From contig CALMAY010000038.1 in assembly GCA_937861125.1 (NCBI GenBank), forward strand, positions 27,942 through 91,941: 64,000 nucleotides of DNA, in the 5' to 3' direction. How positions within the stretch are numbered: the stretch's first letter is position 1; each line of letters opens with the position of its first letter. This document shows, piece after piece, positions 1 through 64,000 of the stretch. The translations under genes were made by a program, and so were the position numbers. Origin of the DNA: an uncultured bacterium. Its GTDB lineage: Bacteria; Patescibacteriota; Patescibacteriia; Magasanikbacterales; UBA922. The notes under the pieces are model-generated. The model saw only the letters and a list, made by a program, of their open reading frames with translations. It was not told where the DNA came from and ran no database searches.

Positions 1-384
1 AAAGCGGGAGCAGTGGTCTGTGTTGTAGGAAAAACACCAAAAGAAGAAGGGGACAACAAAGTGTTTGTTGAAAAAGCATTTGTCCTAACACCTGAGTCAG
101 CACCAGCTGTCGCAAGTCAGCTCGCAGTCGGTGGCAATATGCCTGCACCTGCACCAGCCGCAGCACCCGTAGAAGCACGACTCGAAATTGAGATGACTCA
201 AGAGCAAGTATCAATGGCAGCCGAGAAACTCAAAGGCACATTTATGCGCAATCCAGGACGGACTCGTGTCTATATTCGTGTTGGGTCAAATGTGTTGCGC
301 ACAGATATTTTGGTGGAGCCGTCAGAAGCTTTGAAACAAGAAATTGAGAATGTGGTGGGGGTGGGGAGTGTCGGAAATTTTTAA
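1..384 (+). CDS. 3' end of a gene entering from the left edge; tail tentatively resembles the C-terminus of DNA polymerase III alpha (DnaE)
   Basis: Frame 1 is open from nt 1 to TAA at 382-384 (same frame as track ORF 13..384). The pattern ARLEIEM...GRTRVYIRVGSNVLRTDILVEPSEALKQEIENVVG recalls DnaE termini. Judged from memory only. Confidence 0.3.
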   Translation, partial: KAGAVVCVVGKTPKEEGDNKVFVEKAFVLTPESAPAVASQLAVGGNMPAPAPAAAPVEARLEIEMTQEQVSMAAEKLKGTFMRNPGRTRVYIRVGSNVLRTDILVEPSEALKQEIENVVGVGSVGNF

Positions 385-561
385 TTAAATTGGTGAATGT
401 TCTTGCCAACTTTTCAATTCATCAAATATTTTGTCATTAAAAGATTTTGGTTTGAATTTGAAAATAGCATCAGCATTTCTCGTGCAATACTCAAGTTCTT
501 TGGCATTGTTTTGACTTGAATACCATTTGAAACTGTCGATAATATTGGCGTTTTTATCTGT
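385..561 (-). pseudogene. 58-codon protein-like open frame with no ATG, directly downstream of ORF 554..1009 in another frame; possible frameshifted continuation
   Basis: Minus-strand frame reads TDKNANIIDSFKWYSSQNNAKELEYCTRNADAIFKFKPKSFNDKIFDELKSWQEHSPI, with its stop at 385-387 abutting the convergent stop at 382-384. The junction lies at an A5 run (553-557). Confidence 0.3.
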
Positions 562-1009
562 TTAGGTGACGAGTACCCTTCAATTTATTAACGGTGGCAA
601 TATATTCACCCGCTTCTCTAATTAATTCTTCGATGGTATGGATATCTTTTTTGGTAATAGCTTCTCTAATTTTTAAAGCAATTTGGTCTATATAAGTTAC
701 TTCTTCAGGTATTTCATCTAGATTTGTTACTCTACGTGCTATATATTGAAGATCCGATATTTTACGGTCTGGATCTGTTATTGATTCTATATATTTTTGG
801 TTTATGTCTTCAAAGAATTTTCTTACAGTTCTAGGTTGATCTTTTATTGCGTCCCAATATTTTTCCTGCCCTGTACGTTTAAAACGATTTAAGTTATGTT
901 GAATTATGCCATATTCATTTTGGTAATGATATAAGTCGTATAGAGCTTCGTTTATTTTTTCTTGTTTTTCTCGGCTAACTTCTAGTTGTATCGGTCTTTC
1001 TCGTTCCAT
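554..1009 (-). CDS. hypothetical helical protein (orphan) in an AT-rich islet
   Basis: 151-aa ORF from the track with no motif I recognise. Local composition is clearly more AT-rich than its neighbours. Confidence 0.5.
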   Translation of the reverse strand: MERERPIQLEVSREKQEKINEALYDLYHYQNEYGIIQHNLNRFKRTGQEKYWDAIKDQPRTVRKFFEDINQKYIESITDPDRKISDLQYIARRVTNLDEIPEEVTYIDQIALKIREAITKKDIHTIEELIREAGEYIATVNKLKGTRHLNR

Positions 1010-1109
1010 ATAGTTATATTATAAATAATAAATTTTTTTCTGAGTATGGAGTTTCTATGCATGGATTATTACATAATAATCTTTTATTAATCTTTGATTA
1101 ACAATATAC

Positions 1110-2315
1110 TTAGTATTCATAAATATGCCAATTCGGATCCGGTGTAATCGTATCCCATGATGAAAAATCATGTTTCTGTGCATGTGCATAGCCTGCTACT
1201 GCGATCATGGCTGCATTGTCCATCGAGTATTCGCGAGGACAGGTGAGAAACAAAATATCTAATTTCAAATTACTAATTTCTAATGACAACGTTTCACGAA
1301 GTTTTTGGTTAGCACTCACACCACCAGCGAGGATGACAGTCTTTGGGTTATATTGTTTGATTGCTCTGAGTGTTTTTTGGGTGAGGACATCGACGATGGC
1401 GGTTTCAAAACTGGCACAGAAATCTTCTTTGGTTACGCCCACTACGTCATTCTGAGCGGAGCGAGCCTGAGGTGAGCGGAGTCGAAGAATCCCGAGCATT
1501 TGTCGTATGAAGCTGGGATCTTTCGACTTCACTTCACTTCGTTGCGTTTCGCTCAAGATGACGTGATCGCGCAGCCAGTAGAGTGCCGATGTCTTGAGTC
1601 CTGCAAAACTAAAATCATAGTTTGGCTCTTTGAGCATCGGACGTGGAAACGGTATCGCATCTGTGCGTCCAGTTTTTGCGAGTGCAGAAATTTTTGGTCC
1701 ACCAGGATATTCGAGATCAAGGAGTTTGGCGACTTTATCAAAGCACTCTCCGGCTGCATCGTCGCGCGTCTTGCCGATGAGTTCGTAGACACCATGGTCT
1801 TTCATCAGGATGAGTTCGGTATGTCCACCACTGACAATCAAACAGAGCGTTGGAAATTTTAGATTTGTGATTTCAGATTTTAGATTACCTTTTTGTTCGT
1901 TGAGTAATACTGAGTAAATGTGGCCTTCTATGTGGTTTACACGAATAAGCGGAACATTCCATAGATACGAAAGTGTCTTGGCAGTCTCAACACCAACAAG
2001 TAACCCAGTCAAAAGTCCTGGTCCAGCCGTCACCGCAATAGCATCTGGTACAAATGGTGTACTTTTGGCTTCGCACTTTTGGCTTCGAACTTCACCCAAT
2101 ACTTCCTCAATCACCGGCATAATATTCTCCGCATGTTTGCGCCCAGCAAGTTCTGGAACCACGCCACCGTATGCTTTGTGAATATCAATCTGGCTCGCAG
2201 TTTTTTGTGCTACTACTTCCGCTGTGCCATCTGCGTGAAATGCTAACACAGCGGCGCTAGTGTCGTCGCAGGATGATTCGATGCCGAGGATATAGTAGGG
2301 TGCTTTATTGATCAT
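1110..2315 (-). CDS. tsaD: tRNA N6-adenosine threonylcarbamoyltransferase TsaD (Kae1/Gcp family)
   Basis: ILGIESSCDDTSAAV, HIEGHIYS, LIVSGGHTEL, FSFAGLKTSA and AGGVSANQKLRE are TsaD hallmarks. Start trimmed to MINKAPYYILGIESS (ATG 2315-2313), which gives an ATGA overlap with the upstream methyltransferase stop. Confidence 0.9.
   Translation of the reverse strand: MINKAPYYILGIESSCDDTSAAVLAFHADGTAEVVAQKTASQIDIHKAYGGVVPELAGRKHAENIMPVIEEVLGEVRSQKCEAKSTPFVPDAIAVTAGPGLLTGLLVGVETAKTLSYLWNVPLIRVNHIEGHIYSVLLNEQKGNLKSEITNLKFPTLCLIVSGGHTELILMKDHGVYELIGKTRDDAAGECFDKVAKLLDLEYPGGPKISALAKTGRTDAIPFPRPMLKEPNYDFSFAGLKTSALYWLRDHVILSETQRSEVKSKDPSFIRQMLGILRLRSPQARSAQNDVVGVTKEDFCASFETAIVDVLTQKTLRAIKQYNPKTVILAGGVSANQKLRETLSLEISNLKLDILFLTCPREYSMDNAAMIAVAGYAHAQKHDFSSWDTITPDPNWHIYEY
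1444..1563. repeat. 120-bp imperfect palindromic (MITE/REP-like) element inserted in frame in tsaD
   Basis: Left arm is acgtcattctgagcggagcgagcctgaggtgagcggagtcgaagaatcccgagc. The reverse complement of the right arm is acgtcatcttgagcgaaacgcaacgaagtgaagtgaagtcgaaagatcccagc. The 120 nt equal 40 codons. Confidence 0.75.
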
Positions 2316-2821
2316 ATCGTATAGAGATAGAGTGTCGGTTGCTTCTCCCGTTTGATCACCTCTGTTGGTACCCACTGTGGGAGTGGCCAAACATAGGAGA
2401 GTACTATACTGCCAGGTTTGAGCTCTTTTTTCAACTTCTCCATAAGTTTGGGAAACATCTCGGGCATGAGGAAAAAATAGACGTGTGTGGTGTCAGAGAG
2501 ATCGGTGTGCCAGAGATTTTTGTATCTGATCTGTACTCGACTGCGTGCAGGTGAAAACAGTCGTCGTATGTGTGCGATGATGTAGGGGAGGAGAGAGATC
2601 TCTAGTCCTGTGGCACGAGCACCTCGCTCTGCGGCAGCGATAGTGAGTCGTCCGTCACCACAACCGATATCACAAAAGACAGAATCTTTGTTTAGTTTTA
2701 GTGCGTCAATAATTGCTGATACATCATCTTTGCGTGTTGGTACCCATGGCGCGCCCTTGTATCCAGCATAGGCGAAGGTGCCAAAGATAGCGAGGAGGAT
2801 GGTAATGGTAAAAAGTTCCAT
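2312..2821 (-). CDS. class I SAM-dependent methyltransferase with an N-terminal TM helix
   Basis: Motif I DIGCGDGRL followed by an acidic LE; N-terminal hydrophobic segment. Stop overlaps the tsaD start (ATGA). Confidence 0.65.
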   Translation of the reverse strand: MELFTITILLAIFGTFAYAGYKGAPWVPTRKDDVSAIIDALKLNKDSVFCDIGCGDGRLTIAAAERGARATGLEISLLPYIIAHIRRLFSPARSRVQIRYKNLWHTDLSDTTHVYFFLMPEMFPKLMEKLKKELKPGSIVLSYVWPLPQWVPTEVIKREKQPTLYLYTI

Positions 2822-2824
2822 ATA

Positions 2825-3673
2825 TTATCGTTGAAATAGTGACCACATGGTAGAGAGTATCTGCTGCGCAGTGTCTAGTTTGTTTTGACGATGGAGTTCT
2901 GCGGCAAAACGAACACCGCGATAACTCAGTGGTGTTGAGATAATTTCCATGTAGTGTGGGTCATGTGCAAATTCTTTTTTTGCAAAATCCCAACACGCAT
3001 ATGCTTCATCGATATTGTCTGCCTGCCCAACCATCTGGAGTGTGTAGTACACAATGTCATAATATCTAAATGACCAACCACTCCATCCGCTGTCCACAAG
3101 TGTCAGTCTTCCTGTCTGCTTGTCTTTTGCTATATGCCATGGGACGAGATCGTGGTGCTGAAATGCACGAGTATCAAAATGTCGCTTGAGATATGTGTGG
3201 AGCTGTTCTGCTTGTGTCTGAGTGATAAGCGTGTGTTCCAAAAGGTACGTCACATCTGTCTCAAAACGCGGCCAATTGAGCTGACGTCTCTCGTCGCTAT
3301 CATCTCTGATCTCTGTTGGAATATCACTGTAGGGGATGTCTAGACACCATTTCAAAAACGTAAACATTTCCTGTCTGTAACTCTCGAATGCTTGCGCATC
3401 TGCTGCCGTCTGTATGTCCGCTGCGAGCCAGTCATGTGTGGTGCTGATATCGGGGTAGACGAGAGAGGTGCCATCAAATGTAGGCAGGAGAAAATCAAAT
3501 CCCACCTCTTTCCCTTGGGTGTAGTGGTAGAGAAATGTTTGGTTGTGAAACTCGCGGGTGTTTTCTACAATACCTGCCGCTGTCTTGGCGTGTTTTACAA
3601 ATGTCGGTGCGTCACCTGAAAGGTTGCGGAATATATGTATATTGGCTGTTTCTTTGATCGTGTGGTATTCCAT
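2825..3673 (-). CDS. putative phosphotransferase (APH/choline-kinase-like fold), tentative
   Basis: HHDLVPWHI ... LVDSGWSG resembles the HxDxxxxN / DxG catalytic and Mg-binding motifs of the APH family. Otherwise unrecognised. Confidence 0.35.
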   Translation of the reverse strand: MEYHTIKETANIHIFRNLSGDAPTFVKHAKTAAGIVENTREFHNQTFLYHYTQGKEVGFDFLLPTFDGTSLVYPDISTTHDWLAADIQTAADAQAFESYRQEMFTFLKWCLDIPYSDIPTEIRDDSDERRQLNWPRFETDVTYLLEHTLITQTQAEQLHTYLKRHFDTRAFQHHDLVPWHIAKDKQTGRLTLVDSGWSGWSFRYYDIVYYTLQMVGQADNIDEAYACWDFAKKEFAHDPHYMEIISTPLSYRGVRFAAELHRQNKLDTAQQILSTMWSLFQR

Positions 3674-3695
3674 AGGAGGGGGTTACTATAGTCTA

Positions 3696-3733
3696 CATCA
3701 TAACAAAAAAAAGACCTCATGTATATGAGATCT
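3696..3733 (-). terminator. rho-independent terminator after tRNA-Glu
   Basis: Minus strand reads AAAGATCTCAT-atac-ATGAGGTCTTTTTTTT. Confidence 0.6.
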
Positions 3734-3736
3734 TTT

Positions 3737-3811
3737 TGGTAGCGCCAAGGGGAATCGAACCCCTGTTCTCAGGATGAAAACCTAATGTCCTAACCACTAG
3801 ACGATGGCGCC
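3737..3811 (-). tRNA. tRNA-Glu (anticodon UUC), CCA encoded
   Basis: GGCGCCATCGTCTAGTGGTTAGGACATTAGGTTTTCATCCTGAGAACAGGGGTTCGATTCCCCTTGGCGCTACCA folds as a cloverleaf by hand. Anticodon loop is TTTTCAT. Confidence 0.9.
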
Positions 3812-3818
3812 ATGTGCA

Positions 3819-4064
3819 TTATTCAAAAATGCGTCTGTATAATTTTTCTTTTTCACTACTGTTGGTTTTGAGCTGATACTCTCTTTTTCGTGCAAGCGTT
3901 CCTGATACGTATGCTTCGTAGTAGACGAGTTGGTATGGAATTTTTGAACGAATTGATTTGGTTTTACCACTATTGTGTTCCACAAGTCTTTTTCGTAGGT
4001 CTTCAGTGTATCCGATATAGGTGGTTTTGTCTATAGTGGATTGTAAAACGTATGTATAAAACAT
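3819..4064 (-). CDS. small GIY-YIG nuclease-domain protein (81 aa, catalytic domain only)
   Basis: MFYTYVLQS...TTYIGYTEDLRKRLVEHNSG is a GIY-YIG pattern (Y..Y / YIG / R / E-N). Stop lies 7 nt upstream of the tRNA-Glu 5' end. Confidence 0.8.
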   Translation of the reverse strand: MFYTYVLQSTIDKTTYIGYTEDLRKRLVEHNSGKTKSIRSKIPYQLVYYEAYVSGTLARKREYQLKTNSSEKEKLYRRIFE

Positions 4065-4071
4065 AGTCTTG

Positions 4072-4149
4072 TCAAGGATGCCACCCTACGGGTGGTCACC
4101 CGCGAGGGTGAAAAACCTAATGTCCTAACCACTAGACGATGGCGCCATG
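4072..4149 (-). pseudogene. orphan copy of the tRNA-Glu 5' half, with its anticodon loop interrupted by two GC hairpins
   Basis: 4112..4149 is identical to 3777..3814 (38 bp: 3 nt of leader plus tRNA positions 1-35). Hairpins CCACCC-TAC-GGGTGG (4081-4095) and TCACCC-GCGA-GGGTGA (4096-4111) follow. Then CATCCTTGA (4080-4072) resembles the anticodon-stem 3' strand CATCCTGA. Confidence 0.8.
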
Positions 4150-4172
4150 AGTTGAATTGTGAAAACAGTGAC

Positions 4173-4201
4173 AGTATAACTGGTTTTTGGTCGTTCGTCA
4201 A
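4173..4201 (-). promoter_or_regulatory. sigma-70-type promoter TTGACG-N17-TATACT driving remnant, GIY-YIG and tRNA-Glu
   Basis: Minus-strand -35 at 4201-4196, 17-nt spacer, -10 at 4178-4173. Back to back with the rplJ promoter. Confidence 0.6.
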
Positions 4202-4206
4202 CCCCC

Positions 4207-4235
4207 TTGACAGATATAGAGATATCCTGTATTCT
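4207..4235 (+). promoter_or_regulatory. promoter TTGACA-N17-TATTCT for rplJ-rplL
   Basis: -35 at 4207-4212, 17-nt spacer, -10 at 4230-4235. Confidence 0.55.
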
Positions 4236-4241
4236 ATCCTC

Positions 4242-4413
4242 ATAACCACAGACAGTAGCTTCCGCCCAAAGCGGATTAAATACGCTACCGAGGTGAATCT
4301 ACTCTCCCTATACATAGGGGATTTGGTCGAAGATTTATCGTTTTACTGTGGTTTTGCCACGGTTTTTTATTTCCCTGTATTTCAGGCAAATAGACCGTTG
4401 TTAAATACTTTCT
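4242..4413 (+). promoter_or_regulatory. rplJ (L10) leader with a candidate attenuator
   Basis: Terminator-like CUGUGG-UUUUG-CCACGG plus U6 at 4346-4368, about 45 nt before the rplJ start. Upstream ACCACAG (4245-4251) can pair with CUGUGGU as an alternative. Nested helix GUAGC...GCUAC contains CCGC-ccaaa-GCGG. Confidence 0.45.
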
Positions 4414-4938
4414 ATGGCAAAAACACGTGCACAAAAAGAACAAGCAGCAGTGGTGCTCGAACAAACCATGAAAAAAGCCAAAGGCATTGTCTTTGTCAAT
4501 TACCAAGGTTTGACGATTCCACAGACTGATGAGTTGCGTAAAGCATGTCGTGAAAACGACGCGGTGTTTATCGCAAGTAAAAAGACATTGGTGCGTATGG
4601 CACTTGCCAACATTGGCAGTACTGTCGACACCAAATCTTTTGATGGTTCTGTGGCTGTGATTGCAGGTATGAGTGATGAAGTTACTGCGGCTAAAATTGC
4701 AGGTGACTTCGCCAAAAAGAATGACAAACTTGTCTTCTTTGGTGGTGTCCTCGAAGGATCACTTATCGACGCACAGCAGGCAAAAGCACTCGCAGCTCTT
4801 CCAAGTAAGCAACAGCTTCTTGGTCAGCTGGTTGGAACATTGAACGCTCCAGTATCTGGATTTGTCAACGTTCTCGCTGGCAACATCCGTGGATTGGTCA
4901 CAGTCCTCGATGCAGTCAAGAGTCAGAAAGCAGCATAA
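4414..4938 (+). CDS. rplJ: 50S ribosomal protein L10
   Basis: N-terminus MAKTRAQKEQ..VFVNYQGLTIPQTDELRKACRE and position upstream of rplL. Confidence 0.9.
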   Translation: MAKTRAQKEQAAVVLEQTMKKAKGIVFVNYQGLTIPQTDELRKACRENDAVFIASKKTLVRMALANIGSTVDTKSFDGSVAVIAGMSDEVTAAKIAGDFAKKNDKLVFFGGVLEGSLIDAQQAKALAALPSKQQLLGQLVGTLNAPVSGFVNVLAGNIRGLVTVLDAVKSQKAA

Positions 4939-4980
4939 CTTGTTTACTTTTCAAATTATTAACTTGTAATTCAAAAATAT

Positions 4981-5376
4981 ATGTCAGACGTAGTCGTACC
5001 AGAGAAGTTTGCTTCTCTTGTCTCTGAAATCGAAAAGATGTCAGTACTTGATCTCTCAGAGCTCGTAAAAGTGCTTGAAGAGAAATTTGGTGTATCAGCA
5101 GCAGCTCCAGCCATGATGATGGCAGCTCCAGCAGCAGGTGCAGCAGCTCCAGCAGCAGAAGAGAAATCTTCATTTACTGTTGAGCTCACTGAAGCAGGTG
5201 ACAACAAAATCAATGTCATCAAAGCAGTAAAAGAAATCACAGGTCTTGGACTTGCTGATGCAAAAGCTCTCGTTGATGGTGCTCCAAAAGCAGTTAAAGA
5301 AGGCGTAGCAAAAGCAGACGCTGAAGAAATGAAAAAGAAAATCGAAGAAGCAGGTGGTAAAGTCACCTTGAAATAA
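4981..5376 (+). CDS. rplL: 50S ribosomal protein L7/L12
   Basis: Ala-rich hinge followed by [56 protein letters not shown]. Confidence 0.95.
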
Positions 5377-5395
5377 CACGCAGTGTTATTTCAAG
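5367..5395 (+). other. perfect 13-bp hairpin spanning the rplL stop codon
   Basis: CTTGAAATAACAC-gca-GTGTTATTTCAAG with no U tract after it, so function is unclear. Confidence 0.4.
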
Positions 5396-5396
5396 A

Positions 5397-5445
5397 GTGA
5401 TCCTGAGCGAAATCCCGCCGTGGCGGGATGTAGTCGAAGGATCTC
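5397..5445. repeat. half-copy related to the tsaD palindromic element
   Basis: gtgatcctgagcg ... gtcgaaggatctc matches both ends of one tsaD arm (gtcattctgagcg ... gtcgaagaatccc). The centre differs (hairpin ATCCCGCC/GGCGGGAT). Confidence 0.5.
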
Positions 5446-5461
5446 TCATTCTCTAGATAAT

Positions 5462-5492
5462 AAAAACCCTGTACCTATGGTACAGGGTTTTT
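5462..5492. terminator. bidirectional rho-independent terminator
   Basis: AAAAACCCTGTACC-tatg-GTACAGGGTTTTT lies between convergent rplL and the 730-aa gene. Confidence 0.8.
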
Positions 5493-5519
5493 GTATCGTC
5501 ATGAGCCTTGTGAGCATTC

Positions 5520-5540
5520 TAAGCCTCCTGAGCATTTTAA
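5520..5540. repeat. short intergenic motif TAAGCCTCCTGAGCATTTTAA (second copy at 20413..20436)
   Basis: The two copies differ at one position. Local sub-repeats gagcattctaagcc / gagcattttaatcc / ttttaagcc. Confidence 0.5.
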
Positions 5541-5552
5541 TCCTTTTAAGCC

Positions 5553-7745
5553 TTATAATGAAAAAGAGTACACCACATTGGAATCCAAAATGTACACAGT
5601 TTTGTTTTTTTCATCCACACTCATGCCTGTTGGATTTTTCCACTCTGCTGCGGTATATTGTTTGACCAGTTTTCCTGTCTTGTCTAGTACAACAATACGT
5701 TTATTGGTTGGCTCTAAAATGTAGAGATAGTTGACGTCAGTGTAGGTAAATAGTTCTGTTGGATTGCTCAATGCTGGGTCAAGTCCGGTAATAGAAAATG
5801 CTTCTTCAACTCCTGCAACAAATTTTTTGATTTCTCCTGATGCCGTGAGTATATAGACATCACCATCAATAGCAATCGAGACTGCGTCAGCTAGTGTAGA
5901 TCCTTCGCGCTGTGATTGGATCCATGGCGTGCCTTTGTCATAGCCTGTGGCAGTTGGGTTATGTTTATAGATTTGATTATTTTTTGCGTCTAGTATGTAG
6001 GCTCTGCGGTTGTATAGCGCGATGTCATTTGGTGCTGCATCTGTTGTCGGATAGACGATGGTTTTTTGTGAAATGGTTTGGTTGGTTGGATCAAGTGTGC
6101 CGATACTTTGTGCATCTCCGAGGAAAACAATTGTATCATTTTCTTTTGGTGTGTTGGCACGTAAGAGTGGGGGGAGTGAAGAATGATTGCGTGTATCCAC
6201 TGACCCGCCTACTATTGGTAATACATAATGTGTTGAGTCATTGGTACCATATGCAATGAGGGTATTTTGGATACGAGCGAGGCGGGTAGGGGTGGCTGGT
6301 TTTTCTGCTGTACTTGCAATGGTAGCAAGTACAGTAGGGGAAACGATAGTAATATTACGGACTTGATCCAAAAGAATGGCGATAGAATTGAGAAAAGATT
6401 GGCGTGTCTGTCTTTGTTCGTCTGTATCAGTAGGAAGTTCTTTTGCCTTTGTTTGTGCTGTTGTCAGCAAATTGAGCGCACCGCTTCGATCGTTGTATGT
6501 AAACTGTGCTTGTGCTTTTTCATAGGTACTTTGGATGTCACGTATCGAGAGGGTGTATGCTTGTTTTTGTGCTACTTGTTTTTTGTTGGCACTATAGATG
6601 ACTATGCTACTGATAAATATAGTAATAGCGAGTATGGTCCCAATAAGCAGTACTTTACTGATAAGTGGAAGATGGACAAATGATCGTTTTTTCCCCTCAA
6701 TGCTTCTCGTGAGTGTGTGAATAATTTCAGTTCGTCTATTCTTTTGATTTGTAATCAAAAACCAGACGATGACAATAAGTTCTTTGATACCTACCAAGAT
6801 TCGTTCTAATAGCGCCAGCAACATGCTTGAGGCGGTCAAAAGGACGGTACCAATACCACGTAACAAAGAGACGATAAAGGGAACCGTTGTTGTATCTGGT
6901 TCTACTGAGAGTTGTGTGTTTGTTGGTGATATTGGCTGTTGCGGATGAAATGAAAAGAGACTTTTTGCACTTTGAAGCAGTGATGGGTTGAGTGTTTCTG
7001 CTGTGTTGTCCTGTGTTTCTACAAGTTCATTAATAGAGTCTCCTTTTTGTTTGAGATGAGGTGGAATTTTTCCTGTTTTTGGTAAATCGTGTACAGAGAT
7101 AATTTTGGATACAATACCACCAAATGAGATGTCACTACGTAGGTTGGCTAGGACACGCTGGAGATGGGTAGATCCGCTCATTACATCGCGAGCAGTAATA
7201 ATTTTTTGGATTCTATCTTCTGAAAAATAACGCCCAACAGATGGTGTACCAACAAAAAAGTAATCGTGCATGTGTATACTCCCAGAGAGGACAGAAGAAA
7301 ATAGTTGTGTGGGTGTATCATCTGCTTCATTGATAATGGAGAGGTGTTTGTATTCTTGTTTGTGTTGGTAAAATACGTATGCAATCGGAGCGCCGTGATA
7401 CGATAATAAGATAGTACCACCAATCATCACACCTACAACCGCATCTACCGTTCCATCTGAAAGCATGTGGTGACTTTTACGGTTCATCTGTTCAAGGATG
7501 TGTTCAAATAGTATTTCAGGGTTATCAGTATCTTCACTGTAGTATCGGGATTCTATATCATCGATACATTGTTGTAATTCTTCAATTTGTTCTGTGGTTC
7601 CACCCGTAATTTCAATCAATGCAAATAATGAACCTTTTGGTATTTCTGTAGCAGTGGATGGTTCACTAATATGAAGCAAAACATGAGACGTTTTTCGATT
7701 GCGTCCTTCAACAAAAAATTCTTGAATTTGTGGAAACCCAGACAT
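5553..7745 (-). CDS. large membrane protein: N-terminal degenerate PP2C-like domain, TM segments, C-terminal beta-propeller-like (NHL-type) repeats
   Basis: AVVGVMIGGTILLSYHGAPIAYVF resembles the PP2C core strand. Hydrophobic segments at about aa 290-390. C-terminal recurring YILD/YILE...V motifs. Tentative. Confidence 0.35.
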   Translation of the reverse strand: MSGFPQIQEFFVEGRNRKTSHVLLHISEPSTATEIPKGSLFALIEITGGTTEQIEELQQCIDDIESRYYSEDTDNPEILFEHILEQMNRKSHHMLSDGTVDAVVGVMIGGTILLSYHGAPIAYVFYQHKQEYKHLSIINEADDTPTQLFSSVLSGSIHMHDYFFVGTPSVGRYFSEDRIQKIITARDVMSGSTHLQRVLANLRSDISFGGIVSKIISVHDLPKTGKIPPHLKQKGDSINELVETQDNTAETLNPSLLQSAKSLFSFHPQQPISPTNTQLSVEPDTTTVPFIVSLLRGIGTVLLTASSMLLALLERILVGIKELIVIVWFLITNQKNRRTEIIHTLTRSIEGKKRSFVHLPLISKVLLIGTILAITIFISSIVIYSANKKQVAQKQAYTLSIRDIQSTYEKAQAQFTYNDRSGALNLLTTAQTKAKELPTDTDEQRQTRQSFLNSIAILLDQVRNITIVSPTVLATIASTAEKPATPTRLARIQNTLIAYGTNDSTHYVLPIVGGSVDTRNHSSLPPLLRANTPKENDTIVFLGDAQSIGTLDPTNQTISQKTIVYPTTDAAPNDIALYNRRAYILDAKNNQIYKHNPTATGYDKGTPWIQSQREGSTLADAVSIAIDGDVYILTASGEIKKFVAGVEEAFSITGLDPALSNPTELFTYTDVNYLYILEPTNKRIVVLDKTGKLVKQYTAAEWKNPTGMSVDEKNKTVYILDSNVVYSFSL

Positions 7746-7756
7746 AGGGGGTATAG

Positions 7757-7785
7757 TTGCCTTTTTGGATACTTCCTAGTATACT
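7757..7785 (+). promoter_or_regulatory. promoter TTGCCT-N17-TATACT
   Basis: -35 at 7757-7762 and -10 at 7780-7785. The -10 lies within GTATAC-tgcaa-GTATAC. Confidence 0.45.
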
Positions 7786-7814
7786 GCAAGTATACAAAAA
7801 AAACAACCGAATAT

Positions 7815-8417
7815 ATGCTTGAACACTTATTTGGTTCAAAGACTCGCGCAGATATGCTGCGTATTTTCTTTCGTGAACCACAAAAAGCGCTGTACGTACG
7901 TGAATTGACACGACTTTTGGATACACAAATCAATGCGGTTCGTCGCGAAATTGAATCGCTGACGTCGCTGGGTTTGTTGATTGAAAAAGAAGCAGATTTG
8001 ACCGCAGCGCTTGCAGCTGGTGAAGCGGGAGCGGCACTGCGGAAGTATTATGTTGTCAACATGGATCATATTCTTTACAACGAGCTTCGTGCGTTGATTT
8101 TACGTTCTCAAATTGTGGATGAACAGGCGCTGCTGAAAGAGTTGCGAGAAAAAGGGGGTACGATTGATATACTTCTTATTACTGGTGTTTTTACGGGAGA
8201 CAAACATGCACCAGTGGATATGTTGATTGTTGGAGATATCAAGCCACAGCGAGTTGCTAAAAGTATTGAAAATTATGAAGCAAGGTTTGGGTCAAGTATA
8301 CGCTATACGACGATGACAAGACAGGAGTTTGTAGATAGACGTCATATGATGGACAAATTCTTGTTTTCGATTCTTGAGGCAGAACATATTTTTATTGTCA
8401 AAGAACTTGATGTCTAG
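7815..8417 (+). CDS. winged-helix (ArsR-like) transcriptional regulator with a C-terminal extension
   Basis: Start trimmed to MLEHLFGSKTRADMLRIFF..LYVRELTRLLDTQINAVRREIESLTSLGLL, an HTH pattern. The track N-terminal extension overlaps the divergent gene. Confidence 0.55.
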   Translation: MLEHLFGSKTRADMLRIFFREPQKALYVRELTRLLDTQINAVRREIESLTSLGLLIEKEADLTAALAAGEAGAALRKYYVVNMDHILYNELRALILRSQIVDEQALLKELREKGGTIDILLITGVFTGDKHAPVDMLIVGDIKPQRVAKSIENYEARFGSSIRYTTMTRQEFVDRRHMMDKFLFSILEAEHIFIVKELDV

Positions 8418-8422
8418 TATAT

Positions 8423-8800
8423 ATGTATTTGGTCATTGATTGTACCAAAAAAGAACAGATAGCACTCTCACTTGTCTGTTCTGCGATAGACATACGAATA
8501 TACGAACAGAGTGGTCGTCAGGTGGAATTACTTATGGCGATTCATACATTTTTTACACGTGAGCATATTGAGCCTCGTCAGGTATCTGGCGTGTGTGCGC
8601 TGACAGGAGAGGGGAGTTTTACCTCAAGTCGGTTGGCAGTGCTCTGTGGTAATGTATTTCATTTTGTGTACGGTGTCCCCGTTGTTACAATGAATACACA
8701 AACCATTTGCTCGTTTGATGCGTTATGTACGTTGTTTCGAAATGCAACGGGTGGGTATGTAGTAGCGACATATAGCGGTCTTCCAAATATACGTTCATAA
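8423..8800 (+). CDS. TsaB-like protein, short form (N-terminal half only)
   Basis: MYLVIDCT... and GEGSFTSSRLAVLCGNVFHFVYGVPVV resemble the TsaB/YeaZ ILAIDTS and GPGSFTGLRIG motifs. Its 125 aa compare with about 220 aa in typical TsaB. Confidence 0.45.
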   Translation: MYLVIDCTKKEQIALSLVCSAIDIRIYEQSGRQVELLMAIHTFFTREHIEPRQVSGVCALTGEGSFTSSRLAVLCGNVFHFVYGVPVVTMNTQTICSFDALCTLFRNATGGYVVATYSGLPNIRS

Positions 8801-8803
8801 TAT

Positions 8804-10300
8804 ATGATCACTGAGTATCAACGGTATCGTTTGTATGAAATATTGCCAGGTCTTTCTATCTGGGGGTCTCTTGTACTTGCCTTGGTATTGAGTATTGTGC
8901 ATCCGGTAGCAATGATTTATTTCATTTTATTGTTTGATGTCTATTGGGTACTTAAAGTACTCAACTATGTGTTATATCTTACAATTGCGTGGCGTCGTTT
9001 TACTCGAGCAAAAGCAATTGATTGGACTAAAAAAATGCGTGTGAGTGCACCTGGATATGAGACCAAAAAACATGTGGTCTTTTTGACGTTATATAATGAA
9101 GAATGGGGGGTTATTAAAACAGCGATGGATAGTTTGGTTGCAAGTGTCTATGATCCACAGGTATTTACGATTGTGGTGGCTGGGGAAGCAAGAAAAGAAG
9201 AACATTGTCGTATGATCTATGCACAGATATGTGATACCTTTCGAGGTGCATTTGCTGATATTGTACTCACTATGCATCCTGCCAATCTCTCTGATGAAAT
9301 TCCTGGAAAAGGCTCTAATCTGCATTACAGTGAGACACAGATGAAACATTATATCGATGAGAAAGGCTGGTCATATGACGATGTGATTGTGACATTGTTT
9401 GATATTGATACCGTGTGTCACGTATCTTATTTTTCATATTTGACGTATCTGTATTGTACACATCCACGTCCAACGCGGAGTTCGTATCAACCAATTGCGC
9501 TTTATAATAATAATATGTGGGAATCTCCTGCGGTGTTGCGTATTATGGCGTTTGGAACCACATTTTGGACGATGATGTCACTTGCTCGTCAAGATGGTTT
9601 AGTTACCTTTTCTTCGCATTCGATGAGTTTTCGAGCGCTTGTGGATGCGGGATTTCATGAAAAAAGAATCGTCTCCGAAGATTCACGTATTTTTTATCAA
9701 TGTTTTTTGGCGTATAATGGTGACTATGAAGTGACGCCAATGTATTCACCTGTATCTATGGATACGGTTCGTGATGATAGCTGGTGGCAAAGTATCAAAA
9801 ACTTGTATCTTCAACAGCGTCGTTGGGCATGGGGTGTAGAGCATGTGCCTTTCTTACTTTGGGAATTTCGTAAAAAGGGTAGTGCTATTCCATTGTGGAA
9901 AAAGATGAAATATCTCTTTTTGGAATGGGAAGGAAAATGGTCGTGGTGTATCGTTGCGATTCTTATTACTGTTGTCGGACGTCTACCACTGTGGGTTTCT
10001 GGTGAAGAGGTTCGTCAGAGTGCATTGTGGTTTAATGCGCCACATGTGCTGGGTTTTTTGATGTCGTTGTCAATGATGGGTATGTTTCTCTCGGCAATTT
10101 TAAGTTTACCGCTGCTTCCACCACGACCTGCATCACACCCACTTCATAAATATATATTTATGTTATTACAATGGCTTTTGTTACCAATATCAATTTTGTT
10201 TGTCAGTGCTATTCCGGGTATTGATGCTGCGACACATTTGATGCGAGGGAAATATCTCGGATTTAATGTGTCACAAAAAAAACGAGCTATTTCTTCTTAG
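8804..10300 (+). CDS. membrane-embedded family-2 glycosyltransferase (processive type)
   Basis: N- and C-terminal TM helices; VVFLTLYNEE, LFDIDT (DxD-like) and QQRRWAWG (QxxRW). Confidence 0.7.
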   Translation: MITEYQRYRLYEILPGLSIWGSLVLALVLSIVHPVAMIYFILLFDVYWVLKVLNYVLYLTIAWRRFTRAKAIDWTKKMRVSAPGYETKKHVVFLTLYNEEWGVIKTAMDSLVASVYDPQVFTIVVAGEARKEEHCRMIYAQICDTFRGAFADIVLTMHPANLSDEIPGKGSNLHYSETQMKHYIDEKGWSYDDVIVTLFDIDTVCHVSYFSYLTYLYCTHPRPTRSSYQPIALYNNNMWESPAVLRIMAFGTTFWTMMSLARQDGLVTFSSHSMSFRALVDAGFHEKRIVSEDSRIFYQCFLAYNGDYEVTPMYSPVSMDTVRDDSWWQSIKNLYLQQRRWAWGVEHVPFLLWEFRKKGSAIPLWKKMKYLFLEWEGKWSWCIVAILITVVGRLPLWVSGEEVRQSALWFNAPHVLGFLMSLSMMGMFLSAILSLPLLPPRPASHPLHKYIFMLLQWLLLPISILFVSAIPGIDAATHLMRGKYLGFNVSQKKRAISS

Positions 10301-10306
10301 ATTTGT

Positions 10307-11761
10307 ATGAGACACACACGATATATTATTGTTGCAATTATCTGTTTTGTTTTGACACTCGTATCACTGGGTGTATATGGTGCATATACAATGATGCGTC
10401 AATTGACACCAGCAGAAGTGCTCAAAAGTGAGACAGCACGCAACTTTATACGCGATAACCTTCCAGAAGATAAAAAAGTGTTTTTTGATTTACTTCCAGA
10501 CTTATTGGGACTTGAGGCACCAAAGACATATCTTGTTTTATTTCAAAACAATACGGAGTTGCGACCTACTGGTGGATTCATTGGATCATTTGCTGTGATA
10601 CGTGTTTACAAAGGATCATTTGAATTGCTTTCCGTACAGGGGACCGAACAACTTGATTGGCGTACACTCCCGTCTACTGCTCAAAAACCACCCCAACCTA
10701 TTTTGGAGTATCTAGATGTGCCATATTGGTATAGTCGTGATGCAAATTGGTCTCCTGATTTTCGTGTGGCAGTGCCAGATATATTGCGTTTGTATACACA
10801 AGAAGATGGGCCGTATGCGGGTGAAATTGATATGGTGGTGGCAATTACTGCGAGTGTACTTGAAGATGTATTGGCGGATATAGGACCGCTTGAGGTAGAG
10901 GGTCAGACATTTACCGCACAAAATGCGATTGATGTATTGCAGTATGATACGTCATTTGGGTATGCCGATCGTAATATTCCTTGGCAAGATAGAAAACGTA
11001 TGATTGATATATTATCTGCTGAGATTATTCAGCGTATTACGGATGATCCGATTGGGTTGGCGCCAAAGTTGGTATCTACATTAAGTGTTCGTGCGCGTGA
11101 GGGACATGTAGTGCTCTATAGTGTTGATGATGTATTACAGTCTCAATTTGAAGCACAACAAATTGCTGGACGCGTGCTGTCATCAGGTGGTGATGCACTG
11201 ATGTGGGTAGATGCTAATCTAGCTGCACTCAAGACAGATCAAGCAATTAAACGTTCGCTCATATATGCATTACATCAAGACAAGAATTCAAAAGAATGGA
11301 TTGGTACAGCAACAATGCACTATGTACATACAAAAGATTTTGATTGGAAGACGACACGGTATTTGACATACGCACGTGTATTTGTGCCGCAAGGTGCGCA
11401 GATCAAACGAGTCTATACAACACTCAATGGAGGGGAGCAAAAAGACGTAGATATGAAGAAAGTTTCAGGAGGCGTTGAATTGGGAAAACAATGGTTTGGG
11501 TATTATTATTTTTTGGAACCAAAACAGACTGGAACGTTGACATTTGAGTATTCTCTTCCAAAACAGGTGATCACAAAACCGTATACACTTTTTGTTCAAA
11601 AGCAACTTGGTACAGAAGCACATGGTTTGACGCTCGACCTACAATTTGATACAAAGATACAGACAGCAACCCCAGGTGAAACAAAAGATAAGTGGGGGGA
11701 TGCTCGATACCAATATACTACCGATCTTCGGGTAAGTAGGGAGGTACAGGTTGGCTTTTAA
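10307..11761 (+). CDS. DUF4012-type membrane-anchored protein
   Basis: N-terminal TM helix. NNTELRPTGGFIGSFAVIRV matches the signature I recall for DUF4012. Confidence 0.6.
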   Translation: MRHTRYIIVAIICFVLTLVSLGVYGAYTMMRQLTPAEVLKSETARNFIRDNLPEDKKVFFDLLPDLLGLEAPKTYLVLFQNNTELRPTGGFIGSFAVIRVYKGSFELLSVQGTEQLDWRTLPSTAQKPPQPILEYLDVPYWYSRDANWSPDFRVAVPDILRLYTQEDGPYAGEIDMVVAITASVLEDVLADIGPLEVEGQTFTAQNAIDVLQYDTSFGYADRNIPWQDRKRMIDILSAEIIQRITDDPIGLAPKLVSTLSVRAREGHVVLYSVDDVLQSQFEAQQIAGRVLSSGGDALMWVDANLAALKTDQAIKRSLIYALHQDKNSKEWIGTATMHYVHTKDFDWKTTRYLTYARVFVPQGAQIKRVYTTLNGGEQKDVDMKKVSGGVELGKQWFGYYYFLEPKQTGTLTFEYSLPKQVITKPYTLFVQKQLGTEAHGLTLDLQFDTKIQTATPGETKDKWGDARYQYTTDLRVSREVQVGF

Positions 11762-11768
11762 ACTGCAT

Positions 11769-12776
11769 ATGTTAATCAAAAAAGTTGCAATTGATTTGGG
11801 AACCACCAACGTGCTGGTCTATGTACCAAAGCGCGGTATTGTGATCAATGAACCGTCGGTGGTAGCAATTTCTAAAGAAGATAAAAAAGTGTTGGCGGTA
11901 GGTGTTGAGGCAAAGGATATGATTGGTCGTACTCCCGATATGATTATTGCTGAGCGTCCACTCAAAGATGGTGTGATCGCCAACTATCGTACGACTGAGG
12001 CAATGTTGCGGTATTTTATCAACAAAGCACTTGGTGGTGTGCGCCTCTTTCGTCCTGAGGTAATGGTAGCTGTTCCTGGTGGTATTACTAGTACAGAGCG
12101 TCGTGCGGTGATGGAAGCAGCAATGGCTGCGGGTGCACGAGCAGCCTATATTATCAAAGAACCGATTGTGGCGGCGATTGGAGCAGATATTCCGATTGGA
12201 TCTGCGTCGGGAAATATGATTATTGATATTGGTGGTGGTACCGCTGAGATTGCTGTCATTTCACTCGGTGGCATTGTGACAAGTGGATCTGTTCGTATTG
12301 GGGGGACAAGACTTGATGCGTCGATTGGTGAGTATATTCGTCGAAAATATGGTCTAGCAATCGGTGAACGTACGGCTGAAGAAGTAAAGATCAAAGTGGG
12401 TTCAGCTATGTATATGGATAAATCACTGACCATGGAGGTCAAGGGGCGTGATATGATTTCCGGATTACCTCGTACAATGACTATTTCAAGTAATGATATT
12501 ACTGAGGCGCTACAACATGATTTGGAAGGGTTAATTGATGCGATCAAAGACGTGCTCCATCGTACACCACCAGAGCTCTCTGCTGATGTAATGGAAAAGG
12601 GGATTGTGATGAGTGGAGGAAGTAGTCAACTGCGCAATCTTGATGAGCTTGTCTCTCAGGCGACTGGTGTAGCCTGTTATGTGGCGGATGAGCCGCTGCT
12701 CTGTGTGGCCAAAGGGACTGGTATTGCTCTGGAGAATTTGGATAGTTATAAACGTAGTATTTTGGCGACACGTTAG
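11769..12776 (+). CDS. mreB: rod-shape/actin-like protein MreB
   Basis: VAIDLGTTNVLVYV, NEPSVVA, IDIGGGTAEIAVISLGGIV and VMSGGSSQLRNLDELV. ATG 11769 preferred over the TTG at 11751. Confidence 0.9.
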   Translation: MLIKKVAIDLGTTNVLVYVPKRGIVINEPSVVAISKEDKKVLAVGVEAKDMIGRTPDMIIAERPLKDGVIANYRTTEAMLRYFINKALGGVRLFRPEVMVAVPGGITSTERRAVMEAAMAAGARAAYIIKEPIVAAIGADIPIGSASGNMIIDIGGGTAEIAVISLGGIVTSGSVRIGGTRLDASIGEYIRRKYGLAIGERTAEEVKIKVGSAMYMDKSLTMEVKGRDMISGLPRTMTISSNDITEALQHDLEGLIDAIKDVLHRTPPELSADVMEKGIVMSGGSSQLRNLDELVSQATGVACYVADEPLLCVAKGTGIALENLDSYKRSILATR

Positions 12777-12786
12777 AGAGAATCAT

Positions 12787-13908
12787 ATGGTGATTGGTAT
12801 TGCAATGTACACCGCAAACACCATAGAACGTACCGGGGTGGCCTGGTATGTTTTTCATTTGGTAAAACAGCTTGCTTTGTTGTGTCCGTCAGGTGTTACC
12901 TTTCGTTTGTATGTCGATCGTCCGTTGGTCGCCGATTTTTTTCCATTGCCAGATTGTGTAGAAGTAAGAGTACTACGTCATCCTTTGAAATATGCGTGGA
13001 CACATACTCGATTGTCGTACGAATTATGGCGACATCCTGTGGATGTGCTTTTTGTTCCGTCTCATGTTCTTCCATTATTTTGTCGTATACCGATGGTGAT
13101 GACAATTCATGATGTTGCTGCGATGCATTTACCACAAACATATTCTTTTGCACAACGATGGTATACGATTACGAGTGCACGATTTGCGTTGAAGCGAGCC
13201 AAAGCAGTTATTGTGCCATCTCTCGCGACCAAAAAAGATTTAGAACAATTGATACCAGTGAGTACTGCACGTGTTACGATGGTCCCACTCGCTGTCGATA
13301 CCCAGCAACATTGTGTCGCTTCTCCAGAGGCGGTGAAAACAGTGTTGTCTGAATTGAATATTATTGTGCCGTACTTTTTGTTCGTCGGGAGATTAGAGAG
13401 TAAGAAAAATGTTCAAGGGATTTTGCGGGCGTACGAAGTGTTTCGTCGTCTGAACACATCGTGTGTTCAGTTGGTGTTGGTAGGAAAACGTGGTGTGGGG
13501 TATGAGGAGATTGAGCAGCTGTTTCAAAACCATCCATACAAAAATGACATCATTCTCAAAGAGGGTTGGATAGAACAAGAGAAAGTACAAGCGCTCTATA
13601 CTGGTGCGACTGTTTGTGTGTATCCGAGTTTGTACGAAGGGTTTGGACTCAATGTGCTAGAGTCTTTGTCATATGGCGTGCCTGTGATTGTGAGTGATTC
13701 TGGGTCACTGTCTGAGTTGGGTGGTGACTGTGTGGTGCGCGTTTCGGCGTCAGATACTGAAGCGATTGCGCGGGCTATGGCTACTGTATGTACCGATACT
13801 GCATTTCTCGTACATGTAAAGCAAGATGGTCCGGAGTATGTGAAAACGTATATCTGGGAGCGTACCGCAGTAGAAACGTTACAGGTTTTGACGAACGTGG
13901 TAACATAG
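12787..13908 (+). CDS. GT4-family (GT-B) glycosyltransferase
   Basis: Start trimmed to MVIGIAMYT. C-terminal EGFGLNVLESLSYGVPVIVSDSGSLSELGG is the EX7E-type motif. Confidence 0.75.
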   Translation: MVIGIAMYTANTIERTGVAWYVFHLVKQLALLCPSGVTFRLYVDRPLVADFFPLPDCVEVRVLRHPLKYAWTHTRLSYELWRHPVDVLFVPSHVLPLFCRIPMVMTIHDVAAMHLPQTYSFAQRWYTITSARFALKRAKAVIVPSLATKKDLEQLIPVSTARVTMVPLAVDTQQHCVASPEAVKTVLSELNIIVPYFLFVGRLESKKNVQGILRAYEVFRRLNTSCVQLVLVGKRGVGYEEIEQLFQNHPYKNDIILKEGWIEQEKVQALYTGATVCVYPSLYEGFGLNVLESLSYGVPVIVSDSGSLSELGGDCVVRVSASDTEAIARAMATVCTDTAFLVHVKQDGPEYVKTYIWERTAVETLQVLTNVVT

Positions 13909-13914
13909 TGTTGT

Positions 13915-14790
13915 ATGGAACATATTATTGGTAATACACATATTGTTTCTTTGTTTGAGCGTTTGTTACAAAACGGTCAACTTGGTCATGCATATTGTTT
14001 GGTGGGGCCAGCACATATTGGAAAACACACGATAGCATGTGAGGTTGCGGCTCAGTATTTGGGTACGACCTCAGTACAGCTGCGTATGCACCCAGATATG
14101 TTTGAGTTATCCCCCGAAGACAAAGAAAATGGCAAGATAAAAATAGAAGTAGTTCGGAGTTGTAAAGAATTTCTTTCCCATACATCTGTGCATGGACGTG
14201 GATTGGTGGTGCTTATCGATGATGCGCACACATTGACAGATGAAGCGGCCAATGCGTTATTGAAGTCTATTGAAGAGCCACCCAAGAAAACATTGTTTTT
14301 GTTAGTAACTCCATTTGAATCGCTATTGCCACAGACTATCCGTTCTCGATGTCAGATACTTCAGTGTACGACTGTAGGGAGAGAGGAAATAATTCAGGCA
14401 CTTGTCACACGTGGTACATCTTTAGATGACGCACATATGTATGCGTCATGTGCGGATGGGCGTGTTGGTGTTGCGTTTGGGTGTGCAAGCTCTTTTGATG
14501 TGTATACACAGATCAATGGGTGTCGTATACAGAGTGAACGCTTGCGTCATGCACCGTTGTATGAGAAAATACAAGTAGTCCAAGATGTGACTGACGATGA
14601 GATAGTGTCGCTTTCTGAGCGAATTGCCTGCTGGTGTGTGGCAGATATGCAATATGTTCGTACAGAGATAATTCGTACGGGTACAATTGATACGGCGGTG
14701 TTAGACTATGTGTGTGGTTATCCAAAATTATTAGAAACATTGAGAACAAATACAAATAAACAACTTACTCTTGAACAATTTGTTTTTTAG
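13915..14790 (+). CDS. holB: DNA polymerase III delta' subunit
   Basis: GHAYCLVGPAHIGKHT (degenerate P-loop), LIDDAHTLTDEAANALLKSIEEPP and SRCQ. Confidence 0.75.
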   Translation: MEHIIGNTHIVSLFERLLQNGQLGHAYCLVGPAHIGKHTIACEVAAQYLGTTSVQLRMHPDMFELSPEDKENGKIKIEVVRSCKEFLSHTSVHGRGLVVLIDDAHTLTDEAANALLKSIEEPPKKTLFLLVTPFESLLPQTIRSRCQILQCTTVGREEIIQALVTRGTSLDDAHMYASCADGRVGVAFGCASSFDVYTQINGCRIQSERLRHAPLYEKIQVVQDVTDDEIVSLSERIACWCVADMQYVRTEIIRTGTIDTAVLDYVCGYPKLLETLRTNTNKQLTLEQFVF

Positions 14791-14804
14791 CTTTTATATT
14801 GTGT

Positions 14805-15884
14805 ATGCGTCGTTATCTTTTCCTTGCTATCATCTGTGCATTACCACTGTTAGGTGCTGGATGTTTATCTGTTGATAAACAGACCAAGACAACTGGTCCA
14901 GCAGGTATGTTTGTTTCTGCAGATAAAGGGGATAACTGGAAGCAGTCTTCCGCAATGCCCACCCTCAAAGGAGTAACGCAACTTGATGGCGTGAGTGTGT
15001 ATCGTATGTTTGAAGATCCAAGTGATCCAAAAGCACTTTACTGGGCATCTCGAGGTGAGGGATTTTTTTATAGTTATGATGACGGTACGACGTGGCAACA
15101 TGCTAAAGCGCCGTTGAATACTGGGATTGTATACAGTATATCAGTTGATCCGGCAGATACGTGTACGGTGTATGTGACAAATGGTAGTAAGCTATACAAA
15201 ACAACAGATTGTAGTCGTAACTGGACTGAAGTATATCGTGAAGATCGTGATATCGCACGCATTGCAACAGTCTATGTGGATAGAATCAAAAATAATCGTG
15301 TATATTTAGGAAAAGCAAATGGAGAATTGCTTGTTTCAAATGATGGTGGTGCGAGTTGGACAATGTTGAAACAATTTACCAAAAAAGCACGTATTACTCA
15401 TCTCGTGGCTGATTCTGTGGATCCAAAAATATTATATCTTGCCACACTCACTGATGGATTGTATCGATCAGTAGATAGTGGGGAGACGTGGACCCATTTG
15501 ATTGACCCAATTAAAAAGTTTTCAAAAGCAACAAATTTTCGTCGATTGGTCGTACATCCAAAACAACAATCAACCCTCTTTTGGGTTTCTGAATATGGAA
15601 TTCTCAAAACAACAAATGGAGGAGATAGTTGGGAAGGGTTGAAATTAGTTACACCTCCTGGGAGTGTTCCAATCTATGCATTTGGTATGAGTGCTCAAAA
15701 TGAAAAAGAGATGTATTATACGACATTTCAAAATGGCCGTACTACATTTTATAAAACCGATGATGGTGGTCAGTCTTGGAGCACGCGCAAGCTTCCAAGT
15801 GGGCAGATACCTACCTTCTTGCGTGTTCATCCAGAAGATGATAGTATCGTCTTTGTTGGGTTTTCAATTCCACCTAAAAAATAA
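14805..15884 (+). CDS. lipoprotein with BNR/Asp-box beta-propeller repeats (Ycf48-like)
   Basis: Lipobox LLGAGC. Seven SxDxGxTW-like boxes, including SADKGDNW, SYDDGTTW, SNDGGASW, SVDSGETW, TTNGGDSW and TDDGGQSW. Confidence 0.65.
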   Translation: MRRYLFLAIICALPLLGAGCLSVDKQTKTTGPAGMFVSADKGDNWKQSSAMPTLKGVTQLDGVSVYRMFEDPSDPKALYWASRGEGFFYSYDDGTTWQHAKAPLNTGIVYSISVDPADTCTVYVTNGSKLYKTTDCSRNWTEVYREDRDIARIATVYVDRIKNNRVYLGKANGELLVSNDGGASWTMLKQFTKKARITHLVADSVDPKILYLATLTDGLYRSVDSGETWTHLIDPIKKFSKATNFRRLVVHPKQQSTLFWVSEYGILKTTNGGDSWEGLKLVTPPGSVPIYAFGMSAQNEKEMYYTTFQNGRTTFYKTDDGGQSWSTRKLPSGQIPTFLRVHPEDDSIVFVGFSIPPKK

Positions 15885-15899
15885 TGAATTATATATTAT

Positions 15900-16451
15900 A
15901 TGAGCATGTTATCCGTATTTAAAGAACAGATGCAGAACGCTATTGATCATTTAAAAAAAGAGGTTGCGACACTTCGTACCGGTCGTGCTACTCCAGCTAT
16001 TGTTGAGGACGTTTCTATCGAAGCGTATGGTATGCGTCAGCCACTGAAAGCACTAGCTTCTATTAGTATTTTGGATGCAAAAACATTGCAGGTAGAGCCA
16101 TGGGACAAATCACAGATGCAGGCGATTGATTCTGGTATTCGTGCTGGTAACCTTGGGTTTAACCCGGTCAATGATGGAAAGGTGATTCGTATTTCACTTC
16201 CAGACCTTACTGCGGATCGTCGTCAGGAGCTTATTAAAGTACTCAATCGCAAACTAGAAGAAGCACGGGTATCAATTCGTCAGGTACGTGAAGATGCACG
16301 TACAGAGATTGGTAATGCGGTAGATGAGAAGTTGTTGTCTGAGGATGAAAAGTTTAAGCATTTTGATGATATCGAAAAAATGACCAAAGAGTTCAATGAA
16401 ATGACACGAGCAATTGGCGAAGAAAAAGAAAAAGAGATTTTGACTGTGTAA
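15900..16451 (+). CDS. frr: ribosome recycling factor
   Basis: LKKEVATLRTGRATPAIVEDVSIEAYG and PDLTADRRQELIK. Confidence 0.9.
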   Translation: MSMLSVFKEQMQNAIDHLKKEVATLRTGRATPAIVEDVSIEAYGMRQPLKALASISILDAKTLQVEPWDKSQMQAIDSGIRAGNLGFNPVNDGKVIRISLPDLTADRRQELIKVLNRKLEEARVSIRQVREDARTEIGNAVDEKLLSEDEKFKHFDDIEKMTKEFNEMTRAIGEEKEKEILTV

Positions 16452-16455
16452 CGAT

Positions 16456-16902
16456 ATGCGTTGTGTACTGCAAAAAGTTACACGCGCACAGGTAACTGTG
16501 AATCAAAAAACCGTTGGCGACATTGCCCACGGTTTTGTTCTTTTGCTTGGTGTGACGCATACTGATACTCACAAAGATGTTGAGTATTTAGCCGAAAAAA
16601 TATTGAAGTTACGACTGTTTGCTGATCTTGGGAGTGATACGTTTATGGAGAAAAATATTATTGAAGTTGGTGGAAGTATTTTGATAGTGTCACAATTTAC
16701 ACTGTATGGTGATTGTTCGAAAGGGACGCGACCGAGCTTTACAGATGCTGCCAAGCCCGATGTGGCAAAACCACTCTATGAACACTTCGTTTCGTACATG
16801 CGAGAAAAGGTGGTTGAGGTACAGACAGGGGAGTTTGGTGCACACATGGATGTATCGCTGACAAATGATGGGCCTATTACTCTGGTATTAGAATCAAAAT
16901 AA
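16456..16902 (+). CDS. dtd: D-aminoacyl-tRNA deacylase
   Basis: MRCVLQKV..A.V, LLLGVTHTD, ILIVSQFTLYGDCSKGTRPSF and NDGPITL. Confidence 0.9.
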   Translation: MRCVLQKVTRAQVTVNQKTVGDIAHGFVLLLGVTHTDTHKDVEYLAEKILKLRLFADLGSDTFMEKNIIEVGGSILIVSQFTLYGDCSKGTRPSFTDAAKPDVAKPLYEHFVSYMREKVVEVQTGEFGAHMDVSLTNDGPITLVLESK

Positions 16903-16931
16903 AAACACCCCATATATATCGGGGTGTTTTT
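16901..16931. terminator. bidirectional terminator
   Basis: AAAAACACCCC-atatatat-CGGGGTGTTTTT. Confidence 0.75.
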
Positions 16932-16932
16932 A

Positions 16933-17319
16933 TTATAGCAAAGGACTTTTCTCGGACTGCCAGTATTCTCGCAGAGATGCAATTTTTTCATCTCTGATTT
17001 CCATAATCGCCACTTCTTTCATGTGGACGCGAACGTGGTCGGTATTGTTGTCAAACCAGGCTTCCCATTCAGCGATGAGTGTATCCTCTATAGTGTAGTA
17101 GGTGAGAAGTTTGAATTCGATGTTGGATTGTTCTGTACATACCTTGCTATTCCAGTAGGCGGCGATTTCACTATGTCCGCGCATTGGTTCTCTGAGAACA
17201 CGTTCATGGTATGTTCCATCTTCTGTAAAGATGCTCAAGATTTTTGGTGTGTCTTGTGTTGTCCATGCTTCGCTGTATGTGTGAAGAAGTGTTTCTGCTT
17301 GTGTTTGTGTGAGTGACAT
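16933..17319 (-). CDS. SnoaL/NTF2-like fold protein
   Basis: Start trimmed to MSLTQTQAETLLHTYSEAWTTQD... The track N-terminal extension overlaps the upstream gene. Confidence 0.5.
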   Translation of the reverse strand: MSLTQTQAETLLHTYSEAWTTQDTPKILSIFTEDGTYHERVLREPMRGHSEIAAYWNSKVCTEQSNIEFKLLTYYTIEDTLIAEWEAWFDNNTDHVRVHMKEVAIMEIRDEKIASLREYWQSEKSPLL

Positions 17320-17326
17320 AGTATGT

Positions 17327-17926
17327 TTAGGTATTTGTAATAAGTGTTGTTGGTATTTGTCCGCTTTGCTCCAAAAGAAAGTTGTGACGTGCTGCAAAAG
17401 CAGCTCGCGCCTCAGGGAGCACAATTTTTTTATCCCAATCTTTCATTGCCTTTTTAACATTACCCTGCATGAGCTCGGTGAAATGTGTGCCTGGATTTTC
17501 GTACCACCAGAGTGAAAAGAATGGTCCGATTAAATGTGCACAGCCATCTGCGGAGGAGATAATTTTTATTTCAATGGGTGTCGCATCGCTCCAGAGATCT
17601 ATTTTTTTATCCATGATATCGACATACTCTATTGCGCGCTGTGCAAATGATTCATCAAAGCCATATTCTAGTAGTTTTTCTTTTCCCTTTGTGAGTGTTG
17701 TTTCGTATTGATTGGCAAAATCAAGAATCTTGCCATAATCATGAAGCCAGACGAGCGTATGCACGAGGTCGCGATCTGCTGTTGGATATTTATCACAGAG
17801 CTCAAGAGCTATCTTTTCAACAATGTTGAGGTGGTAGGTGATAAACCATTCGTGGTGAATGAAGTCTGGATTTTGTGAGGCTTCAATGACGTGGGCTTTG
17901 AATTGCTCAATATGTTGTGATGCCAT
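17327..17926 (-). CDS. HD-domain phosphohydrolase
   Basis: [11 protein letters not shown] (H...HD) motif. Confidence 0.6.
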
Positions 17927-17935
17927 AGAGTATTG

Positions 17936-18748
17936 TTATAAAAATAAAAGCAAACTTCCGGCCATCAACATCATTCCAGAAATGAGCCCATAAAGAACAA
18001 TGTGGTGTTCACCAAATTCTTCGGCTGCAGGGATAAGTTCGTCGAGTGAAATATATACCATAATTCCTGCAACACCGGCAAAAATAATACCAAACAGACT
18101 TTCACTAAAAATGTTGCGGAGCAAAAAGAATCCAATAGCCGCGCCAACTGGTTCAGAGAGTCCAGACAAAAAAGACCAAGTAAATGCTTGTACTCGGCTT
18201 TTGGTCGCATAGTATATTGGGATAGCGACAGCAATTCCTTCTGGAATATTGTGAATCGCAATAGCGACGGCAATACTGATACCAAGAAATGGATCGGCAA
18301 TAGCTGCCATAAATGTTGCAAGACCTTCTGGAAAATTGTGAATACCAATAGCAATCGCAGAAAACATGCCCATTCGGTAGAGGTGGTGTGTTTTTGGTTT
18401 TGTGGGATGAGTACCAAGTTCGGTAATCGTATTGAGCTCATCAGGGGTATCTGAGATAGGAACGAGTTTATCAATCAATGCTGCAAGTGCAATCCCACCA
18501 AAAAAAGCAAGAGTTGTGTACAGGTATCCAAGTGCATCGCCATGTACTTCGACGAGAGATATACGTGCTTTTTGAAATATTTCAATAAATGAAACATACA
18601 ACATGACCCCAGCAGAGAAACCAAGTGAAAGGGCGAGAAAGCGATGGCTAAATTGTTTTGAGTATATCGCAATAAGACTTCCGATACCCGTAGAGAGACC
18701 AGCAAGTGCTGTAAGTCCAAAGGCAGTAAGAACGGCATGTGTATCCAT
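17936..18748 (-). CDS. zupT: ZIP-family zinc transporter ZupT
   Basis: GIHNFPEGLA and AIAIHNIPEGIAV paired motifs; eight hydrophobic segments. Confidence 0.85.
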   Translation of the reverse strand: MDTHAVLTAFGLTALAGLSTGIGSLIAIYSKQFSHRFLALSLGFSAGVMLYVSFIEIFQKARISLVEVHGDALGYLYTTLAFFGGIALAALIDKLVPISDTPDELNTITELGTHPTKPKTHHLYRMGMFSAIAIGIHNFPEGLATFMAAIADPFLGISIAVAIAIHNIPEGIAVAIPIYYATKSRVQAFTWSFLSGLSEPVGAAIGFFLLRNIFSESLFGIIFAGVAGIMVYISLDELIPAAEEFGEHHIVLYGLISGMMLMAGSLLLFL

Positions 18749-18757
18749 AGTATGTCT

Positions 18758-18786
18758 ATACTACCTGTATGCGAGGAGAAAATCAA
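18758..18786 (-). promoter_or_regulatory. promoter TTGATT-N17-TAGTAT for zupT (near-leaderless)
   Basis: Minus-strand -35 at 18786-18781 and -10 at 18763-18758. The ATG begins at 18748, 9 nt after the -10. Confidence 0.5.
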
Positions 18787-18795
18787 GCCTCTATC

Positions 18796-18824
18796 TTGAC
18801 TTTTTTCGCTACATTGAGTACTAT
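18796..18824 (+). promoter_or_regulatory. promoter TTGACT-N17-TACTAT for the glyQS leader
   Basis: -35 at 18796-18801, 17-nt spacer, -10 at 18819-18824. Confidence 0.6.
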
Positions 18825-18829
18825 GAATG

Positions 18830-18975
18830 TATTCATGATGACGCAGGGTGGCACCTGCCGAGTGAATAGATGTTTCAAGAGTGTCTCGATCTGTATCGAG
18901 AAACTCGGGTGGAACCTCCCTTCGACGCACTTTGTTTGCTCAGGGACCCGAGACAGTTTGTAGCTGTCTTTTTTT
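18830..18975 (+). promoter_or_regulatory. candidate glycine T-box leader with a hairpin-only (ultrashort) Stem I
   Basis: K-turn-like base: UAUUCAU-GAU-GA...GA-GUGAAUA. Helix GCAGG/CCUGC closes loop GUGGCA (GGC+A, 18850-18853). Stem UCUCGAU-cugu-AUCGAGA (18884-18901). CUCGGG-[UGGAACC]-UCCCU...AGGGA-CCCGAG (18904-18952). Hairpin AGACAG-uuuguag-CUGUCU plus U6 (18951-18975). Confidence 0.55.
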
Positions 18976-19005
18976 ATTTGTTTTCTTACGTTATACTTAG
19001 TGTAT

Positions 19006-20403
19006 ATGACAAACACAACACTCGACACAATTGTGTCACTGGCGAAGCGTCGTGGGTTTATCTTTCCGGGGAGTGAGATCTATGGTGGTCTGGCCAACTC
19101 TTGGGATTACGGTCCACTTGGAGTTGAACTCAAAAACAATATCAAAAAACTTTGGTGGCAGACCTTTGTGCGTGAGCGCATGGATATGGTCGGACTTGAT
19201 GCTGCGATCCTCATGAATCCTCGTGTGTGGGAAGCGTCTGGACATGTGGGGTCATTTACTGATCCGTTGGTTGATTGTAAAGAATGCAAACAGCGTTTTC
19301 GTGGTGATAAATTACTCGAAGAAAAATTGTTTGTTGAAGAGGTGGCTGGAATCAAACTCGAGGATGTAAGTCCACGTCTGATGAGCGAATCCGTACCGTG
19401 TCCAGCGTGTGGCAAAGTAAACTGGACCGAAGCAAAACGATTCAACCTCATGTTCAAAACAAAGCAAGGTGTTATTGACGGTGAGGGTGCTGATATCTAT
19501 CTGCGTCCTGAGACTGCACAGGGTATTTTTGTGAATTTCAAAAATGTCTCTCAAACACAGCGTCTGAAATTGCCATTTGGAATCGCACAGATCGGAAAAG
19601 CATTTCGCAATGAAATTACTCCAGGAAACTTTACGTTCCGTACTCGCGAATTTGAACAAATGGAAATTGAGTATTTCTTTGATCCAGAAAACACTGATTG
19701 GAAAGTGGTATATGAAAATTGGAAAAATGATACCTGGCAATTTTTGACCAAGACACTTGGGATTCGTGAAGAAAATCTTCGCTTCCGTGATCACGATCCA
19801 GATGAGTTGTCGCATTATTCTAAAGGTACAGTAGATGTGGAGTACAAATTCCCATGGGGTTGGGGAGAGCTCTGTGCTGCGGCAGCGTATCGCACTGATT
19901 TTGATCTCAAACAGCACATGGAATTTAGTGGTGAGGATTTGCGCTATACTGATCCACAGGATCCTCAGCGTAAATTTATTCCACATGTCATGGAGCCATC
20001 ATTTGGGTGTGATCGTGTGGCGCTTGCAGTACTCCTTGATTCATATCAGGAGGAAGCGGCTCAGGATGAAGATGGAGAAGTGCGTGTGATGCTTGGTCTC
20101 GCGAAACGTGTTGCGCCATATCAAATTGCAGTATTACCTCTTTCAAAAAAAGATGAACTCTCAGGAGTATCTCGTGAGATTGTGCAGACACTGGCAAAGC
20201 AGTTTGCAGTCACATACGATGAAACACAGTCAATCGGAAAACGCTATCGCCGTCAGGATGAGATTGGTACACCGTTTTGTGTGACGATAGATTTTGACAC
20301 ACTCAATGACAATGCTGTAACAGTGCGTGAACGTGATAGTATGAAACAGGAACGTATTGCGATTGCAGAGTTGGTTTCTTATTTACAAAAACAGATCGTA
20401 TAG
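19006..20403 (+). CDS. glyQS: glycine--tRNA ligase (dimeric GlyQS type)
   Basis: [56 protein letters not shown] and a C-terminal anticodon-binding pattern. ATG 19006 preferred over GTG 19000. Confidence 0.9.
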
Positions 20404-20412
20404 TTTGCCGTG

Positions 20413-20436
20413 TAAGCCTCCTAAGCATTTTAAGCC
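20413..20436. repeat. second copy of the TAAGCCTCCTRAGCATTTTAA motif
   Basis: taagcctcctaagcattttaagcc lies in the 52-bp gap between glyQS and the M16 peptidase. Confidence 0.5.
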
Positions 20437-20455
20437 TCTTTAGCTTTCAATACAT

Positions 20456-21715
20456 ATGTTCACTCAGTACACTCTCCCAAACAAAACTCGCGTCATCCTC
20501 ATCCCACAAGAGGGGACAATGTCTTTGACAACACAAGTCATGTTTCCAGTCGGTTCACGTTTTGAAACGGAAAAAATGTCTGGTGTTTCTCACTATATTG
20601 AACACCTCATGTTCAAAGGAACTGAGAAACGAAAAAATACGTTGACACTTACTCGCGAGATTGATCGTCTGGGTGCTGAGTACAATGCATTTACTGGCAA
20701 AGAATATACAGGATATTACATCAAAGCAGATACGTCACATGCACGTACTGCGATTGATATTCTTTCAGACATGTTGTTTCACTCCAAATTTGATCCAAAA
20801 GAAATGGAACGTGAAAAAACAGTGATATGCGAAGAGATCAAGATGTATCGTGACAATCCACTGATGAGTATCGACAATGTGTTTGAGGAAGTCATGTTTG
20901 CTGGCTGTCCAATGGGGCGAGATATTGCAGGGACAGAAAAACATGTGATGAGTTTTGATCGAAATGATGTGCTGGCATATAAAGAAAAATATTACCAGCC
21001 AGATAATATGGTGATTGTCTTGGCAGGAAATATTGATGAAAAAGTTCGTGGTTGGGTAGAACAGTATTTTGGTAATGTGACGTCAACAGGAAAAACGTCT
21101 CATGCTAAAAAAGAAGCAGTGTTTGGAGCAACAGCAAAATCAGACCGAATCAAAGTAGTACAAAAACAGGTAGATCAAACACAGCTCATGCTTGGCTTCC
21201 CAGCATTTAATTACAACGATGATCGTAATCCTGCAGCAGCAGTTTTGCATACTATTTTGGGTGGGTCGATGTGCTCTCGTCTCTTTATCCAAGTTCGTGA
21301 ACGTCGTGGCTTGGCCTATATGGTACGTTCTCGTCGTGAAACCTATAGTGATATTGGCTACAGTTATGTGCGTGCAGGACTTGATCCAAAGAATCTCAAC
21401 AAAGCAATTGCAGTCATCCAAGACGAAATCCAAAAAATCATTGATAAAGGTGTGACACCACAAGAGCTCCGTGATGCCAAGTCACATTCTCGTGGTGCAC
21501 TTGCACTTGCACTTGAGGATTCTAGTTTCCGTGCTAATTGGTTTGCACAGGAAAGTCTCTTTGCAAACAAGATTGAGACGCCACAAGAGGTATCCGCAAA
21601 AATGGATGAAGTCAGTAATGAAGATATCAAAAAAGTAGCCAAGACAATTTTTAAGATGAATCAAATGCGAGTCGCAGTAATTGGGCCAACAGACGAGAAA
21701 GATATTGTATTTTAG
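20456..21715 (+). CDS. M16 (pitrilysin/insulinase) family zinc peptidase
   Basis: HYIEHLMFKGT (HxxEH) with a downstream E. Confidence 0.8.
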   Translation: MFTQYTLPNKTRVILIPQEGTMSLTTQVMFPVGSRFETEKMSGVSHYIEHLMFKGTEKRKNTLTLTREIDRLGAEYNAFTGKEYTGYYIKADTSHARTAIDILSDMLFHSKFDPKEMEREKTVICEEIKMYRDNPLMSIDNVFEEVMFAGCPMGRDIAGTEKHVMSFDRNDVLAYKEKYYQPDNMVIVLAGNIDEKVRGWVEQYFGNVTSTGKTSHAKKEAVFGATAKSDRIKVVQKQVDQTQLMLGFPAFNYNDDRNPAAAVLHTILGGSMCSRLFIQVRERRGLAYMVRSRRETYSDIGYSYVRAGLDPKNLNKAIAVIQDEIQKIIDKGVTPQELRDAKSHSRGALALALEDSSFRANWFAQESLFANKIETPQEVSAKMDEVSNEDIKKVAKTIFKMNQMRVAVIGPTDEKDIVF

Positions 21716-21731
21716 ACTATACATTATTTGT

Positions 21732-22487
21732 ATGAAATATATCTTTGGAAACTGGAAGCTCTATCTCACCGATGAACAATCAGGTGTATTAGCACAGTCA
21801 TTATCAGCACTAACATTCGATACAGAACAATTGCGTGTTGCTGTTTTTCCATCTACTCTTTCTTTTTCTCGTGTCGCTGGTATGTTGAGTGAGGGTGAGA
21901 TTGCTGTGGGTGTGCAAAACGTCGGCTACACACCATTGGGTGCATACACTGGTGAAGTATCTGCACATGTGTTTGCACAGGCGGGTGCCACCTATGCTTT
22001 GGTTGGACACTCAGAACGTCGTCATATCTTTGGTGAAGATACTGAGGCGACAGTCAAAAAGATGCAGGCATGTCTGGATGAGGGAATTACACCTGTACTA
22101 TGTATCGGTGAGACCAAAGAGGATGTAGAAGAAAACAAGATCGAGTATCGTCTGCGCCGTCAGCTGATTCCAGTGTTGGAAGGTGTGAATGGGATCAAAG
22201 AAAAGAACTGGTTGATAGCATACGAGCCAGTCTGGGCGATCTCAACTGGTGGAAATGGAACACCTTGCCCAGCAGTAGACGCATTGGAGCGTCATAATGC
22301 AATTCGTGCAATCTGCACTGAGTTTGGAGTTGACAACGTACCGGTACTCTATGGTGGGAGTGTCAGTGTGGATAATGTAGAGGAGTATGTGACTACACCT
22401 GGTATCGATGGGGTACTTGTTGGTCATGCGAGTGTTGATAGTGCTACATTTACTTCGTTGGTTGAAAAAGTTGGGCAGTTGGTGTAA
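21732..22487 (+). CDS. tpiA: triosephosphate isomerase
   Basis: Start trimmed to MKYIFGNWKLY. Also VGHSERR, IAYEPVWAISTG and YGGSV. Confidence 0.9.
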   Translation: MKYIFGNWKLYLTDEQSGVLAQSLSALTFDTEQLRVAVFPSTLSFSRVAGMLSEGEIAVGVQNVGYTPLGAYTGEVSAHVFAQAGATYALVGHSERRHIFGEDTEATVKKMQACLDEGITPVLCIGETKEDVEENKIEYRLRRQLIPVLEGVNGIKEKNWLIAYEPVWAISTGGNGTPCPAVDALERHNAIRAICTEFGVDNVPVLYGGSVSVDNVEEYVTTPGIDGVLVGHASVDSATFTSLVEKVGQLV

Positions 22488-22499
22488 GATATAAGTCTT

Positions 22500-23390
22500 A
22501 TGAGTTTTATTGGACCTGTCATTTTATTTCTTGTTTCGGCCAGTTTGGTTGGTTTTGTCTTGTCCAAAAAATGGCGTCAGGTGTCATTGCTTAATGTTGA
22601 TTCGATTCCAGAAGTCAAAGAACAGCGCAAGAAAGAGGAAATCTTGGCCAAGCGTATTGAATTACAGGCGCAGTCTCTTCAGGAGAGAATCAAAAAACAA
22701 TTGATACCAGTTGTTGAATCATATCAACAATTTCGTGTGGCAATGCGTAGTTATATCTCTCGCATTGAGAAAGATATGGTTCGTTCAAAGCGAAAAGCTG
22801 CTAAAGCTGCAGCTGCTGCAGTAGATCCTACTGAACTTGCACAGGTTCTTGAGGGTGCACATCGCTTTGCTTCTGCAAAAGAGTGGCAAAAAGCAGAAGA
22901 GGCATATATTGCAATCTTGCGTACATCACCAAAAAATATAGAAGCCTATCGTGGTTTGGCCAAGGTGTACTATGAGCAGGATCAGCTCAAAGAGGCCAAA
23001 GAGACATATCAGTTCGTGCTGCATCTGGAACCGCAAGATGATGGCACTTATGTTATGTTGGGAGACATTGCTATGGAAGAGAAAAAATACGAAGAGGCAG
23101 TAGAAGCATATCAGCAGGCTGTTTTGATCAATCCACAACTTTCTCCTCGTTTTTTCAAGCTTTCTGAAGCGTTTCTTGCGTTAGCTCAGCCACAGACAGC
23201 TCTTGAGGCGATAAAGCAGGCTGTGTCGCTTGAGCCACAAAATCCAAAGTATCTTGACAGTTTGGTAGAAACTGCTATACTATGCCGCGAAGCCGATGTT
23301 GCTACTGAGGCACTGCAACAGCTTCGAATGGTCAACCCAGAAAATCAAAAGTTAGTTCTTTTTAAAGAAAAAATTTCAGCATTAGTATAG
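22500..23390 (+). CDS. membrane-anchored TPR-repeat protein
   Basis: N-terminal TM helix. Repeated A..Y..A....P 34-aa units, for example AYRGLAKVYYEQDQLKEAKETYQFVLHLEPQD. Confidence 0.7.
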   Translation: MSFIGPVILFLVSASLVGFVLSKKWRQVSLLNVDSIPEVKEQRKKEEILAKRIELQAQSLQERIKKQLIPVVESYQQFRVAMRSYISRIEKDMVRSKRKAAKAAAAAVDPTELAQVLEGAHRFASAKEWQKAEEAYIAILRTSPKNIEAYRGLAKVYYEQDQLKEAKETYQFVLHLEPQDDGTYVMLGDIAMEEKKYEEAVEAYQQAVLINPQLSPRFFKLSEAFLALAQPQTALEAIKQAVSLEPQNPKYLDSLVETAILCREADVATEALQQLRMVNPENQKLVLFKEKISALV

Positions 23391-23397
23391 TTTTAAT

Positions 23398-23473
23398 GCC
23401 ATCTTAGCTCAGCTGGTAGAGCAACGGTTTTGTAAACCGTGGGTCGCGAGTTCGATTCTCGCAGATGGCTCCA
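23398..23473 (+). tRNA. tRNA-Thr (anticodon UGU), CCA encoded
   Basis: Acceptor GCCATCT/AGATGGC, anticodon arm ACGGT-TTTGTAA-ACCGT, T arm GCGAG-TTCGATT-CTCGC. Confidence 0.9.
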
Positions 23474-23482
23474 AAGTAAATA

Positions 23483-23565
23483 GGGTCGGTTCTAGAGCGG
23501 TCAAATAGGGCAGACTGTAAATCTGCTGGCGTACGCCTTCGCAGGTTCGAATCCTGCCCGGCCCA
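23483..23565 (+). tRNA. tRNA-Tyr (anticodon GUA), long variable arm, no encoded CCA
   Basis: Acceptor GGGTCGG/CCGGCCC, anticodon arm GCAGA-CTGTAAA-TCTGC, variable arm TGGCGTACGCCTTC, T arm GCAGG-TTCGAAT-CCTGC. Confidence 0.85.
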
Positions 23566-23570
23566 CAAAT

Positions 23571-23603
23571 AAACAACCTTTCATAAGGTTGTTTTGTTTT
23601 TTT
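23571..23603 (+). terminator. terminator after the tRNA pair
   Basis: AAACAACCTT-tcat-AAGGTTGTTT plus a T-rich tail. Confidence 0.75.
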
Positions 23604-23673
23604 ATCTTGTATCTTTTTTTGTTTTGTTCTACACTATAGGGGTGAGGGGATATTATTCATAATATGTGTCTAT

Positions 23674-24015
23674 ATGTGCAAAACAATGTGTAAAGGGAAA
23701 TCATGTATGCTCGCCTGCGCAGCTCAATGGCTGGTGCTTGTAGGAGCGATCAACTGGGGACTTATAGGAGTTGGTTATTTTGTAGGAGGTAGTGATTGGA
23801 ATGTGGTACGTATGATTTTTGGAAGTATTGAGTGGCTTGAGGCATTGGTATATATTGTTGTTGGTGCAAGTGCTGTGGTGGCTATCGTTGGCTGTAAATG
23901 TGGCATGTGCAAAGGCGGCGCATGTGCAGGTAGTGCGTGCTGTAAATCAGCAGAAGGTGAAAAAGAAGAAGAAGGCTGTTGTGGTGGCTCATGTGGCTGT
24001 GAAGAAAAAAAATAA
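23674..24015 (+). CDS. DUF378-like small membrane protein with Cys-rich N- and C-terminal tails
   Basis: Core LVLVGAINWGLIGVGYF...ALVYIVVGASAVVAIVG resembles DUF378. Tails are MCKTMCKGKSCMLAC and CKCGMCKGGACAGSACCKSAEGEKEEEGCCGGSCGCEEKK. Exact start uncertain (ATG at 23674, 23686 or 23707). Confidence 0.55.
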   Translation: MCKTMCKGKSCMLACAAQWLVLVGAINWGLIGVGYFVGGSDWNVVRMIFGSIEWLEALVYIVVGASAVVAIVGCKCGMCKGGACAGSACCKSAEGEKEEEGCCGGSCGCEEKK

Positions 24016-24030
24016 GAGATATTTTAAAGT

Positions 24031-24061
24031 AAAAAACTCGCACAGCTAGTGCGAGTTTTTT
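24031..24061. terminator. bidirectional terminator
   Basis: AAAAACTCGCAC-agcta-GTGCGAGTTTTT. Confidence 0.75.
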
Positions 24062-24062
24062 A

Positions 24063-24512
24063 TTATGAGAGTGCTTGGATATCTTTGAGTACTTCTGTCG
24101 GGTGCTCTTCTGCTTTGACTTTGGTGTAATGTTTAAGAATATTACCTGATTCATCAATGAGAAATGATTCTCGATTGATACCATGAAAAAGTCTTCCGTA
24201 TAAACTTTTTTCTTTCCATACACCGTATGCAGCGACGATAGTTCGGTCTGTATCAGCGAGGAGGGGGAAGTTGAGATGGAATTTCTCTGCAAATTTTTTG
24301 TGTGACGCAACATCATCACAGCTAACACCGATAACCTGCACCCCTTTACCCTGTAGATCATTGAGACTGTCTCTGAATCCGCAGGCTTCTTTGGTGCATC
24401 CAGGTGTGTCGTCCTTTGGGTAGAAGTAGAGCAATACTTTCTTTCCATTGTAGTCACTGAGTGAATGGAGGGTCCCATCTTGGTCTGGGAGGGTAAAATC
24501 AGGGGCTTTCAT
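24063..24512 (-). CDS. bcp: thiol peroxidase / peroxiredoxin Bcp
   Basis: Start trimmed to MKAPDFTLPDQDG. Also VLLYFYPKDDTPGCTKEAC. Confidence 0.85.
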   Translation of the reverse strand: MKAPDFTLPDQDGTLHSLSDYNGKKVLLYFYPKDDTPGCTKEACGFRDSLNDLQGKGVQVIGVSCDDVASHKKFAEKFHLNFPLLADTDRTIVAAYGVWKEKSLYGRLFHGINRESFLIDESGNILKHYTKVKAEEHPTEVLKDIQALS

Positions 24513-24557
24513 AAAGAGGAATGATTGTGTATGATATGGATTGATTGTAACAAACAT

Positions 24558-25418
24558 ATGCCAGAATTACCAGAGGTAGAAACCGTTCGTCGTGATTTAC
24601 AAAAACATATTGTACACAAGACAGTTGACCGTCTAACTTTGGGTAACACAAAAGTGATTCGTCCTACCCATGCGCGATTAAAAAAAGTACTGGTGGGAAA
24701 TAGTATTGCTGACGTACAAAGAGTGGGAAAATTATTGATAGTACAGCTCCGGAGCGGAGATGAGTCTATACTCATACATCTCAAGATGACGGGGCAGTTG
24801 ATCTATCGTGACCAAAAGATGGTGATTGCTGGTGGACATTCGCTATCAGAATCTATCCAATCACTTCCAAATAAACATACTCGTGCGGTGATTCATTTTA
24901 CTGATGGCTCTGAGTTGTTTTTCAATGACATGCGATTGTTTGCCTATCTCGCACTTGCAGATGAGAAAGAATTGATTCGAGTAAAACAGATGTATGGTAT
25001 TGAGCCAGGTACAGTTGCATTTACCAAAGAAGCATTTCAACATATTTTTGTACGACGAACTGCTCCGGTAAAAGCAGTGTTACTCAATCAAACATTGATT
25101 GCAGGGGTGGGAAATATTTATGCAGACGAGGCTTGTTTCCTTGCACATATTCTTCCAATGCGTCGATCCAATACATTGACCAAAAAAGAGATTGATCAGT
25201 TATGGAAGGCGACAGATAAGGTGATTCGGTTGGGGATAGAAAAACGTGGTACCACATTCAACCATTTTGTCGATGGTGATGGAAACAAGGGTGGATTTCT
25301 CCCATTTTTGCGTGTCTATGGCCGAGCAGGAAAACCGTGTAAAAAATGCAAAACACCAATAGTAAAAACATACTCGGCTGGACGTGGGACACACTATTGC
25401 CCACAGTGTCAAAAGTGA
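24558..25418 (+). CDS. mutM: formamidopyrimidine-DNA glycosylase
   Basis: Start trimmed to MPELPEVETVRRDL. C-terminal zinc finger CKKC...CPQCQK. Confidence 0.9.
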   Translation: MPELPEVETVRRDLQKHIVHKTVDRLTLGNTKVIRPTHARLKKVLVGNSIADVQRVGKLLIVQLRSGDESILIHLKMTGQLIYRDQKMVIAGGHSLSESIQSLPNKHTRAVIHFTDGSELFFNDMRLFAYLALADEKELIRVKQMYGIEPGTVAFTKEAFQHIFVRRTAPVKAVLLNQTLIAGVGNIYADEACFLAHILPMRRSNTLTKKEIDQLWKATDKVIRLGIEKRGTTFNHFVDGDGNKGGFLPFLRVYGRAGKPCKKCKTPIVKTYSAGRGTHYCPQCQK

Positions 25419-25429
25419 GAAAGAAGCGG

Positions 25430-25458
25430 TTGACAAAACGACGCATTTTTTGTATACT
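25430..25458 (+). promoter_or_regulatory. promoter TTGACA-N17-TATACT for tRNA-Thr(GGU)
   Basis: -35 at 25430-25435 and -10 at 25453-25458. The tRNA starts 19 nt after the -10. Confidence 0.65.
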
Positions 25459-25476
25459 CTCGTACACAAAATACAT

Positions 25477-25549
25477 GCCGTTGTAGCTCAGTTGGTAGAG
25501 CGTGTCCATGGTAAGGACAAGGTCTCGGGTTCGATCCCCGACAATGGCT
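25477..25549 (+). tRNA. tRNA-Thr (anticodon GGU), no encoded CCA
   Basis: Acceptor GCCGTTG/CAATGGC, anticodon arm TGTCC-ATGGTAA-GGACA, T arm TCGGG-TTCGATC-CCCGA. Confidence 0.9.
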
Positions 25550-25624
25550 CAAGTAAGCCCCGCTCTTCGTATCCGAAAGTGGGGCTTTCACTTATGTCTT
25601 TGAGCGTGCTATACTCTTATCTGT

Positions 25625-26905
25625 ATGTCTTCTCAAAAAGTACAATCACAACCATCATTTTTTACCTCCCTCTCTGTAGGGTGGTTTTTGGCTACACGTG
25701 ATTTGGCTCGGGCGAGTCGTTGGACGACATTGCTTATCATCTCTGTGATGACACTGACTTTTCTCAATCTTGTGGTGGTGTCTGGAATTTTGGTTGGACT
25801 TATCCAGGGGTCGGTTGATGCAAATAAACGACAGTACACGAGTGATATTTTTATCACAGAACCATTGAGCAAGGTGTATATTGAAGATAGTCGGCTGTTG
25901 GCAAGTACTGCTCGGGCGACAGAGGGTGTGATTGGTGTGACTGAACGATATCTCAGTAGTGCCAAAATCGAGGCGAATTATAAACGACAAGTGCAGGCGG
26001 ATGAGACGCGAGATACAGCCAATGCTTCGGTAGCCGGTATTTCTCCTGTGGATGAAGATATCGTGACAGGGCTGTCGTCTGAAATTGCAGAAGGTGAATA
26101 TCTCGAACCAGGTGAGACTGGATCTATTTTGATGGGTGCAGATTTGTTGTATAAATATAATCAAATTACCTCACCTGATATTCAGGTGCTTGATGAAGTT
26201 ACTATTGGTGACACTGTTCGGGTTACTATTGGAGACACAGTCAATGAGTTTGTTGTGAAAGGTATTTTGGATAGCAAACTGAGTGAAATTGACTTGCGTA
26301 TTTTTATGAATGAGGGTGAGTTACGTCAACTGATTAATCGACGTGCGACCAATGCGGATGAGATTGCGATCATGGTGGAGCCTGGCACTGATCTCGTACC
26401 AATTTTGGACACACTGCGGTCACTCTCTGGTCCTGATGGAGCACTCGTTCGTACTGCAGAAGAGGCTCAACCAAAATTCCTTCAGGATATCACTGCAACG
26501 TTTGCTATTTTGGGAAATGCGATTGGGTCTATCGGGTTGGCAGTCGCTTCGATCACTATTTTCATTGTGATTTTTGTCAACGCGATTACACGCCGTCGAT
26601 TTATTGGTATTCTCAAGGGTATCGGTATTACCTCCACTGCGATTCAGTGGTCATATATGTTTCAATCGTTATTTTATGCAGGGGCGGGTATTGCGATTGG
26701 TATGTGTCTCGTGTTTGGAGTACTCAAACCATTTTTTGCCGAGCATCCAATTGATTTCCCGTTCAGTGATGGTATCTTGGTTGCAACAATGGGTGGGACA
26801 CTGCTTCGTGCAGGATTGCTTTTGATTGCGACAGTGATTGCAGGATTTTTACCAGCAAAAATTGTTGTGCGTCAAAACACGCTCGATGCTATTTTGGGGA
26901 GATAA
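25625..26905 (+). CDS. ABC transporter permease (FtsX/MacB-type)
   Basis: N-terminal TM helix, large extracytoplasmic domain and a C-terminal three-TM FtsX-like block. Adjacent to its ATPase. Confidence 0.7.
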   Translation: MSSQKVQSQPSFFTSLSVGWFLATRDLARASRWTTLLIISVMTLTFLNLVVVSGILVGLIQGSVDANKRQYTSDIFITEPLSKVYIEDSRLLASTARATEGVIGVTERYLSSAKIEANYKRQVQADETRDTANASVAGISPVDEDIVTGLSSEIAEGEYLEPGETGSILMGADLLYKYNQITSPDIQVLDEVTIGDTVRVTIGDTVNEFVVKGILDSKLSEIDLRIFMNEGELRQLINRRATNADEIAIMVEPGTDLVPILDTLRSLSGPDGALVRTAEEAQPKFLQDITATFAILGNAIGSIGLAVASITIFIVIFVNAITRRRFIGILKGIGITSTAIQWSYMFQSLFYAGAGIAIGMCLVFGVLKPFFAEHPIDFPFSDGILVATMGGTLLRAGLLLIATVIAGFLPAKIVVRQNTLDAILGR

Positions 26906-26906
26906 T

Positions 26907-27596
26907 ATGAATATTATTGAAGCAAAACAACTGACAAAAGTGTATCATACGGGGGTGCTCGATGTGCATGCGCTCAAGGATGTTTCTTTGTCTATTGCAG
27001 AGGGTGAATTTGTGGCAATCACTGGACGGTCTGGTTCTGGTAAAAGTACACTGCTGTATCAGCTTGGTTTACTCGATCATCCGAGCAGTGGATCTGTACA
27101 GATAGATGGGATTGAGACGATTGGACTCTCTAGTGATCAGCGGACGGTGATGCGTCTTTCTGTGCTTGGATATGTGTTTCAGGATTATGCACTGATTCCA
27201 TCATTGACAGCGTTGGAAAATATTTTGGTACCACTGCTCATGCAGGGTGATGTATATGGTGTCGCGGAGCAAAAAGCCAAAGATGCACTGCAACGAGTGC
27301 GATTACTCGATCGTGCAAACAATTTACCGAGTCAGATGTCTGGTGGACAGCAACAGCGTGTTTCGATTGCGCGTGCGATTGCACATAGTCCAAAGATTGT
27401 CTTTGCAGATGAGCCAACAGCCAATTTGGATTCTGAAACATCTCGAGCAATTTTGGATACATTTTTGGATCTTCATACGCAGGGACAGACGATTGTGATG
27501 GTGACACACGAGCCAGAGTTTGCGGCCCTTGCGCAGCGAGAAATTATTATGTCAGATGGTGTTATTACCAATGTGATTACCCACAAATCATCCTAA
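26907..27596 (+). CDS. ABC transporter ATP-binding protein (MacB/LolD-like)
   Basis: Start trimmed to MNIIEAKQLTKVY. Walker A GRSGSGKST, signature MSGGQQQRVSIARA, Walker B IVFADEPT. Confidence 0.85.
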   Translation: MNIIEAKQLTKVYHTGVLDVHALKDVSLSIAEGEFVAITGRSGSGKSTLLYQLGLLDHPSSGSVQIDGIETIGLSSDQRTVMRLSVLGYVFQDYALIPSLTALENILVPLLMQGDVYGVAEQKAKDALQRVRLLDRANNLPSQMSGGQQQRVSIARAIAHSPKIVFADEPTANLDSETSRAILDTFLDLHTQGQTIVMVTHEPEFAALAQREIIMSDGVITNVITHKSS

Positions 27597-27604
27597 GTAC
27601 TACT

Positions 27605-28462
27605 ATGCCTATCATTGGTGCTCATGTCTCCGCAGCTGGCGGACTTCATAACTGTTTCAAAAACGCTTCAGATATCGGTGCTCAAGCGTTGCAGATTTTT
27701 GTTTCTTCACCGCGTGCATTTCAGGTCAAGGTGCCAACAGAAGAGATTGTCTCACAATTCAAACAAGCACAAAAAGAGACAAAGCTTGGTCCCGTCTTTG
27801 CACATGCAGCGTATTTGGTTAATCTCGCATCAGCGGATAAAAAAACACAAAACGCTGGGATACAAAGTTTGGTGGCACATCTCTCAATTTGCGAAACACT
27901 TGGGATTGTTGGGCTTGTTTTTCATCTGGGGTCCATTGCTAAAGGTGGAACAAAAGAAGAGGGAATTGCACGTACCGCAGAAGCAATGAACAAGGTACTT
28001 CAAAAAGTACCAGGGAAAAGTTTTTTGATTATGGAAAATTCCTCTGGTGGGGGAGGTAAGCTCGGGAATACACCAGAAGAAATCGGTGAGATGTTTCGTC
28101 TCGCCAACAATTCGCGTATTAAAGTGTGTCTGGATACTGCACATGCGTTTGCGGCGAACGAACTCGGTGAGAGTGTGACGGACAAAACAGTGGATTCGTT
28201 TGTCTCTCGTTGTGACACATCATTTGGGTGGGAGAATGTCGTCTGTATTCACTTCAATGATTCCAAAGTCGCTGCCGGAACATTTACTGATCGTCATGAA
28301 AACATTGGCGAGGGGTTGATTGGGACCAAAGGGTTAAAAGCAATTGCGTTGCATCCAAAAATGAAGAATCTTCCGCTTGTGATGGAGGTGCCTGGATTTG
28401 GAGACGATGGGTCAGATATGGAAAATATACAACGATTGAAAAACATATGTGGAATCAAATAA
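27605..28462 (+). CDS. nfo: endonuclease IV
   Basis: IGAHVS, AHAAYLVNLAS, VFHLGS, MENSSGGG, CLDTAHAFAA and HFNDSK...DRHENIGEG. Confidence 0.85.
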   Translation: MPIIGAHVSAAGGLHNCFKNASDIGAQALQIFVSSPRAFQVKVPTEEIVSQFKQAQKETKLGPVFAHAAYLVNLASADKKTQNAGIQSLVAHLSICETLGIVGLVFHLGSIAKGGTKEEGIARTAEAMNKVLQKVPGKSFLIMENSSGGGGKLGNTPEEIGEMFRLANNSRIKVCLDTAHAFAANELGESVTDKTVDSFVSRCDTSFGWENVVCIHFNDSKVAAGTFTDRHENIGEGLIGTKGLKAIALHPKMKNLPLVMEVPGFGDDGSDMENIQRLKNICGIK

Positions 28463-28890
28463 TACGTACAGTACAAATTTGTTCGTTCATGGTAGGAGTA
28501 TATCTGATAGGGTTGTATTTTACATATATTTATCCTGCGTTTGAGTTGTTTGTTTGGATGAGTCCGCTTATGCATACGTTGGGTGGGCTTGCTACTGCAT
28601 TTACTCTTGATCAGTTCTATCGTCAATGTAGTGTTAGGTGGAAGGTGCGTATTGAACCGGTGGGCGTGTATATGGTGTACCTCATTGCAATGACGGTCTG
28701 TGTGGGGGTGGTGTGGGAGATACATGAGTATCTTCATGATGTGCTCTTTGCTAGTGTTTGGCAACCGGGTATAGGAGATACACTTCTTGATTTGGTGATG
28801 GATACGGTTGGGGCAGTCCTGTATGTACTCTTTTTCTTGACAATAGAGCCTAAAAAGATACAAAAAACAAAAGGGAGAGGTAGGGCTTGA
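28447..28890 (+). CDS. hypothetical 4-TM membrane protein
   Basis: Track ORF with four hydrophobic segments; overlaps the nfo end by 16 nt. No motif recognised. Confidence 0.45.
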   Translation: MWNQIIRTVQICSFMVGVYLIGLYFTYIYPAFELFVWMSPLMHTLGGLATAFTLDQFYRQCSVRWKVRIEPVGVYMVYLIAMTVCVGVVWEIHEYLHDVLFASVWQPGIGDTLLDLVMDTVGAVLYVLFFLTIEPKKIQKTKGRGRA

Positions 28891-28915
28891 CAGATAGAGC
28901 TGTTTTTGCTATACT
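28887..28915 (+). promoter_or_regulatory. promoter TTGACA-N17-TATACT for rpmG and tRNA-Trp
   Basis: -35 at 28887-28892 and -10 at 28910-28915. Confidence 0.65.
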
Positions 28916-28969
28916 AAGGCACATATTGATTTGATTTTCTCTGTTTAGCTTTTTAATTTTTCCACGTGT

Positions 28970-29125
28970 ATGTCACAAGATAACATGATCAAAATGGAGT
29001 GTACGACTTGCAAAATGCCTCGTTATTTCTCCACAAAAAACAAGAAAAAACTCCGCAATCGTCTCGAGCTCAGTAAATACTGCAAAGTCTGCAAAGCGCA
29101 CGTCTTGCACAAAGAGACAAAGTAA
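28970..29125 (+). CDS. rpmG: 50S ribosomal protein L33 (51 aa; below the ORF-track cutoff)
   Basis: Hand translation: [51 protein letters not shown]. It has the CxxC...CxxC and LEL.KYC pattern. Confidence 0.85.
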
Positions 29126-29133
29126 GTTACAAT

Positions 29134-29155
29134 AAAATCCCCGAAAGGGGATTTT
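29134..29155 (+). other. hairpin between rpmG and tRNA-Trp (possible partial terminator or processing signal)
   Basis: AAAATCCCC-gaaa-GGGGATTTT. Confidence 0.4.
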
Positions 29156-29184
29156 GAATATGGGCTCGTACTGAGCTCGTCGAA

Positions 29185-29258
29185 GGGCGCTTCGTATAAT
29201 GGTAGTACTACGGTCTCCAAAACCGTATGCGTAGGTTCGATTCCTACAGCGCCTGCCA
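29185..29258 (+). tRNA. tRNA-Trp (anticodon CCA), CCA encoded
   Basis: Acceptor GGGCGCT/AGCGCCT, anticodon arm ACGGT-CTCCAAA-ACCGT, T arm GTAGG-TTCGATT-CCTAC. Confidence 0.85.
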
Positions 29259-29263
29259 AAAAC

Positions 29264-29291
29264 AAAAAAGTAGCTTAGTTGCTACTTTTTT
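29264..29291 (+). terminator. terminator after tRNA-Trp
   Basis: AAAAAAGTAGC-ttagtt-GCTACTTTTTT. Confidence 0.75.
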
Positions 29292-29461
29292 GTTTTTTTG
29301 TCTGAGTATTTGTTGTGGTAGTATAAGTTATTTTTATTCTGTGGTAGGAGGATGTGTACGGACATGATTTTTGGTATATTGGATATAAAATAAGATGAAT
29401 GTAAAACTCTGTATATTTGTATAGGGTTTTTGCTACATGCACAATAAAAAGATAGGATAAG

Positions 29462-29470
29462 TTATCCACA
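29462..29470 (+). promoter_or_regulatory. perfect DnaA-box consensus TTATCCACA
   Basis: Exact 9-mer within GGATAA-G-TTATCC, about 90 bp upstream of the giant ORF. Confidence 0.4.
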
Positions 29471-29559
29471 AAAACATATTGTAAAGTATAAAACTGTGTT
29501 ATACTTCTACAGATAAATAATTTTATTATCCATCTTTGTTTTTAAGATAGCAGTTTTTT

Positions 29560-32500
29560 ATGTACACACCATTTTCTTGGTTGACTGGAGTAAACCCGAG
29601 ACATATTTTGCGCAGTACACTTGTTGTCCTGTCTTTTTTTATTGTGACAGGCGCAGTGTTGTATGCATATCAGCAGGTATTTGCCTTTTCTGGATCAGGA
29701 TCTGGTACTGCGGAAGATCCGTATATTATCATGACCTGTGAACAGCTCGCAGAAGTTGATAATGATTTAGCAGCACACTATCGTTTGGGTGATTATATTG
29801 GGTGTGGTGCTGAAAATTTTCCACTTGCTCGTGTGATGGATGGATCTGATTTGGACGCTGGGTTTGGCGGGTTTACTGGTGTGTTTGATGGAGATGGGTA
29901 TACAATTAGTTATCAAAAAAATGTACCAGCAGAAATCGATGACCAAAATTACCTCGGGTTGTTTGGGTATCTTAATGGTGCAACAATTAGAGATCTACAT
30001 ATTGTAGCTGGGTGGGAACAGGGACCTGGAGGTACTGATGTGTTGTATGGGGGAAGTTTTGTGGGTTCTCTGGCTGGAAAAGCAGTCAATACGCTGATTA
30101 TTAATGTAAGCGCATCAAATAACATCCAGAGTGCAAATACTACTGGAGGGTTGGTCGGACAGATGAACAACTCTCGTATTGTTGGAGGCTCATTTGAAGG
30201 AAGTATTGATGCCACATCACAAAGTGGTGGGTTGGTTGGTGAGGTATCTGGAAATTATGAGGGTGATTTGCCTGCTATAGAACAGTCATACACATTTGGT
30301 TCTTTTACGGCTGGGTGGGGTGTTGGTAATGTTGGAGGATTAGTTGGGTATATGACGACAGCAGAGATACTCAATTCGTATTCACAGATGGATGTAAATG
30401 CATATAACAATGTTGGTGGTTTGGTCGGAAATGCGATTGGGTCTAGTATTGTAAATGCGTATGCGTCAGGGAGTGTAACTGGAAATAACACTGTCGGTGG
30501 TTTGGTTGGAAGAGTATTTTCAAGTGGTTCGAGTATAGAAAATGCATTTGCAGCTGGTATCATTACTGGGTCTAGTTATATTGGAGGTGTGGTTGGTGGT
30601 GTAGGGGATTTTGGAGGTGATAATCCATCTTTTCTTTCTACGACAAACACGTACTGGGATGCAACGATGACTGGTATGAGTGAATGTAGTGGTTTAGCAG
30701 AAGAAACATGGGCTGGGTGTACGATGATTACACCTGGAGATCCGACGACATATTGGAAATTGGGTGGTGTTGAGCCGATGTTAACTTGGAATACTACAGA
30801 CATTTGGAATCTTGATTCCATGTCTAACTATCCTTGGTTATTTGCTTATACTGAACCTACATTTGCTAGTGGTACTGGTGTTGAAGGTGATCCATATGTT
30901 ATTACAAATTGCACACAACTTCAGTTGATGAACACGGTGCTGGATGCACATTTTGTGTTGGGAAGTGATATCGATTGTTTGGAGACAGAAGGGTGGAATG
31001 AAAATACAGCTGAGTGGGTAGATGGGGTGGTGGATGGAGAGTTGATTCCTGATAGTTACAATGATATTCCTGGTGTATATGGGGCAGTATCAAACAATGG
31101 ATACTATGGTTTTGAGCCAATTGGGTCCGACGGAGATCCGTTTACTGGCGTGTTTGATGGAGATGGATATACGATTAATGATTTGTGGATATTTCGAAAA
31201 GAACAAGATAATGTTGGTTTATTTGGCTATACTGCTGGCGCAACAATTGAAGATTTTGATTTAGTTGCAGCAGACATTGTTGGCGAGTCAAATGTGGGTG
31301 GCGTTGTAGGTACCATGGAAGATACGTCGATTTCTGATGTGACTATATTCGATAGTCATGTGCGAGCATATTTGAGTTATTACGGCGGAGGAATTGCCGG
31401 TATTATGATGGAAAATACTGGAACAAGCACTATCTCATATGTGACTATGTCTGGTGGTGGGGTGCATGGAAGTGGAAATATTATTGGTGGTTTGATTGGT
31501 AAAATGTATGATGGTATTCTCACATATGCTAATTCTTCTGCATCGGTGGATGGTGGATTTAGTATCGGTGGTGCGATTGGAGAAATGTCTACTGGTTCAG
31601 TGTCGTATGTTGATATAACGGGGTCAGTTCATTCAGATCGTACTGAAGGTGAATTTATTGCAAAATCTGGTGAAAATACAGGTGGATTTGTTGGATATAT
31701 GTATGAAGGGACTATCACTAGTTCTACTGCGAGCGGTGATGTGGAGTGTGAGGGTGGAAAGTGTGGTGGATTTATCGGATATGCTGCGAGTGGAAACGCG
31801 CTCATTACAAACTCTTCTGCCTCAGGTGATGTGACTGTTGTTGATGGGTTTTCACCGTCATACATTGGCGGATTTGCTGGGTATGTGGAAAACAGTGGAT
31901 ATAATTGGGAGGATCCGTATGTATATGGCGTTGAATGGGTAAATCTGTCTGCTGCTGGTTCTGTCTTTGCAACCTCTTCTGATTCTGTAGGTGGTTTTGC
32001 TGGGCGTGTCTACGGATATGATCTTTCTTCTGTATCTTCGACAGGTGGTGTGGTAATAGGTGATAGTTATGTCGGTGGTTTTGTTGGTGAGATATTTAAC
32101 TCCTCTGTGTCGTCGAGCACTGCTTCTTCTACTGTTACAGGTATGGATAACTATATTGGTGGCTTTGCTGGTTATTCAGGTTGTCAGAGTCGGTTTACTC
32201 GGTCACAAGCTTTTGGAGATGTGTTTGGTGCTGCTGCGGTAGGTGGTTTTTCTGGCGCAGATGGATGTGAGGGGTATGGATCGACGTTTACAGAGGTGTA
32301 TACAACAGGTGATGTGGTTGCGTCTGTAGTTGCAGCTGGAGGTTTGATCGGAGAAGCATATTTAACTACAGTAGAGCGCTCGTATGCGTTGGGAAATGTT
32401 ACTGCGACAGGAGATAATGTGGGTGGATTGATTGGACAAATGATTGGGTATGATGGGTATGAACATTCGTCTGTGACAGATTCATACGCTCGAGGGAATG

Positions 32501-34527
32501 TTGAATCAACCTCAGGGGTTCAGGTCGGTGGTTTGGTTGGGTATATTGGTGCATATACTGATATGGTCAATGTGTATGCGACAGGTGTCGCATCTGGTAC
32601 GACTGCTGTTGGAGGTCTTTATGGCGGTGGAGACGTTTCCACTGCAGCATTTTGGGATATTGAGACATCTGGTCTTTCTGCGGGGTGTGGATATGGATGT
32701 GACGACACTGCTGTAGGGACAAGCACTGAGCGTATGAAGACACAATCGATGTATACAGATGCTGGCTGGGATTTTGAAACAGTGTGGACATTTGAGGGGG
32801 CAAACATAGTAAATGATGGGTACCCAATTTTACAATTTCAAACAGTAGGAGAAGATACTGAAACATTGACTCCTGAATTACTTTCACCGGAGGATGGTTC
32901 TTCTCACGATGTAGATGCAGAGATGGATATCACTTTTGTGCTTCCTGAGACACCGTTGTCAAATAGTATTACTATTGCATTCTTACCAGAAGTGGGTGAT
33001 CCAATAGTGCTACAGTTGCGTGATGCTGCGCCTGAGGTGGAAAACACCTTTACGATTATACCAAATCAGAATCTTTCTTTGGTTGAAGAGGTGCTTTCTG
33101 CTTCGACAAGCACTATTCCAACTGGTACATATACAATATTACTCGCATACCAAGATGTATTTGGAAACCCTGTTGCTACTGATAGTGTTTCAGAAGTGTT
33201 ATTATACGAATTTCCTGAGTTAGTTATGGGTGAGACAACTGGTATCGGACAGACACAGGCGACGTTGAATGCAAGTGTTGTCGATGGTTCTGTGGAATTG
33301 TTTAGTGAGTATGCATTGTATGGATTTATCGTGAGTGAAAATTCAGATCCAACAGTTGAAAATGCGGTTGCAATACCTGGTCCTGTCGTTATCGAAGAGT
33401 TGGGTTCATATGAATGGATTTTTGGGGATGACGATGGTGAGGTGCTTGAGTGTGGTACGACGTACTATGTGCGTGCACTCGGAGTGTTGATGTATGGTGA
33501 AACTCTCTTGACGAGTGAAAATGTAGATTCGTTTACAACACTTGATTGTGATGAAGAAGAAGGAGAAGAAGAGCCACGTCCTCGTTCTGGTGGTGGGTCT
33601 TCTGTCTCTATTTCTCGTCCTCGTCCAACAGACAACACGACAGCAACTACTGGGGCACTCGTTATCAATAATGGTGATGAGACTACAACAAGTAGAACTG
33701 TTTCTTTGAAAATTAATGCAACAAATGCAGTAGAGATGGCAATCAGTAATAGTCCGCTATTTAGCGATAGTACGTATATCCCATTTACTTCTTCTGCAAA
33801 GCATACACTTAGTGCTGGTGAGGGGCAAAAAACAGTGTATGTAAAGCTTCGTTCTGCTACCGGTGGTACTCTTCTGGTTTTAGATTCGATTCAGTTGTCT
33901 AATGTGGTGAATAAAAAACCATCTGACATTGTTCCTTTAGTACTAACCACCCCAATCCCACAAAACGGCCTCCAATGCACTACTAACCTTGTTCTCACTA
34001 CTCCAGTCAAACTCGGAGCCCCCAACAATCCAAACGACGTCAAACTCCTCGAGCAGTTCCTCAATACCTATGAAGGCACTAACCTCCCAGTCAATGGAAT
34101 ATATGAAACAGCAGACTTCAACGCAGTAGTGAAGTGGCAAGAGAAATATGCCTCTGACATCCTCACTCCATGGGGACTCACCAAAGGCTCAGGATATGTC
34201 TACACCACATCTTTGAAAAAAATCAAAGAGATCCACGAAAAGAACTGTGCAACAGCAGGAACGACACCAGTGCAACCAACCACACCAGTATCAGCAAGTT
34301 GTCTCAACACACAAACAACCCTGACACAAGGTATGACAGGAGCACTCGTTACCACCGCACAAACACTCCTCCAAAAACTCAACTACTTCACTGTCACACC
34401 AACCGGCTTCTTTGGCCCAGTCACCACCGCCTCAGTCAAAGCCTTCCAAAGTGCAAACGGCATTGACCCTGTCGGCTACATCGGACCAGCAACCAGAGCC
34501 AAGCTTAATGAGTTGGGGTGTCGGTAG
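29560..34527 (+). CDS. giant (1655 aa) cell-surface protein: signal anchor, tens of GLUG-type repeats, Ig-like spacer region, two C-terminal peptidoglycan-binding domains
   Basis: N-terminal TM helix. Two modules GxG(T)xxDPY.I..C.QL.......AH..LG.DI.C. Recurring N.GGLVG...S.I.N.YA.G.V motifs ending in YWD/FWDIETSG. C-terminus GMTGALVTTAQTLLQKL..G.FGP.T...VKAFQ..NGI.P.G..GP.T is PG_binding_1-like. Confidence 0.75.
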   Translation: MYTPFSWLTGVNPRHILRSTLVVLSFFIVTGAVLYAYQQVFAFSGSGSGTAEDPYIIMTCEQLAEVDNDLAAHYRLGDYIGCGAENFPLARVMDGSDLDAGFGGFTGVFDGDGYTISYQKNVPAEIDDQNYLGLFGYLNGATIRDLHIVAGWEQGPGGTDVLYGGSFVGSLAGKAVNTLIINVSASNNIQSANTTGGLVGQMNNSRIVGGSFEGSIDATSQSGGLVGEVSGNYEGDLPAIEQSYTFGSFTAGWGVGNVGGLVGYMTTAEILNSYSQMDVNAYNNVGGLVGNAIGSSIVNAYASGSVTGNNTVGGLVGRVFSSGSSIENAFAAGIITGSSYIGGVVGGVGDFGGDNPSFLSTTNTYWDATMTGMSECSGLAEETWAGCTMITPGDPTTYWKLGGVEPMLTWNTTDIWNLDSMSNYPWLFAYTEPTFASGTGVEGDPYVITNCTQLQLMNTVLDAHFVLGSDIDCLETEGWNENTAEWVDGVVDGELIPDSYNDIPGVYGAVSNNGYYGFEPIGSDGDPFTGVFDGDGYTINDLWIFRKEQDNVGLFGYTAGATIEDFDLVAADIVGESNVGGVVGTMEDTSISDVTIFDSHVRAYLSYYGGGIAGIMMENTGTSTISYVTMSGGGVHGSGNIIGGLIGKMYDGILTYANSSASVDGGFSIGGAIGEMSTGSVSYVDITGSVHSDRTEGEFIAKSGENTGGFVGYMYEGTITSSTASGDVECEGGKCGGFIGYAASGNALITNSSASGDVTVVDGFSPSYIGGFAGYVENSGYNWEDPYVYGVEWVNLSAAGSVFATSSDSVGGFAGRVYGYDLSSVSSTGGVVIGDSYVGGFVGEIFNSSVSSSTASSTVTGMDNYIGGFAGYSGCQSRFTRSQAFGDVFGAAAVGGFSGADGCEGYGSTFTEVYTTGDVVASVVAAGGLIGEAYLTTVERSYALGNVTATGDNVGGLIGQMIGYDGYEHSSVTDSYARGNVESTSGVQVGGLVGYIGAYTDMVNVYATGVASGTTAVGGLYGGGDVSTAAFWDIETSGLSAGCGYGCDDTAVGTSTERMKTQSMYTDAGWDFETVWTFEGANIVNDGYPILQFQTVGEDTETLTPELLSPEDGSSHDVDAEMDITFVLPETPLSNSITIAFLPEVGDPIVLQLRDAAPEVENTFTIIPNQNLSLVEEVLSASTSTIPTGTYTILLAYQDVFGNPVATDSVSEVLLYEFPELVMGETTGIGQTQATLNASVVDGSVELFSEYALYGFIVSENSDPTVENAVAIPGPVVIEELGSYEWIFGDDDGEVLECGTTYYVRALGVLMYGETLLTSENVDSFTTLDCDEEEGEEEPRPRSGGGSSVSISRPRPTDNTTATTGALVINNGDETTTSRTVSLKINATNAVEMAISNSPLFSDSTYIPFTSSAKHTLSAGEGQKTVYVKLRSATGGTLLVLDSIQLSNVVNKKPSDIVPLVLTTPIPQNGLQCTTNLVLTTPVKLGAPNNPNDVKLLEQFLNTYEGTNLPVNGIYETADFNAVVKWQEKYASDILTPWGLTKGSGYVYTTSLKKIKEIHEKNCATAGTTPVQPTTPVSASCLNTQTTLTQGMTGALVTTAQTLLQKLNYFTVTPTGFFGPVTTASVKAFQSANGIDPVGYIGPATRAKLNELGCR

Positions 34528-34547
34528 AAATGTTTTTGATAAAATAC

Positions 34548-34573
34548 AAAAACAGCCTTGAAAAGCTGTTTTT
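34548..34573. terminator. bidirectional terminator
   Basis: AAAAACAGC-cttgaaaa-GCTGTTTTT lies between convergent genes. Confidence 0.75.
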
Positions 34574-34580
34574 GTTTTTA

Positions 34581-36377
34581 TTATATACGTCCATATTTTG
34601 CTTCCAAATCACCGAGCTTTTCTTGCACTCCAAACCATTGTGACTCTTTTTCTTTGAGGAGGAGCTCTACTATCTGGAGTTGCTTTGTTTTTTCAATTGA
34701 GTACTTACCGGGATGTTTGAGAAACCATTTATGAATACTATGTTGTTCTTTTTCTAGGTCAGCAACTTCTTCTTCAATATCACGTAACAACTTTTTCTGT
34801 TCTTTAATCTCCTCCTTGAGTCGTGGGCGTTCATCATCTGATGCGAGAGCTGGAATTGTTTTTTCTGGAATAGCTGGTCGTCGATTGCGACCGATGATAT
34901 CACCGAGGTGATAGACATACTCCTCGTATGAGTGGTGATAGCGTTTTACAGATCCATCATTTACCTCAATGATACCTGTGGCTATTTTTTCTACAAAGGC
35001 ACGATTGTGACTGATGAGTAATATGGTACGATTGGTTTCGTGAAGTGCTTGGGCGAGCGACTCTACTGTTTCAAAATCAAGATGGTTGGTCGGTTCATCC
35101 AGTAGTAGAACCTGATCTTTTCCAAGCATTAACCCAGCGAGACACAGGCGTGCTCTCTCACCTCCACTAAGTACTGACAAGGGTTTTTCGATGTCTCCTG
35201 CACGGAACAAAAAATTTCCAGCAATTTCAAGTACATCTTGTGTGCTTCGATGAATACTTCCGGCTCGTTCGAGATATCCAAGGACTGTATCAAACGGATT
35301 GAGCTGATCAGTCATGTGCTGAGCATAGTAGCCAATAGAAACAGTTGGGTGCCATGTGGCGGTGCCAGAGAGTGGGAGGAGGTCTTTGGCGAGTGTACGT
35401 AGGAGTGTTGTTTTGCCTTGTCCGTTGTCTCCGACAATGGCGACATGTTCACCGCGGTGGATTTCAAACGTGATATCACTTGCCACAGGTGACTCTTTGG
35501 TATATCCCATACTGAGTTCTTCTGTTCGCAGTACAATTCCTTTTTTATTTTCACAATTTGGGACGTGTATACGGGTGGTGTGTAGTGGTGCTTCGATTTC
35601 AATTGTTTTGAGTTTTTCAAGATATTTCATCTTTGATTGTGCTTGTGTTGCTTTGCTTGCTTTGGCACGGAAACGGTCGATAAATTCTTGGACATGAGCA
35701 CGTTCTTTCTCAACTTTTTTATTATATTTTTTTTGCATTTCAAGTTGCGCTTTTTTGTATTCTAGATATGCATCAATTTGTCCGGGGTATGAATACGCTC
35801 TACCACGCTCAATATCAAGTGTCTCGGTACAGACATCACGCAAGAATGCGCGATCGTGTGAGATGAGGAGAAAGCTGCCAGTGTATTGTTTCAAAAAATC
35901 TCCTAAAAGCAAGATAGTAGAGAGGTCGAGAAAGTTTGTTGGCTCGTCGAGTAAGAGGACGTTGGGATCTTGGAGCAGCATGCCAACAAGTTTGATACGC
36001 ATACGATACCCCCCAGAGAGGTTTTTGAGTTGGGAGTTGAGATGTGTTTCGTTCAGTTCAAATTTATGTGCGAGTTTGGCCGCCTGCCATGATTCTTTTT
36101 TAGATGTGCGTATTAGATAGGAGAGGGCTGTTTCACTCAGATCCATGTCGTCGTGCTGTGCGATGTGTCCGAGTCGAGCACTGTTGTGAAGTTGTACTGT
36201 CCCGCTATCAGCTTCTTCTTGTCCGAGAATGATGCGAAAGAGGGTTGATTTTCCTGCACCATTTCTCCCGATTACACCGATTTTCTGACGTTCAGAGACG
36301 GTAAAGGTCGCTCCCATGAGGATAGGGCGTTCGCCATAGCTTTTTTGAATGTCATTGACGGCGAGAAGAAGTGCCAT
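34581..36377 (-). CDS. ABC-F family ATPase (two ABC domains, no TM)
   Basis: Start trimmed to MALLLAVNDIQKSYG. Walker A GRNGAGKST and GDNGQGKTT; signatures LSGGYRMR and LSGGERAR; C-terminal coiled coil. Confidence 0.85.
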   Translation of the reverse strand: MALLLAVNDIQKSYGERPILMGATFTVSERQKIGVIGRNGAGKSTLFRIILGQEEADSGTVQLHNSARLGHIAQHDDMDLSETALSYLIRTSKKESWQAAKLAHKFELNETHLNSQLKNLSGGYRMRIKLVGMLLQDPNVLLLDEPTNFLDLSTILLLGDFLKQYTGSFLLISHDRAFLRDVCTETLDIERGRAYSYPGQIDAYLEYKKAQLEMQKKYNKKVEKERAHVQEFIDRFRAKASKATQAQSKMKYLEKLKTIEIEAPLHTTRIHVPNCENKKGIVLRTEELSMGYTKESPVASDITFEIHRGEHVAIVGDNGQGKTTLLRTLAKDLLPLSGTATWHPTVSIGYYAQHMTDQLNPFDTVLGYLERAGSIHRSTQDVLEIAGNFLFRAGDIEKPLSVLSGGERARLCLAGLMLGKDQVLLLDEPTNHLDFETVESLAQALHETNRTILLISHNRAFVEKIATGIIEVNDGSVKRYHHSYEEYVYHLGDIIGRNRRPAIPEKTIPALASDDERPRLKEEIKEQKKLLRDIEEEVADLEKEQHSIHKWFLKHPGKYSIEKTKQLQIVELLLKEKESQWFGVQEKLGDLEAKYGRI

Positions 36378-36426
36378 ATTTTTGCCTATATTAACAGAAA
36401 AAGAGTGTTTCGTAAAGATTACTATG

Positions 36427-36435
36427 TTATCCACA
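36427..36435 (+). promoter_or_regulatory. perfect DnaA-box consensus TTATCCACA
   Basis: Exact 9-mer in the divergent intergenic region between the ABC-F gene and the 36504 ORF. Confidence 0.4.
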
Positions 36436-36503
36436 GGGGGGTACGAAGAGCTGGTTTTGTGTGGTATACTATATACATATTTATTTATCTATATTTTTTA
36501 TAT

Positions 36504-36941
36504 ATGAAACAGTTTGCATGTTTATTCTTGCTTGGCGGTGTATTGTTAGCTTCACCTGCACTTGCGGTTGATGAAACATCGTCCTCTACAACACCAGTAA
36601 CTGAAACAGCATCTGGTTTGGAATGTATTCAAGATGCAATTGAAACAAGAGATACTGCACTTATTGATGCATTGAGTTCATATCACGCTGCTGCAAAAAC
36701 AGCATTAGAGACACGTATCGCTGAATTAAAATCTGCGTGGGAGCAACCAAAAGGGACATATCGTAAAGCTGATATTAAAGATGTGTGGACTGAGTATCGA
36801 ATAGATCTTCGAAATGCACGAAAAGAGTTTAAATTAGATAAAAAAGTAGCGTGGGATGTATTTAAAAAGGCTAAAGCTGCATGTAAGGGTGTGCAGGTTT
36901 CGGATGATACTGGCAATTCAGCCGCAGATACAACATTATAA
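36504..36941 (+). CDS. secreted helical protein, hypothetical
   Basis: Start trimmed to MKQFACLFLLGGVLLASPALA (signal peptide). No motif recognised. Confidence 0.5.
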   Translation: MKQFACLFLLGGVLLASPALAVDETSSSTTPVTETASGLECIQDAIETRDTALIDALSSYHAAAKTALETRIAELKSAWEQPKGTYRKADIKDVWTEYRIDLRNARKEFKLDKKVAWDVFKKAKAACKGVQVSDDTGNSAADTTL

Positions 36942-37023
36942 TATTTGTACTAAAAGACATCCCTGTAATTCTGGGATGTCTTTTAATTTTATGGTATACT
37001 ATCTGTACTATTGTCCATGTATT

Positions 37024-38379
37024 ATGTCACAAAAAAAAGCATATATTGTTGCAGTCGATATGGGGTACGGTCATCAGCGTGCTGTTCATCCGTTGTTTGA
37101 CATCTCTCGTGCTCCAAAAGGATGGGATCATGATTCTGCGATGATTATCTGTGCAAATAAATATCCAGGTATACCTGAGATTGATTTTAAACGATGGAAT
37201 GGAAGCCAGGGGGTGTATGAATTGATTTCACGCATGAAACGTCTGCCAATTGTTGGTGATTGGATTTTTGGTGCTATGGATTATTTTCAGCGGATTGAGG
37301 TGTTTTATCCCAAACGTGATCTGAGTAAGCCAACTATACAGTTGAGTCAGATTTATAACATGATCAAAAAAGGGTGGGGAAGACACTTGATTGATGAGCT
37401 GAATCGTGACCCACTTCCACTTATTACCTCTTTTTTTATCCCAGCATTTTTTGCGGAAGAGCATGGGTACAAGGGTGAGATATATTGTCTGTGTACCGAT
37501 ACGGATGTTTCTCGTGCTTGGGCACCGCTGCATCCGCAAAAGAGTCGTATCACTTATTTAGCTCCAAATAAGCGTGTTCGAGAACGTCTCAAGCTTTATG
37601 GTGTACGTCCAGAAAAGATTTTTATTACAGGCTTTCCGTTGCCAAAAGAAAATATTGGTTCACCTGATACTGTTAAAACACTCAAGACATCACTTGGGTG
37701 CCGTATAGGCAATCTCGATCCACATGGTCGGTACCAAAAGAAATACCAGCAAATGCTTCAGTTTTACCTTGGTTCGCCATTTTGTGATTTGCGGGCCAAG
37801 CATCCGTTTACTATTACCTTTGCAGTAGGAGGTGCGGGGGCACAGCGAGAAGTGGGAATCGAGATTTTGCAAAGTTTGCGGACGCACATTGATGCTGGTG
37901 CTGTGAGGCTTAATCTTGTTGCCGGATCTCGCGCTGATGTGTTTAGTTTTTATGAAGCAGAAATTAAACGTTTGGGCTTGGATCATCGTCATGATCAAAC
38001 AGTTCGTATTATTTATGATGAAGATAAGTTCCGTTATTTTCAAAAATTTGATGAAGCATTACTCACCACAGACGTGCTGTGGACCAAACCAAGTGAATTG
38101 TCATTTTACGCTGGGCTAGGACTTCCGATCATTATTGCCCCAACGATCGGTTCTCAAGAAGAGTATAATAAAGCTTGGTTACACGCAATTGGTGCTGGGT
38201 TTGAGCAAAACGATTCACGATATACTCATGAGTGGTTATTTGATTGGCTAGAGAGCGGTTGGCTCGCAGAGGCTGCGATGAGTGGATTTTTACATGCACC
38301 GAGAAATGGGGCGTATCATATTGCGGATATTGTACTCAACGGCAAGAAGAGTGAAATTGAAGATGTGCATTTGTTGTAG
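37024..38379 (+). CDS. putative GT-B glycosyltransferase (MGDG-synthase/UgtP/MurG-like N-terminus), tentative
   Basis: Start trimmed to MSQKKAYIVAVDMGYGHQRA (G.GH motif). The remainder is unrecognised. Confidence 0.35.
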   Translation: MSQKKAYIVAVDMGYGHQRAVHPLFDISRAPKGWDHDSAMIICANKYPGIPEIDFKRWNGSQGVYELISRMKRLPIVGDWIFGAMDYFQRIEVFYPKRDLSKPTIQLSQIYNMIKKGWGRHLIDELNRDPLPLITSFFIPAFFAEEHGYKGEIYCLCTDTDVSRAWAPLHPQKSRITYLAPNKRVRERLKLYGVRPEKIFITGFPLPKENIGSPDTVKTLKTSLGCRIGNLDPHGRYQKKYQQMLQFYLGSPFCDLRAKHPFTITFAVGGAGAQREVGIEILQSLRTHIDAGAVRLNLVAGSRADVFSFYEAEIKRLGLDHRHDQTVRIIYDEDKFRYFQKFDEALLTTDVLWTKPSELSFYAGLGLPIIIAPTIGSQEEYNKAWLHAIGAGFEQNDSRYTHEWLFDWLESGWLAEAAMSGFLHAPRNGAYHIADIVLNGKKSEIEDVHLL

Positions 38380-38381
38380 AT

Positions 38382-39131
38382 ATGACTTCTTTCGCACTTA
38401 TTCCATTTGCATTTCTCTCTGGTATCCTCATGTTTTTGGCACCTTGTTCATTACCACTTGTTCCAGGGTATTTGGCATTTTTGTCTGGCAATACTGATTT
38501 GCGTATGTGGAATGAACGGACTGTTCGATGGCGGATGGTGCGTCAAGCATGTTTTGTCTCGCTTGGATTTGGTGGTGTATTTATTTTTTTGGGTGTTTTG
38601 TTTGGGCTTGGTGGTGTCGTATTATTGCCATATCGAGAGGTGCTGAGTCGCGTTGGTGGTGTACTAATTATGTTGTTTGGTCTTGCACTGCTGGGAGTGT
38701 TTTCTCTGCCATCATTTTCTTTTGTTTCACGTCTAGTTGCATACAAACAGATACATCCAAACACACCAGGTGCTGCTATATTATTTGGAGGTATTTTGGC
38801 GCTCGGATGGTCGCCATGTGTCGGGCCTATTTTGGGGACTATTTTGTTGCTGGCTGCATCTAGCGCAACGGTTGTTTCTGGCGGCTTCCTTTTGGCTGTT
38901 TTTTCTCTTGGGTTTAGTGTGCCGTTTATTCTCACTGCATTTGGCGCTGGGCATATATCACAATGGTTACAGAGATTCAGCAGTGTACAGAGGGTGCTTA
39001 CGGTTATCGGTGGCATGAGTTTGATCGTCATGGGGTATCTCATGGCTACGAACATGATGGGAGTGTGGAATGGTTTTTTTTATGGATTGTTTGATTTTAT
39101 GTCGTACGATTCATTATTACGTTTTTATTAG
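38382..39131 (+). CDS. ccdA: cytochrome c biogenesis/thiol-disulfide electron transporter CcdA (DsbD-core family)
   Basis: FLAPCSLPLVPGYLAFLSG and GWSPCVGPILGTIL paired Cys motifs; six TM helices. Confidence 0.75.
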   Translation: MTSFALIPFAFLSGILMFLAPCSLPLVPGYLAFLSGNTDLRMWNERTVRWRMVRQACFVSLGFGGVFIFLGVLFGLGGVVLLPYREVLSRVGGVLIMLFGLALLGVFSLPSFSFVSRLVAYKQIHPNTPGAAILFGGILALGWSPCVGPILGTILLLAASSATVVSGGFLLAVFSLGFSVPFILTAFGAGHISQWLQRFSSVQRVLTVIGGMSLIVMGYLMATNMMGVWNGFFYGLFDFMSYDSLLRFY

Positions 39132-39134
39132 TCT

Positions 39135-40070
39135 ATGCATTGGTTTCTTCTTTCATTGGTTGGATATGTCTGTCTTGCGCTTGTCTTTATTCTCGATAAG
39201 CTTATCTTGACCAAGTCGGTCGAGAAGCCAGTGGTCTATACATTTTACTCAACCATTTTCTTGGCGGTTGTATTATGTGCACTACCGTTTGGTGGAGAAT
39301 TATTACATACACCATTTGATTGGGGGGTTGCAACGCTCTCTGGTCTTGGGTTTGGGTTTGGGTTGTGGGCGATGTTTCTCGCGCTGCATTATGGAGAGAC
39401 GAGTCATATTTCTCCGTTCATTGGTGCGATGGTGACTGTCTCTACCTTTGTACTCTCTGCATTGTGGCTCGGAGAATCGCTCACTGATGTCCAAAAAATT
39501 GGTGTAGTGATTTTAGTGTTTGCTTCACTTCTGCTCTCATTTGAAAAAAGTAAACAACACAGTGGATTCCATGTTGGATTTTTGTGGGCGATACTTGCTG
39601 GCGTCTGTTTTGGTATCTCTCATGTAGCAGCCAAATATATCTATGACCTCTATCCGTTTTTGACTGGTTTTATCTGGACACGTGCGACGATTGCCCTAGT
39701 GGGTGTCATTACATTGTTTGTCCCAAGTGTCTGGAAGTCTTTGTTTGGTAAAAAGACAGCTGTGAGTAAAAAAGTAAGTGTTGAAAGTCAAAAAACATTT
39801 GGTCATCGCCATGCATTTGCAATCGTCTTAAGCAATAAGGTGTTGGGTGTTTTGGGCGTAGTGCTCATTCAAGCTGCTATCTCTTCTGGGAGCGTGACAC
39901 TTGTCAATGCATTGAGCGGTATGCAGTATGTATTGATGTTTGTACTTGTCTTTATCTCTAGTAAAATAAGTCCGCAAGTATTTAAAGAATATTTTACAAA
40001 ACGTGAAATCATTGTTCAGACAATTGCTATTTTGCTCGTTTGCCTTGGCTCTGTATGTTTCGTTCTCTAG
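39135..40070 (+). CDS. EamA/DMT-family transporter
   Basis: About 10 hydrophobic segments in two halves. Weak recognition. Confidence 0.5.
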   Translation: MHWFLLSLVGYVCLALVFILDKLILTKSVEKPVVYTFYSTIFLAVVLCALPFGGELLHTPFDWGVATLSGLGFGFGLWAMFLALHYGETSHISPFIGAMVTVSTFVLSALWLGESLTDVQKIGVVILVFASLLLSFEKSKQHSGFHVGFLWAILAGVCFGISHVAAKYIYDLYPFLTGFIWTRATIALVGVITLFVPSVWKSLFGKKTAVSKKVSVESQKTFGHRHAFAIVLSNKVLGVLGVVLIQAAISSGSVTLVNALSGMQYVLMFVLVFISSKISPQVFKEYFTKREIIVQTIAILLVCLGSVCFVL

Positions 40071-41065
40071 TTCGTCATATTTTTCATTTTATACTTTTTT
40101 TTGTTGGTACTATTAGTATTGTATATGGTATTTCTTGGTTGTTGTCACAAAAAAATTTTCAGCCAGAGTATGGTATCAGCTTCAATCATGAGCATGCATT
40201 ACATCTGGAACTTGATTGGAAATTGGTATATGGAGATATCCTCACTGACTTGCAGCCAAAATATATTCGTCTTGCGGCTATGTGGGATGAGGTAGAACCT
40301 CAAAAAGGAGAATGGTTTTTTGAACATGTTGATTTTATGCTTGATGCAGCAGCGGCAAACAATACCAAAGTATTGCTGGTGGTAGGGCAAAAAGCACCAC
40401 GGTGGCCAGAATGTCACATTCCACAGTGGGCTGAAGACGTATCTGTTCATGATAGGCGTGAGCAGGTGATGTCATATGTGAGTACTGTGGTAGAGCGATA
40501 CAAGGATCATCCTGCGCTTGAATATTGGCAGATAGAAAATGAGCCGTACATTCCGTTTACTTTTGGAGAGTGTGCAGCATTTGATCAAACTATCGTCGAA
40601 GCAGAGGTTTCGTTGGTCAAACAAATTGATCCGAATCATCCTGTGGTACTCACAGACAGTGGTGAAATGTCTATATGGTATCCAGCTGCTGTTGGCGGAG
40701 ATGTATTTGGGACGACACTTTATCGTATTGTACGTACTCCATCTGGGCGTATTTGGAATTATGATTGGATGCCACCAGGATTTTATCGTCTCAAGTCTGA
40801 GTTGTTTGGGCTATCACCTGAGACTTTTTTTGTTGCCGAATTGCAGGCTGAGCCATGGTTTACGGGAGATGGACCAAACGGTACTTCACTTGAAAGCCAG
40901 CAGGAGACAATGACTCCAGAACGTATGGCCCAACATATCGCATATGCGGACCATGTAGGTGCGTCTCGGGTGTATTTGTGGGGAGCAGAGTGGTGGTACT
41001 GGATGAGGGAGAGACACAATAATAGTTCGTTTTGGGATATAGCCAGAGATATATTGACAAGATAA
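40055..41065 (+). CDS. membrane-anchored clan GH-A glycoside hydrolase-like protein
   Basis: N-terminal TM helix. YWQIENEP (NEP acid/base motif) and FVAELQAEPW (candidate nucleophile Glu). Start uncertain (40040 or 40055). Confidence 0.4.
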   Translation: MFRSLVRHIFHFILFFVGTISIVYGISWLLSQKNFQPEYGISFNHEHALHLELDWKLVYGDILTDLQPKYIRLAAMWDEVEPQKGEWFFEHVDFMLDAAAANNTKVLLVVGQKAPRWPECHIPQWAEDVSVHDRREQVMSYVSTVVERYKDHPALEYWQIENEPYIPFTFGECAAFDQTIVEAEVSLVKQIDPNHPVVLTDSGEMSIWYPAAVGGDVFGTTLYRIVRTPSGRIWNYDWMPPGFYRLKSELFGLSPETFFVAELQAEPWFTGDGPNGTSLESQQETMTPERMAQHIAYADHVGASRVYLWGAEWWYWMRERHNNSSFWDIARDILTR

Positions 41066-41082
41066 AAAAAATGGGATACACT
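41054..41082 (+). promoter_or_regulatory. promoter TTGACA-N17-TACACT for tRNA-Val
   Basis: -35 at 41054-41059 (inside the end of the preceding CDS) and -10 at 41077-41082. Confidence 0.55.
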
Positions 41083-41095
41083 ATTCCCATTCGAT

Positions 41096-41169
41096 GCGCG
41101 CCTAGCTCAGTTGGTTAGAGCATCTCGTTTACACCGAGAGGGTCAGGGGTTCGAATCCCTTGGCGCGCA
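41096..41169 (+). tRNA. tRNA-Val (anticodon UAC), no encoded CCA
   Basis: Acceptor GCGCGCC/GGCGCGC, anticodon arm TCTCG-TTTACAC-CGAGA, T arm AGGGG-TTCGAAT-CCCTT. Confidence 0.9.
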
Positions 41170-41174
41170 CAGGT

Positions 41175-41203
41175 AAACACACTCATCTTTGGTGAGTGTG
41201 TTT
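41175..41203 (+). terminator. terminator after tRNA-Val
   Basis: AAACACACTCA-tctttgg-TGAGTGTGTTT. Confidence 0.7.
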
Positions 41204-41226
41204 ATATTGTGGTATAATATTTGTAT

Positions 41227-42303
41227 ATGAATACAAATATTCCACTCGCTACACATCACGGTATTTTTCGTCAGCAAATTTCATTATTTCAAGCAGTGGC
41301 TTTGATTGTCTCTGGTACTGTTGGTGCTGGAATTTTGGGTATTCCATATGCCATCGCACAGGTAGGTTGGTTGCCTGGGTTTTTTAGTATTGTACTTATT
41401 GGGTTGTTGATGATGGGGGTCAATTTATTGATTGCACGTATTGTGATTGGTACAAATCAACAGCTTCATTTTGTCGGGTTGGCAAATAGATATTTAGGTG
41501 CTGTGGGGAAGTATTTGATGTCTGTTATTATGTACGGTATGTTGTTTGGTATTTTGGTTGTCTATATTTTGGGAGTTGGTGAATCGTTAGCTGCATTGTT
41601 TGGTTGGGATCCTCGACTGTGGAGTACAGTATTCTTTTTACTTGGTGCGATCTGTATTTTGTTTGGTCTACGCACGATCAAATCTGTTGAGTTTTTTCTC
41701 AGTCTTGGTATTTTGTGTGTTGTGCTTATTATCTCTGCGACACTTGTTCCAAGTATTGAGACAACTCATTTTGGATTTGTTTCTCTTCATAATGTGTTGG
41801 TACCATATGGTGTGCTGTTATTTGCATTTCATGGAGCAACGAGTCTACCTGAGGTATATAGTCTTGTACAAAACAAAGAAAAGTTTTTTATAGAAGCAGT
41901 AAAGGTTTCATCGGTGATTGTGATTGCTATTTATGCGTTGTTTACTTTTGTGGTACTTGGTGTCACTGGTCCATATACGACAGAGATTGCCACAGTCGGT
42001 CTGGGACAAGCAATCGGTCCTGTCATGCTGGTACTGGGAAATATTTTTGCAGTACTCGCGATGGGGACGAGTTATTTGGTTGCTGGACTTGCATTGCGTG
42101 ACTCATTGACATGGGATATGAACATGTCTCGACCGCTGGCAACCGCAGCGGTGACGTGTATTCCGTATTTGATCTTTTTATTTTTTGCAACCAGTTTTGT
42201 TGGGATGATTGATTTGGTTGGTGGGGTGTTTATGACGTCTGAGATTGTACTTTTGTTGATTATCTATGTGGTGGCGAAGAGGAGAGGGGATGTACATGGA
42301 TAA
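41227..42303 (+). CDS. amino-acid permease (aromatic amino acid/AAAP-like family)
   Basis: SLFQAVALIVSGTVGAGILGIPYAIAQ; about 11 TM helices. Confidence 0.6.
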   Translation: MNTNIPLATHHGIFRQQISLFQAVALIVSGTVGAGILGIPYAIAQVGWLPGFFSIVLIGLLMMGVNLLIARIVIGTNQQLHFVGLANRYLGAVGKYLMSVIMYGMLFGILVVYILGVGESLAALFGWDPRLWSTVFFLLGAICILFGLRTIKSVEFFLSLGILCVVLIISATLVPSIETTHFGFVSLHNVLVPYGVLLFAFHGATSLPEVYSLVQNKEKFFIEAVKVSSVIVIAIYALFTFVVLGVTGPYTTEIATVGLGQAIGPVMLVLGNIFAVLAMGTSYLVAGLALRDSLTWDMNMSRPLATAAVTCIPYLIFLFFATSFVGMIDLVGGVFMTSEIVLLLIIYVVAKRRGDVHG

Positions 42304-42363
42304 AATTGTCTATATTAAAAAGCCGCTTGAATAAAGCGCTTTTTTTTGTTAGTATAGCCATAT

Positions 42364-43161
42364 ATGACTTTTATCCAAGCAATCGTCCTTGGTCTAGTTC
42401 AGGGGCTCACAGAATTTCTTCCAGTATCTAGCTCTGGGCATCTTATTTTTTTTCCGTACCTATTTGGTTGGACCGATCAAGGGGTACTATTTGATTTGAT
42501 ACTGCACATGGGGACACTTGGTGCCGTTGTATTGTTTTATCGTCATAAACTACTCTCGTTGGCTCAAGCAGCTTTTTCATGTCAAAAAGAAAACGAGTCA
42601 GAACGTCGATTGGCTTGGTATATCGCTCTGTCGGTGTTTCCAGCAGGGATTGCAGGCTATTTGATTGAGACCAATGATCGATCTGCAACTATTGTTGGTA
42701 TTTCGCTTATTGTTTGGGGTGTCGTACTGTATGTGGCTGATCGGTATGCACAGCGACGTGCTCGTACAGTAGTGCCAACTGAATTAACACATGTATCTTG
42801 GAAGGATATTGCGACGATGAGTATTGCACAAGCGGTGGCATTGATTCCAGGTACAAGTCGATCGGGGATTACGATGAGTGCTGGATTGTTTCGTGGTTTG
42901 TCCAAAACAGCTGTAGCAGATATTTCATTTCTCATGAGTGTGCCAGTACTTACGATTGCTGGTGCTGTTAAAATTTTTGAGGCAGTGTCACTGGGAACAG
43001 TTGATATACCTATCATGATGCTTGTGACTGGTTTTTTGACATCGTTTACTTCTGGCATGTTTGCGATTTCGTTTTTGTTGAAAATTATTAAAAAGTTTGA
43101 TTTTACACCGTTTGTGGTGTATAGAATTGTTGTGGGGATTTTGATTTTGTGGTTACTGTAG
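42364..43161 (+). CDS. uppP: undecaprenyl-diphosphate phosphatase
   Basis: QGLTEFLPVSSSGHL and PGTSRSGITMSAG. Confidence 0.9.
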   Translation: MTFIQAIVLGLVQGLTEFLPVSSSGHLIFFPYLFGWTDQGVLFDLILHMGTLGAVVLFYRHKLLSLAQAAFSCQKENESERRLAWYIALSVFPAGIAGYLIETNDRSATIVGISLIVWGVVLYVADRYAQRRARTVVPTELTHVSWKDIATMSIAQAVALIPGTSRSGITMSAGLFRGLSKTAVADISFLMSVPVLTIAGAVKIFEAVSLGTVDIPIMMLVTGFLTSFTSGMFAISFLLKIIKKFDFTPFVVYRIVVGILILWLL

Positions 43162-43165
43162 TCGT

Positions 43166-44689
43166 ATGACAGAAAAAGAATTATTTCCAATCATCGCAAC
43201 TCTTGCCGAAAAACTTGATGTAGAAGTATACGCTGTTGGTGGTCATGTGCGTGATCGCTTGCTTGGTATTGAACAAAAAACAGTTGTGGTAGAAGAAAAC
43301 AGAATTATAGCGGCGCAAAAAAAAGATATTATCGAAGGTGGAGATGATGTAGTAGTTGAGACAATTATCAAAAAGCGTGATATTGATTTTGTGGTTGTAC
43401 CTGGAAAGACTGATATTGGTGGTGTTGCGTTTGCGACTGCATTTGATGAGGTGATGGAGCAGTCAGGAAGTTTGGTATTGTTTGAACAATTTAATACCGC
43501 ACGCTATGTATTTGACGATATTGAGATAGAATTTGCTGGTGCACGTAAAGAAGCCTATGACCCATCATCGCGCAAACCGATTGTGGTGAGTGGAACACTC
43601 CTCGAAGATCTGGCTCGACGTGATTTTACCGTCAATGCAATGGCGCAACGTGTGACGAATGATGGTCTTGGTGAGATAGTTGACCCATATGACGGACAGA
43701 AAGATTTAGCAGAAAAAATACTTCGTACACCGCTAGATCCAATGGAAACATTTTCAGAGGATCCACTGCGTATTATGCGTGCAGCGCGCTTTGCTGCACA
43801 ACTCAATTTTAGTATTGAAGCTGCAACGCTCAAGGCGATGTATGATGTGCGTGAACGTCTCTCTATTATCTCAGCTGAGCGTATTGCTGAAGAGTTTTTC
43901 AAATTACTTGGTACAACACAGCCATCCGTCGGGCTTTGGATTCTGTATCAGACACACATCTTTGATCAATTCTTGCCTGAAGTGCCAGCACTGAGCGGAG
44001 TAGAGGAGATCGGTGGTCAGGGACACAAGGACAATCTGACACATACATTCAAAGTGGTGGACAATCTTGCGACACGAACAAACAAACCACTGTTGCGTTA
44101 CGCAGGGCTGATGCATGATATTGGCAAGCCTGAGACCAAGAGTTTTATCAAAGGTCGTGGGTGGGCGTTTGATATGCACGAGCATGTTGGTAAGCGGATT
44201 GTTCATGAAGTTGCTAAACGTTTGAAGATGAGCATCGCGGATACACGCTATGTTGCAAAACTCGTTCGCTGGCATCAACAGCCGATTGCATTGATGGATG
44301 CGACAATTACCGACAGTGCTGTACGGCGTTTGGTTGTCTCACTTGGTGACGAGATTGACGATCTTTTGAAGTTATGTCGCAGCGATATTACCACTGGTAA
44401 TCCAAACAAGCTCGAGAAGCGCTTGAAAAATTACGATGTTCTCGAAAAGAAAATTATTGAAGTGATAGAAAAAGACAAGCTTCGTGCCTTTCAGTCTCCA
44501 CTTCGTGGTGAAGAAATTATGCAGCTCTCAGGACTCAAACCTGGCCCAACGATTGGAAAAATCAAAGAGGCGATTGAGGAGGCGATTCTAGAAGGTGAGA
44601 TTCCAAATGAGTATGAGGCGGCCAAAGCGTATTATGAGAAAATTAAAGATACATATTTGAAAGATGTGAATGATTGGGAAAAAGAATAA
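43166..44689 (+). CDS. cca: CCA-adding enzyme / tRNA nucleotidyltransferase with HD domain
   Basis: YAVGGHVRDRLLG...DIDF, RRDFTVNAMA, DPLRIMRAARFAAQL and HDIGKP. About 30 aa are inserted between GG.VRD and DID. Confidence 0.8.
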   Translation: MTEKELFPIIATLAEKLDVEVYAVGGHVRDRLLGIEQKTVVVEENRIIAAQKKDIIEGGDDVVVETIIKKRDIDFVVVPGKTDIGGVAFATAFDEVMEQSGSLVLFEQFNTARYVFDDIEIEFAGARKEAYDPSSRKPIVVSGTLLEDLARRDFTVNAMAQRVTNDGLGEIVDPYDGQKDLAEKILRTPLDPMETFSEDPLRIMRAARFAAQLNFSIEAATLKAMYDVRERLSIISAERIAEEFFKLLGTTQPSVGLWILYQTHIFDQFLPEVPALSGVEEIGGQGHKDNLTHTFKVVDNLATRTNKPLLRYAGLMHDIGKPETKSFIKGRGWAFDMHEHVGKRIVHEVAKRLKMSIADTRYVAKLVRWHQQPIALMDATITDSAVRRLVVSLGDEIDDLLKLCRSDITTGNPNKLEKRLKNYDVLEKKIIEVIEKDKLRAFQSPLRGEEIMQLSGLKPGPTIGKIKEAIEEAILEGEIPNEYEAAKAYYEKIKDTYLKDVNDWEKE

Positions 44690-44730
44690 GAATAAGATTA
44701 TCAAACAGTATTATCATATCAAATCTTAAT

Positions 44731-44752
44731 TTTTAATCTCAATCTTAGTCTT
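44731..44752. repeat. intergenic motif TTTTAATCTCAATCTTAGTCTT (AATCTN hexamer run)
   Basis: 17/17 identical to 48087..48103; 21/22 over the longer span. Confidence 0.6.
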
Positions 44753-44769
44753 ATTTTTCACATTGCGTC

Positions 44770-44798
44770 TTGCTTCTCACATCAAAATACGCTACACT
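44770..44798 (+). promoter_or_regulatory. promoter TTGCTT-N17-TACACT for yidC
   Basis: -35 at 44770-44775 and -10 at 44793-44798. Confidence 0.5.
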
Positions 44799-44808
44799 AT
44801 ACCTATAT

Positions 44809-45561
44809 ATGCTCGAAACATTTTGGTACACCTTTCTCTACCAACCTACATTTAATGCCTTGATCTGGCTCTATAATCATGGTACCAATGAAAATCTTGG
44901 TGTGGCGATTATTTTGTTAACGTGCATCCTCCGTGTTGGACTACTTCCGTTTAGTGTATTTGAGATTTTTGCAAGAAAAAGAAATGAAACATTGGCTGCT
45001 GAGATTGCAGCGATTCAAAAATCATACAAAAATGATCCCATCATGATGAAAGAGGAAGTGCGACGACATCTGCGTAAAAAACATATCACTCCATGGGCTC
45101 GATTTGTGGTACTTGGGGTCCAGTTGTTGGTACTGTTTCTTTTGTATCAAGTATTTATGCAGGGGGTATCCGGAGAAAGAGTACTTGCTACATTGTACCC
45201 GTTTGTTTCTGTTCCCGGAACGATTAATACAGTCTTTTTTGGATATGATATTGCACAGCGGTATAGTGTATTTTGGCCCGGTCTTATCTTTGCTTGGTTG
45301 TTTACGGAAATTTATTGGGGGTATCACAAAAACAAACAGATTAAAGCCGATGCGTCTGATGTTACGTATCTCTTTTTATTTCCGTTTTTTGTCTTTTTCT
45401 TGCTATACCTCCTTCCGATTGTAAAATCATTATTTGTACTGACATCTATGGTATTTTCATTTGTAACATATCCAGTATTGGAGGCTTGTATTGGATTGTT
45501 TCAAAAAAAGCCAGGAGATGCACATGCAGCGGGCCATGGACATGGTGAAAAACATCACTAA
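44809..45561 (+). CDS. yidC: membrane protein insertase YidC/Oxa1 (short form), His-rich tail
   Basis: Start trimmed to MLETFWY. Also NLGVAIILLTCILRVGLLPFS, a KY..D...M.EE pattern and C-terminus GDAHAAGHGHGEKHH. Confidence 0.75.
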   Translation: MLETFWYTFLYQPTFNALIWLYNHGTNENLGVAIILLTCILRVGLLPFSVFEIFARKRNETLAAEIAAIQKSYKNDPIMMKEEVRRHLRKKHITPWARFVVLGVQLLVLFLLYQVFMQGVSGERVLATLYPFVSVPGTINTVFFGYDIAQRYSVFWPGLIFAWLFTEIYWGYHKNKQIKADASDVTYLFLFPFFVFFLLYLLPIVKSLFVLTSMVFSFVTYPVLEACIGLFQKKPGDAHAAGHGHGEKHH

Positions 45562-45597
45562 TTTTGCTCTATGTAGAAAAAAAGTGTATTTTTGCTC

Positions 45598-45626
45598 TTG
45601 CAAAAAGAGTAAAAATATGTTATGCT
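45598..45626 (+). promoter_or_regulatory. promoter TTGCAA-N17-TATGCT
   Basis: -35 at 45598-45603 and -10 at 45621-45626. Confidence 0.45.
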
Positions 45627-45650
45627 ATCTATCGTATTTAATCCACTTTT

Positions 45651-46244
45651 ATGTCTGATGATTCTATTGATAAGCTGATGTACTCCTTTGTAATGGACGA
45701 CGTCCTCAAAGGTTTTTTTATCAAAGTGCCACCAGGATACGTGGCATGTGTCTACGATCTTGGTCGTGGCGTGCTCAAAAAAGTGCATACTCCAGGACTT
45801 CACTTCAAGATTCCTTTCTGGCAGAAAGCCAAACTTTTTAATACTCAGACGCTTGAATACGGTATTTCTCGCAATTTTACTCTTACTAACGAACGTGCGA
45901 TGGGTGATATTCCAATCGCGGCGGTGACTCAGGATGGCAAGCGTATCGGTGTAGAGGGAACGATTTTACTTCGTTTGGATGTACATCAGATCCCATCTAT
46001 TTGGCAGACTGTCGGTGAGGATTTTGTCGCCAAGATTATCCGTCCTACGGTTCGCAGTCGCATTCGTATGGTTGCTAGCCGCTTTGATATGCAGGAGATG
46101 ATCGGTGCCAAGCGTGATGCAGTGGAGACTGAACTCAAGAATGAGCTGGAACGTATCTTCTACTCTCGTGGTATTTATGTTGAGAATGTGCTCTTGAGTG
46201 AGATCGGTGACATTTCTGAGTACAAGCATACGGCTGGAGAGTAA
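45651..46244 (+). CDS. SPFH/band-7 (prohibitin-like) domain protein
   Basis: GLHFKIPFWQKAKLFNTQTLEY and a typical SPFH core. Confidence 0.7.
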   Translation: MSDDSIDKLMYSFVMDDVLKGFFIKVPPGYVACVYDLGRGVLKKVHTPGLHFKIPFWQKAKLFNTQTLEYGISRNFTLTNERAMGDIPIAAVTQDGKRIGVEGTILLRLDVHQIPSIWQTVGEDFVAKIIRPTVRSRIRMVASRFDMQEMIGAKRDAVETELKNELERIFYSRGIYVENVLLSEIGDISEYKHTAGE

Positions 46245-46283
46245 CGGAGTTTGCGAAGTTGGCTGAGTTTTCTAAGTTGAGAT

Positions 46284-46307
46284 CCCTCGTGAATGCGAGG
46301 GGTTTTT
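46284..46307 (+). terminator. terminator
   Basis: CCCTCG-tgaatg-CGAGGG followed by GTTTTTG. Confidence 0.55.
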
Positions 46308-46309
46308 GT

Positions 46310-46318
46310 TGTGGATAA
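46310..46318 (-). promoter_or_regulatory. perfect DnaA box (TGTGGATAA, the reverse complement of TTATCCACA)
   Basis: Exact 9-mer located 5 bp upstream of the hrcA -35. Confidence 0.4.
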
Positions 46319-46323
46319 CCCCC

Positions 46324-46352
46324 TTGACTTCCTCTTTTATCACTCGTATAAT
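46324..46352 (+). promoter_or_regulatory. promoter TTGACT-N17-TATAAT for hrcA
   Basis: -35 at 46324-46329 and -10 at 46347-46352. Confidence 0.7.
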
Positions 46353-46363
46353 ATGAGTGCTAA
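46337..46363 (+). promoter_or_regulatory. CIRCE operator (HrcA binding site)
   Basis: TTATCACTC-gtataatat-GAGTGCTAA compared with the consensus TTAGCACTC-N9-GAGTGCTAA gives 17/18. It overlaps the -10 and ends 1 nt before the hrcA ATG. Confidence 0.8.
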
Positions 46364-46364
46364 T

Positions 46365-47057
46365 ATGACTATATCAGAACGACAACAACATATTTTACGC
46401 CTCGTGATTGAGGAGTTTATTGCTACTGCTGAGCCGGTTGGGTCTCAGTCTTTGACTGACAATAAAGACCTCGATGTTTCAGCTGCGACGATTCGCAATG
46501 AGCTTCGTGATCTCGAGGATCTAGGCTTTTTGACTCATCCACACACGAGTGCTGGACGTATGCCGACAGAGCAGGGATATCGATACTATGTCGATACACT
46601 TATGAAGCCAAAGGCGCCGAGCAGTGGGGAAGTTGAGGCGATAGCGAGATGCGTGGCGCAGTGTAGCGATGTTGAGCAGGCACAAAAGCAGGTGGCACAG
46701 TATATCGCCACATCACTCCAAGACGCAGTGATTATCGTGCGAGGTCGTGAACGGCTGTACTATACTGGACTTTCGGCGCTCTTTACTCAGCGTGAGTTTC
46801 AAGACTACAGTTATACTATCTCGGTTTCACAGATATTTGATCATTTTGAACAAAACCTTGATCAGATGTATGACTGTATCACTAGTGTGGGTCCACAGAC
46901 CTGTATCGGGAGTCAAAACCCACTTGGGAGTACGACGAGTCTGGTGGGGACGCGGATGGGGGAGAATGATCTGTTTCTCATCTTTGGTCCACTCCGACTC
47001 GATTATGCGCGAGCGGTCGGAACTATTAACTATTTAACACAAGTGCTTTCTCAATAA
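46365..47057 (+). CDS. hrcA: heat-inducible transcription repressor HrcA
   Basis: Start trimmed to MTISERQQHILRLVIEEFIATAEPVGSQSL. The track N-terminal extension would read through the promoter and CIRCE. Confidence 0.85.
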   Translation: MTISERQQHILRLVIEEFIATAEPVGSQSLTDNKDLDVSAATIRNELRDLEDLGFLTHPHTSAGRMPTEQGYRYYVDTLMKPKAPSSGEVEAIARCVAQCSDVEQAQKQVAQYIATSLQDAVIIVRGRERLYYTGLSALFTQREFQDYSYTISVSQIFDHFEQNLDQMYDCITSVGPQTCIGSQNPLGSTTSLVGTRMGENDLFLIFGPLRLDYARAVGTINYLTQVLSQ

Positions 47058-47072
47058 TGTTTTTTATACAAT

Positions 47073-47609
47073 ATGTCTGATGAACAAACACAACAACCTC
47101 TTGATGAGCAGTTGGATCAAGATGGTGTACAGCAATCAGAGGTGCAAGAAGAAATAATGTCAAAACCAACAGAAGAAAATATTGACTACAAAGACAAGTG
47201 GCTCCGTGCGCAGGCGGACTATAGTAATCTGGTCAAAGAAACCAATGCACGTCGAGCTGAGTGGGTCGCATACAGTGAAGCACAGATTCTCGAAGAGTTT
47301 CTTCCTGTATATGATAATTTTTGCAAAGCCTTTGCGCATGAGATAAAAAACGGTGAAAAAGATTTTGAGAGTTGGAAAAAAGGAATTGAGTACATCATGC
47401 AGCAATTTTGGACAGTGCTCAAAAATCACAATATAGAGAAAATTGAGACAAGCGGAAAACAATTTGATCCAAATATGCACGAGGCAGTGGGTCAAGAGAG
47501 TGTAGAGGGGAAACAGGAAGGTGATATTATTCGTGAGGTTGATCCTGGATATAGTATGAGAGGAAAGGTGATCAAGGTGGCGAAGGTGATTACAAATACT
47601 ACACATTAA
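47073..47609 (+). CDS. grpE: nucleotide exchange factor GrpE
   Basis: WLRAQADYSNLVKE, LPVYDNF and FDPNMHEAV. Confidence 0.9.
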   Translation: MSDEQTQQPLDEQLDQDGVQQSEVQEEIMSKPTEENIDYKDKWLRAQADYSNLVKETNARRAEWVAYSEAQILEEFLPVYDNFCKAFAHEIKNGEKDFESWKKGIEYIMQQFWTVLKNHNIEKIETSGKQFDPNMHEAVGQESVEGKQEGDIIREVDPGYSMRGKVIKVAKVITNTTH

Positions 47610-47611
47610 TT

Positions 47612-48082
47612 ATGTTAACTTCTAATTATATGAATATGGCCGAAAGAGGAATTATACATGAGTTTCCCCGTTCTGAGTCTCAGTCTTTTGAGGATTTACA
47701 GTTGTCACTTATTATTGAGGCTACAGATAATGCCCGTGCAAACAATCCAGCATATTCGTATAAGGACAGTATTCGTCAATTGGTTGATGAAGGAAAAATT
47801 GTACGTGCTGATCTTGAAAGGCTTGCTGAAGAGATAGATAAAAAAATAAAAGACCACTCATATTTTGATGATTTATCTGGTGAACAGTTAGAAGCTGTAG
47901 AAGCTGTACGAGATTATCTTGATACTGCAGTATTTGGAACGGGTTCTCTTGGTAAAGAGTTAGATCGCGATGCAGATCCAGGAATAGAGATAATTGGTAG
48001 GCCTGCAGCTACACGTAATAATAGTGACACGGAGCTAGAAATAGATGAGGATCTCGGGCTTGGTGTCAAAGATGCTGCATAA
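47612..48082 (+). CDS. acidic hypothetical protein embedded in the chaperone cluster
   Basis: Track ORF starts 2 nt after the grpE stop. No motif recognised. Lower GC than its neighbours. Confidence 0.45.
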   Translation: MLTSNYMNMAERGIIHEFPRSESQSFEDLQLSLIIEATDNARANNPAYSYKDSIRQLVDEGKIVRADLERLAEEIDKKIKDHSYFDDLSGEQLEAVEAVRDYLDTAVFGTGSLGKELDRDADPGIEIIGRPAATRNNSDTELEIDEDLGLGVKDAA

Positions 48083-48086
48083 AATT

Positions 48087-48108
48087 TTTTAATCTCAATC
48101 TTAATCTT
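48087..48108. repeat. second copy of the TTTTAATCTCAATCTTA motif
   Basis: See 44731..44752. It ends 8 nt before the hsp20 ATG. A related TAATCTTTTATT occurs at 1077..1088. Confidence 0.6.
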
Positions 48109-48116
48109 TTATTCAT

Positions 48117-48560
48117 ATGTCACTCATTCGTTTCTCCCCAATGTGGGACCCATTCTCAGAGATGGAAGAGGTGATGAATCGCCTCCCAGCAACAGTCGGT
48201 CAAAACAGCATGCAGGCATTTGTGCCAGCGGTCAATGTCTATGAGACCAAAGAGGCTGTGGTGGTTGAGTCAGCGCTCGCGGGGATTGACCCAAACAATG
48301 TCGAAGTCAGTGTTGAAAACGGACTCTTGAGTATCTCAGGAGATACAAAAAAAGAACACGAAGTAGAAGAAAAAAACTACTATCGTAAAGAAGTTCGTAG
48401 TGGTAGTTTCCGCCGTCAGATTCCACTTCCTACTGCAGTGGATGAAGAAAAAGTAGAAGCAGTGTTTGAAGATGGAATGCTCAAAATTACTTGTCCAAAA
48501 GTGTCTGTGGTTGAACCAAAAAAGATTAGTGTGAAGGTGGTGAAGAAAGAGAAGAAATAA
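48117..48560 (+). CDS. Hsp20/alpha-crystallin small heat-shock protein
   Basis: P.V.V.E......V....PG........V......L.I.G pattern, SFRRQIPLP and GMLKI. Confidence 0.85.
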   Translation: MSLIRFSPMWDPFSEMEEVMNRLPATVGQNSMQAFVPAVNVYETKEAVVVESALAGIDPNNVEVSVENGLLSISGDTKKEHEVEEKNYYRKEVRSGSFRRQIPLPTAVDEEKVEAVFEDGMLKITCPKVSVVEPKKISVKVVKKEKK

Positions 48561-48568
48561 AATAACGT

Positions 48569-49048
48569 ATGACTATTCGTCCATATCAAGAACAAGATAA
48601 ATCTAGAATTGTACAATTGTTTCAGGATTTTCAGACATATCTTGCTAATTTGGATCCGATGGGGTTAATTCAGGTGGATCCGCGGTATGGATCATTGAAA
48701 GTACAAGAGTTGATAACACAATTGAACGAAGAGAATATATTTCTTGTCGCTCAAGAAGATAGTATCGTAATAGGATGTGTTCTTGTTTCTATATATACGA
48801 CAAATGATATTGAAAAAATCGAATGGTCTGTAGAAAAGTATGGTGAAATAAAGGAGTTGTTTGTGGACGTGGAGTATCGTGCAAAAGGAGTTGGAAAAAA
48901 ACTCGTTGAGGCAGCGGAACAATATGTAAAAGAAAAAGGATGTGGTGCGATGTTTATCGAAGTATTCTTGCCAAATACATCAGCAAAACAGTTTTACGAA
49001 AAGCTTGGTTATGAAGATAGAAGTGTAGAAATGATGAAATTACTTTAA
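48569..49048 (+). CDS. GNAT-family N-acetyltransferase
   Basis: ELFVDVEYRAKGVGKKLVEAAEQYVKEKG is the R/Q-x-x-G-x-G/A acetyl-CoA motif. Confidence 0.75.
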   Translation: MTIRPYQEQDKSRIVQLFQDFQTYLANLDPMGLIQVDPRYGSLKVQELITQLNEENIFLVAQEDSIVIGCVLVSIYTTNDIEKIEWSVEKYGEIKELFVDVEYRAKGVGKKLVEAAEQYVKEKGCGAMFIEVFLPNTSAKQFYEKLGYEDRSVEMMKLL

Positions 49049-49082
49049 AAATTAGTATTTACTAATTACAAATTATTAATAT

Positions 49083-51017
49083 ATGCCAAAAGTATTAGGA
49101 ATTGACCTCGGAACAACAAACAGTTGTATGGCCATCATCGAGGGTGGTCAGCCAAAAGTCCTCGAAAACAAAGAAGGAGATCGTACAACACCAAGTATGA
49201 TTGCACAGAGTAAGACAGGTGAACGATTGGTCGGAAAACTCGCCAAACGTCAGGCAGTGACTAATCCAAAAAACACGCTTTACTCAGTCAAACGTCTCAT
49301 CGGTCGCCGTAGTGGTGACAAAGAGGTGACATACGTCAAGGAACATGCGCCATACGAAGTGGTCGCAGACGGTGATCGCGTCAAAGTCAAACTCGGTGAT
49401 GAGGCCAAGACTGCACCAGAAATTTCAGCCATGGTGTTGCAGAAACTCAAAGCTGATGCAGAAGAACGTTTGGGTGAAAAAATTACTCAGGCTGTTATTA
49501 CTGTGCCAGCGTACTTTGACGACTCACAGCGTCAGGCAACCAAAGATGCAGGTGCAATTGCAGGGCTCGAAGTGCTTCGTATTATCAACGAGCCAACTGC
49601 TGCAGCCTTTGCTTACGGATTTGACAAAACTGGTGAGCAAAAGATTTTGGTCTATGATCTAGGTGGTGGTACATTTGATGTCTCAGTGCTTGAAATCTCA
49701 CATGACAAAGAAACGAACCAATCAACGGTAGAAGTACTCGCCACAAATGGTGATACACACCTCGGAGGAGATGACTTTGATAAAGTCTTGATTCAATATA
49801 TCCTCGATACATTCAAAAAAGATGAAGGAGTAGATCTCAGTAAAGACCCACTCTCACTTCAGCGCATCAAAGAAGCTGCTGAGAAGGCAAAAATTGAGCT
49901 CTCAACAGCACAGGAAACTGAAATCAACGAACCATTTATCACATCAACTGCGGACGGTCCAAAACATCTCAACATCAAACTCTCTCGTGCAAAACTCGAA
50001 GAGTTGGTGATGGATTTGGTGGACAAGACGATGGTGCCAGTGAAAAAAGCACTTGAGGACTCAGGAGTAGACAAGGGTGCGATTAACGAAATCGTGATGG
50101 TCGGTGGTATGACTCGCATGCCACTCGTGCTCAAAAAAGTAGAAGAGTTCTTTGGTAAAAAACCAAACGTCAGTGTGAACCCAGATGAGGTGGTGGCAAT
50201 TGGTGCTGCAATTCAGGCTGGACAGCTCCAGGGTGATCTTGGTAAAGAAATTCTCTTGCTTGATGTCACACCACTTTCATTTGGTATTGAAACTATGGGT
50301 GGAGTATGTACCAAGATTATCGAGCGAAATACCACAATCCCAACAAGTAAATCACAAGTGTTTAGTACAGCAGCAGACAATCAGCCAAGTGTCGAGATCA
50401 AGGTGCTCCAGGGTGAGCGTCAGATGGCTGCGGACAACAAGATGCTTGGGGTATTTCACCTCGATGGTATCCCTATGGCGCCACGTGGCGTGCCACAGAT
50501 TGAAGTGACCTTTGATATCGATGCCAACGGTATTCTCAATGTAAAAGCAAAGGATAAAGGCACAAACAAAGAACAATCAATCCGTATCGAAGCATCATCA
50601 GGTCTCAGTAAAGAAGAGATTGAGCGTATGAAAAAAGATGCAGAGATGCATGCAGATGAGGACAAGAAAAAAGGTGAGCTGGTAGAAGCACGAAATATCG
50701 CTGACACGATGATCTATACATCTGAAAAAATGATGAAAGATATCGCTGAGAAAAACATTGCTATTACTGATGATGAGAAAAAAGCGGTCGAGGATGCTAT
50801 CACAAAGCTCAAAGAAGTGAAAGATAAAGATGATCTCGAAGCGATCAAGGCTGCGAGTGAGGTGCTCAGTAAAGCTGGCCAAGCAGTCGGACAAAAAATG
50901 TACGCTGCGGAGCAGGGAGCAAAGGGCGGTGATCAGGGTTCAGGAAATCAACCAAACGGTGACTCAAAAAATGAAGGTCCTGTTGAAGGGGAAGTGGTGG
51001 ATGATAAAAAAGAATAA
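49083..51017 (+). CDS. dnaK: chaperone DnaK (Hsp70)
   Basis: [27 protein letters not shown] and a full-length Hsp70 pattern. Confidence 0.97.
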
Positions 51018-51035
51018 TAGTTTTCTCTACTTCAG

Positions 51036-51061
51036 CCTGTCTAAAGGAAACTTTGGACAGG
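51036..51061 (+). other. 11-bp hairpin with GAAA tetraloop after dnaK
   Basis: CCTGTCTAAAG-gaaa-CTTTGGACAGG with no U tract. Confidence 0.45.
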
Positions 51062-51101
51062 TGATTGTGAAGAGAATTAATTCTTGGTATACTAGTGTTA
51101 T

Positions 51102-51293
51102 ATGCGTGAACATTTTCATCTCTACAAACGAAATCATCGCCGTACTATTCTTGCTACTGGGATGTTTTTCTTATATTTCTTAACAATTGGTGTTGCTGGG
51201 TGGCTCGGTATGGACCCAAATGGGATTTGGATTATTGGCGGGTTGTTTGTGATTGTAACGTTGGTGATGGAGGCAATGTTTGAACACTATTAA
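51102..51293 (+). CDS. small 2-TM protein between dnaK and dnaJ
   Basis: 63-aa track ORF with two hydrophobic helices. An extended -10, TGgTATACT, lies at 51085-51093, only 8 nt before the ATG. Confidence 0.4.
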   Translation: MREHFHLYKRNHRRTILATGMFFLYFLTIGVAGWLGMDPNGIWIIGGLFVIVTLVMEAMFEHY

Positions 51294-51319
51294 TAGGTGC
51301 GGCGTTGTATTGATTCTTT

Positions 51320-52411
51320 ATGTCTAAAGACTATTACAAAATTCTTGGTGTTGAAAAAAATGCTTCAGCAGATGAGATAAAGAAATCCTTTCGTAAGCTC
51401 GCACATCAATATCATCCAGATAAACAAGGTGGTGATGAGACAAAATTCAAGGAGATCAACGAAGCATACCAAGTATTGAGCGATACAGACAAGCGTCAAA
51501 AATACGATCAGTTTGGCTCTGATTTTGAACAGCAGGGCGGTTTTGGTGGTGGTGCTGGGTGGGATGATTTTATGCGTGCGGCTCGCGGTGGCGGCGGATC
51601 TGGATTTAATTTTAACTTCGGTGGGGACATAGGGGATATTTTTGGTGATTTTTTTGGTGGTGGATCTCGTGGTGGCCGTCAAAAGCGTGGAAACGACATA
51701 CAAGTTGATGTAGAACTTTCATTTTCTGAGGCGGCATTTGGTATTGAGCGTGAGATACAGTTGACCAAAAATAATGCTTGTGATGTTTGTGAAGGAAGTG
51801 GAGCTGAACCCGGAGCAGGATTTGAGAATTGTGCTACGTGTGGTGGCCGAGGACAGACAGTACAGGTACAGCGAACTATTTTGGGTGCGATGCAGGTGGC
51901 TGTACAGTGTACTGATTGTCAGGGACAAGGAAAGCGACCAAAAAAGAAATGTAAGCATTGTGGTGGCGATGGAGTAGTACGCAGTGATACAAAACTTACT
52001 GTCAAAATTCCTGGTGGTATCGATGATGGTCAATCTATTCGTCTCTCTGGAAAAGGGGAGAGTATTGGTGCAAATGGGCAGGCTGGAGATCTCTATATCG
52101 TGGTGCATGTGAAATCGGACAAGCGATTTGAGCGTGATGGATTTGACGTCTATACCGAAACTCGGATACCATACCCACTGGCAGTGCTCGGTGGTGAGAC
52201 AGATGTGGAGACGCTCGATGGTACAAAGACGATCAAGATTCCAGAGGGAACACAGTCACACACACAGATTCGTCTGAGAGGCTATGGCACCAAGACGGTC
52301 AATCGTGAAGACCGAGGAGATCTGTTTGTCAAAGTGATTGTGGATGTGCCAAAAAAAATAAGTAAACAAGCAAAAAAATTACTTGATGAATTACGTCAGG
52401 AATTATCTTAA
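51320..52411 (+). CDS. dnaJ: co-chaperone DnaJ
   Basis: J domain with HPD (QYHPDK), G/F-rich linker and four CxxCxGxG zinc motifs. Confidence 0.95.
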   Translation: MSKDYYKILGVEKNASADEIKKSFRKLAHQYHPDKQGGDETKFKEINEAYQVLSDTDKRQKYDQFGSDFEQQGGFGGGAGWDDFMRAARGGGGSGFNFNFGGDIGDIFGDFFGGGSRGGRQKRGNDIQVDVELSFSEAAFGIEREIQLTKNNACDVCEGSGAEPGAGFENCATCGGRGQTVQVQRTILGAMQVAVQCTDCQGQGKRPKKKCKHCGGDGVVRSDTKLTVKIPGGIDDGQSIRLSGKGESIGANGQAGDLYIVVHVKSDKRFERDGFDVYTETRIPYPLAVLGGETDVETLDGTKTIKIPEGTQSHTQIRLRGYGTKTVNREDRGDLFVKVIVDVPKKISKQAKKLLDELRQELS

Positions 52412-52417
52412 AACACT

Positions 52418-52918
52418 ATGTGGTTTCCGCTTCCAGTAGGAAATACGACTATTCTCGTTGGGTTTGCGGTGTTATTGTTCCTTCATTTTTTGTTTGTCAG
52501 TAAATCGCGGTTGTTTATCGATATGGTGGCGGTATACGCAGCACTGTTGTTACTCTGGGTGTTGCCGTTGTTTGTTTCGTCTATTGCTACACTCTTTAGT
52601 ACACAACCATTCGCTCGTATTTTTTCCTTTTTTGCGATAGTCGCACTACTTCATATTGTGCTTTGGCATAGTAATTTGCGTGAGCCATCCACGCTTATTC
52701 GTCCATTTATGTTTGCGACGTCAGTGGTGTATCGGGTGAGTGTCGTTGGGCTGTTTGTTACCACTCTTGTCTATCTTTTGCCCGAAGCGTTTCGTGGAGT
52801 GATTTCTGGTTGGGTGGGGTTCATGTTCGCAAGTTATGCTGGCTTACTCATCTGGTTGTTACTGCCAGCGCTTCTAGCCTTTACCTATCGATTTCACGCC
52901 AAAAATGGCTGGTTCTAG
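52418..52918 (+). CDS. hypothetical 5-TM membrane protein
   Basis: Track ORF, hydrophobic throughout, starts 6 nt after dnaJ. Confidence 0.45.
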   Translation: MWFPLPVGNTTILVGFAVLLFLHFLFVSKSRLFIDMVAVYAALLLLWVLPLFVSSIATLFSTQPFARIFSFFAIVALLHIVLWHSNLREPSTLIRPFMFATSVVYRVSVVGLFVTTLVYLLPEAFRGVISGWVGFMFASYAGLLIWLLLPALLAFTYRFHAKNGWF

Positions 52919-52940
52919 TCCTCTCTTCAAGTATTATCTC

Positions 52941-52967
52941 AACACCCTGTAACAAACAGGGTGTTTT
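52941..52967 (+). terminator. terminator closing the chaperone block
   Basis: AACACCCTGT-aacaa-ACAGGGTGTTTT. Confidence 0.65.
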
Positions 52968-53020
52968 GACGTATAATACAGCATAAGACACTCAATGCAT
53001 TGCACTTCTTATCCCTACAT

Positions 53021-53569
53021 ATGATTCACACAAATACAGTACCGGCCCAAGACGCTTTGTTTCTCTCTTGGTATGACAGCTATGCGGCTGACATCTATCG
53101 GTACGTTATCCTTCGTATTGGCGTCAAAGAGGTGGCGGAGGACATTGTTAGCGAGATCTTTCTCTCAGCCTGGAAACATCGAGCACGGTACAATTCAGGC
53201 AAGGCAAGTGCGAAAACTTGGTTATTTACTATTGCCAAGAATGCGCTGATTGATCACTATCGCAAAACGAAACCACAGTCAGAGCTGTTTGAAAACATCA
53301 AAGACGGTACTGATTTGATGGAGACGATACACTGGAATCTGCTCTCAGATGAGATACAAGTAGCATTACAAAAATTAACTAAAGAACAACGTGAGATAGT
53401 AGAACTACGTGTGTGGCATGGATTTTCTCACGCAGAGATTGCTCAGCTTGTATCCAAAGATGAACGAGCGGTACGTGTGATGTTTCATCGATCTCTACAG
53501 TCGCTCAAAAAACATATTTCCCCACAGTCATATTTATCATTTCTCTTTTTCCCATTTTTATTTTCTTAA
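53021..53569 (+). CDS. ECF-type sigma-70 family factor
   Basis: Start trimmed to MIHTNT. Region 2 is DIVSEIFLSAWKH...WLFTIAKNALIDHYR; region 4 is REIVELRVWHGFSHAEIAQLV. Confidence 0.75.
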   Translation: MIHTNTVPAQDALFLSWYDSYAADIYRYVILRIGVKEVAEDIVSEIFLSAWKHRARYNSGKASAKTWLFTIAKNALIDHYRKTKPQSELFENIKDGTDLMETIHWNLLSDEIQVALQKLTKEQREIVELRVWHGFSHAEIAQLVSKDERAVRVMFHRSLQSLKKHISPQSYLSFLFFPFLFS

Positions 53570-53570
53570 T

Positions 53571-55127
53571 ATGAACAAACTTGATATTCAAAATATTGTC
53601 GAGGATATCCTTCGACTGGACCCGACACTCGTGTCCAAAAAAGCAGAACTAGAAAAACTTATTACTGCAATGCTTGCGCAAAAACCAAATATTACTGTAG
53701 ATGATGCATTCCTCTCACGTCTGCGCAGTCGTCTGGTGGATCAGATCGAAGAATCTCAGTCAAAATCATTTTCATTTGGTCAATTATTTGTCTCACATAA
53801 ACTGGTATTTGCTGGAGCACTTGGGTGTTTGACTGTGGGGATTGTGTCGGCGTCATTATTGTACTCGCCAACACAACATATAAGAATTGCGTCAGTGAAT
53901 GGATTTGGATCGTTGGTAACATCTCCTGCTACAGGAGAAACAGTCACAGCATTATCTGCTAGTGCGCCCACCTCTTTTTCTGCGAGTGACACGAGTGTTG
54001 GGATGGTGGCGCCAGCAGTATCTCGAGCACAATCAGGTGGGGGAGCGGATAATGCCTCAAAAATGATGATATATCCACCAATTGATGGTGAATATGGTCA
54101 GTATTCCTTTGTGTTGCGCGGTGACGTTGCTGTTCCGCCAGAACAAATGGATGTCTATGGGTATCTGCTATCAAATGAGGTAAATCGTATTGTTGATAAG
54201 GCAATGTCAGGATTGTGGGGTGTTGTGTTTACTGAGCGGAGTGTTGATGTGCGAGGACAGAGTTTGGGTGGAACTATCTCAGTTGATTCCGGTTCATATA
54301 TAGTGTCTGTGGATGCACAACGGGGTGTTTTGTATCTTTCACGATTTGAACCGTACACACCTACCGACATTCAATGTTTTCGTGCGCCTTGTGGTGTATA
54401 CCAACCACTTGAAAAGAAAGATATACCAGCAGACGATACTATCATCGGTTGGGCACAATCTTTTGTTGATGAGTTAGGTATTGATGTGTCATCTTTTGGA
54501 GAACCAAAACTTATTCCTCCAGTAATGTATATGATTATGAATGAATCTGGTACATCTGTAGAATCATTTGGAGAGATGGTTGATGTTATATATCCGCTTG
54601 TATTGGATGACATTATGACAGTAGATTCTTCTGGTGTTTCAAATGTTGGCTTGCGTATTTCTATTAATCTTCGTACACAACAGGTACAAAGTATTTCTGA
54701 ATTACCATTAGGTGACCTCGGTTCTTCTACATATACTCTTGTTACTGATGTTGAACGTATTACACAGGTAGCAGAATTGGGTGGGCAGTATGGTATGTGG
54801 GGTATTAAAACAAAAGAGGCAATTGGATTGGGTGCACCAACACTTGTATATACCTCAATTTGGAAACAAGATAAAAATATACCTGAAGGACGTTCATTGT
54901 TGGTACCAGCGTATCGTTTTGATATTGTATACCCAGATGAAATTCGTGATACGCAATTTATGCAGCAGGCGATTGTTATTCCGTTAGAAAAAGAACTGTT
55001 TGAGCAAGCGGAACGTGATGCGCTCAGTCGTCACAATCAAGGTGAGTATCCGGTCCCGATGCCATTTATCAAGACAATGGAAGCTGGGAGTACTGGTGCT
55101 GAAATACTCGTCGATCCTGCTCAATAA
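53571..55127 (+). CDS. candidate anti-sigma factor: short cytoplasmic N-terminus, one TM helix, large extracytoplasmic domain
   Basis: Starts 1 nt after the sigma-factor stop. Single TM helix LVFAGALGCLTVGIVSASLL. No catalytic motif recognised. Confidence 0.4.
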   Translation: MNKLDIQNIVEDILRLDPTLVSKKAELEKLITAMLAQKPNITVDDAFLSRLRSRLVDQIEESQSKSFSFGQLFVSHKLVFAGALGCLTVGIVSASLLYSPTQHIRIASVNGFGSLVTSPATGETVTALSASAPTSFSASDTSVGMVAPAVSRAQSGGGADNASKMMIYPPIDGEYGQYSFVLRGDVAVPPEQMDVYGYLLSNEVNRIVDKAMSGLWGVVFTERSVDVRGQSLGGTISVDSGSYIVSVDAQRGVLYLSRFEPYTPTDIQCFRAPCGVYQPLEKKDIPADDTIIGWAQSFVDELGIDVSSFGEPKLIPPVMYMIMNESGTSVESFGEMVDVIYPLVLDDIMTVDSSGVSNVGLRISINLRTQQVQSISELPLGDLGSSTYTLVTDVERITQVAELGGQYGMWGIKTKEAIGLGAPTLVYTSIWKQDKNIPEGRSLLVPAYRFDIVYPDEIRDTQFMQQAIVIPLEKELFEQAERDALSRHNQGEYPVPMPFIKTMEAGSTGAEILVDPAQ

Positions 55128-55146
55128 CCTACACCATGTCGTGGAT

Positions 55147-55176
55147 AAAAAACCCGCTTATGTAAGCGGGTTTTTT
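55147..55176. terminator. bidirectional terminator
   Basis: AAAAAACCCGCTTA-tg-TAAGCGGGTTTTTT. It overlaps the last codons of the minus-strand CDS. Confidence 0.7.
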
Positions 55177-55853
55177 GTATTTTGATGTTCTTGTATTTGT
55201 TTGTGTTCCATGTCCATTTGCCAGAGTTCTTTGCTGGTTTTGGATATGACAATGAGTATGCCGATAAGTGAAAAAACAAGGAGATAAGGGAGACTAAATG
55301 CGAGATGTGTTTTGCCAAAGAAAATAAGAAGTGTATTGATCATGATAAATAGCAGGCGAATCTCTGTCGGACCAATACCGAGATAGGTAATTTGAAATCT
55401 ATTTGTGGCAGCAAAACTTAAATAAGAGTTGATCATAAAGCCACTAAAAATAGCGAGGACAAATAACATAAGGATGTTAAACGATGGTGGGAGGATGAGT
55501 GTGTATCCAATGATGATTGCACAGAGAAAAAAGTAATCAAGGAGATGATCCATGTAGTATCCCCACTTGACCAGTCCAGTGTTGCGAGATCTTCCTACTG
55601 CTCCGTCAAGTGAGTCAGTGAGCCACTGTAAAAAGATACAAAAAGAAACGAGCCAGAGCCAGTTGATATTGGTATTAGCAAAATAACTTGCAACGATAAT
55701 GCCGAGTGACCAGACGATAGTGGAGTAGGTGAGTTGAGACGTGCTGATCCAGAGTGGTACTTTTGGTACCGCAAAACGGATGAATGCTTGTTCTGGTTTG
55801 TGGAGTATAGATGTACCAAATTTTTTGTCTCCAGCGAACGGTTGTGTGGACAT
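55158..55853 (-). CDS. CDP-alcohol phosphatidyltransferase family protein
   Basis: DSLDGAVGRSRNTGLVKWGYYMDHLLD fits D-G-x2-A-R-x8-G-x3-D-x3-D. ATG 55853 preferred over TTG 55868. Confidence 0.7.
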   Translation of the reverse strand: MSTQPFAGDKKFGTSILHKPEQAFIRFAVPKVPLWISTSQLTYSTIVWSLGIIVASYFANTNINWLWLVSFCIFLQWLTDSLDGAVGRSRNTGLVKWGYYMDHLLDYFFLCAIIIGYTLILPPSFNILMLFVLAIFSGFMINSYLSFAATNRFQITYLGIGPTEIRLLFIMINTLLIFFGKTHLAFSLPYLLVFSLIGILIVISKTSKELWQMDMEHKQIQEHQNTKNPLT

Positions 55854-55854
55854 A

Positions 55855-56259
55855 CTATTGTTGATCAAGAACTTTATTTACCTCAGCATCGGCTTCTTTG
55901 TTGAGCTCACGAGGGATATGTTGGAGAGAGTAGCTTTTGGGGAATGTTTGGAGGAGTTTGTATACCTCTAGTACGAGTGGTTGGAGGCTTGGTTCTTTTA
56001 CCTTCCATCGACCCGATACTTGTTCAATGACGAGTTTACTATCTGCTTTACAGATGATTTTTTCTGCGCCCAACTCTTTGGCTTTTTTGAGTCCTGAGAT
56101 GAGCGCACTATATTCAGCAAAGTTGTTGGTTTGTTCGCCGAGATATTCGCCATAGTTCGCGATTGTTTCATTCGTTTCGTTTTTAATAACAATGCCGGTG
56201 GCGGCTGGACCTGGGTTACCACGGGCACCGCCGTCGGTGTAGAGGGTAAATGTGGACAT
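55855..56259 (-). CDS. rnhA: ribonuclease HI
   Basis: Start trimmed to MSTFTLYTDGGARGNPGPAATGIVI. Also NNFAEYSALI and a late D (NKEADAEVN). Confidence 0.8.
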   Translation of the reverse strand: MSTFTLYTDGGARGNPGPAATGIVIKNETNETIANYGEYLGEQTNNFAEYSALISGLKKAKELGAEKIICKADSKLVIEQVSGRWKVKEPSLQPLVLEVYKLLQTFPKSYSLQHIPRELNKEADAEVNKVLDQQ

Positions 56260-56260
56260 A

Positions 56261-58039
56261 TTATTCGTGTTTGCGTAAATCAACAATAGTGAGCTGTAAC
56301 TCCCGATTTCCATTCCACTCATTGATGTCTACCTCAAAGACAAGATCAACTAAATCGCCACTCCCGACCTGTTTGGTCCAATCAATTGAATCAGGATTTT
56401 TGTCACTACCACAGAGTCCCCAGCCAATTGTTTTGTGAATCTTTGGGGAGTTGTGTTTGACCATCATGGAGAGATGATGTGAGCCGTTGCCGACACATTT
56501 CATGGTGTGGACTGTCACACCTCTGGCCAAGTATTTTGGTTTCTCGTTACATTGTCCAAACGGTTTGAATTTATCAAGTACGTCGTAGAGATCCCAATTG
56601 ACGTCAGTGAGTGAGAGTTCTGCGTCGATCATGAGGGTTGGTTCTACTGAGATACCTTCTGTTTTTTTGTAGTAGGCTTCGATAAAGGCTTTTTTCATCT
56701 CTTCATATTTTTCTTCGCTCGCCAGAGTAAATCCACACGCCTGAGGATGTCCACCAAATTTGAGGAAGTACTGTGGCATTTCTTGGAGCGTGGCGATCAT
56801 GTTGAAGATATCGATACTGCGTCCAGAGCCGACGATAAAACCGTCGTTGTGTGTGAGCGCAAAAACTGGTTTTTGATATTTTTCTTTGAGTTTGCTCGCG
56901 ATGAGTCCGACGATACCAGCGGACCATGAGTATCCTTTGACAAAAAGTACTGGTGCGTCTTTTTGGTCTTTTTCTACTTGCTCACAGGCTTCTTTGACGT
57001 ACTGTTCTGTCAATTTTTGACGATCAATGTTGTTATTGTTGAGTTCAAATGCAAGATCAGTTGCCTCAATCGGACTCTTAGTAAAGAGGAGATTGTAGGC
57101 AACGTTTGCGTGATTCATGCGACCAGCCGCATTGAGGCGTGGTGCGATTTGAAAGCTGATCGTCGTCGTATCAAATTCTTTTTTCTTACTCCCATCATCA
57201 GCAATGAGTTTTGCTTCTGCGAGTAGTTTTTGTAATCCGACATGACGTGTCTTGTTGAGTACGAGTAAGCCGTATTTGGTGAGGGTACGACTCTCGCCAA
57301 GTAGCGGAACCATGTCAGATACACTCGCAATTGCAACGAGATCAATCAACCATTTTTCAAATGTATCGTGTGTTTCGCCATTTGGGAGTGTACTGTGTGT
57401 TTCTTTGTGTTTTTTGAACATCCCTTGCAGGAGTTTGAAAGCAACGCCCGCGCCACAGAGTCCGTCATCTGGATATGTTTCTCCTTCGCGTTTGGGGTGG
57501 ATGATGGCGACTGCTGGTGGGAGGGTTGCAGGAAGTGCATGGTGATCTGTAACGATCACATCAACACCAAGCGTGTTTGCTAAGGTAATTTCCTCGACAT
57601 TACTGACACCACAGTCGCACGTGATGATGAGTTTTGTTCCTTCGTTTGCGAGAAGTTGAACATTTTTTTTGTTGAGTCCGTATCCATCTGTTTCACGGTG
57701 AGGGAGAAAGACAGATGCATTGGTATGTCCGAGTGCATAAAGCATCTCCATCAAAATTGTCGCAGCGCAGACACCATCTGCATCGTAGTCACCGTGAATG
57801 GTGATTTTTTCATTTTGTTCGATGGCGCGATTGATTCGGTCAATCGCTTTTTGCATGTCCAAAAAGAGATATGGGTCAAAGATATCTTGGGTGTAATCAG
57901 GATTGAGAAACTCATCAATTTTTTCTGCATCAGTTACACCGCGGTGGTACAACAAATTCGCCACAATTGGTGGAAGTTCTGGGTGTTGCTCCAGAAATGA
58001 TTGTGGGGGTGTTTCACGGACGATCCATTTTTTTTGCAT
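56261..58039 (-). CDS. recJ: single-stranded-DNA-specific exonuclease RecJ
   Basis: IHGDYDADGVCA, DHH (VTDHH) and GGHPQACG motifs. Confidence 0.9.
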   Translation of the reverse strand: MQKKWIVRETPPQSFLEQHPELPPIVANLLYHRGVTDAEKIDEFLNPDYTQDIFDPYLFLDMQKAIDRINRAIEQNEKITIHGDYDADGVCAATILMEMLYALGHTNASVFLPHRETDGYGLNKKNVQLLANEGTKLIITCDCGVSNVEEITLANTLGVDVIVTDHHALPATLPPAVAIIHPKREGETYPDDGLCGAGVAFKLLQGMFKKHKETHSTLPNGETHDTFEKWLIDLVAIASVSDMVPLLGESRTLTKYGLLVLNKTRHVGLQKLLAEAKLIADDGSKKKEFDTTTISFQIAPRLNAAGRMNHANVAYNLLFTKSPIEATDLAFELNNNNIDRQKLTEQYVKEACEQVEKDQKDAPVLFVKGYSWSAGIVGLIASKLKEKYQKPVFALTHNDGFIVGSGRSIDIFNMIATLQEMPQYFLKFGGHPQACGFTLASEEKYEEMKKAFIEAYYKKTEGISVEPTLMIDAELSLTDVNWDLYDVLDKFKPFGQCNEKPKYLARGVTVHTMKCVGNGSHHLSMMVKHNSPKIHKTIGWGLCGSDKNPDSIDWTKQVGSGDLVDLVFEVDINEWNGNRELQLTIVDLRKHE

Positions 58040-58047
58040 ACACGCTA

Positions 58048-59832
58048 TTATCGTTTCAATACAGCTAAATATGCCTCTGTTGGGATTTCTACTTTTCCAC
58101 GACCCAACTCTTTCATTTTCTTCTTTCCTTTCTTTTGTTTGTCGAGCAATTTATTCTTTCGTGTCACATCTCCACCGTATAATTTCGCGATCACATCTTT
58201 ACGAAGCGCTGAGAGACGTTCACCTGCAATAACTTTACCACCGATTGCTGCTTGAATCTTGAGTTCAAACTGTTGGCGAGGCATGCTCTCTTTGAGAGAT
58301 TCGACAATTTTTTTGCCCACTGTATGTGCGTCGTCACGCCAGACGAGACAGGCGAGTGCTTCCTCGACTTCTTCGGCAATCATAATATCGAGCTTCACCA
58401 CGTCGGTCTTGCGATATTCTTTGAACTCGTAGTTGAGTGAGGCGTACCCACTCGTCACAGTCTTGAGTTTGTCGTAGAAATCAGTAATTAAAGAGGCGAG
58501 TGGAATCTCATATCGTAAAATGGCGCGTTTACCAGCGCCCATACTGAGATATTCGGTTGTTTGGTAGTTTCCTTTTCGTTCTGCTACGAGTGACATGACA
58601 TTACCGATGTAGTCTTCTGGAGTAATAATTTCAGCGACCATCCACGGCTCTTCGATGCGTTCTATTTTTTGTACCTCTGGGAGATCTTGTGGACTTTTGA
58701 TGATGAGATCAGTTCCGTTGGTTTGAAAAATATGGTAGGCAACAGAGGGGATAGTAGCGACAATATCAATATCAAATTCACGACGTAAGCGTTCCTGGAA
58801 AATATCGAGATGTAACATACCAAGGAATCCGCAGCGGAATCCAAAACCAAGCGCCTGTGAGTGTTCTGGCTCATATTGCAATGCTGAGTCAGAAAGCTTT
58901 AGCTTATCAATAGCATCTCGCATCGCATTGTAGTTGTCTCCCTCGTTTGGAAAGATACCAGCGAACACCATCGGACGGACTTCTTTATATCCATCGAGTG
59001 CGTGTGGACTTGGTGTTTTTTGGAGCGTAATTGTATCACCGACACGAACATTTCCCAGTTCTTTGAGTCCCGTAACGACGTACCCAATATGTCCGTCAGT
59101 TAGCTCTGCTTCAGAAACAAGTTTGGGTGTGTAGCGTCCCACTTCTAGTATTTCGGCAGTAGCACCAGTACGCATAAAAAGGATTTTGTCAGCTTTTTTG
59201 AGCGTGCCACCTTTCATGCGGACTGAAGCAATCACACCGCGATAATCATCGTAGAACGAATCAAAGATGAGGCCTTGGACATTTTCTACTCCTTCACTTG
59301 GTGCTGGTACGCGAGCAATGATGGCATCCAGAAGCTCTGGTACACCCTGTCCAGTTTTGCCAGATGTGTGCAAGATGTCTTTTGGGTCGCATCCGAGCAA
59401 GTGAACAATTTCTGCAGTTGTTTTTTCGAGATCTGAATTTGGTAGGTCAATTTTATTGAGTACAGGAATAATTGTCAGTCCCTGATCAATCGCAAGATAG
59501 AGGTTGGCAATGGTTTGTGCCTGTACACCCTGTGTTGAGTCAACGAGTAAAATAGCACCCTCTACCGCAGCCAAAGAGCGAGAGACTTCGTAGGTAAAGT
59601 CCACGTGGCCGGGGGTATCGATGAGGTTCAGTGCAAAACCTTTGTATTGCATACGGGCCGGCTGGAGTTTGATCGTAATACCTCTCTCTTTTTCGAGCTC
59701 CATGGTATCGAGCATCTGGTCCTGCATGTTGCGCTTATCAATGGTGCCGGTAATCTCAAGAAACCGATCCGCGAGGGTCGATTTGCCATGATCGATATGT
59801 GCTATGATACAAAAATTTCTTATGTTATTCAT
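58048..59832 (-). CDS. lepA: elongation factor 4 (LepA)
   Basis: IRNFCIIAHIDHGKSTLADR, LIDTPGHVDF, NKIDL and the LepA-specific C-terminus. Confidence 0.95.
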   Translation of the reverse strand: MNNIRNFCIIAHIDHGKSTLADRFLEITGTIDKRNMQDQMLDTMELEKERGITIKLQPARMQYKGFALNLIDTPGHVDFTYEVSRSLAAVEGAILLVDSTQGVQAQTIANLYLAIDQGLTIIPVLNKIDLPNSDLEKTTAEIVHLLGCDPKDILHTSGKTGQGVPELLDAIIARVPAPSEGVENVQGLIFDSFYDDYRGVIASVRMKGGTLKKADKILFMRTGATAEILEVGRYTPKLVSEAELTDGHIGYVVTGLKELGNVRVGDTITLQKTPSPHALDGYKEVRPMVFAGIFPNEGDNYNAMRDAIDKLKLSDSALQYEPEHSQALGFGFRCGFLGMLHLDIFQERLRREFDIDIVATIPSVAYHIFQTNGTDLIIKSPQDLPEVQKIERIEEPWMVAEIITPEDYIGNVMSLVAERKGNYQTTEYLSMGAGKRAILRYEIPLASLITDFYDKLKTVTSGYASLNYEFKEYRKTDVVKLDIMIAEEVEEALACLVWRDDAHTVGKKIVESLKESMPRQQFELKIQAAIGGKVIAGERLSALRKDVIAKLYGGDVTRKNKLLDKQKKGKKKMKELGRGKVEIPTEAYLAVLKR

Positions 59833-59994
59833 ATTATGGGCGATGCCTGTCCGCCTTGGGCGGAATACAGAAATTGCGGATGTTGTTCATATGTAGAAAT
59901 GCTTGACAAAAATCATTGGTTGTGTTATTTTTTGCTTTAAACAGGAAAAGTGCCATAATAGATTTTCGCGGGTCTTGAAGTGGTCTTTCCTGTT

Positions 59995-60066
59995 AGCGAG
60001 GTAGCTCAGTGGTAGAGCCCCGGGTTCATAACCCAGATGTCGCAGGTTCGATCCCTGCCCTCGCAA
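59995..60066 (+). tRNA. initiator tRNA-fMet (anticodon CAU), no encoded CCA
   Basis: Anticodon loop TTCATAA is closed by three consecutive G-C pairs (GGG/CCC). Position 1:72 is mismatched (A-A). T arm GCAGG-TTCGATC-CCTGC. Confidence 0.8.
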
Positions 60067-60070
60067 TTTT

Positions 60071-60112
60071 GACCCACCCCGACATCGTCGTGCGGTGGGT
60101 CTCTCTTTTTTT
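60071..60112. terminator. bidirectional terminator
   Basis: GACCCACC...GGTGGGTC followed by TCTCTTTTTTT. Confidence 0.65.
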
Positions 60113-61724
60113 ATAGACTATTTTCACTATCTACCAGTTCCATAATAACTGGTTTTTTTGTAAAGAATTTTCGTTGAATTTGTGCTTTGATAATACGTAT
60201 TTCATCAACTCGAAATAGGTAGAGGATACCTACATAGCAAAGTAGCCCTATTGTGGCAGTAATAGCTCCTTGAGTCAAGATGCCAAAGCCTGTGTCCATG
60301 TTCACTAGTAGACTAACTGGTGCCTTGAGGGATTGGATCATGAAGGCCATCACAATACTCCCTCCAGTTACCACAGACAAGAAACGAAGTAATGGTAGGG
60401 TTTTGAGGTCGTGTTGACGGTGGGTGAGGAAAAGAAAGAGAAGTGAAACCTGGACTATAGACGAGATGGAGATAGATAGTGCAAGTCCTGGAATGCCCAT
60501 GTATGGTTTGAGTATGTATCCAAGTCCAATAGCAATGAGTACTCCAAACATCGCGATAAGGGATGGGGTTTTGGTATCTTTTTTTGCAAAAAAGCCACGG
60601 GTAAGGAGTGGGATAAGACACTGTGCAAAAAGAGATAGTGCAAAAAATCCTAGGGTGTTGCCTGTGATAATAGTGTCTGTCCAGTCAAATGCACCGCTGC
60701 CAAGTAGTACACGAACAATTTGCATGCGTAGAAGTAGAAATATAATTGCAAGAGGGACAATACAGATCAAAATAGTTCGTAGTGTTTGCAAGATATGTGT
60801 CATAAATACCTCTTCTTTGCGTGATTGTGCGGCAGTGGACAGTGTTGGAAATGCAGCAATAGCAAAACTAATTCCAATGAGACCGATTGGAAATGATTGA
60901 ATATTGTTGGCAAAGGTAAACATCGAGACACCACCAGCTGTGAGGGTGGAGGCAAATCCAACCATGATAATCGTTTGTATCTGACTACTACCGAGAGAAA
61001 AGATGCGTGGGATGGATGCGGTGCACATGTGGGAGAACTCTCTGACGTCATATCCACGCACAATTGGTTTGTAACCAATATAGATGAGTGACGGGAGTTG
61101 GATGAGGAGATGGAGCGCAGCACCAATGATCACCCCATATGCAAGTGCGATGGGGCCATACGTTGGAACAAGAAAGAGTGCCCCTATGATAATACCAAGG
61201 TTGTAGAGAATTGGTGAGAGAGAGGTAACGAAAAAAAGTTTTTGTGACTGGAGAGCTCCGCTCACTACACTACTGATACCCATGATAAGTGGTGAGAATA
61301 ACATGATGCGTGTCATGAGAATACTCAAGGTTTGTGCTTCTGGTGTGAGTCCTGGTGCGAGCAGTGGTATCAATGTTGGTGTACACAGCATAAGACCAGA
61401 TATTCCAACAAATATGGTGATACCACATACTATCAGTGTAGCGTTAAAAAACTTCCACCCATTATCTGTATTTTCGTCTCTTTGGGAAATAAAAGATGGG
61501 ATAAAGCTGGCAGAGAGTGCGCCAACAATCAAGAGTGTGTAAATAAAATCAGGAATGAGAAAGGCGCTATAGTAGGCGTCAAGTGTTGGCCCGGCACCAA
61601 AGAGGTGTGCTAAAAGTCTATCACGGAGTAATCCAATAAGACGACTCAAAAATGACGCTGCACCAATAAAGAGGGCGGCATGTGTAATGGTGTCTAGTGG
61701 TTTTGAAAAAATATTTCGGATCAT
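60111..61724 (-). CDS. murJ: lipid II flippase MurJ
   Basis: SRLIGLLRDRLLAHLFGAGPTLDAYYSAF...; about 14 TM helices. Confidence 0.85.
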   Translation of the reverse strand: MIRNIFSKPLDTITHAALFIGAASFLSRLIGLLRDRLLAHLFGAGPTLDAYYSAFLIPDFIYTLLIVGALSASFIPSFISQRDENTDNGWKFFNATLIVCGITIFVGISGLMLCTPTLIPLLAPGLTPEAQTLSILMTRIMLFSPLIMGISSVVSGALQSQKLFFVTSLSPILYNLGIIIGALFLVPTYGPIALAYGVIIGAALHLLIQLPSLIYIGYKPIVRGYDVREFSHMCTASIPRIFSLGSSQIQTIIMVGFASTLTAGGVSMFTFANNIQSFPIGLIGISFAIAAFPTLSTAAQSRKEEVFMTHILQTLRTILICIVPLAIIFLLLRMQIVRVLLGSGAFDWTDTIITGNTLGFFALSLFAQCLIPLLTRGFFAKKDTKTPSLIAMFGVLIAIGLGYILKPYMGIPGLALSISISSIVQVSLLFLFLTHRQHDLKTLPLLRFLSVVTGGSIVMAFMIQSLKAPVSLLVNMDTGFGILTQGAITATIGLLCYVGILYLFRVDEIRIIKAQIQRKFFTKKPVIMELVDSENSL

Positions 61725-61738
61725 GCACTATCTATATA

Positions 61739-62662
61739 CTAAAGCCATTTTTTTCGTCTCATGTACATGATAAACAACATAGTCAGTATGCCGAGAAGTC
61801 CAAACATTGACCAGACAATTATCGGGTGATTGGCATATGGTAGATGAACAAGGTTCATGCCATAGATACTACTCAGTAGGGTAAACGGCATGAGTCCCAC
61901 AGAGATAAAGGTCAAGAAACTGATCACCTGTGTGGTACGTTGATTGGTCACTGATTCGAGGGTAACATGAAGTCCCTCAATCGTGTCACGAAATGATTCG
62001 AGTATAGACCATTGTTTGTTGAGGAAGTCTGTCAGGTCATCAAAGTATACACCTAGTGATTCATCCAAAAAGGTACGATGTGTATGAGAGAGTGATGAAA
62101 TAAGATAGCGCTGCGGATCGATAACACGGCGGAATTTGAGGATGTCACGTCGATACATGGCAATTTCTTTGATCAATGAAATATCTGGACTATCTTGAAA
62201 AATTTCTTCTTCGGCTTCAGAGAGTCGTTTACCGAGTTCACTGAGAATTGGTTGGGTGGTATGGAGTACTGATTCGATGATGTTGTATACCAAAAAACCA
62301 GATGATCCGCTCATCCACTCATTTCGCACGTCGTCTGTTTTCATGCAACGATAAAAAATGTTTTTCATTACTGATGTACGTTCTGGTTCAATTGTGATGA
62401 CGTAGTCATCACCAAAGAAAATGTACACCTCTTGTCTGGTGATAGATTTTTTTCCATCTTTCCACTGTGGAAATTGGAGCACCAAAAAAAGATAGTCTTT
62501 GTATGTATCCAACTTTGGTACTTGGCTACCACCAGTCTGTACGTCTTCGATATCTAACGGGTGAAAGCGATGATTTTTTTCTAAAAACGCAATGGTCTCC
62601 TCGTCAGTTGAATCAATATATGTCCAGGTGAGATTTTTTTCTTTGATTTTTTTCATTGACAT
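61739..62662 (-). CDS. corA: magnesium/cobalt transporter CorA
   Basis: YGMN motif (SIYGMNLVHLP) before the last TM helix; two C-terminal TM helices. Confidence 0.85.
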   Translation of the reverse strand: MSMKKIKEKNLTWTYIDSTDEETIAFLEKNHRFHPLDIEDVQTGGSQVPKLDTYKDYLFLVLQFPQWKDGKKSITRQEVYIFFGDDYVITIEPERTSVMKNIFYRCMKTDDVRNEWMSGSSGFLVYNIIESVLHTTQPILSELGKRLSEAEEEIFQDSPDISLIKEIAMYRRDILKFRRVIDPQRYLISSLSHTHRTFLDESLGVYFDDLTDFLNKQWSILESFRDTIEGLHVTLESVTNQRTTQVISFLTFISVGLMPFTLLSSIYGMNLVHLPYANHPIIVWSMFGLLGILTMLFIMYMRRKKWL

Positions 62663-62684
62663 AAGACAGGCGTATTAAAAAATT

Positions 62685-63371
62685 CTAAGGAAGTTCGGTA
62701 ATATTGAGTTCCAAAATGACTTCGTCTGTACCACGATCAGTTGGGGATGGATCAATAATGCGGAGTGTTCCGTTGATTGGCTCACTTGTGTGGGTAAAAG
62801 TAATTTCTTCGGAATACTGTGGAGTGACTGGTGTGGTGGTGACGATAAATCCTGTTTTTGTTAATTCGTCAGTGTAGTATTCCTTGATAAATGAAGGTCT
62901 AGCGGAGAGATGTGTCCAGTGGATAGTAAAGGTGCTGTTGTTGGCAAAAAGAGGTTTGTTGATAATTTGTTTGAAGCGATCTGTACCACTGAGATTGCGT
63001 GTGTCTGAGAGAATTTGATAGTTGCTCGGGAGATATTGTTCAACCATGAGGTACAGTGGTGTGATAATGACTTTTGGGACGTAGGCGAGACGTTCGAGCG
63101 TATTACCTTTTTCCTGTGCTGAGAGGTAGGTGATACCCTCGATGTTCTCCTTGTCATACATTGGGATAAGGTTACTGGGGAATGAATCAGGAAGTGTCTT
63201 GAACTCTTTGAGACTTGGTACAGCCAAAAGACGTACCAAAAGCAAAAAGGCGATACAGATAAGAAAGAGGCATCCGCACCCTCCAAAACAACTTCGTTTG
63301 AGGCATGATCGGTTTTTTCCGAGGGTCTGGATGGTTGGTTCTTGGATTTCAATTGTTTCGCGTTTTGGCAT
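62685..63371 (-). CDS. hypothetical membrane-anchored extracytoplasmic protein
   Basis: Track ORF. Cys-rich juxtamembrane segment CLKRSCFGGCGCLFLIC followed by a TM helix. No motif recognised. Confidence 0.45.
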   Translation of the reverse strand: MPKRETIEIQEPTIQTLGKNRSCLKRSCFGGCGCLFLICIAFLLLVRLLAVPSLKEFKTLPDSFPSNLIPMYDKENIEGITYLSAQEKGNTLERLAYVPKVIITPLYLMVEQYLPSNYQILSDTRNLSGTDRFKQIINKPLFANNSTFTIHWTHLSARPSFIKEYYTDELTKTGFIVTTTPVTPQYSEEITFTHTSEPINGTLRIIDPSPTDRGTDEVILELNITELP

Positions 63372-63630
63372 AGGGATATGTGTGATAGTATATCACGATT
63401 GAGGTGTTTAGTCCACTCGTTTGTGTGTCTAGATGACTTTTAAAGATACAAATTATTTTGCCACAGCATTATCCAGTCTCGCGACGGAAAAGATACAAGG
63501 ATACAAACAAATTAAAAATATCGACTGATGCAATGTATTGGAATTTTTAATTTGGTTATTGTTTGCATCTTGTGTCCTTTTTCTTTTTTCTTTTCTTTTG
63601 TATACTAGATATATTCTAAATATAACGTCT

Positions 63631-64000
63631 ATGAAACTCCATTTCTGCGGTGCCAATAAAGAAGTTACCGGTTCATGCCACCTCCTAGAAGTTGCGGGAA
63701 AAAAGTTGTTGATTGACTGTGGGATGTATCAGGGAAGTGATTATGCTGAAGGAAAAAACTTTGAAGATTTTCCATTTGATGTTCGTAGTGTTGATGCAGT
63801 GCTTGTTACGCACGCCCACCTCGACCACATCGGGCGTCTGCCAAAGTTGTTTACTGATGGATATCACGGACCTGTGTATGCGACCCATGCGACGTGCGAT
63901 ATCATTCCACTTGAGCTCGATGATGCGTATCAGATTATGGCGTACAATCATCGTAAGTTTCAGTATCCAATGCTCTACAGAGAAGAGGATATTGCAAAAC
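63631..64000 (+). CDS. 5' part of an MBL-fold (beta-CASP/RNase J-like) metallo-hydrolase, running off the right edge
   Basis: Hand translation: MKLHFCGANKEVTGSCHLLEVAGKKLLIDCGMYQG...VDAVLVTHAHLDHIGRLP (HxHxDH). Absent from the track because no stop falls in the window. Confidence 0.7.
   Translation, partial: MKLHFCGANKEVTGSCHLLEVAGKKLLIDCGMYQGSDYAEGKNFEDFPFDVRSVDAVLVTHAHLDHIGRLPKLFTDGYHGPVYATHATCDIIPLELDDAYQIMAYNHRKFQYPMLYREEDIAK

Follow-up and report, generated by a model that had tools for sequence, protein, structure and literature searches.

A composite palindromic repeat occupies a variable linker of TsaD in a CPR bacterium

The window analyzed here, a 64,000-nt stretch of DNA from a CPR (Magasanikbacteria-like) bacterium of the Patescibacteria, carries tsaD, an essential tRNA-modification gene, with a long DNA palindrome inside its open reading frame. 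Rickettsia provides the best-known cases of in-frame palindromes within essential genes, and here one is found in a gene-dense, reduced CPR genome. The locus poses the question of what this palindrome is, how it came to occupy tsaD, and what becomes of it in the protein.

The host gene (positions 1110 to 2315, minus strand) encodes 401 amino acids from the ATG at 2315, in agreement with the public gene call, rather than from TTG 2390. Assignment to the TsaD/Kae1/Qri7 family follows from a PF00814 match (E = 7.7e-88), with no other Pfam family in the protein, from an ASKHA fold, and from the residues retained, as an alignment of 98 sequences has 75 invariant columns, none of which is lost here; among them are H128 and H132 (the HxxxH histidines) and D366. 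An AF2 model of the whole protein displayed a normal TsaD fold (pLDDT 90.6, core above 90), with a TM of 0.90 to 0.92 against the TsaD structures of E. coli and Salmonella (4YDU, 3ZET). Outside the insert, the gene is intact. The exact 401-aa product is recorded on 16 contigs from several samples; the element is therefore real DNA and no assembly artifact. It is also identical at 121 of 121 positions in an independent assembly, L001. This identity was dropped as a sign of special conservation, since a block of ~400 nt around the element is near-identical anyway and the gene is a mosaic: between the window and L001, near-identical blocks alternate with blocks that are 35 to 40% divergent, a pattern that indicates recombination.

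The palindrome spans positions 1444 to 1564 (ACGTCATTCTGAGCG...CGCTCAAGATGACGT). Global alignment to its own reverse complement gave a score of 108, compared with 39.2 ± 11.1 (maximum, 77) for 500 shuffles. An initial annotation of this DNA was therefore right to claim a palindrome, although the length is 121 nt, one base more than the 120 reported there. Because the arms are ~75% complementary, with small indels, a gapless repeat finder missed the element, and gapped self-alignment was used instead. In the mRNA sense, the element is predicted to fold at −58 kcal/mol (z = −4.9, with 0 of 200 shuffles as good), and as DNA at −27.8 kcal/mol (z = −2.8); it is also richer in GC (52.5%) than the window as a whole (42.3%). 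The two inverted arms noted previously were recovered, and each was refined to a self-folding unit of ~46 nt, in the manner of a REPIN. Unit A, the left arm (1446 to 1491, plus strand), reads GTCAT-TCT-GAGCG-N22-GTCGA-AGA-ATC, in which the P1 strands ATTCT/AGAAT compensate each other. Unit B, the right arm in opposite orientation (1517 to 1562, minus strand), reads GTCAT-CTT-GAGCG-N22-GTCGA-AAG-ATC and has a different, likewise compensated set of P1 pairs (ATCTT/AAGAT). Fold predictions place the central spacer (1492 to 1516) in the loop of the long hairpin formed by the doublet. They also show the inner hairpins of both units to be decayed, which suggests that the tsaD copy is old.

Within tsaD, the element supplies 40 in-frame codons (1443 to 1562, minus strand; VILSE...AQNDV) that translate to VILSETQRSEVKSKDPSFIRQMLGILRLRSPQARSAQNDV, residues ~251 to 290 of the model; they follow ...FSFAGLKTSALYWLRDH and precede VGVTKEDFCASFE... 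in the ORF. The phase runs from GTC ATY (Val-Ile) to AAT GAC (Asn-Asp). Since its length is divisible by three and this phase is free of stops, the element leaves tsaD open and is itself most probably translated. In the AF2 model, the insert forms three short helices (pLDDT 57 to 80) that protrude from an intact TsaD core; the native linker of a relative, P0002, was modeled as a low-confidence coil too. All TsaD proteins vary at this loop, and the earlier proposals of an open, in-frame insert of 40 codons and of a variable surface linker as its site agree with these data. When 1.8 billion protein representatives were searched for homologues of the 40-aa peptide, 0 matches were obtained at E ≤ 0.001; a separate protein comparison showed no shared words.

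A 24-position pattern, matched by both arms without a single mismatch, describes a much wider family (GTCAT-YYT-GAGCG...GTCGA-ARR-ATC, ~46 nt). Units of this family were found in Acidobacteriota, Clostridia, Fibrobacter, Bacteroidota, Patescibacteria, and phage-like contigs: the pattern occurred in 91 viral-contig stretches and, in a genome collection separate from the source genome, in at least 120 stretches from many phyla. They often stand as inverted pairs of 100 to 130 bp, with five pairs in L048 and further pairs in the Patescibacteria loci L106, L132, and L174. The blocks GTCAT..GAGCG and GTCGA..ATC were set by the search pattern, so that their conservation figure is fixed by it. In P1, 226 of 236 distinct units had YY/RR combinations that obey Watson-Crick pairing. 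In a set of 57 distinct units of 36 nt, pairing held in 97.9% of cells, and changes on both sides were counted in 66, compared with 18.9 ± 3.3 in shuffles (0 of 500 reached 66). These compensatory changes, present in P1 and P2, argue that the unit is a selected hairpin, which would work intrastrand in single-stranded DNA or RNA. Elsewhere, the units are mostly (~80%) outside long open frames; in-frame copies occur in a Parcubacteria RecG and a Chryseobacterium Mfd, both checked against Pfam, and in an Acidobacteriales protein that reads as a probable ribonucleotide reductase. BLAST of a composite element against cultured phage genomes gave no match, and no description of the unit motif, of its encoded peptides, or of a CPR MITE or palindrome counterpart was found in the searchable literature. 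One unit was seen in a "Rickettsiales" MAG (L103), where it is intergenic in a genome of 53% GC and has no bearing on the palindromic elements of Rickettsia.

The element is not unique on its contig, where three units at two loci were found within 84 kb (the window plus 20 kb of flanking DNA). The third is a solo, intergenic unit (5397 to 5443, plus strand) that has one mismatch to the pattern, is predicted to fold at −21.5 kcal/mol, and had no equivalent in 5 shuffles of the window. It closely follows rplL (4981 to 5376) and is itself closely followed by a canonical terminator hairpin (5462 to 5492), and a unit is present at the syntenic place in the relative L002. Copy number in the source genome looks low, and with no more than these three units in 84 kb, recent activity of the family there is unproven. 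Target-site duplications and direct repeats were absent from the insert junctions of the window and of six other loci (L003, L005, L007, L301, L302, and L303). No transposase, RAYT, or integrase was detected in the window or in 20 kb of additional flanking sequence, as surveyed by Pfam for window ORFs from 8.4 to 55.9 kb (housekeeping genes only) and by gene tables for the window ends and flanks. When 4,764 ORFs around 211 pattern-match loci were clustered all against all, phage structural genes alone emerged, with no recurrent transposase, and no autonomous IS with the ends of the element was seen among window ORFs or these loci. Further palindromes in the window (44626 to 44793, 36904 to 37025, and others) are AT rich, intergenic, and unrelated to the element, as is an inverted repeat at 14415 to 14561 inside an ORF that reads as holB-like.

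Comparison with relatives supports the lineage specificity that had been expected of the insert. It is present in P0001 (93% identity), while P0002, P0003, P0004, and P0006 (78 to 81% identity) have a different, non-palindromic linker of 24 aa in its place. L002, which is syntenic with the window, also has a non-palindromic linker, in an equal frame and within nearly identical flanking DNA. The native linker is gone without remnant in the window, and judging from these alignments the element replaces ~24 aa of native linker instead of being added to it, a refinement of the insertion described in the initial annotation. Simple cut-and-paste insertion fails to account for such a loss. Related palindromic inserts recur in 19 of 120 CPR TsaD homologues, in about nine separate clades and always read "VI...", compared with 0 of 120 homologues of DnaE, a neighboring enzyme three times longer and the one protein used as a control. 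Insert and native linker are mutually exclusive among TsaD homologues. Distant orthologues that carry a segment at this loop do not have it as ordinary, non-palindromic coding sequence: their DNA is palindromic, with the same GTCAT termini. The matches listed by a metagenome scan with a TsaD alignment all came from distant, non-CPR TsaD (≤48% identity), in which the loop is short and carries no element. Random insertion followed by tolerance does not by itself account for the frequency of hits in TsaD.

The reading that we consider probable is that a non-autonomous hairpin repeat, REPIN- or MITE-like in architecture with its two inverted ~46-nt units, occupies the TsaD linker and is translated, behaving as do the palindromic elements of Rickettsia. 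It would have come to occupy this variable surface linker by a mobility, recombination, or repair event. Relative to the sister lineages, that event would have replaced the middle ~24 aa of the native linker, although an earlier loss of the linker may have preceded the arrival of the element, since minimal loops of 10 aa also occur. Once in place, the element would most probably be expressed as a flexible, helical protrusion of ~40 aa that spares the TsaD core, tolerated rather than required. A broader version of this reading is possible but doubtful: the GTCAT...GAGCG unit would be a cross-phylum family of mobile structured repeats with a mobilizing activity of its own, and the CPR TsaD linker a preferred site of landing or retention (a second TsaD loop less so), with repeated replacement of the conserved native linker in a constant reading phase.

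Among the alternatives, exchange of loop cassettes also addresses the clean replacement. Instead of inserting in place in a transposition-like manner, the palindromic linker, together with flanking tsaD, would have come from a different CPR strain or species through homologous recombination, the highly conserved flanks (FSFAGLKTSALYWLRD and DFCASFE) serving as recombination arms, and the VILS, VIAS, and VIPS subtypes of insert would turn over by gene conversion with other copies. The mosaic structure of tsaD between the window and L001 and the near identity of flanking DNA in L002 are in keeping with such exchange, as is the replacement of the native linker without remnant in close sister pairs (the window versus P0002, and P0069 versus P0065, with 87% core identity). 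So is the single reading phase shared by all TsaD inserts, even though another open phase exists and serves RecG. However, no donor allele was found, and the inserts, whose sequence subfamilies differ between clades, lie 0 to 5 codons from the conserved LRD(H/N), so that several independent origins would still be needed. We consider cassette exchange an unlikely explanation for the locus.

The recurrence could instead reflect selection, if the hairpin or the peptide had a function at the TsaD site, either as an mRNA structure in tsaD expression or decay or as a helical arm that replaces the native linker in contacts with partners or tRNA. The excess in TsaD over DnaE would fit exaptation of this kind, tempered by the single control protein, and so would the mutual exclusion of insert and native linker and the exact protein on 16 contigs. 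Some inserts, moreover, are inherited vertically with a divergence near that of the protein core (96% versus 87%, 95% versus 93%, and 75% versus 84% identity for insert and core). Yet others decay fast (39% identity versus 84% for the core), many lineages thrive with a minimal loop of 7 to 13 aa, and AF2 gave no confident structure for either the insert or the native linker. In L306, the same loop is filled by an unrelated palindromic family, which points to a permissive sink and not to a specific function. On balance, we regard exaptation as rather improbable and retain the translated, tolerated repeat as the preferred reading.

Removal of the segment, whether through ribosomal bypass or because it is an intervening sequence excised like an intron or processed by RNase, would leave a protein without the 40 aa. 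The very stable mRNA hairpin (−51 to −58 kcal/mol) that joins both junctions would lend itself to such a process, but the element matched no Rfam family, group I and II introns included, whether at the gathering threshold or with E relaxed to 10, and a resemblance to hammerhead or other ribozymes was likewise unsupported. At 40 aa, in a protein where Pfam recognizes only TsaD, the insert does not qualify as an intein or self-splicing intron. There is no stop codon or frameshift to force excision; every variant listed among full-length TsaD matches, a set biased to intact ORFs, is in frame and open; and cleavage of the mRNA without religation would ruin an essential transcript. Removal is thus very improbable. 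An ordinary, vertically inherited linker with coincidental symmetry, or an assembly artifact, is hardly credible at all: the TsaD loop does vary in all homologues, but the symmetry is far above chance (108 versus 39 ± 11), both arms fit the cross-phylum pattern exactly, GC lies 10 points over the window, nearest relatives lack the element, and independent assemblies carry the identical sequence.

The preferred reading invites comparison with known repeat systems. Rickettsia palindromic elements (RPEs) are palindromes of ~100 to 150 bp that lie in frame in unrelated housekeeping genes (Ogata et al. 2000, as summarized in PMC10969869). The tsaD element, with its 121 bp and long hairpin, resembles them: in both systems, a palindrome lies in frame, the ORF stays open, and the peptide falls at a position compatible with the fold (PMC10969869). 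The analogy with RPEs drawn in the initial annotation holds at the level of behavior, and the element is taken to work like an RPE rather than to be a member of that group; the host is a CPR bacterium instead of Rickettsia. Moreover, the tsaD element is built from two copies of a shorter unit that folds on its own and is common to many phyla, most members of its family (~80%) lie outside ORFs, its copy number in the source genome is apparently low, and one protein loop has been colonized repeatedly.

REP/REPIN doublets are reportedly mobilized by RAYT transposases. Like them, the tsaD element consists of a short imperfect palindrome with a covarying stem and a conserved 5′ motif, arranged as an inverted doublet that forms a larger hairpin, and its family is mostly intergenic, often near gene 3′ ends. 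In contrast to REPs, its motif is GTCAT...GAGCG and not GT(A/G)G, the tsaD copy is intragenic and in frame instead of extragenic, the 84 kb of source contig yielded neither a RAYT nor an IS200-like gene, and the family spans many phyla, whereas a REP family is species specific. Bacterial MITEs that occur inside genes include ERIC, Correia/NEMIS, BOX, and Nezha; they share with the tsaD element a small, non-autonomous, inverted-repeat form that is at times intragenic, with in-frame fusions (PMC10969869, PMC3184786, PMC2229807). MITEs have terminal inverted repeats around a unique core, whereas the tsaD element is palindromic throughout, and neither a target-site duplication, at the junctions seen, nor a parental IS was found for it. 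PARCELs are also coding sequences with dyad symmetry and a patchy distribution among distant microbes, but they are 25-residue tandem units in functionally uncharacterized surface or membrane proteins, not single inserts in housekeeping enzymes, and sequence resemblance to the tsaD element is not evident.

The locus ties an in-frame palindrome to a hairpin repeat kept by compensatory changes across phyla and phage-like contigs. The TsaD loop, with inserts in about nine clades, and DnaE, with none, form a system for asking whether such DNA is tolerated, targeted, or selected, how repeat DNA becomes protein, and what share of CPR protein length variation arises in this way. If the linker is indeed a preferred site, TsaD would be a natural model for the conversion of selfish hairpin DNA into protein sequence in minimal genomes. 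The repeats also yield spurious "hypothetical proteins" (VILSE..., HPERS..., ...SLRMT, and ...AQDD), by which annotation and homology searches can be misled. On the plus strand of the window, an ORF at 1500 to 1862 encodes SLRFAQDDV, a peptide that had been linked to dispersed repeats of uncultivated bacteria; the family is dispersed, as supposed, but extends to cultured carriers, among them Acidobacteriaceae, Occallatibacter, Bifidobacterium, and Empedobacter.

A 121-nt palindrome (ACGTCATTCTGAGCG...CGCTCAAGATGACGT) occupies window positions 1444-1564, within the minus-strand tsaD open reading frame (ORF) at 1110-2390; the start codon was assigned to the ATG at 2315 because the resulting 401-aa product matches public gene calls. 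The palindromic symmetry reported in the initial annotation was borne out, although its length is 121 nt rather than 120. Gapped alignment of the element to its own reverse complement scored 108, compared to 39.2 ± 11.1 (maximum, 77) for 500 shuffled sequences, and no shuffle folded as well as either the mRNA-sense strand (−58 kcal/mol, z = −4.9) or the element as DNA (−27.8 kcal/mol, z = −2.8). GC content was 52.5%, compared to 42.3% for the window. Translation of 1443-1562 confirmed the 40 in-frame codons that had been proposed, giving VILSETQRSEVKSKDPSFIRQMLGILRLRSPQARSAQNDV, and the peptide SLRFAQDDV, predicted for the opposite strand, was found in the plus-strand reading.

The two arms of the palindrome are copies of one unit in opposite orientation, on the plus strand at 1446-1491 and on the minus strand at 1517-1562, and both match the pattern GTCATYYTGAGCG-N22-GTCGAARRATC with no mismatches. 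The outer helix of each arm is self-compensated, with TC/GA pairs in one and CT/AG in the other; the inner hairpins of the tsaD copy have decayed, and a long hairpin formed arm to arm is energetically dominant. A third, solo unit at 5397-5443 folds at −21.5 kcal/mol and lies after the stop codon of rplL and before a canonical terminator hairpin (5462-5492), where it may form part of the 3′ end structure of rplJL; a diverged unit is present at the syntenic place in an 81%-identity relative (locus L002, 7077-7106). Allowing up to four mismatches, only these three units were found in the 64-kb window, compared to none in five shuffles, and another 20 kb of this contig contained no additional unit. 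No Rfam family matched.

Homologous loci bear on the authenticity of the element. Sixteen contigs, drawn from several samples, encode an identical 401-aa TsaD; ENA ERZ724532 NODE_4 (266,703 bp) is the longest of them. An independent assembly of a relative with a 93% identical protein (L001) carries the element with 121/121 identity. We do not read this identity as special conservation, because the surrounding stretch of roughly 400 nt is near-identical anyway in what is a mosaic gene. Between window positions 700 and 2900, near-identical blocks alternate with blocks showing 35-40% differences from L001, and 3′ of tsaD no alignment between the two contigs remains; this mosaicism and loss of alignment suggest frequent recombination.

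Four relatives with TsaD proteins 78-81% identical to that of the window (P0002, P0003, P0004, and P0006) are syntenic, sharing the order rplJ-rplL, a 282-aa gene, a methyltransferase, tsaD, one short non-conserved ORF, and dnaE. The short ORF of the window (554-1009, 151 aa) had no Pfam match, and L002 has a different 189-aa ORF in its place. At the position of the element, the four relatives lack the 40 aa, in keeping with the suspected lineage specificity, and instead carry KLSISNGFTSFLPNLLGHFGMSTP, whose DNA is non-palindromic (self-complement score, 18). Relative to them, the window therefore lacks a native linker of approximately 24 aa and has the 40-aa element instead. These alignments show that the element is real and lineage specific and that it is a replacement relative to its sisters.

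The gene that carries the element is tsaD, and it is intact. Its product matches PF00814 (E = 7.7e-88) and preserves 75 of 75 invariant alignment columns, including both HxxxH histidines; the names on its homologues and on those of DnaE place the source among CPR/Patescibacteria, near Magasanikbacteria. An AlphaFold2 model built from 98 sequences (mean pLDDT, 90.6) superposed on Escherichia coli and Salmonella TsaD with TM scores of 0.90-0.92. The element-encoded insert (approximately residues 251-290) was predicted to form three short helices (pLDDT 57-80) between two long, confidently modelled helices. In the model of P0002, the native linker is a low-confidence coil, so that with element or linker alike this is a flexible loop at the surface.

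The same loop has been occupied repeatedly. A VI(L/A/P)...(R/Q)(N/D)D insert was present in 19 of the best 120 TsaD homologues (20 with the window), of which 16 are in the loop of the element and 3 in a second loop near residues 120-160. Wherever the DNA was fetched (L003, L005, L007, L301, L302, and L303), the insert was palindromic with GTCAT...ATGAC termini, with differing subfamilies (GTCATTGCGAG, GTCATTCCGAG, and GTCATCCTGAG). In a neighbor-joining tree, insert-bearing proteins are scattered over about nine separate positions, among proteins with either a conserved native linker of 27-29 aa (N.LSAM..NP...PAGIFG.Q....TIN) or a minimal loop of 7-13 aa; in non-CPR TsaD proteins the connection at this position is short. 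Among these 120 homologues, palindromic insert and native linker never occurred in one protein, and the state differs even within close sister pairs (the window versus P0002; P0069 versus P0065, at 87% core identity). As a control, 120 homologues of DnaE, from the same neighborhood and with three times the residues, contained no VI...D signature and no internal insert of at least 15 aa except two inteins and one 21-aa segment. The inteins are 431-aa intein-like insertions in the CPR proteins P0148 and P0172, with Pfam intein and LAGLIDADG-type domains listed; the other 118 proteins are very uniform in length.

Other repeats were also seen in TsaD loops. An unrelated palindromic family (CTCCCCCTTTCCAAGGGGGAG...) lies in the same loop of a Magasanikbacteria tsaD (GCA_000996965.1; L306, 6001-7185) and encodes SPPFQGGDQEGV...PPLTPPWHGGE, with similar peptides in P0036 and P0078. 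The second loop is hypervariable among homologues, with VIAS...PRND palindromic-type inserts in P0065, P0069, and P0109; in the window it contains three copies of AT-rich AATCTRAAATY (1855-1886; 0.34 expected, absent elsewhere in the window) encoding GNLKSEITNLKF.

The native linker is cleanly gone and the reading phase is constant, and random insertion explains neither. Two routes are compatible with both observations: reduction of the native linker to a minimal loop followed by insertion, or exchange of the loop as a cassette, with homologous recombination acting on its very conserved flanks. The element probably entered the loop through a mobility, repair, or recombination event, is probably translated, and is presumably tolerated because the loop is dispensable. 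Several observations point to an old, low-copy relic in this genome and not an active burst. No target-site duplication was found at the junctions examined; the 84 kb analyzed contained neither a transposase nor a RAYT gene, and no recurrent one was found in ORFs around 211 pattern-match loci; and those 84 kb hold only two unit loci.

The exact unit pattern matched 91 stretches in a viral-contig collection and at least 120 in a genome collection. The genome matches listed span Acidobacteriota, Clostridia, Fibrobacter, Bacteroidota, Verrucomicrobiota, Chloroflexi, Gemmatimonadota, and Patescibacteria, with Occallatibacter, Bifidobacterium, and Empedobacter among cultured carriers. Two Y and two R positions, left unconstrained in the search, form Watson-Crick pairs in 226/236 distinct units (CC/GG, 149; TC/GA, 52; CT/AG, 21; TT/AA, 4), and the inner segment folds into a hairpin whose stem takes 105 different sequences and whose loop is mainly GNA. 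Across 57 distinct 36-nt units, pairing held in 97.9% of cells, and changes on both sides occurred in 66 cells, compared to 18.9 ± 3.3 in shuffles (0/500 reached 66); the signal was lost when partners were slid. The unit is therefore a selected hairpin, formed by single-stranded DNA or RNA.

Sitting in frame within genes is characteristic of the unit family. Approximately 20% of units lie within open frames reaching at least 150 nt on each side, an upper bound given the GC richness of many of these genomes. Verified cases are a Parcubacteria RecG with its DEAD domain interrupted by ...CHPERSPYSDAVEGS...SLRYAQND... and a Chryseobacterium Mfd carrying VILNAAQRNEES...TLRFAQNDK, both supported by Pfam, and an Acidobacteriales protein, ribonucleotide reductase-like by sequence alone, with VILSESAAESKDP.... 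A typical unit has four of six frames open, and the reading phase differs between RecG and TsaD, as described for Rickettsia palindromic elements (RPEs) (PMC10969869). The likeness to RPEs is functional, and the host is unrelated; in architecture, the element resembles a REPIN, a doublet of REP-like hairpins, but REPs are extragenic. We therefore class it as neither, given its unrelated host, its intragenic location, and the lack of a RAYT in the 84 kb examined. It also lacks the target-site duplication of MITEs, and PARCELs (PMC2996958) are palindromic coding repeats of a different kind. Literature searches yielded no description of the motif, its peptides, or a MITE or palindrome in CPR; new here are the CPR host, the structured unit shared across phyla, and the repeated colonization of a single loop in an essential enzyme.

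Some phage-like contigs hold as many as 13 units within 14 kb, and many of these units form inverted pairs of 100-130 bp, a doublet architecture like that in tsaD; doublets of this kind also occur in Patescibacteria genomes. The unit-dense group (L048, L043, L013, L076, and other IMG/VR contigs; samples 3300031555, 3300029305, and 3300032167) is related through common terminase, portal, capsid, and tape-measure genes; in the contig with up to 13 units, these lie partly within ORFs. Unlike in the inverted doublets, the units in L161 (494-642), L158 (4799-5347), and L066 (8826-9137) are arrayed in tandem, repeating regularly every 56, 256-257, and 138 nt, respectively. Two genes from tsaD in the window, an 81-aa GIY-YIG ORF (3819-4064) lies beside a tRNA (3740-3811); this contig has a second of 81 aa at a distance of about 10 kb (L304, 17901-18146), and L002 also has one nearby. 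Apart from the tsaD element, to which it is unrelated, the strongest imperfect palindrome in the window is an AT-rich one of 168 nt (44626-44793). It overlaps the end of a CCA-adding enzyme/poly(A) polymerase-family gene as well as the beginning of yidC.

What the first reader, a model, noticed from the sequence alone, without database searches (positions are those of the whole stretch)
3737..4201. tRNA-Glu locus carries a 297-bp GIY-YIG-only cassette bounded by 38-bp direct repeats of the tRNA 5' half
The minus strand reads in this order. First a strong promoter (TTGACG-N17-TATACT, 4201-4173). Then an orphan copy of tRNA-Glu positions 1-35 plus 3 leader nt (4149-4112), identical to 3814-3777. 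Then two tight GC hairpins (4111-4081) sitting where the anticodon loop should continue, followed by CATCCTTGA, which still resembles the anticodon-stem 3' strand. Then an 81-aa GIY-YIG ORF (4064-3819), a 7-nt gap, the intact tRNA-Glu(UUC) (3811-3737) and a terminator. No other promoter is visible, so the functional tRNA would have to be matured from the 3' end of the nuclease mRNA. The layout looks like an att-like duplication left by a very small element that targets the tRNA gene and regenerates it by carrying its own 5' half. It has no integrase or transposase, only a catalytic-domain-only GIY-YIG protein. I do not know of a described system with this architecture.
Basis: partly seen in the sequence, partly recalled or inferred. 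Interest (0 to 1): 0.8.

Follow-up and report, generated by a model that had tools for sequence, protein, structure and literature searches.

The report
Tiny nuclease cassette inside tRNA gene
A 335-bp selfish insert carrying only an 81-amino-acid nuclease gene sits inside this bacterium's glutamate tRNA gene and rebuilds the tRNA beside itself; it belongs to a large family of such tRNA-gene parasites, found in distant bacterial phyla, for which I found no description in the papers I could search.

Summary
A close relative (L082) has the empty site: one contiguous tRNA-Glu behind the same promoter, leader and terminator. The window equals that allele plus 335 bp. The '38-bp repeat + hairpins + CATCCTTGA' is a dead copy of tRNA positions 1-~47. 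Its anticodon is split between U35 and C36 by a 31-nt GC-rich double hairpin (HP). Next come the 81-aa GIY-YIG ORF and the rebuilt tRNA. The layout is a family trait. In two independent sets of relatives, 48/76 and 45/75 ORFs are followed within 80 nt by a same-strand tRNA or tmRNA (0.2-0.6 expected). Closest relatives all sit at tRNA-Glu, in Patescibacteria and Cytophagales. HP stems covary (98.5% paired, 7/12 compensatory pairs). HP lies at the loop breakpoint next to displaced tRNA fragments. Some loci carry a whole replacement tRNA or tandem arrays broken exactly at 35|36 or 56|57. The protein is a minimal Slx1/UPF0213-type nuclease with no DNA-binding domain. Best reading: a homing-type element copied into broken tRNA genes through tRNA homology and expressed from the tRNA promoter. 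The closest analogue is the fungal mitochondrial 'mobile ORF'. Cleavage, HP function and self-immunity are untested. No description found in searchable papers.

The parts
4173..4201 (-). Native tRNA-Glu promoter (TTGACG-N17-TATACT). It now drives pseudo-tRNA, ORF and tRNA.
   Evidence: 10/12 matches. The -10 box and the 26-nt leader are identical in the empty allele L082, and the TTGACG -35 hexamer matches. Function as a promoter is inferred.
4112..4149 (-). Displaced native 5' part of tRNA-Glu: 3 leader nt (CAT) plus tRNA positions 1-35. Left copy of the 38-nt direct repeat.
   Evidence: It is contiguous with the native promoter and leader, as in L082.
4081..4111 (-). HP: 31-nt GC-rich (71% GC) double hairpin, TCACCC-tcgc-GGGTGA + CCACCC-gta-GGGTGG. 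It is inserted between anticodon bases U35 and C36 and forms the left end of the inserted DNA.
   Evidence: Conserved and covarying across 28 distinct loci.
4065..4080 (-). Degenerate continuation of the pseudo-tRNA (CATCCTTGACAAGACT, roughly tRNA positions 36-47). Also the 5' UTR of the ORF.
   Evidence: Compared with the intact copy CATCCTGAGAACAG. Relatives show the same, extending at most to position 47.
3819..4064 (-). 81-aa minimal GIY-YIG nuclease gene of the Slx1/UPF0213 type.
3812..3818 (-). 7-nt spacer TGCACAT between the stop codon and the tRNA. Its last 3 nt (CAT) belong to the right repeat copy.
3737..3811 (-). Intact, regenerated tRNA-Glu(UUC). Positions 1-35 (3811-3777) belong to the inserted DNA or the repeat. 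Positions 36-75 are native.
   Evidence: 100% identical to the tRNA of the empty allele.
3698..3737 (-). Native intrinsic terminator of the tRNA gene.
   Evidence: Same sequence in L082.
3777..4111 (-). The 335-bp insertion as a whole, when placed at the 35|36 junction. The 38-nt repeat makes its placement ambiguous by up to 38 nt.
   Evidence: Repeat spacing of 335. Window minus this segment aligns colinearly with L082, 149/150 across the -10 box, tRNA and terminator.

Best explanation
This is a minimal selfish mobile element of the homing type that lives in tRNA genes. Its only gene encodes an 81-aa Slx1/UPF0213-type GIY-YIG nuclease.

Proposed cycle (inferred):
1. The nuclease breaks a tRNA gene in one of its loops. 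For tRNA-Glu this is the anticodon, between positions 35 and 36.
2. The broken ends are repaired by copying from an element-bearing allele. The almost universally conserved tRNA sequence serves as the homology arms.
3. The left end pairs with the dead 5' tRNA copy and copies the hairpin module, the ORF and the element's tRNA copy.
4. The new strand then anneals to the right end. If it anneals inside the tRNA copy, the result is the window layout: dead 5' part, HP, ORF, intact tRNA. If it anneals at a dead 3' part, the result is the fuller layout seen in relatives, with HP at both ends and a complete replacement tRNA.

The essential tRNA is always rebuilt, so insertion is tolerated. The element sits between the tRNA and its strong promoter. 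The ORF is therefore expressed by read-through, and the tRNA is released from the 3' end of the transcript by RNase P and 3' processing.

The double hairpin marks the breakpoint in every displaced tRNA fragment. It most likely destroys the cleavage site there, is itself the structure the nuclease recognises, or both.

Shown: the insertion polymorphism, the conserved architecture, the target fidelity of clades, hairpin covariation, imported tRNAs, breakpoint arrays, and an intact nuclease fold and motif residues.

Inferred: cleavage, repair-mediated copying, co-transcription, and the hairpin's role.
For: 1. Filled versus empty alleles. Window = L082 + 335 bp, with the same -10 box, leader, tRNA and terminator. 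L085 is also empty.

2. Family-wide linkage to tRNA genes.
- 48/76 GTDB loci have a same-strand tRNA or tmRNA starting -30..+80 nt from the ORF end (0.18 expected).
- 45/75 metagenome loci do so (0.6 expected).
- Binomial P is 1e-74 or lower in both sets.

3. Target fidelity follows ORF phylogeny. The closest ~30 relatives all sit at tRNA-Glu. Other clades sit at Ser, Tyr, Cys, Asp, Arg, Ala, Lys, Ile and tmRNA.

4. Transfer between phyla. The Cytophagales/Bacteroidota loci nest inside the Patescibacteria Glu clade at 60-68% amino-acid identity.

5. Imported tRNAs.
- In L004 the resident tRNA has acceptor GCCGCCA/TGGCGGT. The flanking pseudo-5' (GGCCCGT) and pseudo-3' (ACGGGCT) parts pair with each other instead.
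- L017, L024 and L025 likewise differ between the pseudo and resident copies, and in L020 the outer pseudo-3' part differs from the resident tRNA.

6. Recurrent loop breakpoints.
- HP lies at 35|36 in 28 distinct loci.
- L014 has extra [leader + tRNA 1-35] units cut exactly at T35.
- L167 has 3.5 tandem [ORF + HP|57-76 + terminator] units broken at T-loop position 56|57.
- Tandem pseudo-3' arrays occur in L016, L020 and L055.

7. HP is under structural selection. 98.5% of cells are paired versus 83.7% in shuffles (0/500). 7/12 pairs show compensatory changes. Slid controls give 24-48%. HP occurs upstream or downstream of the ORF and in both orientations, so it acts at the DNA junction rather than as a 5' UTR element.

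8. The protein.
- Y5, Y16, G18, R26, H30 and E62 are invariant across 36 homologues with 45% mean column identity.
- AlphaFold model pLDDT is 94.
- Best structural and sequence matches are UPF0213 (1zg2, 1ywl) and the Slx1 nuclease domain, TM 0.65-0.72.

9. A described precedent for the logic. Fungal mitochondrial mobile ORFs insert with a replacement gene end and leave the native end as a pseudo-piece. Their endonuclease has been shown to drive mobility (PMC3630166).
Against: - No cleavage data exist for any member of the family.
- The protein has no DNA-binding domain, so sequence-specific recognition of a tRNA gene is unexplained.
- The rebuilt tRNA next to the nuclease gene is 100% identical to the empty-allele tRNA. 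The element-bearing chromosome therefore keeps an intact target, with no visible self-immunity.
- The origin of the hairpin module is unexplained. So is its conservation of sequence (ACCC/GGGT cores) as well as structure.
- All 9 contigs of this species are filled. Polymorphism is seen only between lineages that share ~85% nucleotide identity.
- Prokaryotic minimal GIY-YIG genes have old links to tRNA methyltransferase genes (PMC1564403). This leaves room for an RNA-directed or host function.
- A second clade has long inverted repeats instead of HP, which looks more like a transposon.
Confidence: 0.6

Rival explanations
1. Hairpin-ended transposon. The small Slx1-like nuclease is a structure-specific enzyme that cuts at the element's own hairpin or inverted-repeat termini and at hairpin loops of the tRNA gene. 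The element moves by excision (perhaps through a circle carrying one 'anticodon arm + HP' core) and insertion, not by copying after a target break.
For: - HP is dyad-symmetric, a palindrome of palindromes, and occurs in both orientations.
- In L004-type loci a complete HP sits at both ends of the imported DNA, exactly at 35|36, with no other target duplication.
- Clade II relatives have 13-23-nt terminal inverted repeats (CCCC[TC]CAC...) around the ORF. They also have a 7-10-nt tRNA duplication that looks like a target-site duplication. L033 carries an ORF-less solo hairpin, like a MITE.
- The nearest solved relatives are Slx1 branched-DNA nucleases.
Against: - A hydrolytic GIY-YIG domain has no known strand-transfer chemistry (established knowledge).
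- The window element has HP at one end only and no inverted repeats.
- Clade II members outside tRNA genes show no consistent target duplication.
- Imported tRNAs and tandem arrays are explained more simply by repair synthesis.
Confidence: 0.2
2. Integration by a site-specific recombinase supplied in trans. The 38-nt repeat would be an att core, and the GIY-YIG gene would be mere cargo.
For: - A direct repeat made of tRNA sequence bounds the insert, as at tRNA-targeting islands.
- The insert is lost or gained precisely relative to L082.
Against: - There is no integrase in the element.
- The same ORF-tRNA linkage holds across phyla and across at least 11 tRNA species plus tmRNA. That would need matching recombinases everywhere.
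- Repeat length and position vary from locus to locus.
- The duplicated part is the 5' half or the whole tRNA, split by HP. Classical islands instead show a fixed 3' core.
- The ORF, not a recombinase, is the conserved partner of the architecture.
Confidence: 0.05
3. Host-useful gene rather than parasite. The nuclease acts on tRNA or tRNA genes for the cell (repair, quality control, defence or regulation) and is co-expressed with the tRNA. The pseudo-tRNA pieces would be by-products of gene duplication.
For: - The ORF is under purifying selection, with catalytic residues invariant.
- The locus is stable in this species, 9/9 contigs.
- There are historic operon and fusion links between minimal GIY-YIG genes and the COG4123 and TrmH-like methyltransferases (PMC1564403).
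Against: - Close relatives lack it with no compensating change.
- Distribution is patchy and crosses phyla.
- Invasion scars and arrays accumulate at the loci.
- There is no match to any PADLOC defence model or any NCBIfam family above cutoff.
- Selfishness and a side benefit are not mutually exclusive.
Confidence: 0.1
4. Intron (group I or other) or assembly artefact.
For: The insertion lies in the anticodon loop, which is the classical site of bacterial tRNA group I introns. Those introns are frequent in Patescibacteria (PMC13011429).
Against: - No intron or ribozyme model matches, even at E <= 10.
- An uninterrupted tRNA lies right next to the insert, so no splicing is needed.
- The sequence between the 5' copy and the tRNA is almost entirely ORF.
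- The layout recurs in many independent assemblies.
Confidence: 0.02

Closest known systems
Mobile ORFs (mORFs) of fungal mitochondria: free-standing endonuclease genes (LAGLIDADG or GIY-YIG) in atp6, atp9, cox2 and nad3 of Allomyces, Glomus, Rhizopus and Mortierella (PMC3630166)
   Same: - An endonuclease ORF inserts into an essential gene.
- It brings a replacement copy of the interrupted gene part, so function is kept.
- The native part stays next to it as a dead fragment.
- It is transcribed with the host gene.
- It spreads between species.
   Different: - Here the target is a tRNA gene in a bacterial chromosome.
- The replaced part is the 5' half or the whole gene, where mORFs replace the 3' end.
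- The nuclease is an 81-aa catalytic domain of the Slx1/UPF0213 branch with no DNA-binding part.
- A conserved double hairpin marks every breakpoint.
Free-standing GIY-YIG homing endonucleases of T-even phages (Seg proteins; SegB lies in the T4 tRNA gene cluster, PMC2330249) and 'intronless homing'
   Same: - A GIY-YIG nuclease gene outside any intron.
- It lies next to tRNA genes.
- It is inherited preferentially through break repair with co-conversion of flanks.
   Different: - Seg proteins are 200+ aa with DNA-binding modules. The window protein reaches only 18 bits against TIGR01453 (cutoff 56) and TM ~0.5 against I-TevI.
- The family is almost absent from phage and viral collections.
- Seg loci have no pseudo-tRNA halves and no hairpin module.
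UPF0213 / YhbQ-type and Slx1 minimal GIY-YIG proteins (PDB 1zg2, 1ywl; Slx1 6sei, 7cq2, 4xm5; 'Slx-1 cluster' of PMC1564403)
   Same: - Best sequence and fold matches.
- Same ~80-100-aa single-domain build.
- Slx1 cuts branched and hairpin DNA, which fits loop-directed breakpoints.
   Different: - The bacterial members have no assigned function. I found no paper linking them to mobile elements or to insertion in tRNA genes.
- Slx1 needs Slx4 and a RING domain.
tRNA-gene-targeting integrative elements (tyrosine or serine integrase islands and prophages)
   Same: - They insert in a tRNA gene, which is a conserved landing pad.
- They restore the gene with their own copy of part of it.
- They leave a direct repeat.
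   Different: - They encode an integrase.
- They duplicate a fixed 3' core.
- They are kilobases long.
- Here there is no recombinase, the 5' half or whole tRNA is duplicated, and the insert is 335 bp.
Group I introns with homing endonuclease genes in tRNA anticodon loops of Patescibacteria and Cyanobacteria (PMC13011429)
   Same: - Same hosts and the same neighbourhood in the gene (positions 33-37).
- Endonuclease-driven homing.
   Different: - Those rely on RNA splicing to keep the tRNA functional.
- This element has no ribozyme and keeps function at the DNA level by duplication.
Double-hairpin elements and GC-rich palindromic clusters of fungal mitochondrial DNA (named in papers found; details from my own knowledge)
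   Same: Short GC-rich units that fold into two adjacent hairpins. They are found at insertion points and are associated with mobile endonuclease ORFs.
   Different: - No sequence relationship was tested.
- The mitochondrial elements are dispersed repeats. HP here occurs once in 64 kb and only at the element junction.

Membership tests
GIY-YIG nuclease superfamily (Pfam PF01541) | Profile match above the curated cutoff | tested here: met
   50.5 bits against a cutoff of 22.6, E = 2.7e-13, residues 1-71.
GIY-YIG nuclease superfamily (Pfam PF01541) | Conserved active-site residues (Tyr of GIY, Tyr-x-Gly of YIG, Arg, His, Glu) | tested here: met
   Y5, Y16, G18, R26, H30 and E62 are invariant in 36 homologues. 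Assigning them to catalytic roles rests on established knowledge of I-TevI and UvrC.
Slx1 / UPF0213 minimal GIY-YIG branch | Closest sequence relatives are UPF0213 and Slx1, not the I-TevI/UvrC lineage | tested here: met
   Profile A1 against PDB: 1zg2 at 1.9e-13, 1ywl at 2.3e-10, SLX1 at 1.2e-5 to 4e-3, I-TevI at 4.6e-3.
Slx1 / UPF0213 minimal GIY-YIG branch | Single-domain fold that superposes on the Slx1 nuclease domain | tested here: met
   AF2 pLDDT 94.4, 81 aa. Foldseek against Slx1: TMq 0.65-0.72, rmsd 2.1-3.7. Against I-TevI: TMq 0.51.
Slx1 / UPF0213 minimal GIY-YIG branch | Structure-specific cleavage of branched or hairpin DNA | not testable with these tools
   Needs biochemistry.
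Canonical GIY-YIG homing endonucleases (I-TevI / Seg type) | Catalytic domain joined to a C-terminal DNA-binding domain | tested here: not met
   The protein ends at residue 81. TIGR01453 scores 18 bits against a cutoff of 56.
Canonical GIY-YIG homing endonucleases (I-TevI / Seg type) | Presence/absence polymorphism at one defined genomic site | tested here: met
   Window filled; L082 and L085 empty.
Canonical GIY-YIG homing endonucleases (I-TevI / Seg type) | Site-specific cleavage of the empty allele | not testable with these tools
   Only indirect evidence: recurrent breakpoints at 35|36 and 56|57.
Mobile ORF (mORF) type homing element | Endonuclease ORF inserted in a gene together with a replacement copy of the interrupted part, with the native part left as a fragment | tested here: met
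   Window: native 1-35 (+HP), ORF, rebuilt tRNA. L004: whole foreign tRNA between the two host halves. Definition taken from PMC3630166.
Mobile ORF (mORF) type homing element | Replacement part is foreign (diverged from the native part) | tested here: inconclusive
   Met in L004, L017, L024, L025 and L020. In the window the two copies are 38/38 identical, so no donor signature remains.
Group I intron in a tRNA gene | Ribozyme core detectable by covariance model | tested here: not met
   No intron family in 3400-4600, even at E <= 10.
Group I intron in a tRNA gene | The only tRNA copy is interrupted and needs splicing | tested here: not met
   An uninterrupted tRNA lies at 3811-3737.
Integrase-type tRNA-targeting island | Tyrosine or serine recombinase gene in the element | tested here: not met
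   The 335-bp insert holds only the GIY-YIG ORF.
Integrase-type tRNA-targeting island | Direct repeats of a tRNA segment at both ends | tested here: met
   38-nt exact repeat. It is the 5' half, and its extent varies among relatives.
Insertion sequence / MITE | Terminal inverted repeats and a short target-site duplication | tested here: not met
   No inverted repeats in 3400-4700. Best ORF-flanking complementarity is 6 nt. Clade II relatives do have 13-23-nt inverted repeats.
Insertion sequence / MITE | Transposase of a known class (DDE, HUH, Ser/Tyr, Cas1) | tested here: not met
   GIY-YIG is the only significant Pfam match; two related families score below their cutoffs.

The most novel reading that the evidence does not exclude
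The family is a new class of bacterial mobile element in which an ~80-aa structure-specific (Slx1-like) nuclease needs no DNA-binding domain. It would recognise hairpin or cloverleaf DNA extruded at tRNA genes and at its own hairpin termini, while target choice is set by the tRNA copy the element carries. This would give the long-orphan UPF0213/YhbQ protein family its first function. It would also define the smallest known autonomous DNA element (~300 bp), able to move between phyla because tRNA genes are nearly identical everywhere.
Probability: 0.3. Interest if true: 0.9.

Novelty: new variant of a known kind. Interest (0 to 1): 0.8.

Why it matters
- It would establish a widespread family of some of the smallest self-contained mobile elements, about 300 bp with one 80-aa protein. 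The family counts 5,292 cluster representatives at E <= 1e-3. I found no description of it in the papers I could search.
- It would give a concrete, testable role to the minimal Slx1/UPF0213 GIY-YIG proteins, which have been 'function unknown' since their structures were solved in 2005.
- It shows a DNA-level alternative to introns for parasitising an essential RNA gene: duplicate the gene and do without splicing.
- It explains odd pseudo-tRNA fragments, hairpin-bearing tRNA remnants and mis-extended small ORFs in CPR and Bacteroidota assemblies.
- If the nuclease is loop- or structure-directed and target choice comes from carried homology, the system is a natural template for small programmable insertion cassettes.

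Tried and rejected
- **Rfam scan of 3400-4600 at E <= 10.** Only the tRNA and the neighbouring L10 leader matched. No intron or other family covers the pseudo-tRNA/hairpin region.
- **Inverted-repeat search around the ORF.** None found.
- **More copies in the window.** There is one GIY-YIG and one double hairpin. A weak tblastn hit just before tRNA-Val (41044-41094) is the C-terminus of a 341-aa host ORF and was dismissed.
- **Phage or viral vector.** 13 weak phage hits and a single IMG/VR locus, so the element is not phage-borne.
- **Defence-system or named-family membership.** Nothing above cutoff in PADLOC or NCBIfam.
- **Broad alignment A1 as a locus-search query.** The narrower A2 was used instead.
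- **Exact-match search for the leader + tRNA junction in metagenome contigs.** No hits.
- **HP as a 5' UTR or translational element.** Rejected, because in L007, L009, L042 and L167 it lies downstream of the ORF.
- **HP copied from elsewhere in the element.** Reading the window ORF sequence by eye, I saw no GGGTG or CACCC; this was not checked by a search.
- **Extension of the repeat 3 nt into the leader (CAT) as evidence for an in-situ target duplication.** Weak. The window and both empty alleles (L082, L085) have CAT before tRNA-Glu, and many filled loci have AT.
- **RNA fold of the 5' region.** The minimum-energy fold merges the two hairpins into one long hairpin (z = -1.8). Covariation supports the two-hairpin reading.
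- **Eight literature searches**. No description of GIY-YIG cassettes in bacterial tRNA genes was found.
Full report
**1. The observation**

Read on the minus strand, the window shows the following.
- A sigma-70-like site, TTGACG-N17-TATACT, at 4201-4173.
- A 26-nt leader.
- CAT plus tRNA-Glu positions 1-35 at 4149-4112.
- A 31-nt segment, TCACCCTCGCGGGTGA CCACCCGTAGGGTGG, at 4111-4081.
- CATCCTTGACAAGACT at 4080-4065.
- An 81-codon ORF at 4064-3819, then 7 nt.
- An intact tRNA-Glu(UUC) at 3811-3737, and a terminator.

The 38-nt repeat is exact, with a spacing of 335. The ORF is a GIY-YIG domain. The tRNA scores 63 bits in Rfam, and no RNA family covers the region upstream of the ORF, even at E <= 10.

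The window holds one such ORF and one double hairpin, against 0.05 expected in shuffles. The hairpin segment is 71% GC in a 42% GC genome. The ORF is 35% GC.

The identical protein with the same neighbours is on 9 contigs. This is not an assembly accident.

One correction to the description. After the hairpins the upstream copy continues to resemble the tRNA, CATCCTTGACAAG against CATCCTGAGAACAG. The structure is therefore a pseudo-tRNA running from position 1 to about 47, with the hairpins inserted between anticodon bases 35 and 36.

**2. The empty site**

I searched for homologues of the 282-aa protein encoded just downstream of the tRNA and fetched their contigs.

L082, whose neighbouring protein is 82% identical, has a single contiguous tRNA-Glu at 1766-1840. 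It lies behind cccTTGACG-N17-TATACT and an identical 26-nt leader. An identical terminator and the same downstream gene follow.

Removing window 4111-3777 makes the two sequences colinear. They match 149/150 from the -10 box through the tRNA and terminator, against about 85% identity in the flanking genes.

L085 is a more distant relative that keeps the window's rplL-rplJ / tRNA-Glu / 285-aa order. It is also empty.

So the 335 bp are an insertion.

**3. The family**

The ORF has 175 close homologues in the word-indexed search. They are almost all 78-130 aa and mostly from Patescibacteria, with some from Flammeovirgaceae. An exhaustive phmmer search finds 5,292 cluster representatives at E <= 1e-3 and 261 at E <= 1e-10.

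I studied the best 80.
- In 48 of 76 testable loci a tRNA or tmRNA gene on the same strand starts between -30 and +80 nt from the end of the ORF match.
- Three more loci have the intact tRNA just upstream.
- Three more have it after a second pseudo-copy.

An independent set of 80 metagenome loci gives 45 of 75. Background tRNA density in the same loci predicts 0.18 and 0.6.

The closest ~30 relatives all sit at tRNA-Glu. On a neighbour-joining tree, other clades sit at Ser, Tyr, Asp, Cys, Arg and Leu. A second large clade sits at Ala, Lys, Ile, Gly, tmRNA, or outside tRNA genes.

Five Cytophagales/Bacteroidota MAGs, one on a 303-kb contig, nest inside the Patescibacteria tRNA-Glu clade at 60-68% amino-acid identity. 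That implies transfer between phyla.

The family is almost absent from phage genomes and viral contigs.

**4. The hairpin module (HP)**

Nearly every tRNA-Glu locus has the same device: aggtttt | TCNSCC-loop-GGSNGA YCNSCC-loop-GGSNGR | catcc.

In an alignment of 28 distinct copies:
- 98.5% of cells pair, against 83.7% in shuffles (0 of 500 reach it);
- 7 of 12 pairs show compensatory changes, in 43 cells;
- sliding the partners drops pairing to 24-48%.

The second hairpin is often the reverse complement of the first, loops included (L021, L022, L024, L025). The unit is therefore dyad-symmetric, and it occurs in both orientations (L070, L040, L016).

Its position differs between clades but is always a tRNA loop.
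- Anticodon: Glu 35|36, Tyr and Ser 34|35.
- D-loop: Cys, Asp, Leu.
- T-loop, 56|57: L016, L020, L009, L042, L167.

HP is found upstream of the ORF in the window type. It is found downstream of the ORF where the intact tRNA precedes the ORF (L007, L009, L042, L167). It is therefore a DNA-level junction feature and not a 5' UTR element.

The rule that fits all cases is this. HP lies at the loop breakpoint, between a displaced native tRNA fragment and the imported DNA.

**5. Layout variants and what they imply**

- **(A) The window type:** pseudo-5' part with HP, then ORF, then intact tRNA.
- **(B) L004, L016, L025, L030, L031 and others:** pseudo-5' with HP, ORF, intact tRNA, spacer, then a pseudo-3' part that begins 7-14 nt before a second, identical HP.
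- **(C) L007, L009, L042, L167:** intact tRNA, ORF, then HP and pseudo-3'.

In L004 the two pseudo-halves have acceptor strands GGCCCGT and ACGGGCT, which pair with each other. The resident tRNA has GCCGCCA/TGGCGGT. L017, L024 and L025 likewise differ between the pseudo and resident copies. In L020 the outer pseudo-3' part (TGGCGGT) differs from the resident tRNA (ATGGGCT). The element can therefore bring a complete replacement tRNA and split the host's gene.

Several loci are graveyards of repeated events.
- L014 has two extra [33-nt leader + tRNA 1-35] units cut exactly after T35.
- L016, L020 and L055 have tandem pseudo-3' units.
- A 4.9-Mb contig (L167) has two intact tRNA-Glu genes followed by 3.5 tandem 380-nt units of [ORF, GGTTC|HP|GATTCCCC...acceptor, terminator, UTR].

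**6. The protein**

Y5, Y16, G18, R26, H30 and E62 are invariant over 36 homologues with 45% mean column identity. These are the GIY, YIG, Arg, His and Glu positions of the superfamily; that assignment rests on established knowledge.

The AlphaFold model is confident, with pLDDT 94.4 and a beta-beta-alpha-beta-alpha-alpha order.

Sequence-profile and fold searches both rank UPF0213 proteins (1zg2, 1ywl) and the Slx1 nuclease domain first. The I-TevI catalytic domain ranks lower.

There is no second domain. The group I intron endonuclease model TIGR01453 scores 18 bits against a cutoff of 56.

The 2006 survey of the superfamily placed such minimal prokaryotic proteins in the 'Slx-1 cluster'. 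It noted operons and fusions with COG4123 and TrmH-like methyltransferases, but no mobile-element or tRNA-gene context (PMC1564403). COG4123 is today's tRNA m6A37 methyltransferase; that identification is from my own knowledge.

**7. Mechanism**

The evidence fits a homing cycle. All of the following steps are inferred.
1. A break is made in a tRNA-gene loop.
2. The left end (...1-35) invades the pseudo-5' copy of a donor. It copies HP, the ORF and the element's tRNA.
3. The nascent strand anneals to the right end.
   - If it anneals inside the element's tRNA (positions 36-76), the product is the window type. The native 3' half and terminator are retained, as observed against L082.
   - If it anneals at a donor pseudo-3' part, the product is type B.
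4. Two-ended synthesis on a donor carrying one 'anticodon arm + HP' core would also yield HP at both ends.

Self-cleavage of the resident tRNA, repaired out of register from the adjacent copy, would produce the tandem arrays with loop-exact breakpoints.

Because tRNA-Glu is nearly identical across phyla (compare L085, L009 and L004), the homology arms work in distant hosts. Clade-specific target fidelity can come from the tRNA copy the element carries, not from the 80-aa protein.

The element separates the tRNA from its only strong promoter. The ORF-to-tRNA gap is 3-35 nt in most loci, with no terminator between them. Co-transcription, with RNase P releasing the tRNA, is therefore the simplest reading.

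*Open points*
- There is no cleavage evidence.
- There is no visible immunity for the rebuilt tRNA, which is identical to the empty-allele tRNA.
- The origin of HP and its conserved ACCC/GGGT cores are unexplained.
- It is not known whether HP blocks re-cleavage, is the nuclease's binding or cutting site, or limits recombination between the repeats.

**8. Rivals**

*Hairpin-ended transposon.* This is the serious alternative, and also the most novel reading. It draws support from the dyad-symmetric HP termini in type B. It also draws on the 13-23-nt inverted repeats CCCC[TC]CAC...GTG[AG]GGGG that bracket clade II ORFs, with a 7-10-nt tRNA duplication, and on the ORF-less solo hairpin in L033. 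Against it: GIY-YIG domains have no known strand-transfer chemistry, and the window element has one HP and no inverted repeats.

*Trans-acting integrase, host-function gene, intron, artefact.* The same ORF-tRNA linkage holds across many tRNA species and phyla. Relatives carry empty alleles. No ribozyme is detectable. The layout recurs in independent assemblies. Each of these rivals fails on at least one of these points.

**9. Comparison with what is known**

The closest described system is the fungal mitochondrial mobile ORF. There, an endonuclease gene inserts in atp6, atp9, cox2 or nad3 together with a replacement C-terminus, and the native C-terminus is left as a fragment. Mobility driven by the endonuclease has been shown biochemically (PMC3630166).

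T4 SegB, a GIY-YIG homing endonuclease in the phage tRNA cluster, is a second relative in logic (PMC2330249).

This element differs from both in several ways.
- The nuclease branch: Slx1/UPF0213, catalytic domain only.
- The target: bacterial chromosomal tRNA and tmRNA genes.
- The geometry: the 5' half or the whole gene is replaced.
- The conserved hairpin module.

A 2026 survey of insertions in Patescibacteria tRNA genes reports group I and group II introns and their HNH, LAGLIDADG and PD-(D/E)XK endonucleases. It reports no GIY-YIG cassette, pseudo-tRNA halves or hairpins (PMC13011429). Eight full-text searches found no description. The searchable library lacks most subscription-journal papers, so absence is not proof.

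**10. Verdict**

The finding is real and its interpretation is essentially right. It opens onto a large, coherent family that appears to be undescribed. I rate it a new variant of a known kind: a free-standing homing endonuclease element that carries a replacement of its target. There is a substantial chance (~0.3) that the mechanism, structure-directed cutting by a domain-only nuclease with hairpin termini, is new in kind. Interest 0.8.

Noticed in passing
window 4207-4378 (+ strand): A ribosomal protein L10 leader (RF00557) matches at 43.5 bits, just under the gathering score of 44. It lies upstream of rplJ (4414-4938). Its promoter-like site, TTGACA-N17-TATTCT (4207-4235), sits back to back with the tRNA-Glu promoter, 6 nt apart. 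The relative L085 shows the same divergent arrangement; L082 has an HTH gene there instead.
   Followed up: partly
L035, L036, L039, L041, L045-L052, L054, L057-L060, L063, L065, L068, L071, L072, L076-L078, L080, L081 (around 2470-2780 in most loci): A second clade of the same ORF family is bracketed by 13-23-nt inverted repeats: CCCC[TC]CAC... before the ATG and ...GTG[AG]GGGG overlapping the stop codon. At Ala, Lys and Ile tRNAs the left repeat follows tRNA positions 1-10. The terminal GGG of the right repeat doubles as tRNA positions 1-3. Several members are not at tRNA genes at all. This looks like a 275-bp transposon.
   Followed up: partly
L033 2760-2890: An ORF-less long hairpin (CCCCTCACTCAGGAATTTT-gcg-AAAAATTCCTGAGTGAGGGG) sits in the 5' end of an intact tRNA-Lys, next to a clade II ORF. 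It is a MITE-like solo derivative.
   Followed up: no
L071 2767-3108; L166: Two family members sit directly upstream (29-30 nt) of tmRNA genes and not tRNA genes. The target range therefore includes tRNA-like domains.
   Followed up: no
P0002, P0012, P0013, P0028 (C-termini); L004, L008, L010, L014, L016, L018, L020, L022: In many loci the ORF has no stop codon before the tRNA and reads into it. This gives predicted proteins with ...PSSNG or ...SSSG tails that are translations of the tRNA 5' end (CCATCGTCTAACGGTTAG). They are annotation artefacts, or genuine overlap of the stop codon with the tRNA.
   Followed up: partly
window 3560-4180 versus L082: From the -10 box through the tRNA, the terminator and the first ~100 nt of the next gene, identity is 92-100%. 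The rest of the shared genes run at ~85%. This could be a recent recombination tract around the tRNA gene or unusually strong constraint.
   Followed up: partly
HP (window 4081-4111) versus clade II repeats: Both end modules share a TCACC / GGTGA motif: T-TCACC-C...G-GGTGA-CC in HP, and CCCC-TCACC...GGTGA-GGGG in clade II. This may be a common recognition element. Seen by eye only.
   Followed up: no
L003 1666-2134; L015 2354-2904; L014 2189-2420; L009 2235-2330: Pseudo-tRNA copies also carry extra single hairpins in the D-loop (ttag|CCTGCC...GGCAGG|gac) and sometimes several nested insertions. L015 has at least four. Dead tRNA copies seem to accumulate hairpin insertions actively.
   Followed up: partly
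L004, L012, L016, L020, L023, L026, L035, L037, L040, L043, L047, L058 (record titles): Many GTDB MAGs carrying the element are titled 'uncultured Gammaproteobacteria' or 'Candidatus Saccharibacteria'. Their ORFs cluster with those from loci titled Patescibacteria on the tree. The labels may be unreliable; I did not verify them.
   Followed up: no
window 4055-4166 (- strand): As RNA, the minimum-energy fold merges the two hairpins into one long imperfect hairpin and pairs the anticodon-stem remnant with the region around the start codon (-31.1 kcal/mol, z = -1.8). An alternative fold could occlude the start codon. Not conserved as far as I checked.
   Followed up: no

Follow-up and report, generated by a model that had tools for sequence, protein, structure and literature searches.

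The glyS gene of the window (the whole stretch of DNA that was analysed, 64 kb in length) is preceded by a leader of about 145 nt, which raises the question of whether so short an RNA can work as a T-box, i.e. as a sensor of uncharged tRNA-Gly. A first-pass annotation had described in it a promoter, a K-turn base, a GGC loop, a 7-bp hairpin, an antiterminator and a terminator, and had read these as a reduced glycine T-box. All of these elements were found where the annotation had placed them, as listed here with the gene that follows.

18796–18824, + strand: sigma-70-type promoter TTGACT-N17-TACTAT (sequence inspection)
18830–18868, + strand: P1, an ultrashort Stem I (covariation and invariant GA/GA)
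18830–18836 and 18862–18868, + strand: P1 base helix, 7 bp, UAUUCAU/GUGAAUA (pairing)
18837–18842 and 18859–18861, + strand: K-turn-like 6/3 internal loop of P1, with bulge GAU (18837–18839), GA (18840–18841) and C (18842) opposite C (18859) and GA (18860–18861)
18843–18847 and 18854–18858, + strand: P1 upper helix, 5 bp, GCAGG/CCUGC
18848–18853, + strand: P1 terminal loop GUGGCA, 6 nt
18849–18853, + strand: putative Specifier UGGCA (GGC at 18850–18852, then a purine), on the 3' side of the loop and abutting the helix
18869–18883, + strand: single-stranded linker whose 3' end is the purine string GAGUG (18879–18883), i.e. RRRxG with a RAG core
18884–18901, + strand: Stem III, hairpin of 7 bp closed by a CUGU loop; AA comes next at 18902–18903 (covariation and Rfam alignment)
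18904–18952, + strand: antiterminator (covariation and model matches)
18904–18909 and 18947–18952, + strand: helix A1, CUCGGG/CCCGAG
18910–18916, + strand: T-box bulge UGGAACC, 7 nt, directly after CUCGGG
18917–18946, + strand: helix A2, UCCCU...AGGGA, its distal part variable
18950–18975, + strand: intrinsic-terminator-like hairpin GAGACAGUU-UGU-AGCUGUCUU, 9 bp, then a U tract (sequence and fold)
19006–20403, + strand: glyS, class-II alpha2-type glycyl-tRNA synthetase, 465 aa (PF00587, PF03129; relatives named glycine--tRNA ligase)

Transcription would start at about 18829–18832, in front of the glyS leader. The TTGACT of the −35 box was kept in all seven versions of the leader that we compared, and the −10 box read TACTAT, TACTCT or TATACT. 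Downstream of the terminator, up to the ATG of glyS at 19006, no second promoter was found. The tRNA genes of the window were also preceded by near-consensus promoters of the same sigma-70 type. The leader occurred only once in the 64-kb window, and its fold had a z-score of −2.76. Two open reading frames (18769–18963 and 18870–19076) were rejected as leader peptides because the lengths of the leaders differ by 6, 12, 15 and 16 nt, so that the frame is not preserved; the first of them also begins upstream of the promoter.

The seven distinct leaders comprised that of the window and six others from close relatives with GlyRS at least 93% identical, and orthologous leaders were obtained solely through exact-protein look-ups. 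The alignment was registered by hand and N-padded; in those made by MAFFT and with a covariance model, Stem III of one leader (L169) was out of register, and the register of this stem was set by hand for L169 and L176. Across the seven leaders, 97.6% of the helix cells paired. Compensatory double changes affected 13 of 36 pairs, spread over P1a, P1b, Stem III, A1 and A2; they represent few independent events because the seven sequences share one narrow clade, and the terminator and most of A1 never varied. None of 500 shuffles reached this pairing and this number of double-change pairs, and controls in which the partner strand was slid gave 27–47% paired cells and 0–2 such pairs. The unpaired elements UGGCA, GA/GA, GAG, AA and UGGAACC were invariant in all seven leaders, and the other loops varied. 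These results confirm that the leader is a real, conserved structured RNA, beyond what chance would give, and the check that the first-pass annotation had proposed, covariation of the helices and constancy of the GGC loop and of the UGGAACC bulge in the leaders of relatives, came out in its favor.

When genomes and metagenomes were scanned with GlyRS, no relative above 68% identity came up, and the leader was present in none of those retrieved. Leader and glyS occur in identical form on two ENA contigs, NODE_4_length_266703 of ERZ724532 and NODE_11 of ERZ724549. In relatives with 72–78% identical GlyRS, glyS lies 10–40 nt behind frr and has no leader, which ruled out a wider sampling of covariation. 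In the clade of the window, a dtd-SnoaL-unknown-ZIP block separates frr from glyS, and the leader provides glyS with its own promoter. From this distribution, it appears that the clade gained the leader recently and that it is not an old remnant.

The 5' part of the leader resembles the base of a T-box Stem I. In the base helix of P1, double changes were observed in two pairs and one-sided variation in one; in the upper helix, where pairing was 100%, three of the five pairs had changed doubly. The GA/GA of the K-turn was invariant, and its 3-nt bulge had the form NNU, with an invariant U at the third position. This layout matches the base of Stem I in the Rfam T-box model (5' 'aUGAaa' and 3' 'gGA'), and as far as the sequence allows one to judge, a K-turn (GA motif) is present at the base of P1. 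The GGC-plus-purine loop had been proposed to be Specifier-like, and this fits the pattern of variation: UGGCA was unchanged in all seven leaders, with a first loop position that was G, U or A, while the stems covaried and the other loops drifted. The same order of elements (GGC-R, a short helix, GA, a base helix) was observed in L013, L020, L027 and L099, which are Firmicute or Firmicute-type glyS/glyQS T-box leaders of unassigned origin. UGGCA is complementary to U33–A37 in the anticodon loop UUGCCAA of tRNA-Gly(GCC), as read from the sole such tRNA recovered (L098), which belongs to another lineage and has U73. The discriminator of bacterial tRNA-Gly is U73. No tRNA-Gly gene was found in the 64-kb window or in any locus from its clade.

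The 3' part contains the elements that make up the discriminator of a T-box. The linker was 11–16 nt long and single-stranded in the seven leaders. Its GAG was invariant, and GAGUG or GAGCG stood directly before Stem III in six of them, the seventh (L176) having AAGAG. Stem III had double changes in five of its seven pairs, its sequence being wholly different in L169 and L176, and the AA that follows it was invariant. The leader has in this way the RRRxG–Stem III–AA string of T-boxes, a purine-string motif defined in earlier work (PMC7583486, PMC11404447). The antiterminator had been described as two helices separated by a 7-nt bulge, and this architecture held up well. The bulge UGGAACC, which is the glycyl form of the T-box bulge (PMC11404447), was invariant in all seven leaders and identical in L013, L020, L027 and L099; its UGGN abuts A1 and its ACC tail is present. 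All cells of A1 and A2 paired; A1 had one double change, from G-C to A-U in L169, and A2 had two, with G-C, A-U or U-A at its fifth pair.

No T-box was matched in the whole window at the Rfam gathering thresholds, nor at E ≤ 10 in 401 nt around the leader. When the search was narrowed to 111 nt, the T-box family RF00230 came first of 4227 families (15 bits, E = 0.1) and aligned the 3' half of the leader to model positions 148–219, which correspond to Stem III and the antiterminator. The Rfam T-box model, which the first-pass annotation had suggested for a test, was the best match for the 3' half, at a score far below the gathering threshold of 93 bits; the glyS T-box of Allobacillus, taken as a control, scored 76.2 bits and was likewise below it. 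Matches to opuB (minus strand, E = 0.9), SNORD113 (E = 9.4) and TYMV_upPK were regarded as noise. A covariance model built from the leader had as its best non-self matches the glyS T-box leaders L020, L027, L013 and L099. Conversely, an antiterminator model (R2) built without the clade of the window ranked the window site first (13 bits, E about 0.1) and matched two other members of the clade, L174 and L161, with 22.3 and 21.5 bits (E = 5e-4 and 9e-4). Its matches in L057 and L108 were dismissed because they lie inside glyS, as were other GGTGGNACC matches in the window, which lie within coding regions, and a TGGAACC in L125, which belongs to the loop of a long repeat hairpin and not to a T-box. 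The secondary structure of the leader, its conservation and covariation, its resemblance to the T-box discriminator and its position before glyS are matters of observation.

The terminator hairpin spans 18950–18970, and the run of seven U (18969–18975) starts within its 3' arm and ends 30 nt before the ATG of glyS. Its stem was invariant in the seven leaders and its loop varied. Terminators made of a hairpin plus U's were enriched in this genome (27 found for 14.7 ± 4.5 expected). The only overlap with the antiterminator consists of the first three nucleotides of the hairpin, GAG (18950–18952), which also belong to the 3' strand of A1; in canonical leaders, by contrast, the terminator shares the whole 3' half of the antiterminator. 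The calculated stability was −9.0 kcal/mol for the 9-bp terminator and −3.8 kcal/mol for the 6 bp that remain when GAG is held in A1. The weak mutual exclusivity of the two structures had been noted as a caveat, which stood as far as the 3-nt overlap is concerned and also for the isolated 3' domain, where a 5-bp A1 and a 7-bp terminator were predicted to coexist at nearly equal energy (−22.0 versus −21.5). For the full-length leaders, the minimum-energy fold was the terminator state in all seven cases, the forcing of A1 costing +2.3 to +10.5 kcal/mol. The OFF state, as predicted, has the 5' strand of A1 paired through its CUC with the upstream GAG of the purine string, so that the downstream GAG is available to form the lowest 3 bp of the terminator; because of this pairing, mutual exclusivity would be better in these folding models than had been feared. 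The linker segment GUUUCA (18872–18877) is complementary to the T-box bulge, and pairing between the two was predicted in five of the seven leaders. A strand exchange between Stem III and A1 and a pairing of the terminator with P1b were rejected, as neither was conserved in L169.

Taken as a reading of the sequence, the T-box interpretation of the first-pass annotation is supported. We consider it likely that the leader derives from a T-box and works as a transcription attenuator that senses tRNA-Gly and is reduced to its core, with an ultrashort Stem I and neither elbow platform nor Stem II. We infer that it binds tRNA, senses its charging and controls termination in the following manner. When no tRNA is bound, the CUC that starts A1 would pair with the upstream GAG, and in most versions the bulge would also pair with the linker; the downstream GAG would then complete the 9-bp terminator, and transcription would stop at U7, 30 nt before the start codon of glyS. 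Uncharged tRNA-Gly(GCC) would bind through a loop-loop helix between its anticodon loop and UGGCA, and its UCCA 3' end (NCCA) would pair with the bulge UGGAACC, stacked on A1. This would lock A1 and keep GAG from the terminator, the stability of which would fall from −9.0 to −3.8 kcal/mol, and RNA polymerase would read into glyS.

The leader could instead be the relic of a decayed T-box that has lost its response to tRNA; it would then serve as a constitutive, partly leaky attenuator, or simply as a structured 5' UTR by which the basal level of glyS is set. It is indeed devoid of the S-turn, the hinge, the AG bulge and the distal-loop elbow platform (double T-loops): P1 stops at the Specifier with its 6-nt loop, the 15-nt gap between P1 and Stem III has no room for a distal module, and there is no room for Stem II in the linker. 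A relic would also account for the replacement of the G•U sensor (see below) and for the 3-nt overlap between terminator and A1, with their possible coexistence in the isolated 3' domain. According to published work, the elbow platform is required in transcriptional T-boxes, and a truncated Stem I depends on Stem II, without which it barely binds tRNA (PMC7583486); mutation of the elbow contact costs about 50-fold in tRNA affinity (PMC6197855). Because both the platform and Stem II are absent, the affinity of the leader for tRNA may be low. However, synonymous sites and other loops have diverged, but not one of the 12 unpaired nucleotides that matter only for contact with tRNA (UGGCA and UGGAACC) varies. 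In the same genomes, 98 of 300 third-codon positions of glyS (33%) are invariant, and at this rate the invariance of the 12 loop and bulge nucleotides would arise by chance with a probability of about 1.5e-6. Furthermore, compensatory changes maintain the stems, the RRRxG–Stem III–AA string would not be kept in a relic, and the leader looks recently gained. We regard a relic as rather improbable.

The leader might also bind tRNA-Gly with another readout, responding, since the wobble sensor is lost, to the abundance of this tRNA regardless of its charging, or acting on mRNA stability or translation instead of termination. This would fit the terminal pair of A2 (alignment pair 85–98), which is Watson-Crick, U-A in five leaders and C-G in two, and in none of the seven G•U or G-C. 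Canonical leaders (L013, L020, L027, L129, L134 and L150) have G...U at this place. In T-boxes, the aminoacyl group is sensed sterically, primarily by this G•U wobble in the basal pair of A2 (PMC7583486), and G-C has been reported to be tolerated there (PMC11404447). The minimal overlap of the terminator and the absence of a clear Shine-Dalgarno sequence from the window version would fit as well. On the other hand, two T-box features are retained in the leader: the purine string, by which 2'-aminoacyl tRNA is rejected, and the geometry for stacking of A76 on A1 (PMC7583486). The hairpin and its U7 come directly after A1 and are fully used in the predicted OFF state, and no segment of the leader was found to pair with the start region of glyS. 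Such a readout is in our opinion improbable.

Some synthetases autoregulate via mimics of the anticodon arm, as in the case of E. coli thrS, and the K-turn hairpin could be the operator of an L7Ae-family protein or a tRNA-like element through which GlyRS regulates itself, the likeness to T-boxes being incidental. Although P1 holds a box-C-like AUGAUGA with an opposing CGA (the weak SNORD113 match, E = 9.4) and the K-turns of Bacillus T-boxes bind YbxF (PMC7583486), such protein control is very improbable, since P1 is no mimic of the tRNA-Gly anticodon arm because its loop carries the codon GGC and not the anticodon GCC, since the invariant UGGAACC bulge, the purine string and the covariation of the antiterminator would be left unexplained, and since a protein bound to the K-turn would not speak against a genuine T-box, such binding being known there.

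If this leader and similar ones in other Patescibacteria form a class of minimal transcriptional T-boxes (see below), they would define the smallest working tRNA-sensing riboswitch (about 115–145 nt), and the range of T-box regulation would come to include the candidate phyla radiation (CPR), for which we found no report of T-boxes in the limited literature that we searched on CPR/Patescibacteria. Current models hold that a long Stem I platform is needed for fast capture of the tRNA elbow in transcriptional T-boxes, and that a Stem I truncated in nature cannot work without Stem II and its pseudoknot, and does so in no other setting than translational ileS switches (PMC7583486; bioRxiv 10.1101/2023.02.28.530422). 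Both rules are put to the test by a conserved glycine T-box with a terminator at its end but neither elbow platform nor Stem II. If working, it would show how little RNA suffices to read the identity and charging of a tRNA, and would offer a compact scaffold for engineered tRNA sensors. Standard annotation misses such elements; because these leaders score 15–30 bits for an Rfam threshold of 93, T-box regulation may be under-counted in CPR bacteria, whose genomes are tiny and for which few regulators are known.

The closest known systems are the glycyl T-boxes of Bacillota (RF00230; B. subtilis, G. kaustophilus, O. iheyensis). They too precede a GlyRS gene, have a GGC-purine Specifier on the 3' side of the Stem I loop with a K-turn and short helix below it, are without Stem II or IIA/B, and continue with RRRxG–Stem III–AA, A1, the UGGAACC bulge, A2 and a downstream hairpin with its U tract. 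The spacing from codon to bulge is 53–57 nt in the clade of the window and 45–52 nt in Firmicute-type glyS/glyQS T-boxes. In contrast with the Bacillota leaders, Stem I stops here at the Specifier, without S-turn, hinge, AG bulge or distal-loop elbow platform; the base pair of A2 is U-A or C-G instead of G•U, and the sequence of this helix UCCC/GGGA instead of GCG/CGU; the terminator overlaps by 3 nt rather than by the whole 3' half of the antiterminator; and the host is a CPR bacterium of the Peregrinibacteria/Patescibacteria.

Ultrashort-Stem-I translational ileS T-boxes were reportedly described in Actinobacteria by Sherwood et al. in 2015. Structures exist for M. tuberculosis and N. farcinica. 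These RNAs likewise have the Specifier in a terminal loop of a short Stem I and no elbow platform (bioRxiv 10.1101/2023.02.28.530422; PMC7583486). Unlike the present leader, they have retained Stem II with its S-turn and the IIA/B pseudoknot, which dock on the codon-anticodon helix and without which tRNA is not bound. All of them control ileS, and their output is sequestration of the Shine-Dalgarno sequence, whereas the leader has a glycine codon, a hairpin with U7 and glyS.

The first-pass annotation had called the leader an unusually reduced T-box in a lineage where T-boxes are not typical. The reduction is real, the elbow platform, Stem II and IIA/B being missing, but the leader is no one-off, as comparable hairpin-only glycyl leaders were found before glyS in four other Patescibacteria loci (L129, L134, L150 and L016), with Stem I judged by eye and by minimum-energy folding. 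They share with it a sigma-70-type promoter, a first hairpin with an apical UGGC loop, a linker, Stem III–AA, a T-box antiterminator with a UGGAACC or UGGAAAC bulge, and a terminator. They differ from it by a canonical GCG...CGU A2 with G•U, a fully overlapping terminator and the lack of a K-turn, and some have extra hairpins or a 180-nt insertion. We give an even chance to the idea that all these leaders form a natural class of minimal transcriptional T-boxes, which would combine a helix between loop and anticodon loop (up to 5 bp, UGGCA:UGCCA) with NCCA capture, without elbow platform or Stem II, and with a Watson-Crick pair replacing the G•U sensor.

The leader of the glycyl-tRNA synthetase gene (glyS) had been read in the first-pass annotation as a reduced glycine T-box. 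Each helix proposed there was found in place, and scan tools recovered both the promoter and the hairpin with its U-tract. The locus contains the following elements.

17936-18748, minus strand: ZIP transporter gene
18749-19005: intergenic region between the divergent ZIP transporter gene and glyS
18796-18824: promoter TTGACT-N17-TACTAT (promoter scan)
18830-18836 and 18862-18868: 7-bp base helix of P1, the ultrashort Stem I hairpin, which also has a 6/3 internal loop (GAU-GA-C / C-GA)
18848-18853: loop GUGGCA, capping the 5-bp upper helix of P1
18884-18901: Stem III, a 7-bp hairpin
18904-18952: antiterminator (helices A1 and A2), CUCGGG, bulge UGGAACC, UCCCU...AGGGA, CCCGAG
18950-18970: terminator-like hairpin, then U7 (terminator scan)
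19006: ATG of glyS, a class-II alpha2-type glycyl-tRNA synthetase gene

Upon folding, the leader segment was more stable than its own shuffles (z = -2.76), and it occurs once in the 64-kb window. Hairpin-plus-U terminators and near-consensus sigma-70 promoters are in use elsewhere in the window, e.g. before tRNA genes, where promoters TTGACA-N16/17-TATACT (11/12 matches) lie at 23254-23283, 25430-25458 and 28887-28915. A tRNA search of the 64 kb found no tRNA-Gly gene; the order tRNA-Thr, tRNA-Tyr ... tRNA-Thr is reminiscent of the thrU-tyrU-glyT-thrT cluster of E. coli, minus its tRNA-Gly.

The labels of its GlyRS relatives indicated that the host is a candidate phyla radiation (CPR) bacterium: the nearest labelled ones were Candidatus Peribacteraceae/Peregrinibacteria MAGs (≤68% identity), and closer proteins, where named, were called 'Patescibacteria group bacterium'. 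None of the GlyRS relatives from the collection scan, all distant, carried the leader. Orthologous leaders were obtained by exact-protein look-ups of GlyRS homologues 93-98% identical and of the window's own protein. The leader was recovered in L161/L162, L168, L169, L174, L175 and L176, while L177 and L178 were identical to the window, giving seven distinct sequences. At third-codon positions, glyS was 58-82% identical to the gene in the window, indicating that the genomes have appreciably diverged; leader identity was 70-88%.

Relatives at 72-78% GlyRS identity have the order BNR protein-frr-glyS-M16-tpiA, with glyS 10-40 nt behind frr and no leader. This absence, together with the separation of frr and glyS in the window clade by dtd (+), SnoaL (-), an unknown gene (-) and ZIP (-), makes the leader look like a clade-specific gain, with which glyS has its own promoter. 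The block between frr and glyS measures 2.5 kb (15900-18748 of the window, set against L163-L167 and L170-L173), and its content differs, with a 159-aa gene replacing ZIP in L161 and a 165-aa gene in L176. In the window, the convergent dtd and SnoaL-like genes are separated by a strong terminator-like hairpin of 15 bp, bidirectional and flanked on each side by A/U tracts (16898-16934). Close relatives differ in small genes that follow glyS, ahead of the M16 peptidase gene (a 23S_rRNA_IVP-family gene at L175:2054-2404, a 112-aa ORF at L174:2014-2352, a 275-aa ORF at L161:2899-3726); the window has none.

Because MAFFT and covariance-model alignments misregistered the L169 Stem III, we used a hand-registered alignment of the seven leaders, in which N took the place of variable unpaired stretches; every sequence was checked, without padding, against its locus. 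Standard pairing was found in 97.6% of cells (36 pairs, 7 sequences), and 13 pairs changed on both sides, a count that rests on an alignment partly fitted by hand and on few independent compensatory events, since the leaders come from one narrow clade. No shuffle matched the pairing or the double-change value (0/500), and sliding the partners by 1-3 columns left 27-47% of cells paired and 0-2 double-change pairs. The relatives thus show the covariation that the first-pass annotation had proposed looking for. Double changes occurred in every regulatory helix: U-A to A-U and A-U to G-C in the base helix, GCAGG/CCUGC to CUGGG/CCCAG in the upper helix, 5/7 pairs of Stem III (wholly different in L169 and L176), and G-C to A-U in A1 of L169, while A2 varied at its terminal pair (U-A or C-G) and an inner pair (G-C, A-U or U-A). 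The terminator stem showed no variation in the seven leaders; it is therefore conserved, yet without proof by covariation.

The GGC loop and the bulge, on which the earlier reading hinged, were conserved in 7/7 leaders, as UGGCA in P1 (loop position 1 being G, U or A) and as all seven bases of UGGAACC. Equally invariant were the third bulge base U and GA/GA of the K-turn-like loop, the purine-string GAG, and the AA after Stem III. Unpaired regions that varied were the Stem III loop, distal A2, the terminator loop and the linker. In the same genomes 98/300 third-codon positions of glyS were invariant, a rate at which 12 invariant loop and bulge bases would be expected with a chance of about 1.5e-6 (roughly, assuming independent sites).

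The search with the Rfam T-box model (RF00230), suggested in the first pass, gave a partial match. In a 111-nt search the T-box came first among 4227 families, but with only 15 bits (E=0.1); no match was obtained at gathering, nor any in a 401-nt search. Model positions 148-219 were aligned over AGUG-Stem III-AA-A1-GGGUGGNACC. The T-box gathering score shown by Rfam 15 is 93 bits, and a genuine full-length Allobacillus glyS T-box (L020:2753-2928) reached 76.2 bits; none of three Firmicute glyS T-boxes was reported at gathering. There seems to be a systematic under-calling of glycyl T-boxes, which are without Stem II. The best non-self matches of a covariance model built from the leader were glyS T-box leaders (L020, L027 and L013 from Firmicutes, L099 from a metagenome contig), aligned across Stem III and the antiterminator. 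An independent antiterminator model, trained only on these four and on L129, L134 and L150, ranked the leader site first in the 64 kb (13 bits, E about 0.1) and gave 22.3 and 21.5 bits (E = 5e-4 and 9e-4) with clade members having a compact A2.

In four other glyS loci, whose GlyRS grouped with Parcubacteria, Falkowbacteria and Magasanikiibacteria loci, a T-box antiterminator follows a first hairpin with UGGC in its apical loop, the Stem I's being judged by eye and minimum-energy folding only.

L129, 1760-1960: first-hairpin loop GAGAUUGGCG; 61-nt spacing, no intervening hairpins, bulge UGGAAAC
L150, 1456-1660: first-hairpin loop AGAUUGGCG
L134, 1719-1910: first-hairpin loop UUUGGC
L016, 2520-2900: first-hairpin loop UUGGCA; AT-rich insertion of ~180 nt within A2

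Each has a sigma-70-type promoter and, except L129, the bulge UGGAACC. The antiterminator model gave 54-57 bits for L129, L134 and L150, all in its training set. The Rfam T-box scored only ~30 bits on L134 and L150, with Stem I poorly aligned, so that standard annotation would miss these leaders. In all four, the G•U pair is retained, the terminator overlaps fully and a K-turn is missing; the window clade differs in all three respects. As judged from these sequences, the design of the leader is not a one-off. Short-repeat arrays forming long inverted repeats (GGUUGGAUGG..., GGCAACCGGCAACC and CUGGUUU/AAACCAG) lie 5' of glyS in other Peregrinibacteria-like contigs (L005:2850-2950, L007:2960-3000 and L125:1880-1980); these are not T-boxes. 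A Candidatus Falkowbacteria contig contained a DUF3800-II RNA (RF02961; L066:314-383, minus strand; 68.9 bits, above gathering).

The 9-bp terminator (-9.0 kcal/mol) draws on G18950-G18952, the bases with which the A1 3' strand ends; with GAG held in A1, a 6-bp remnant is left (-3.8 kcal/mol), with an unpaired C before the U-tract. The first-pass caveat that mutual exclusivity is weak corresponds to the isolated 3' domain, where A1 (5 bp) and the terminator (7 bp) are compatible with each other (-22.0 versus -21.5 kcal/mol). When folded at full length, all seven sequences had the complete terminator in the minimum-energy state. Forcing A1 cost +2.3 to +10.5 kcal/mol, and the predicted default is therefore OFF. 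In 6/7 predicted folds the initial CUC of A1 paired with the upstream purine-string GAG, lengthening Stem III. According to the T-box model, A1 is stabilised by the stacked 3' end of uncharged tRNA (PMC7583486), which would switch the leader ON. The linker hexamer at 18872-18877 (GUUUCA; GUUCCG in L176) is complementary to bulge UGGAAC (18910-18915) and paired with it in 5/7 predicted folds, being absent from L161 and L169; its role could be to sequester the bulge.

The bulge UGGA would pair with UCCA of the tRNA, i.e. with U73, the discriminator base of bacterial tRNA-Gly; A occupied the discriminator-facing position in all glycyl T-boxes recovered. UGGCA has its complement in positions U33-A37 of a tRNA-Gly(GCC) whose loop reads, for example, UUGCCAA. 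The only tRNA-Gly recovered, a tRNA-Gly(GCC) of another lineage (L098), has this loop and U73; in that metagenome contig, glyS is preceded at a distance of ~110 nt by genes for tRNA-Val(TAC) and tRNA-Gly(GCC) (1737-1887), the latter without encoded CCA. Lost tRNA contacts may be offset by a loop-loop helix of 4-5 bp. Binding of tRNA, charge sensing and antitermination by the leader are putative.

Compared with T-box features as defined elsewhere (PMC7583486, PMC11404447, PMC11297988), the leader keeps the UGGNACC bulge in its exact glycyl form, UGGAACC, with UGGN adjoining A1; helices A1 and A2; RRRxG–Stem III–AA including the RAG core; and the Specifier GGC plus purine on the 3' side of the Stem I loop. 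Its GA-motif K-turn lies beneath the Specifier, separated from it by a single short helix, an order shared with L020 (GGC-A, 4-bp helix, G-GA). The codon-to-bulge spacing is 53-57 nt in the clade, versus 45-52 nt in Firmicute-type glyS/glyQS leaders. As the first pass had remarked, the distal Stem I platform and Stem II are missing, the latter also from other glycyl T-boxes. Lost are the S-turn, the entire distal Stem I and the elbow platform; the base of A2 is U-A or C-G instead of the canonical G•U wobble, and the extensive terminator/antiterminator overlap of canonical T-boxes is not found. The leader departs from the T-box canon in three membership features, so that 'works like a T-box' is better supported than 'standard RF00230 member'.

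A literature search, which covered sources other than subscription journals, found no report of T-boxes in CPR/Patescibacteria. Transcriptional T-boxes generally need an elbow-binding module, and without Stem II truncated Stem I's scarcely bind tRNA (PMC7583486); in the B. subtilis glyQS T-box an elbow-contact mutation led to a ~50-fold loss (PMC6197855). The only T-boxes for which an ultrashort Stem I with the Specifier in its terminal loop has been described are translational ones that control ileS in Actinobacteria, and these rely on Stem II as well as the pseudoknot (bioRxiv 10.1101/2023.02.28.530422; PMC7583486). The features of the leader support the T-box reading, and it is best classed as a new structural variant of the T-box: glycyl and terminator-linked, with a K-turn-bearing ultrashort Stem I and with neither Stem II nor a G•U sensor.
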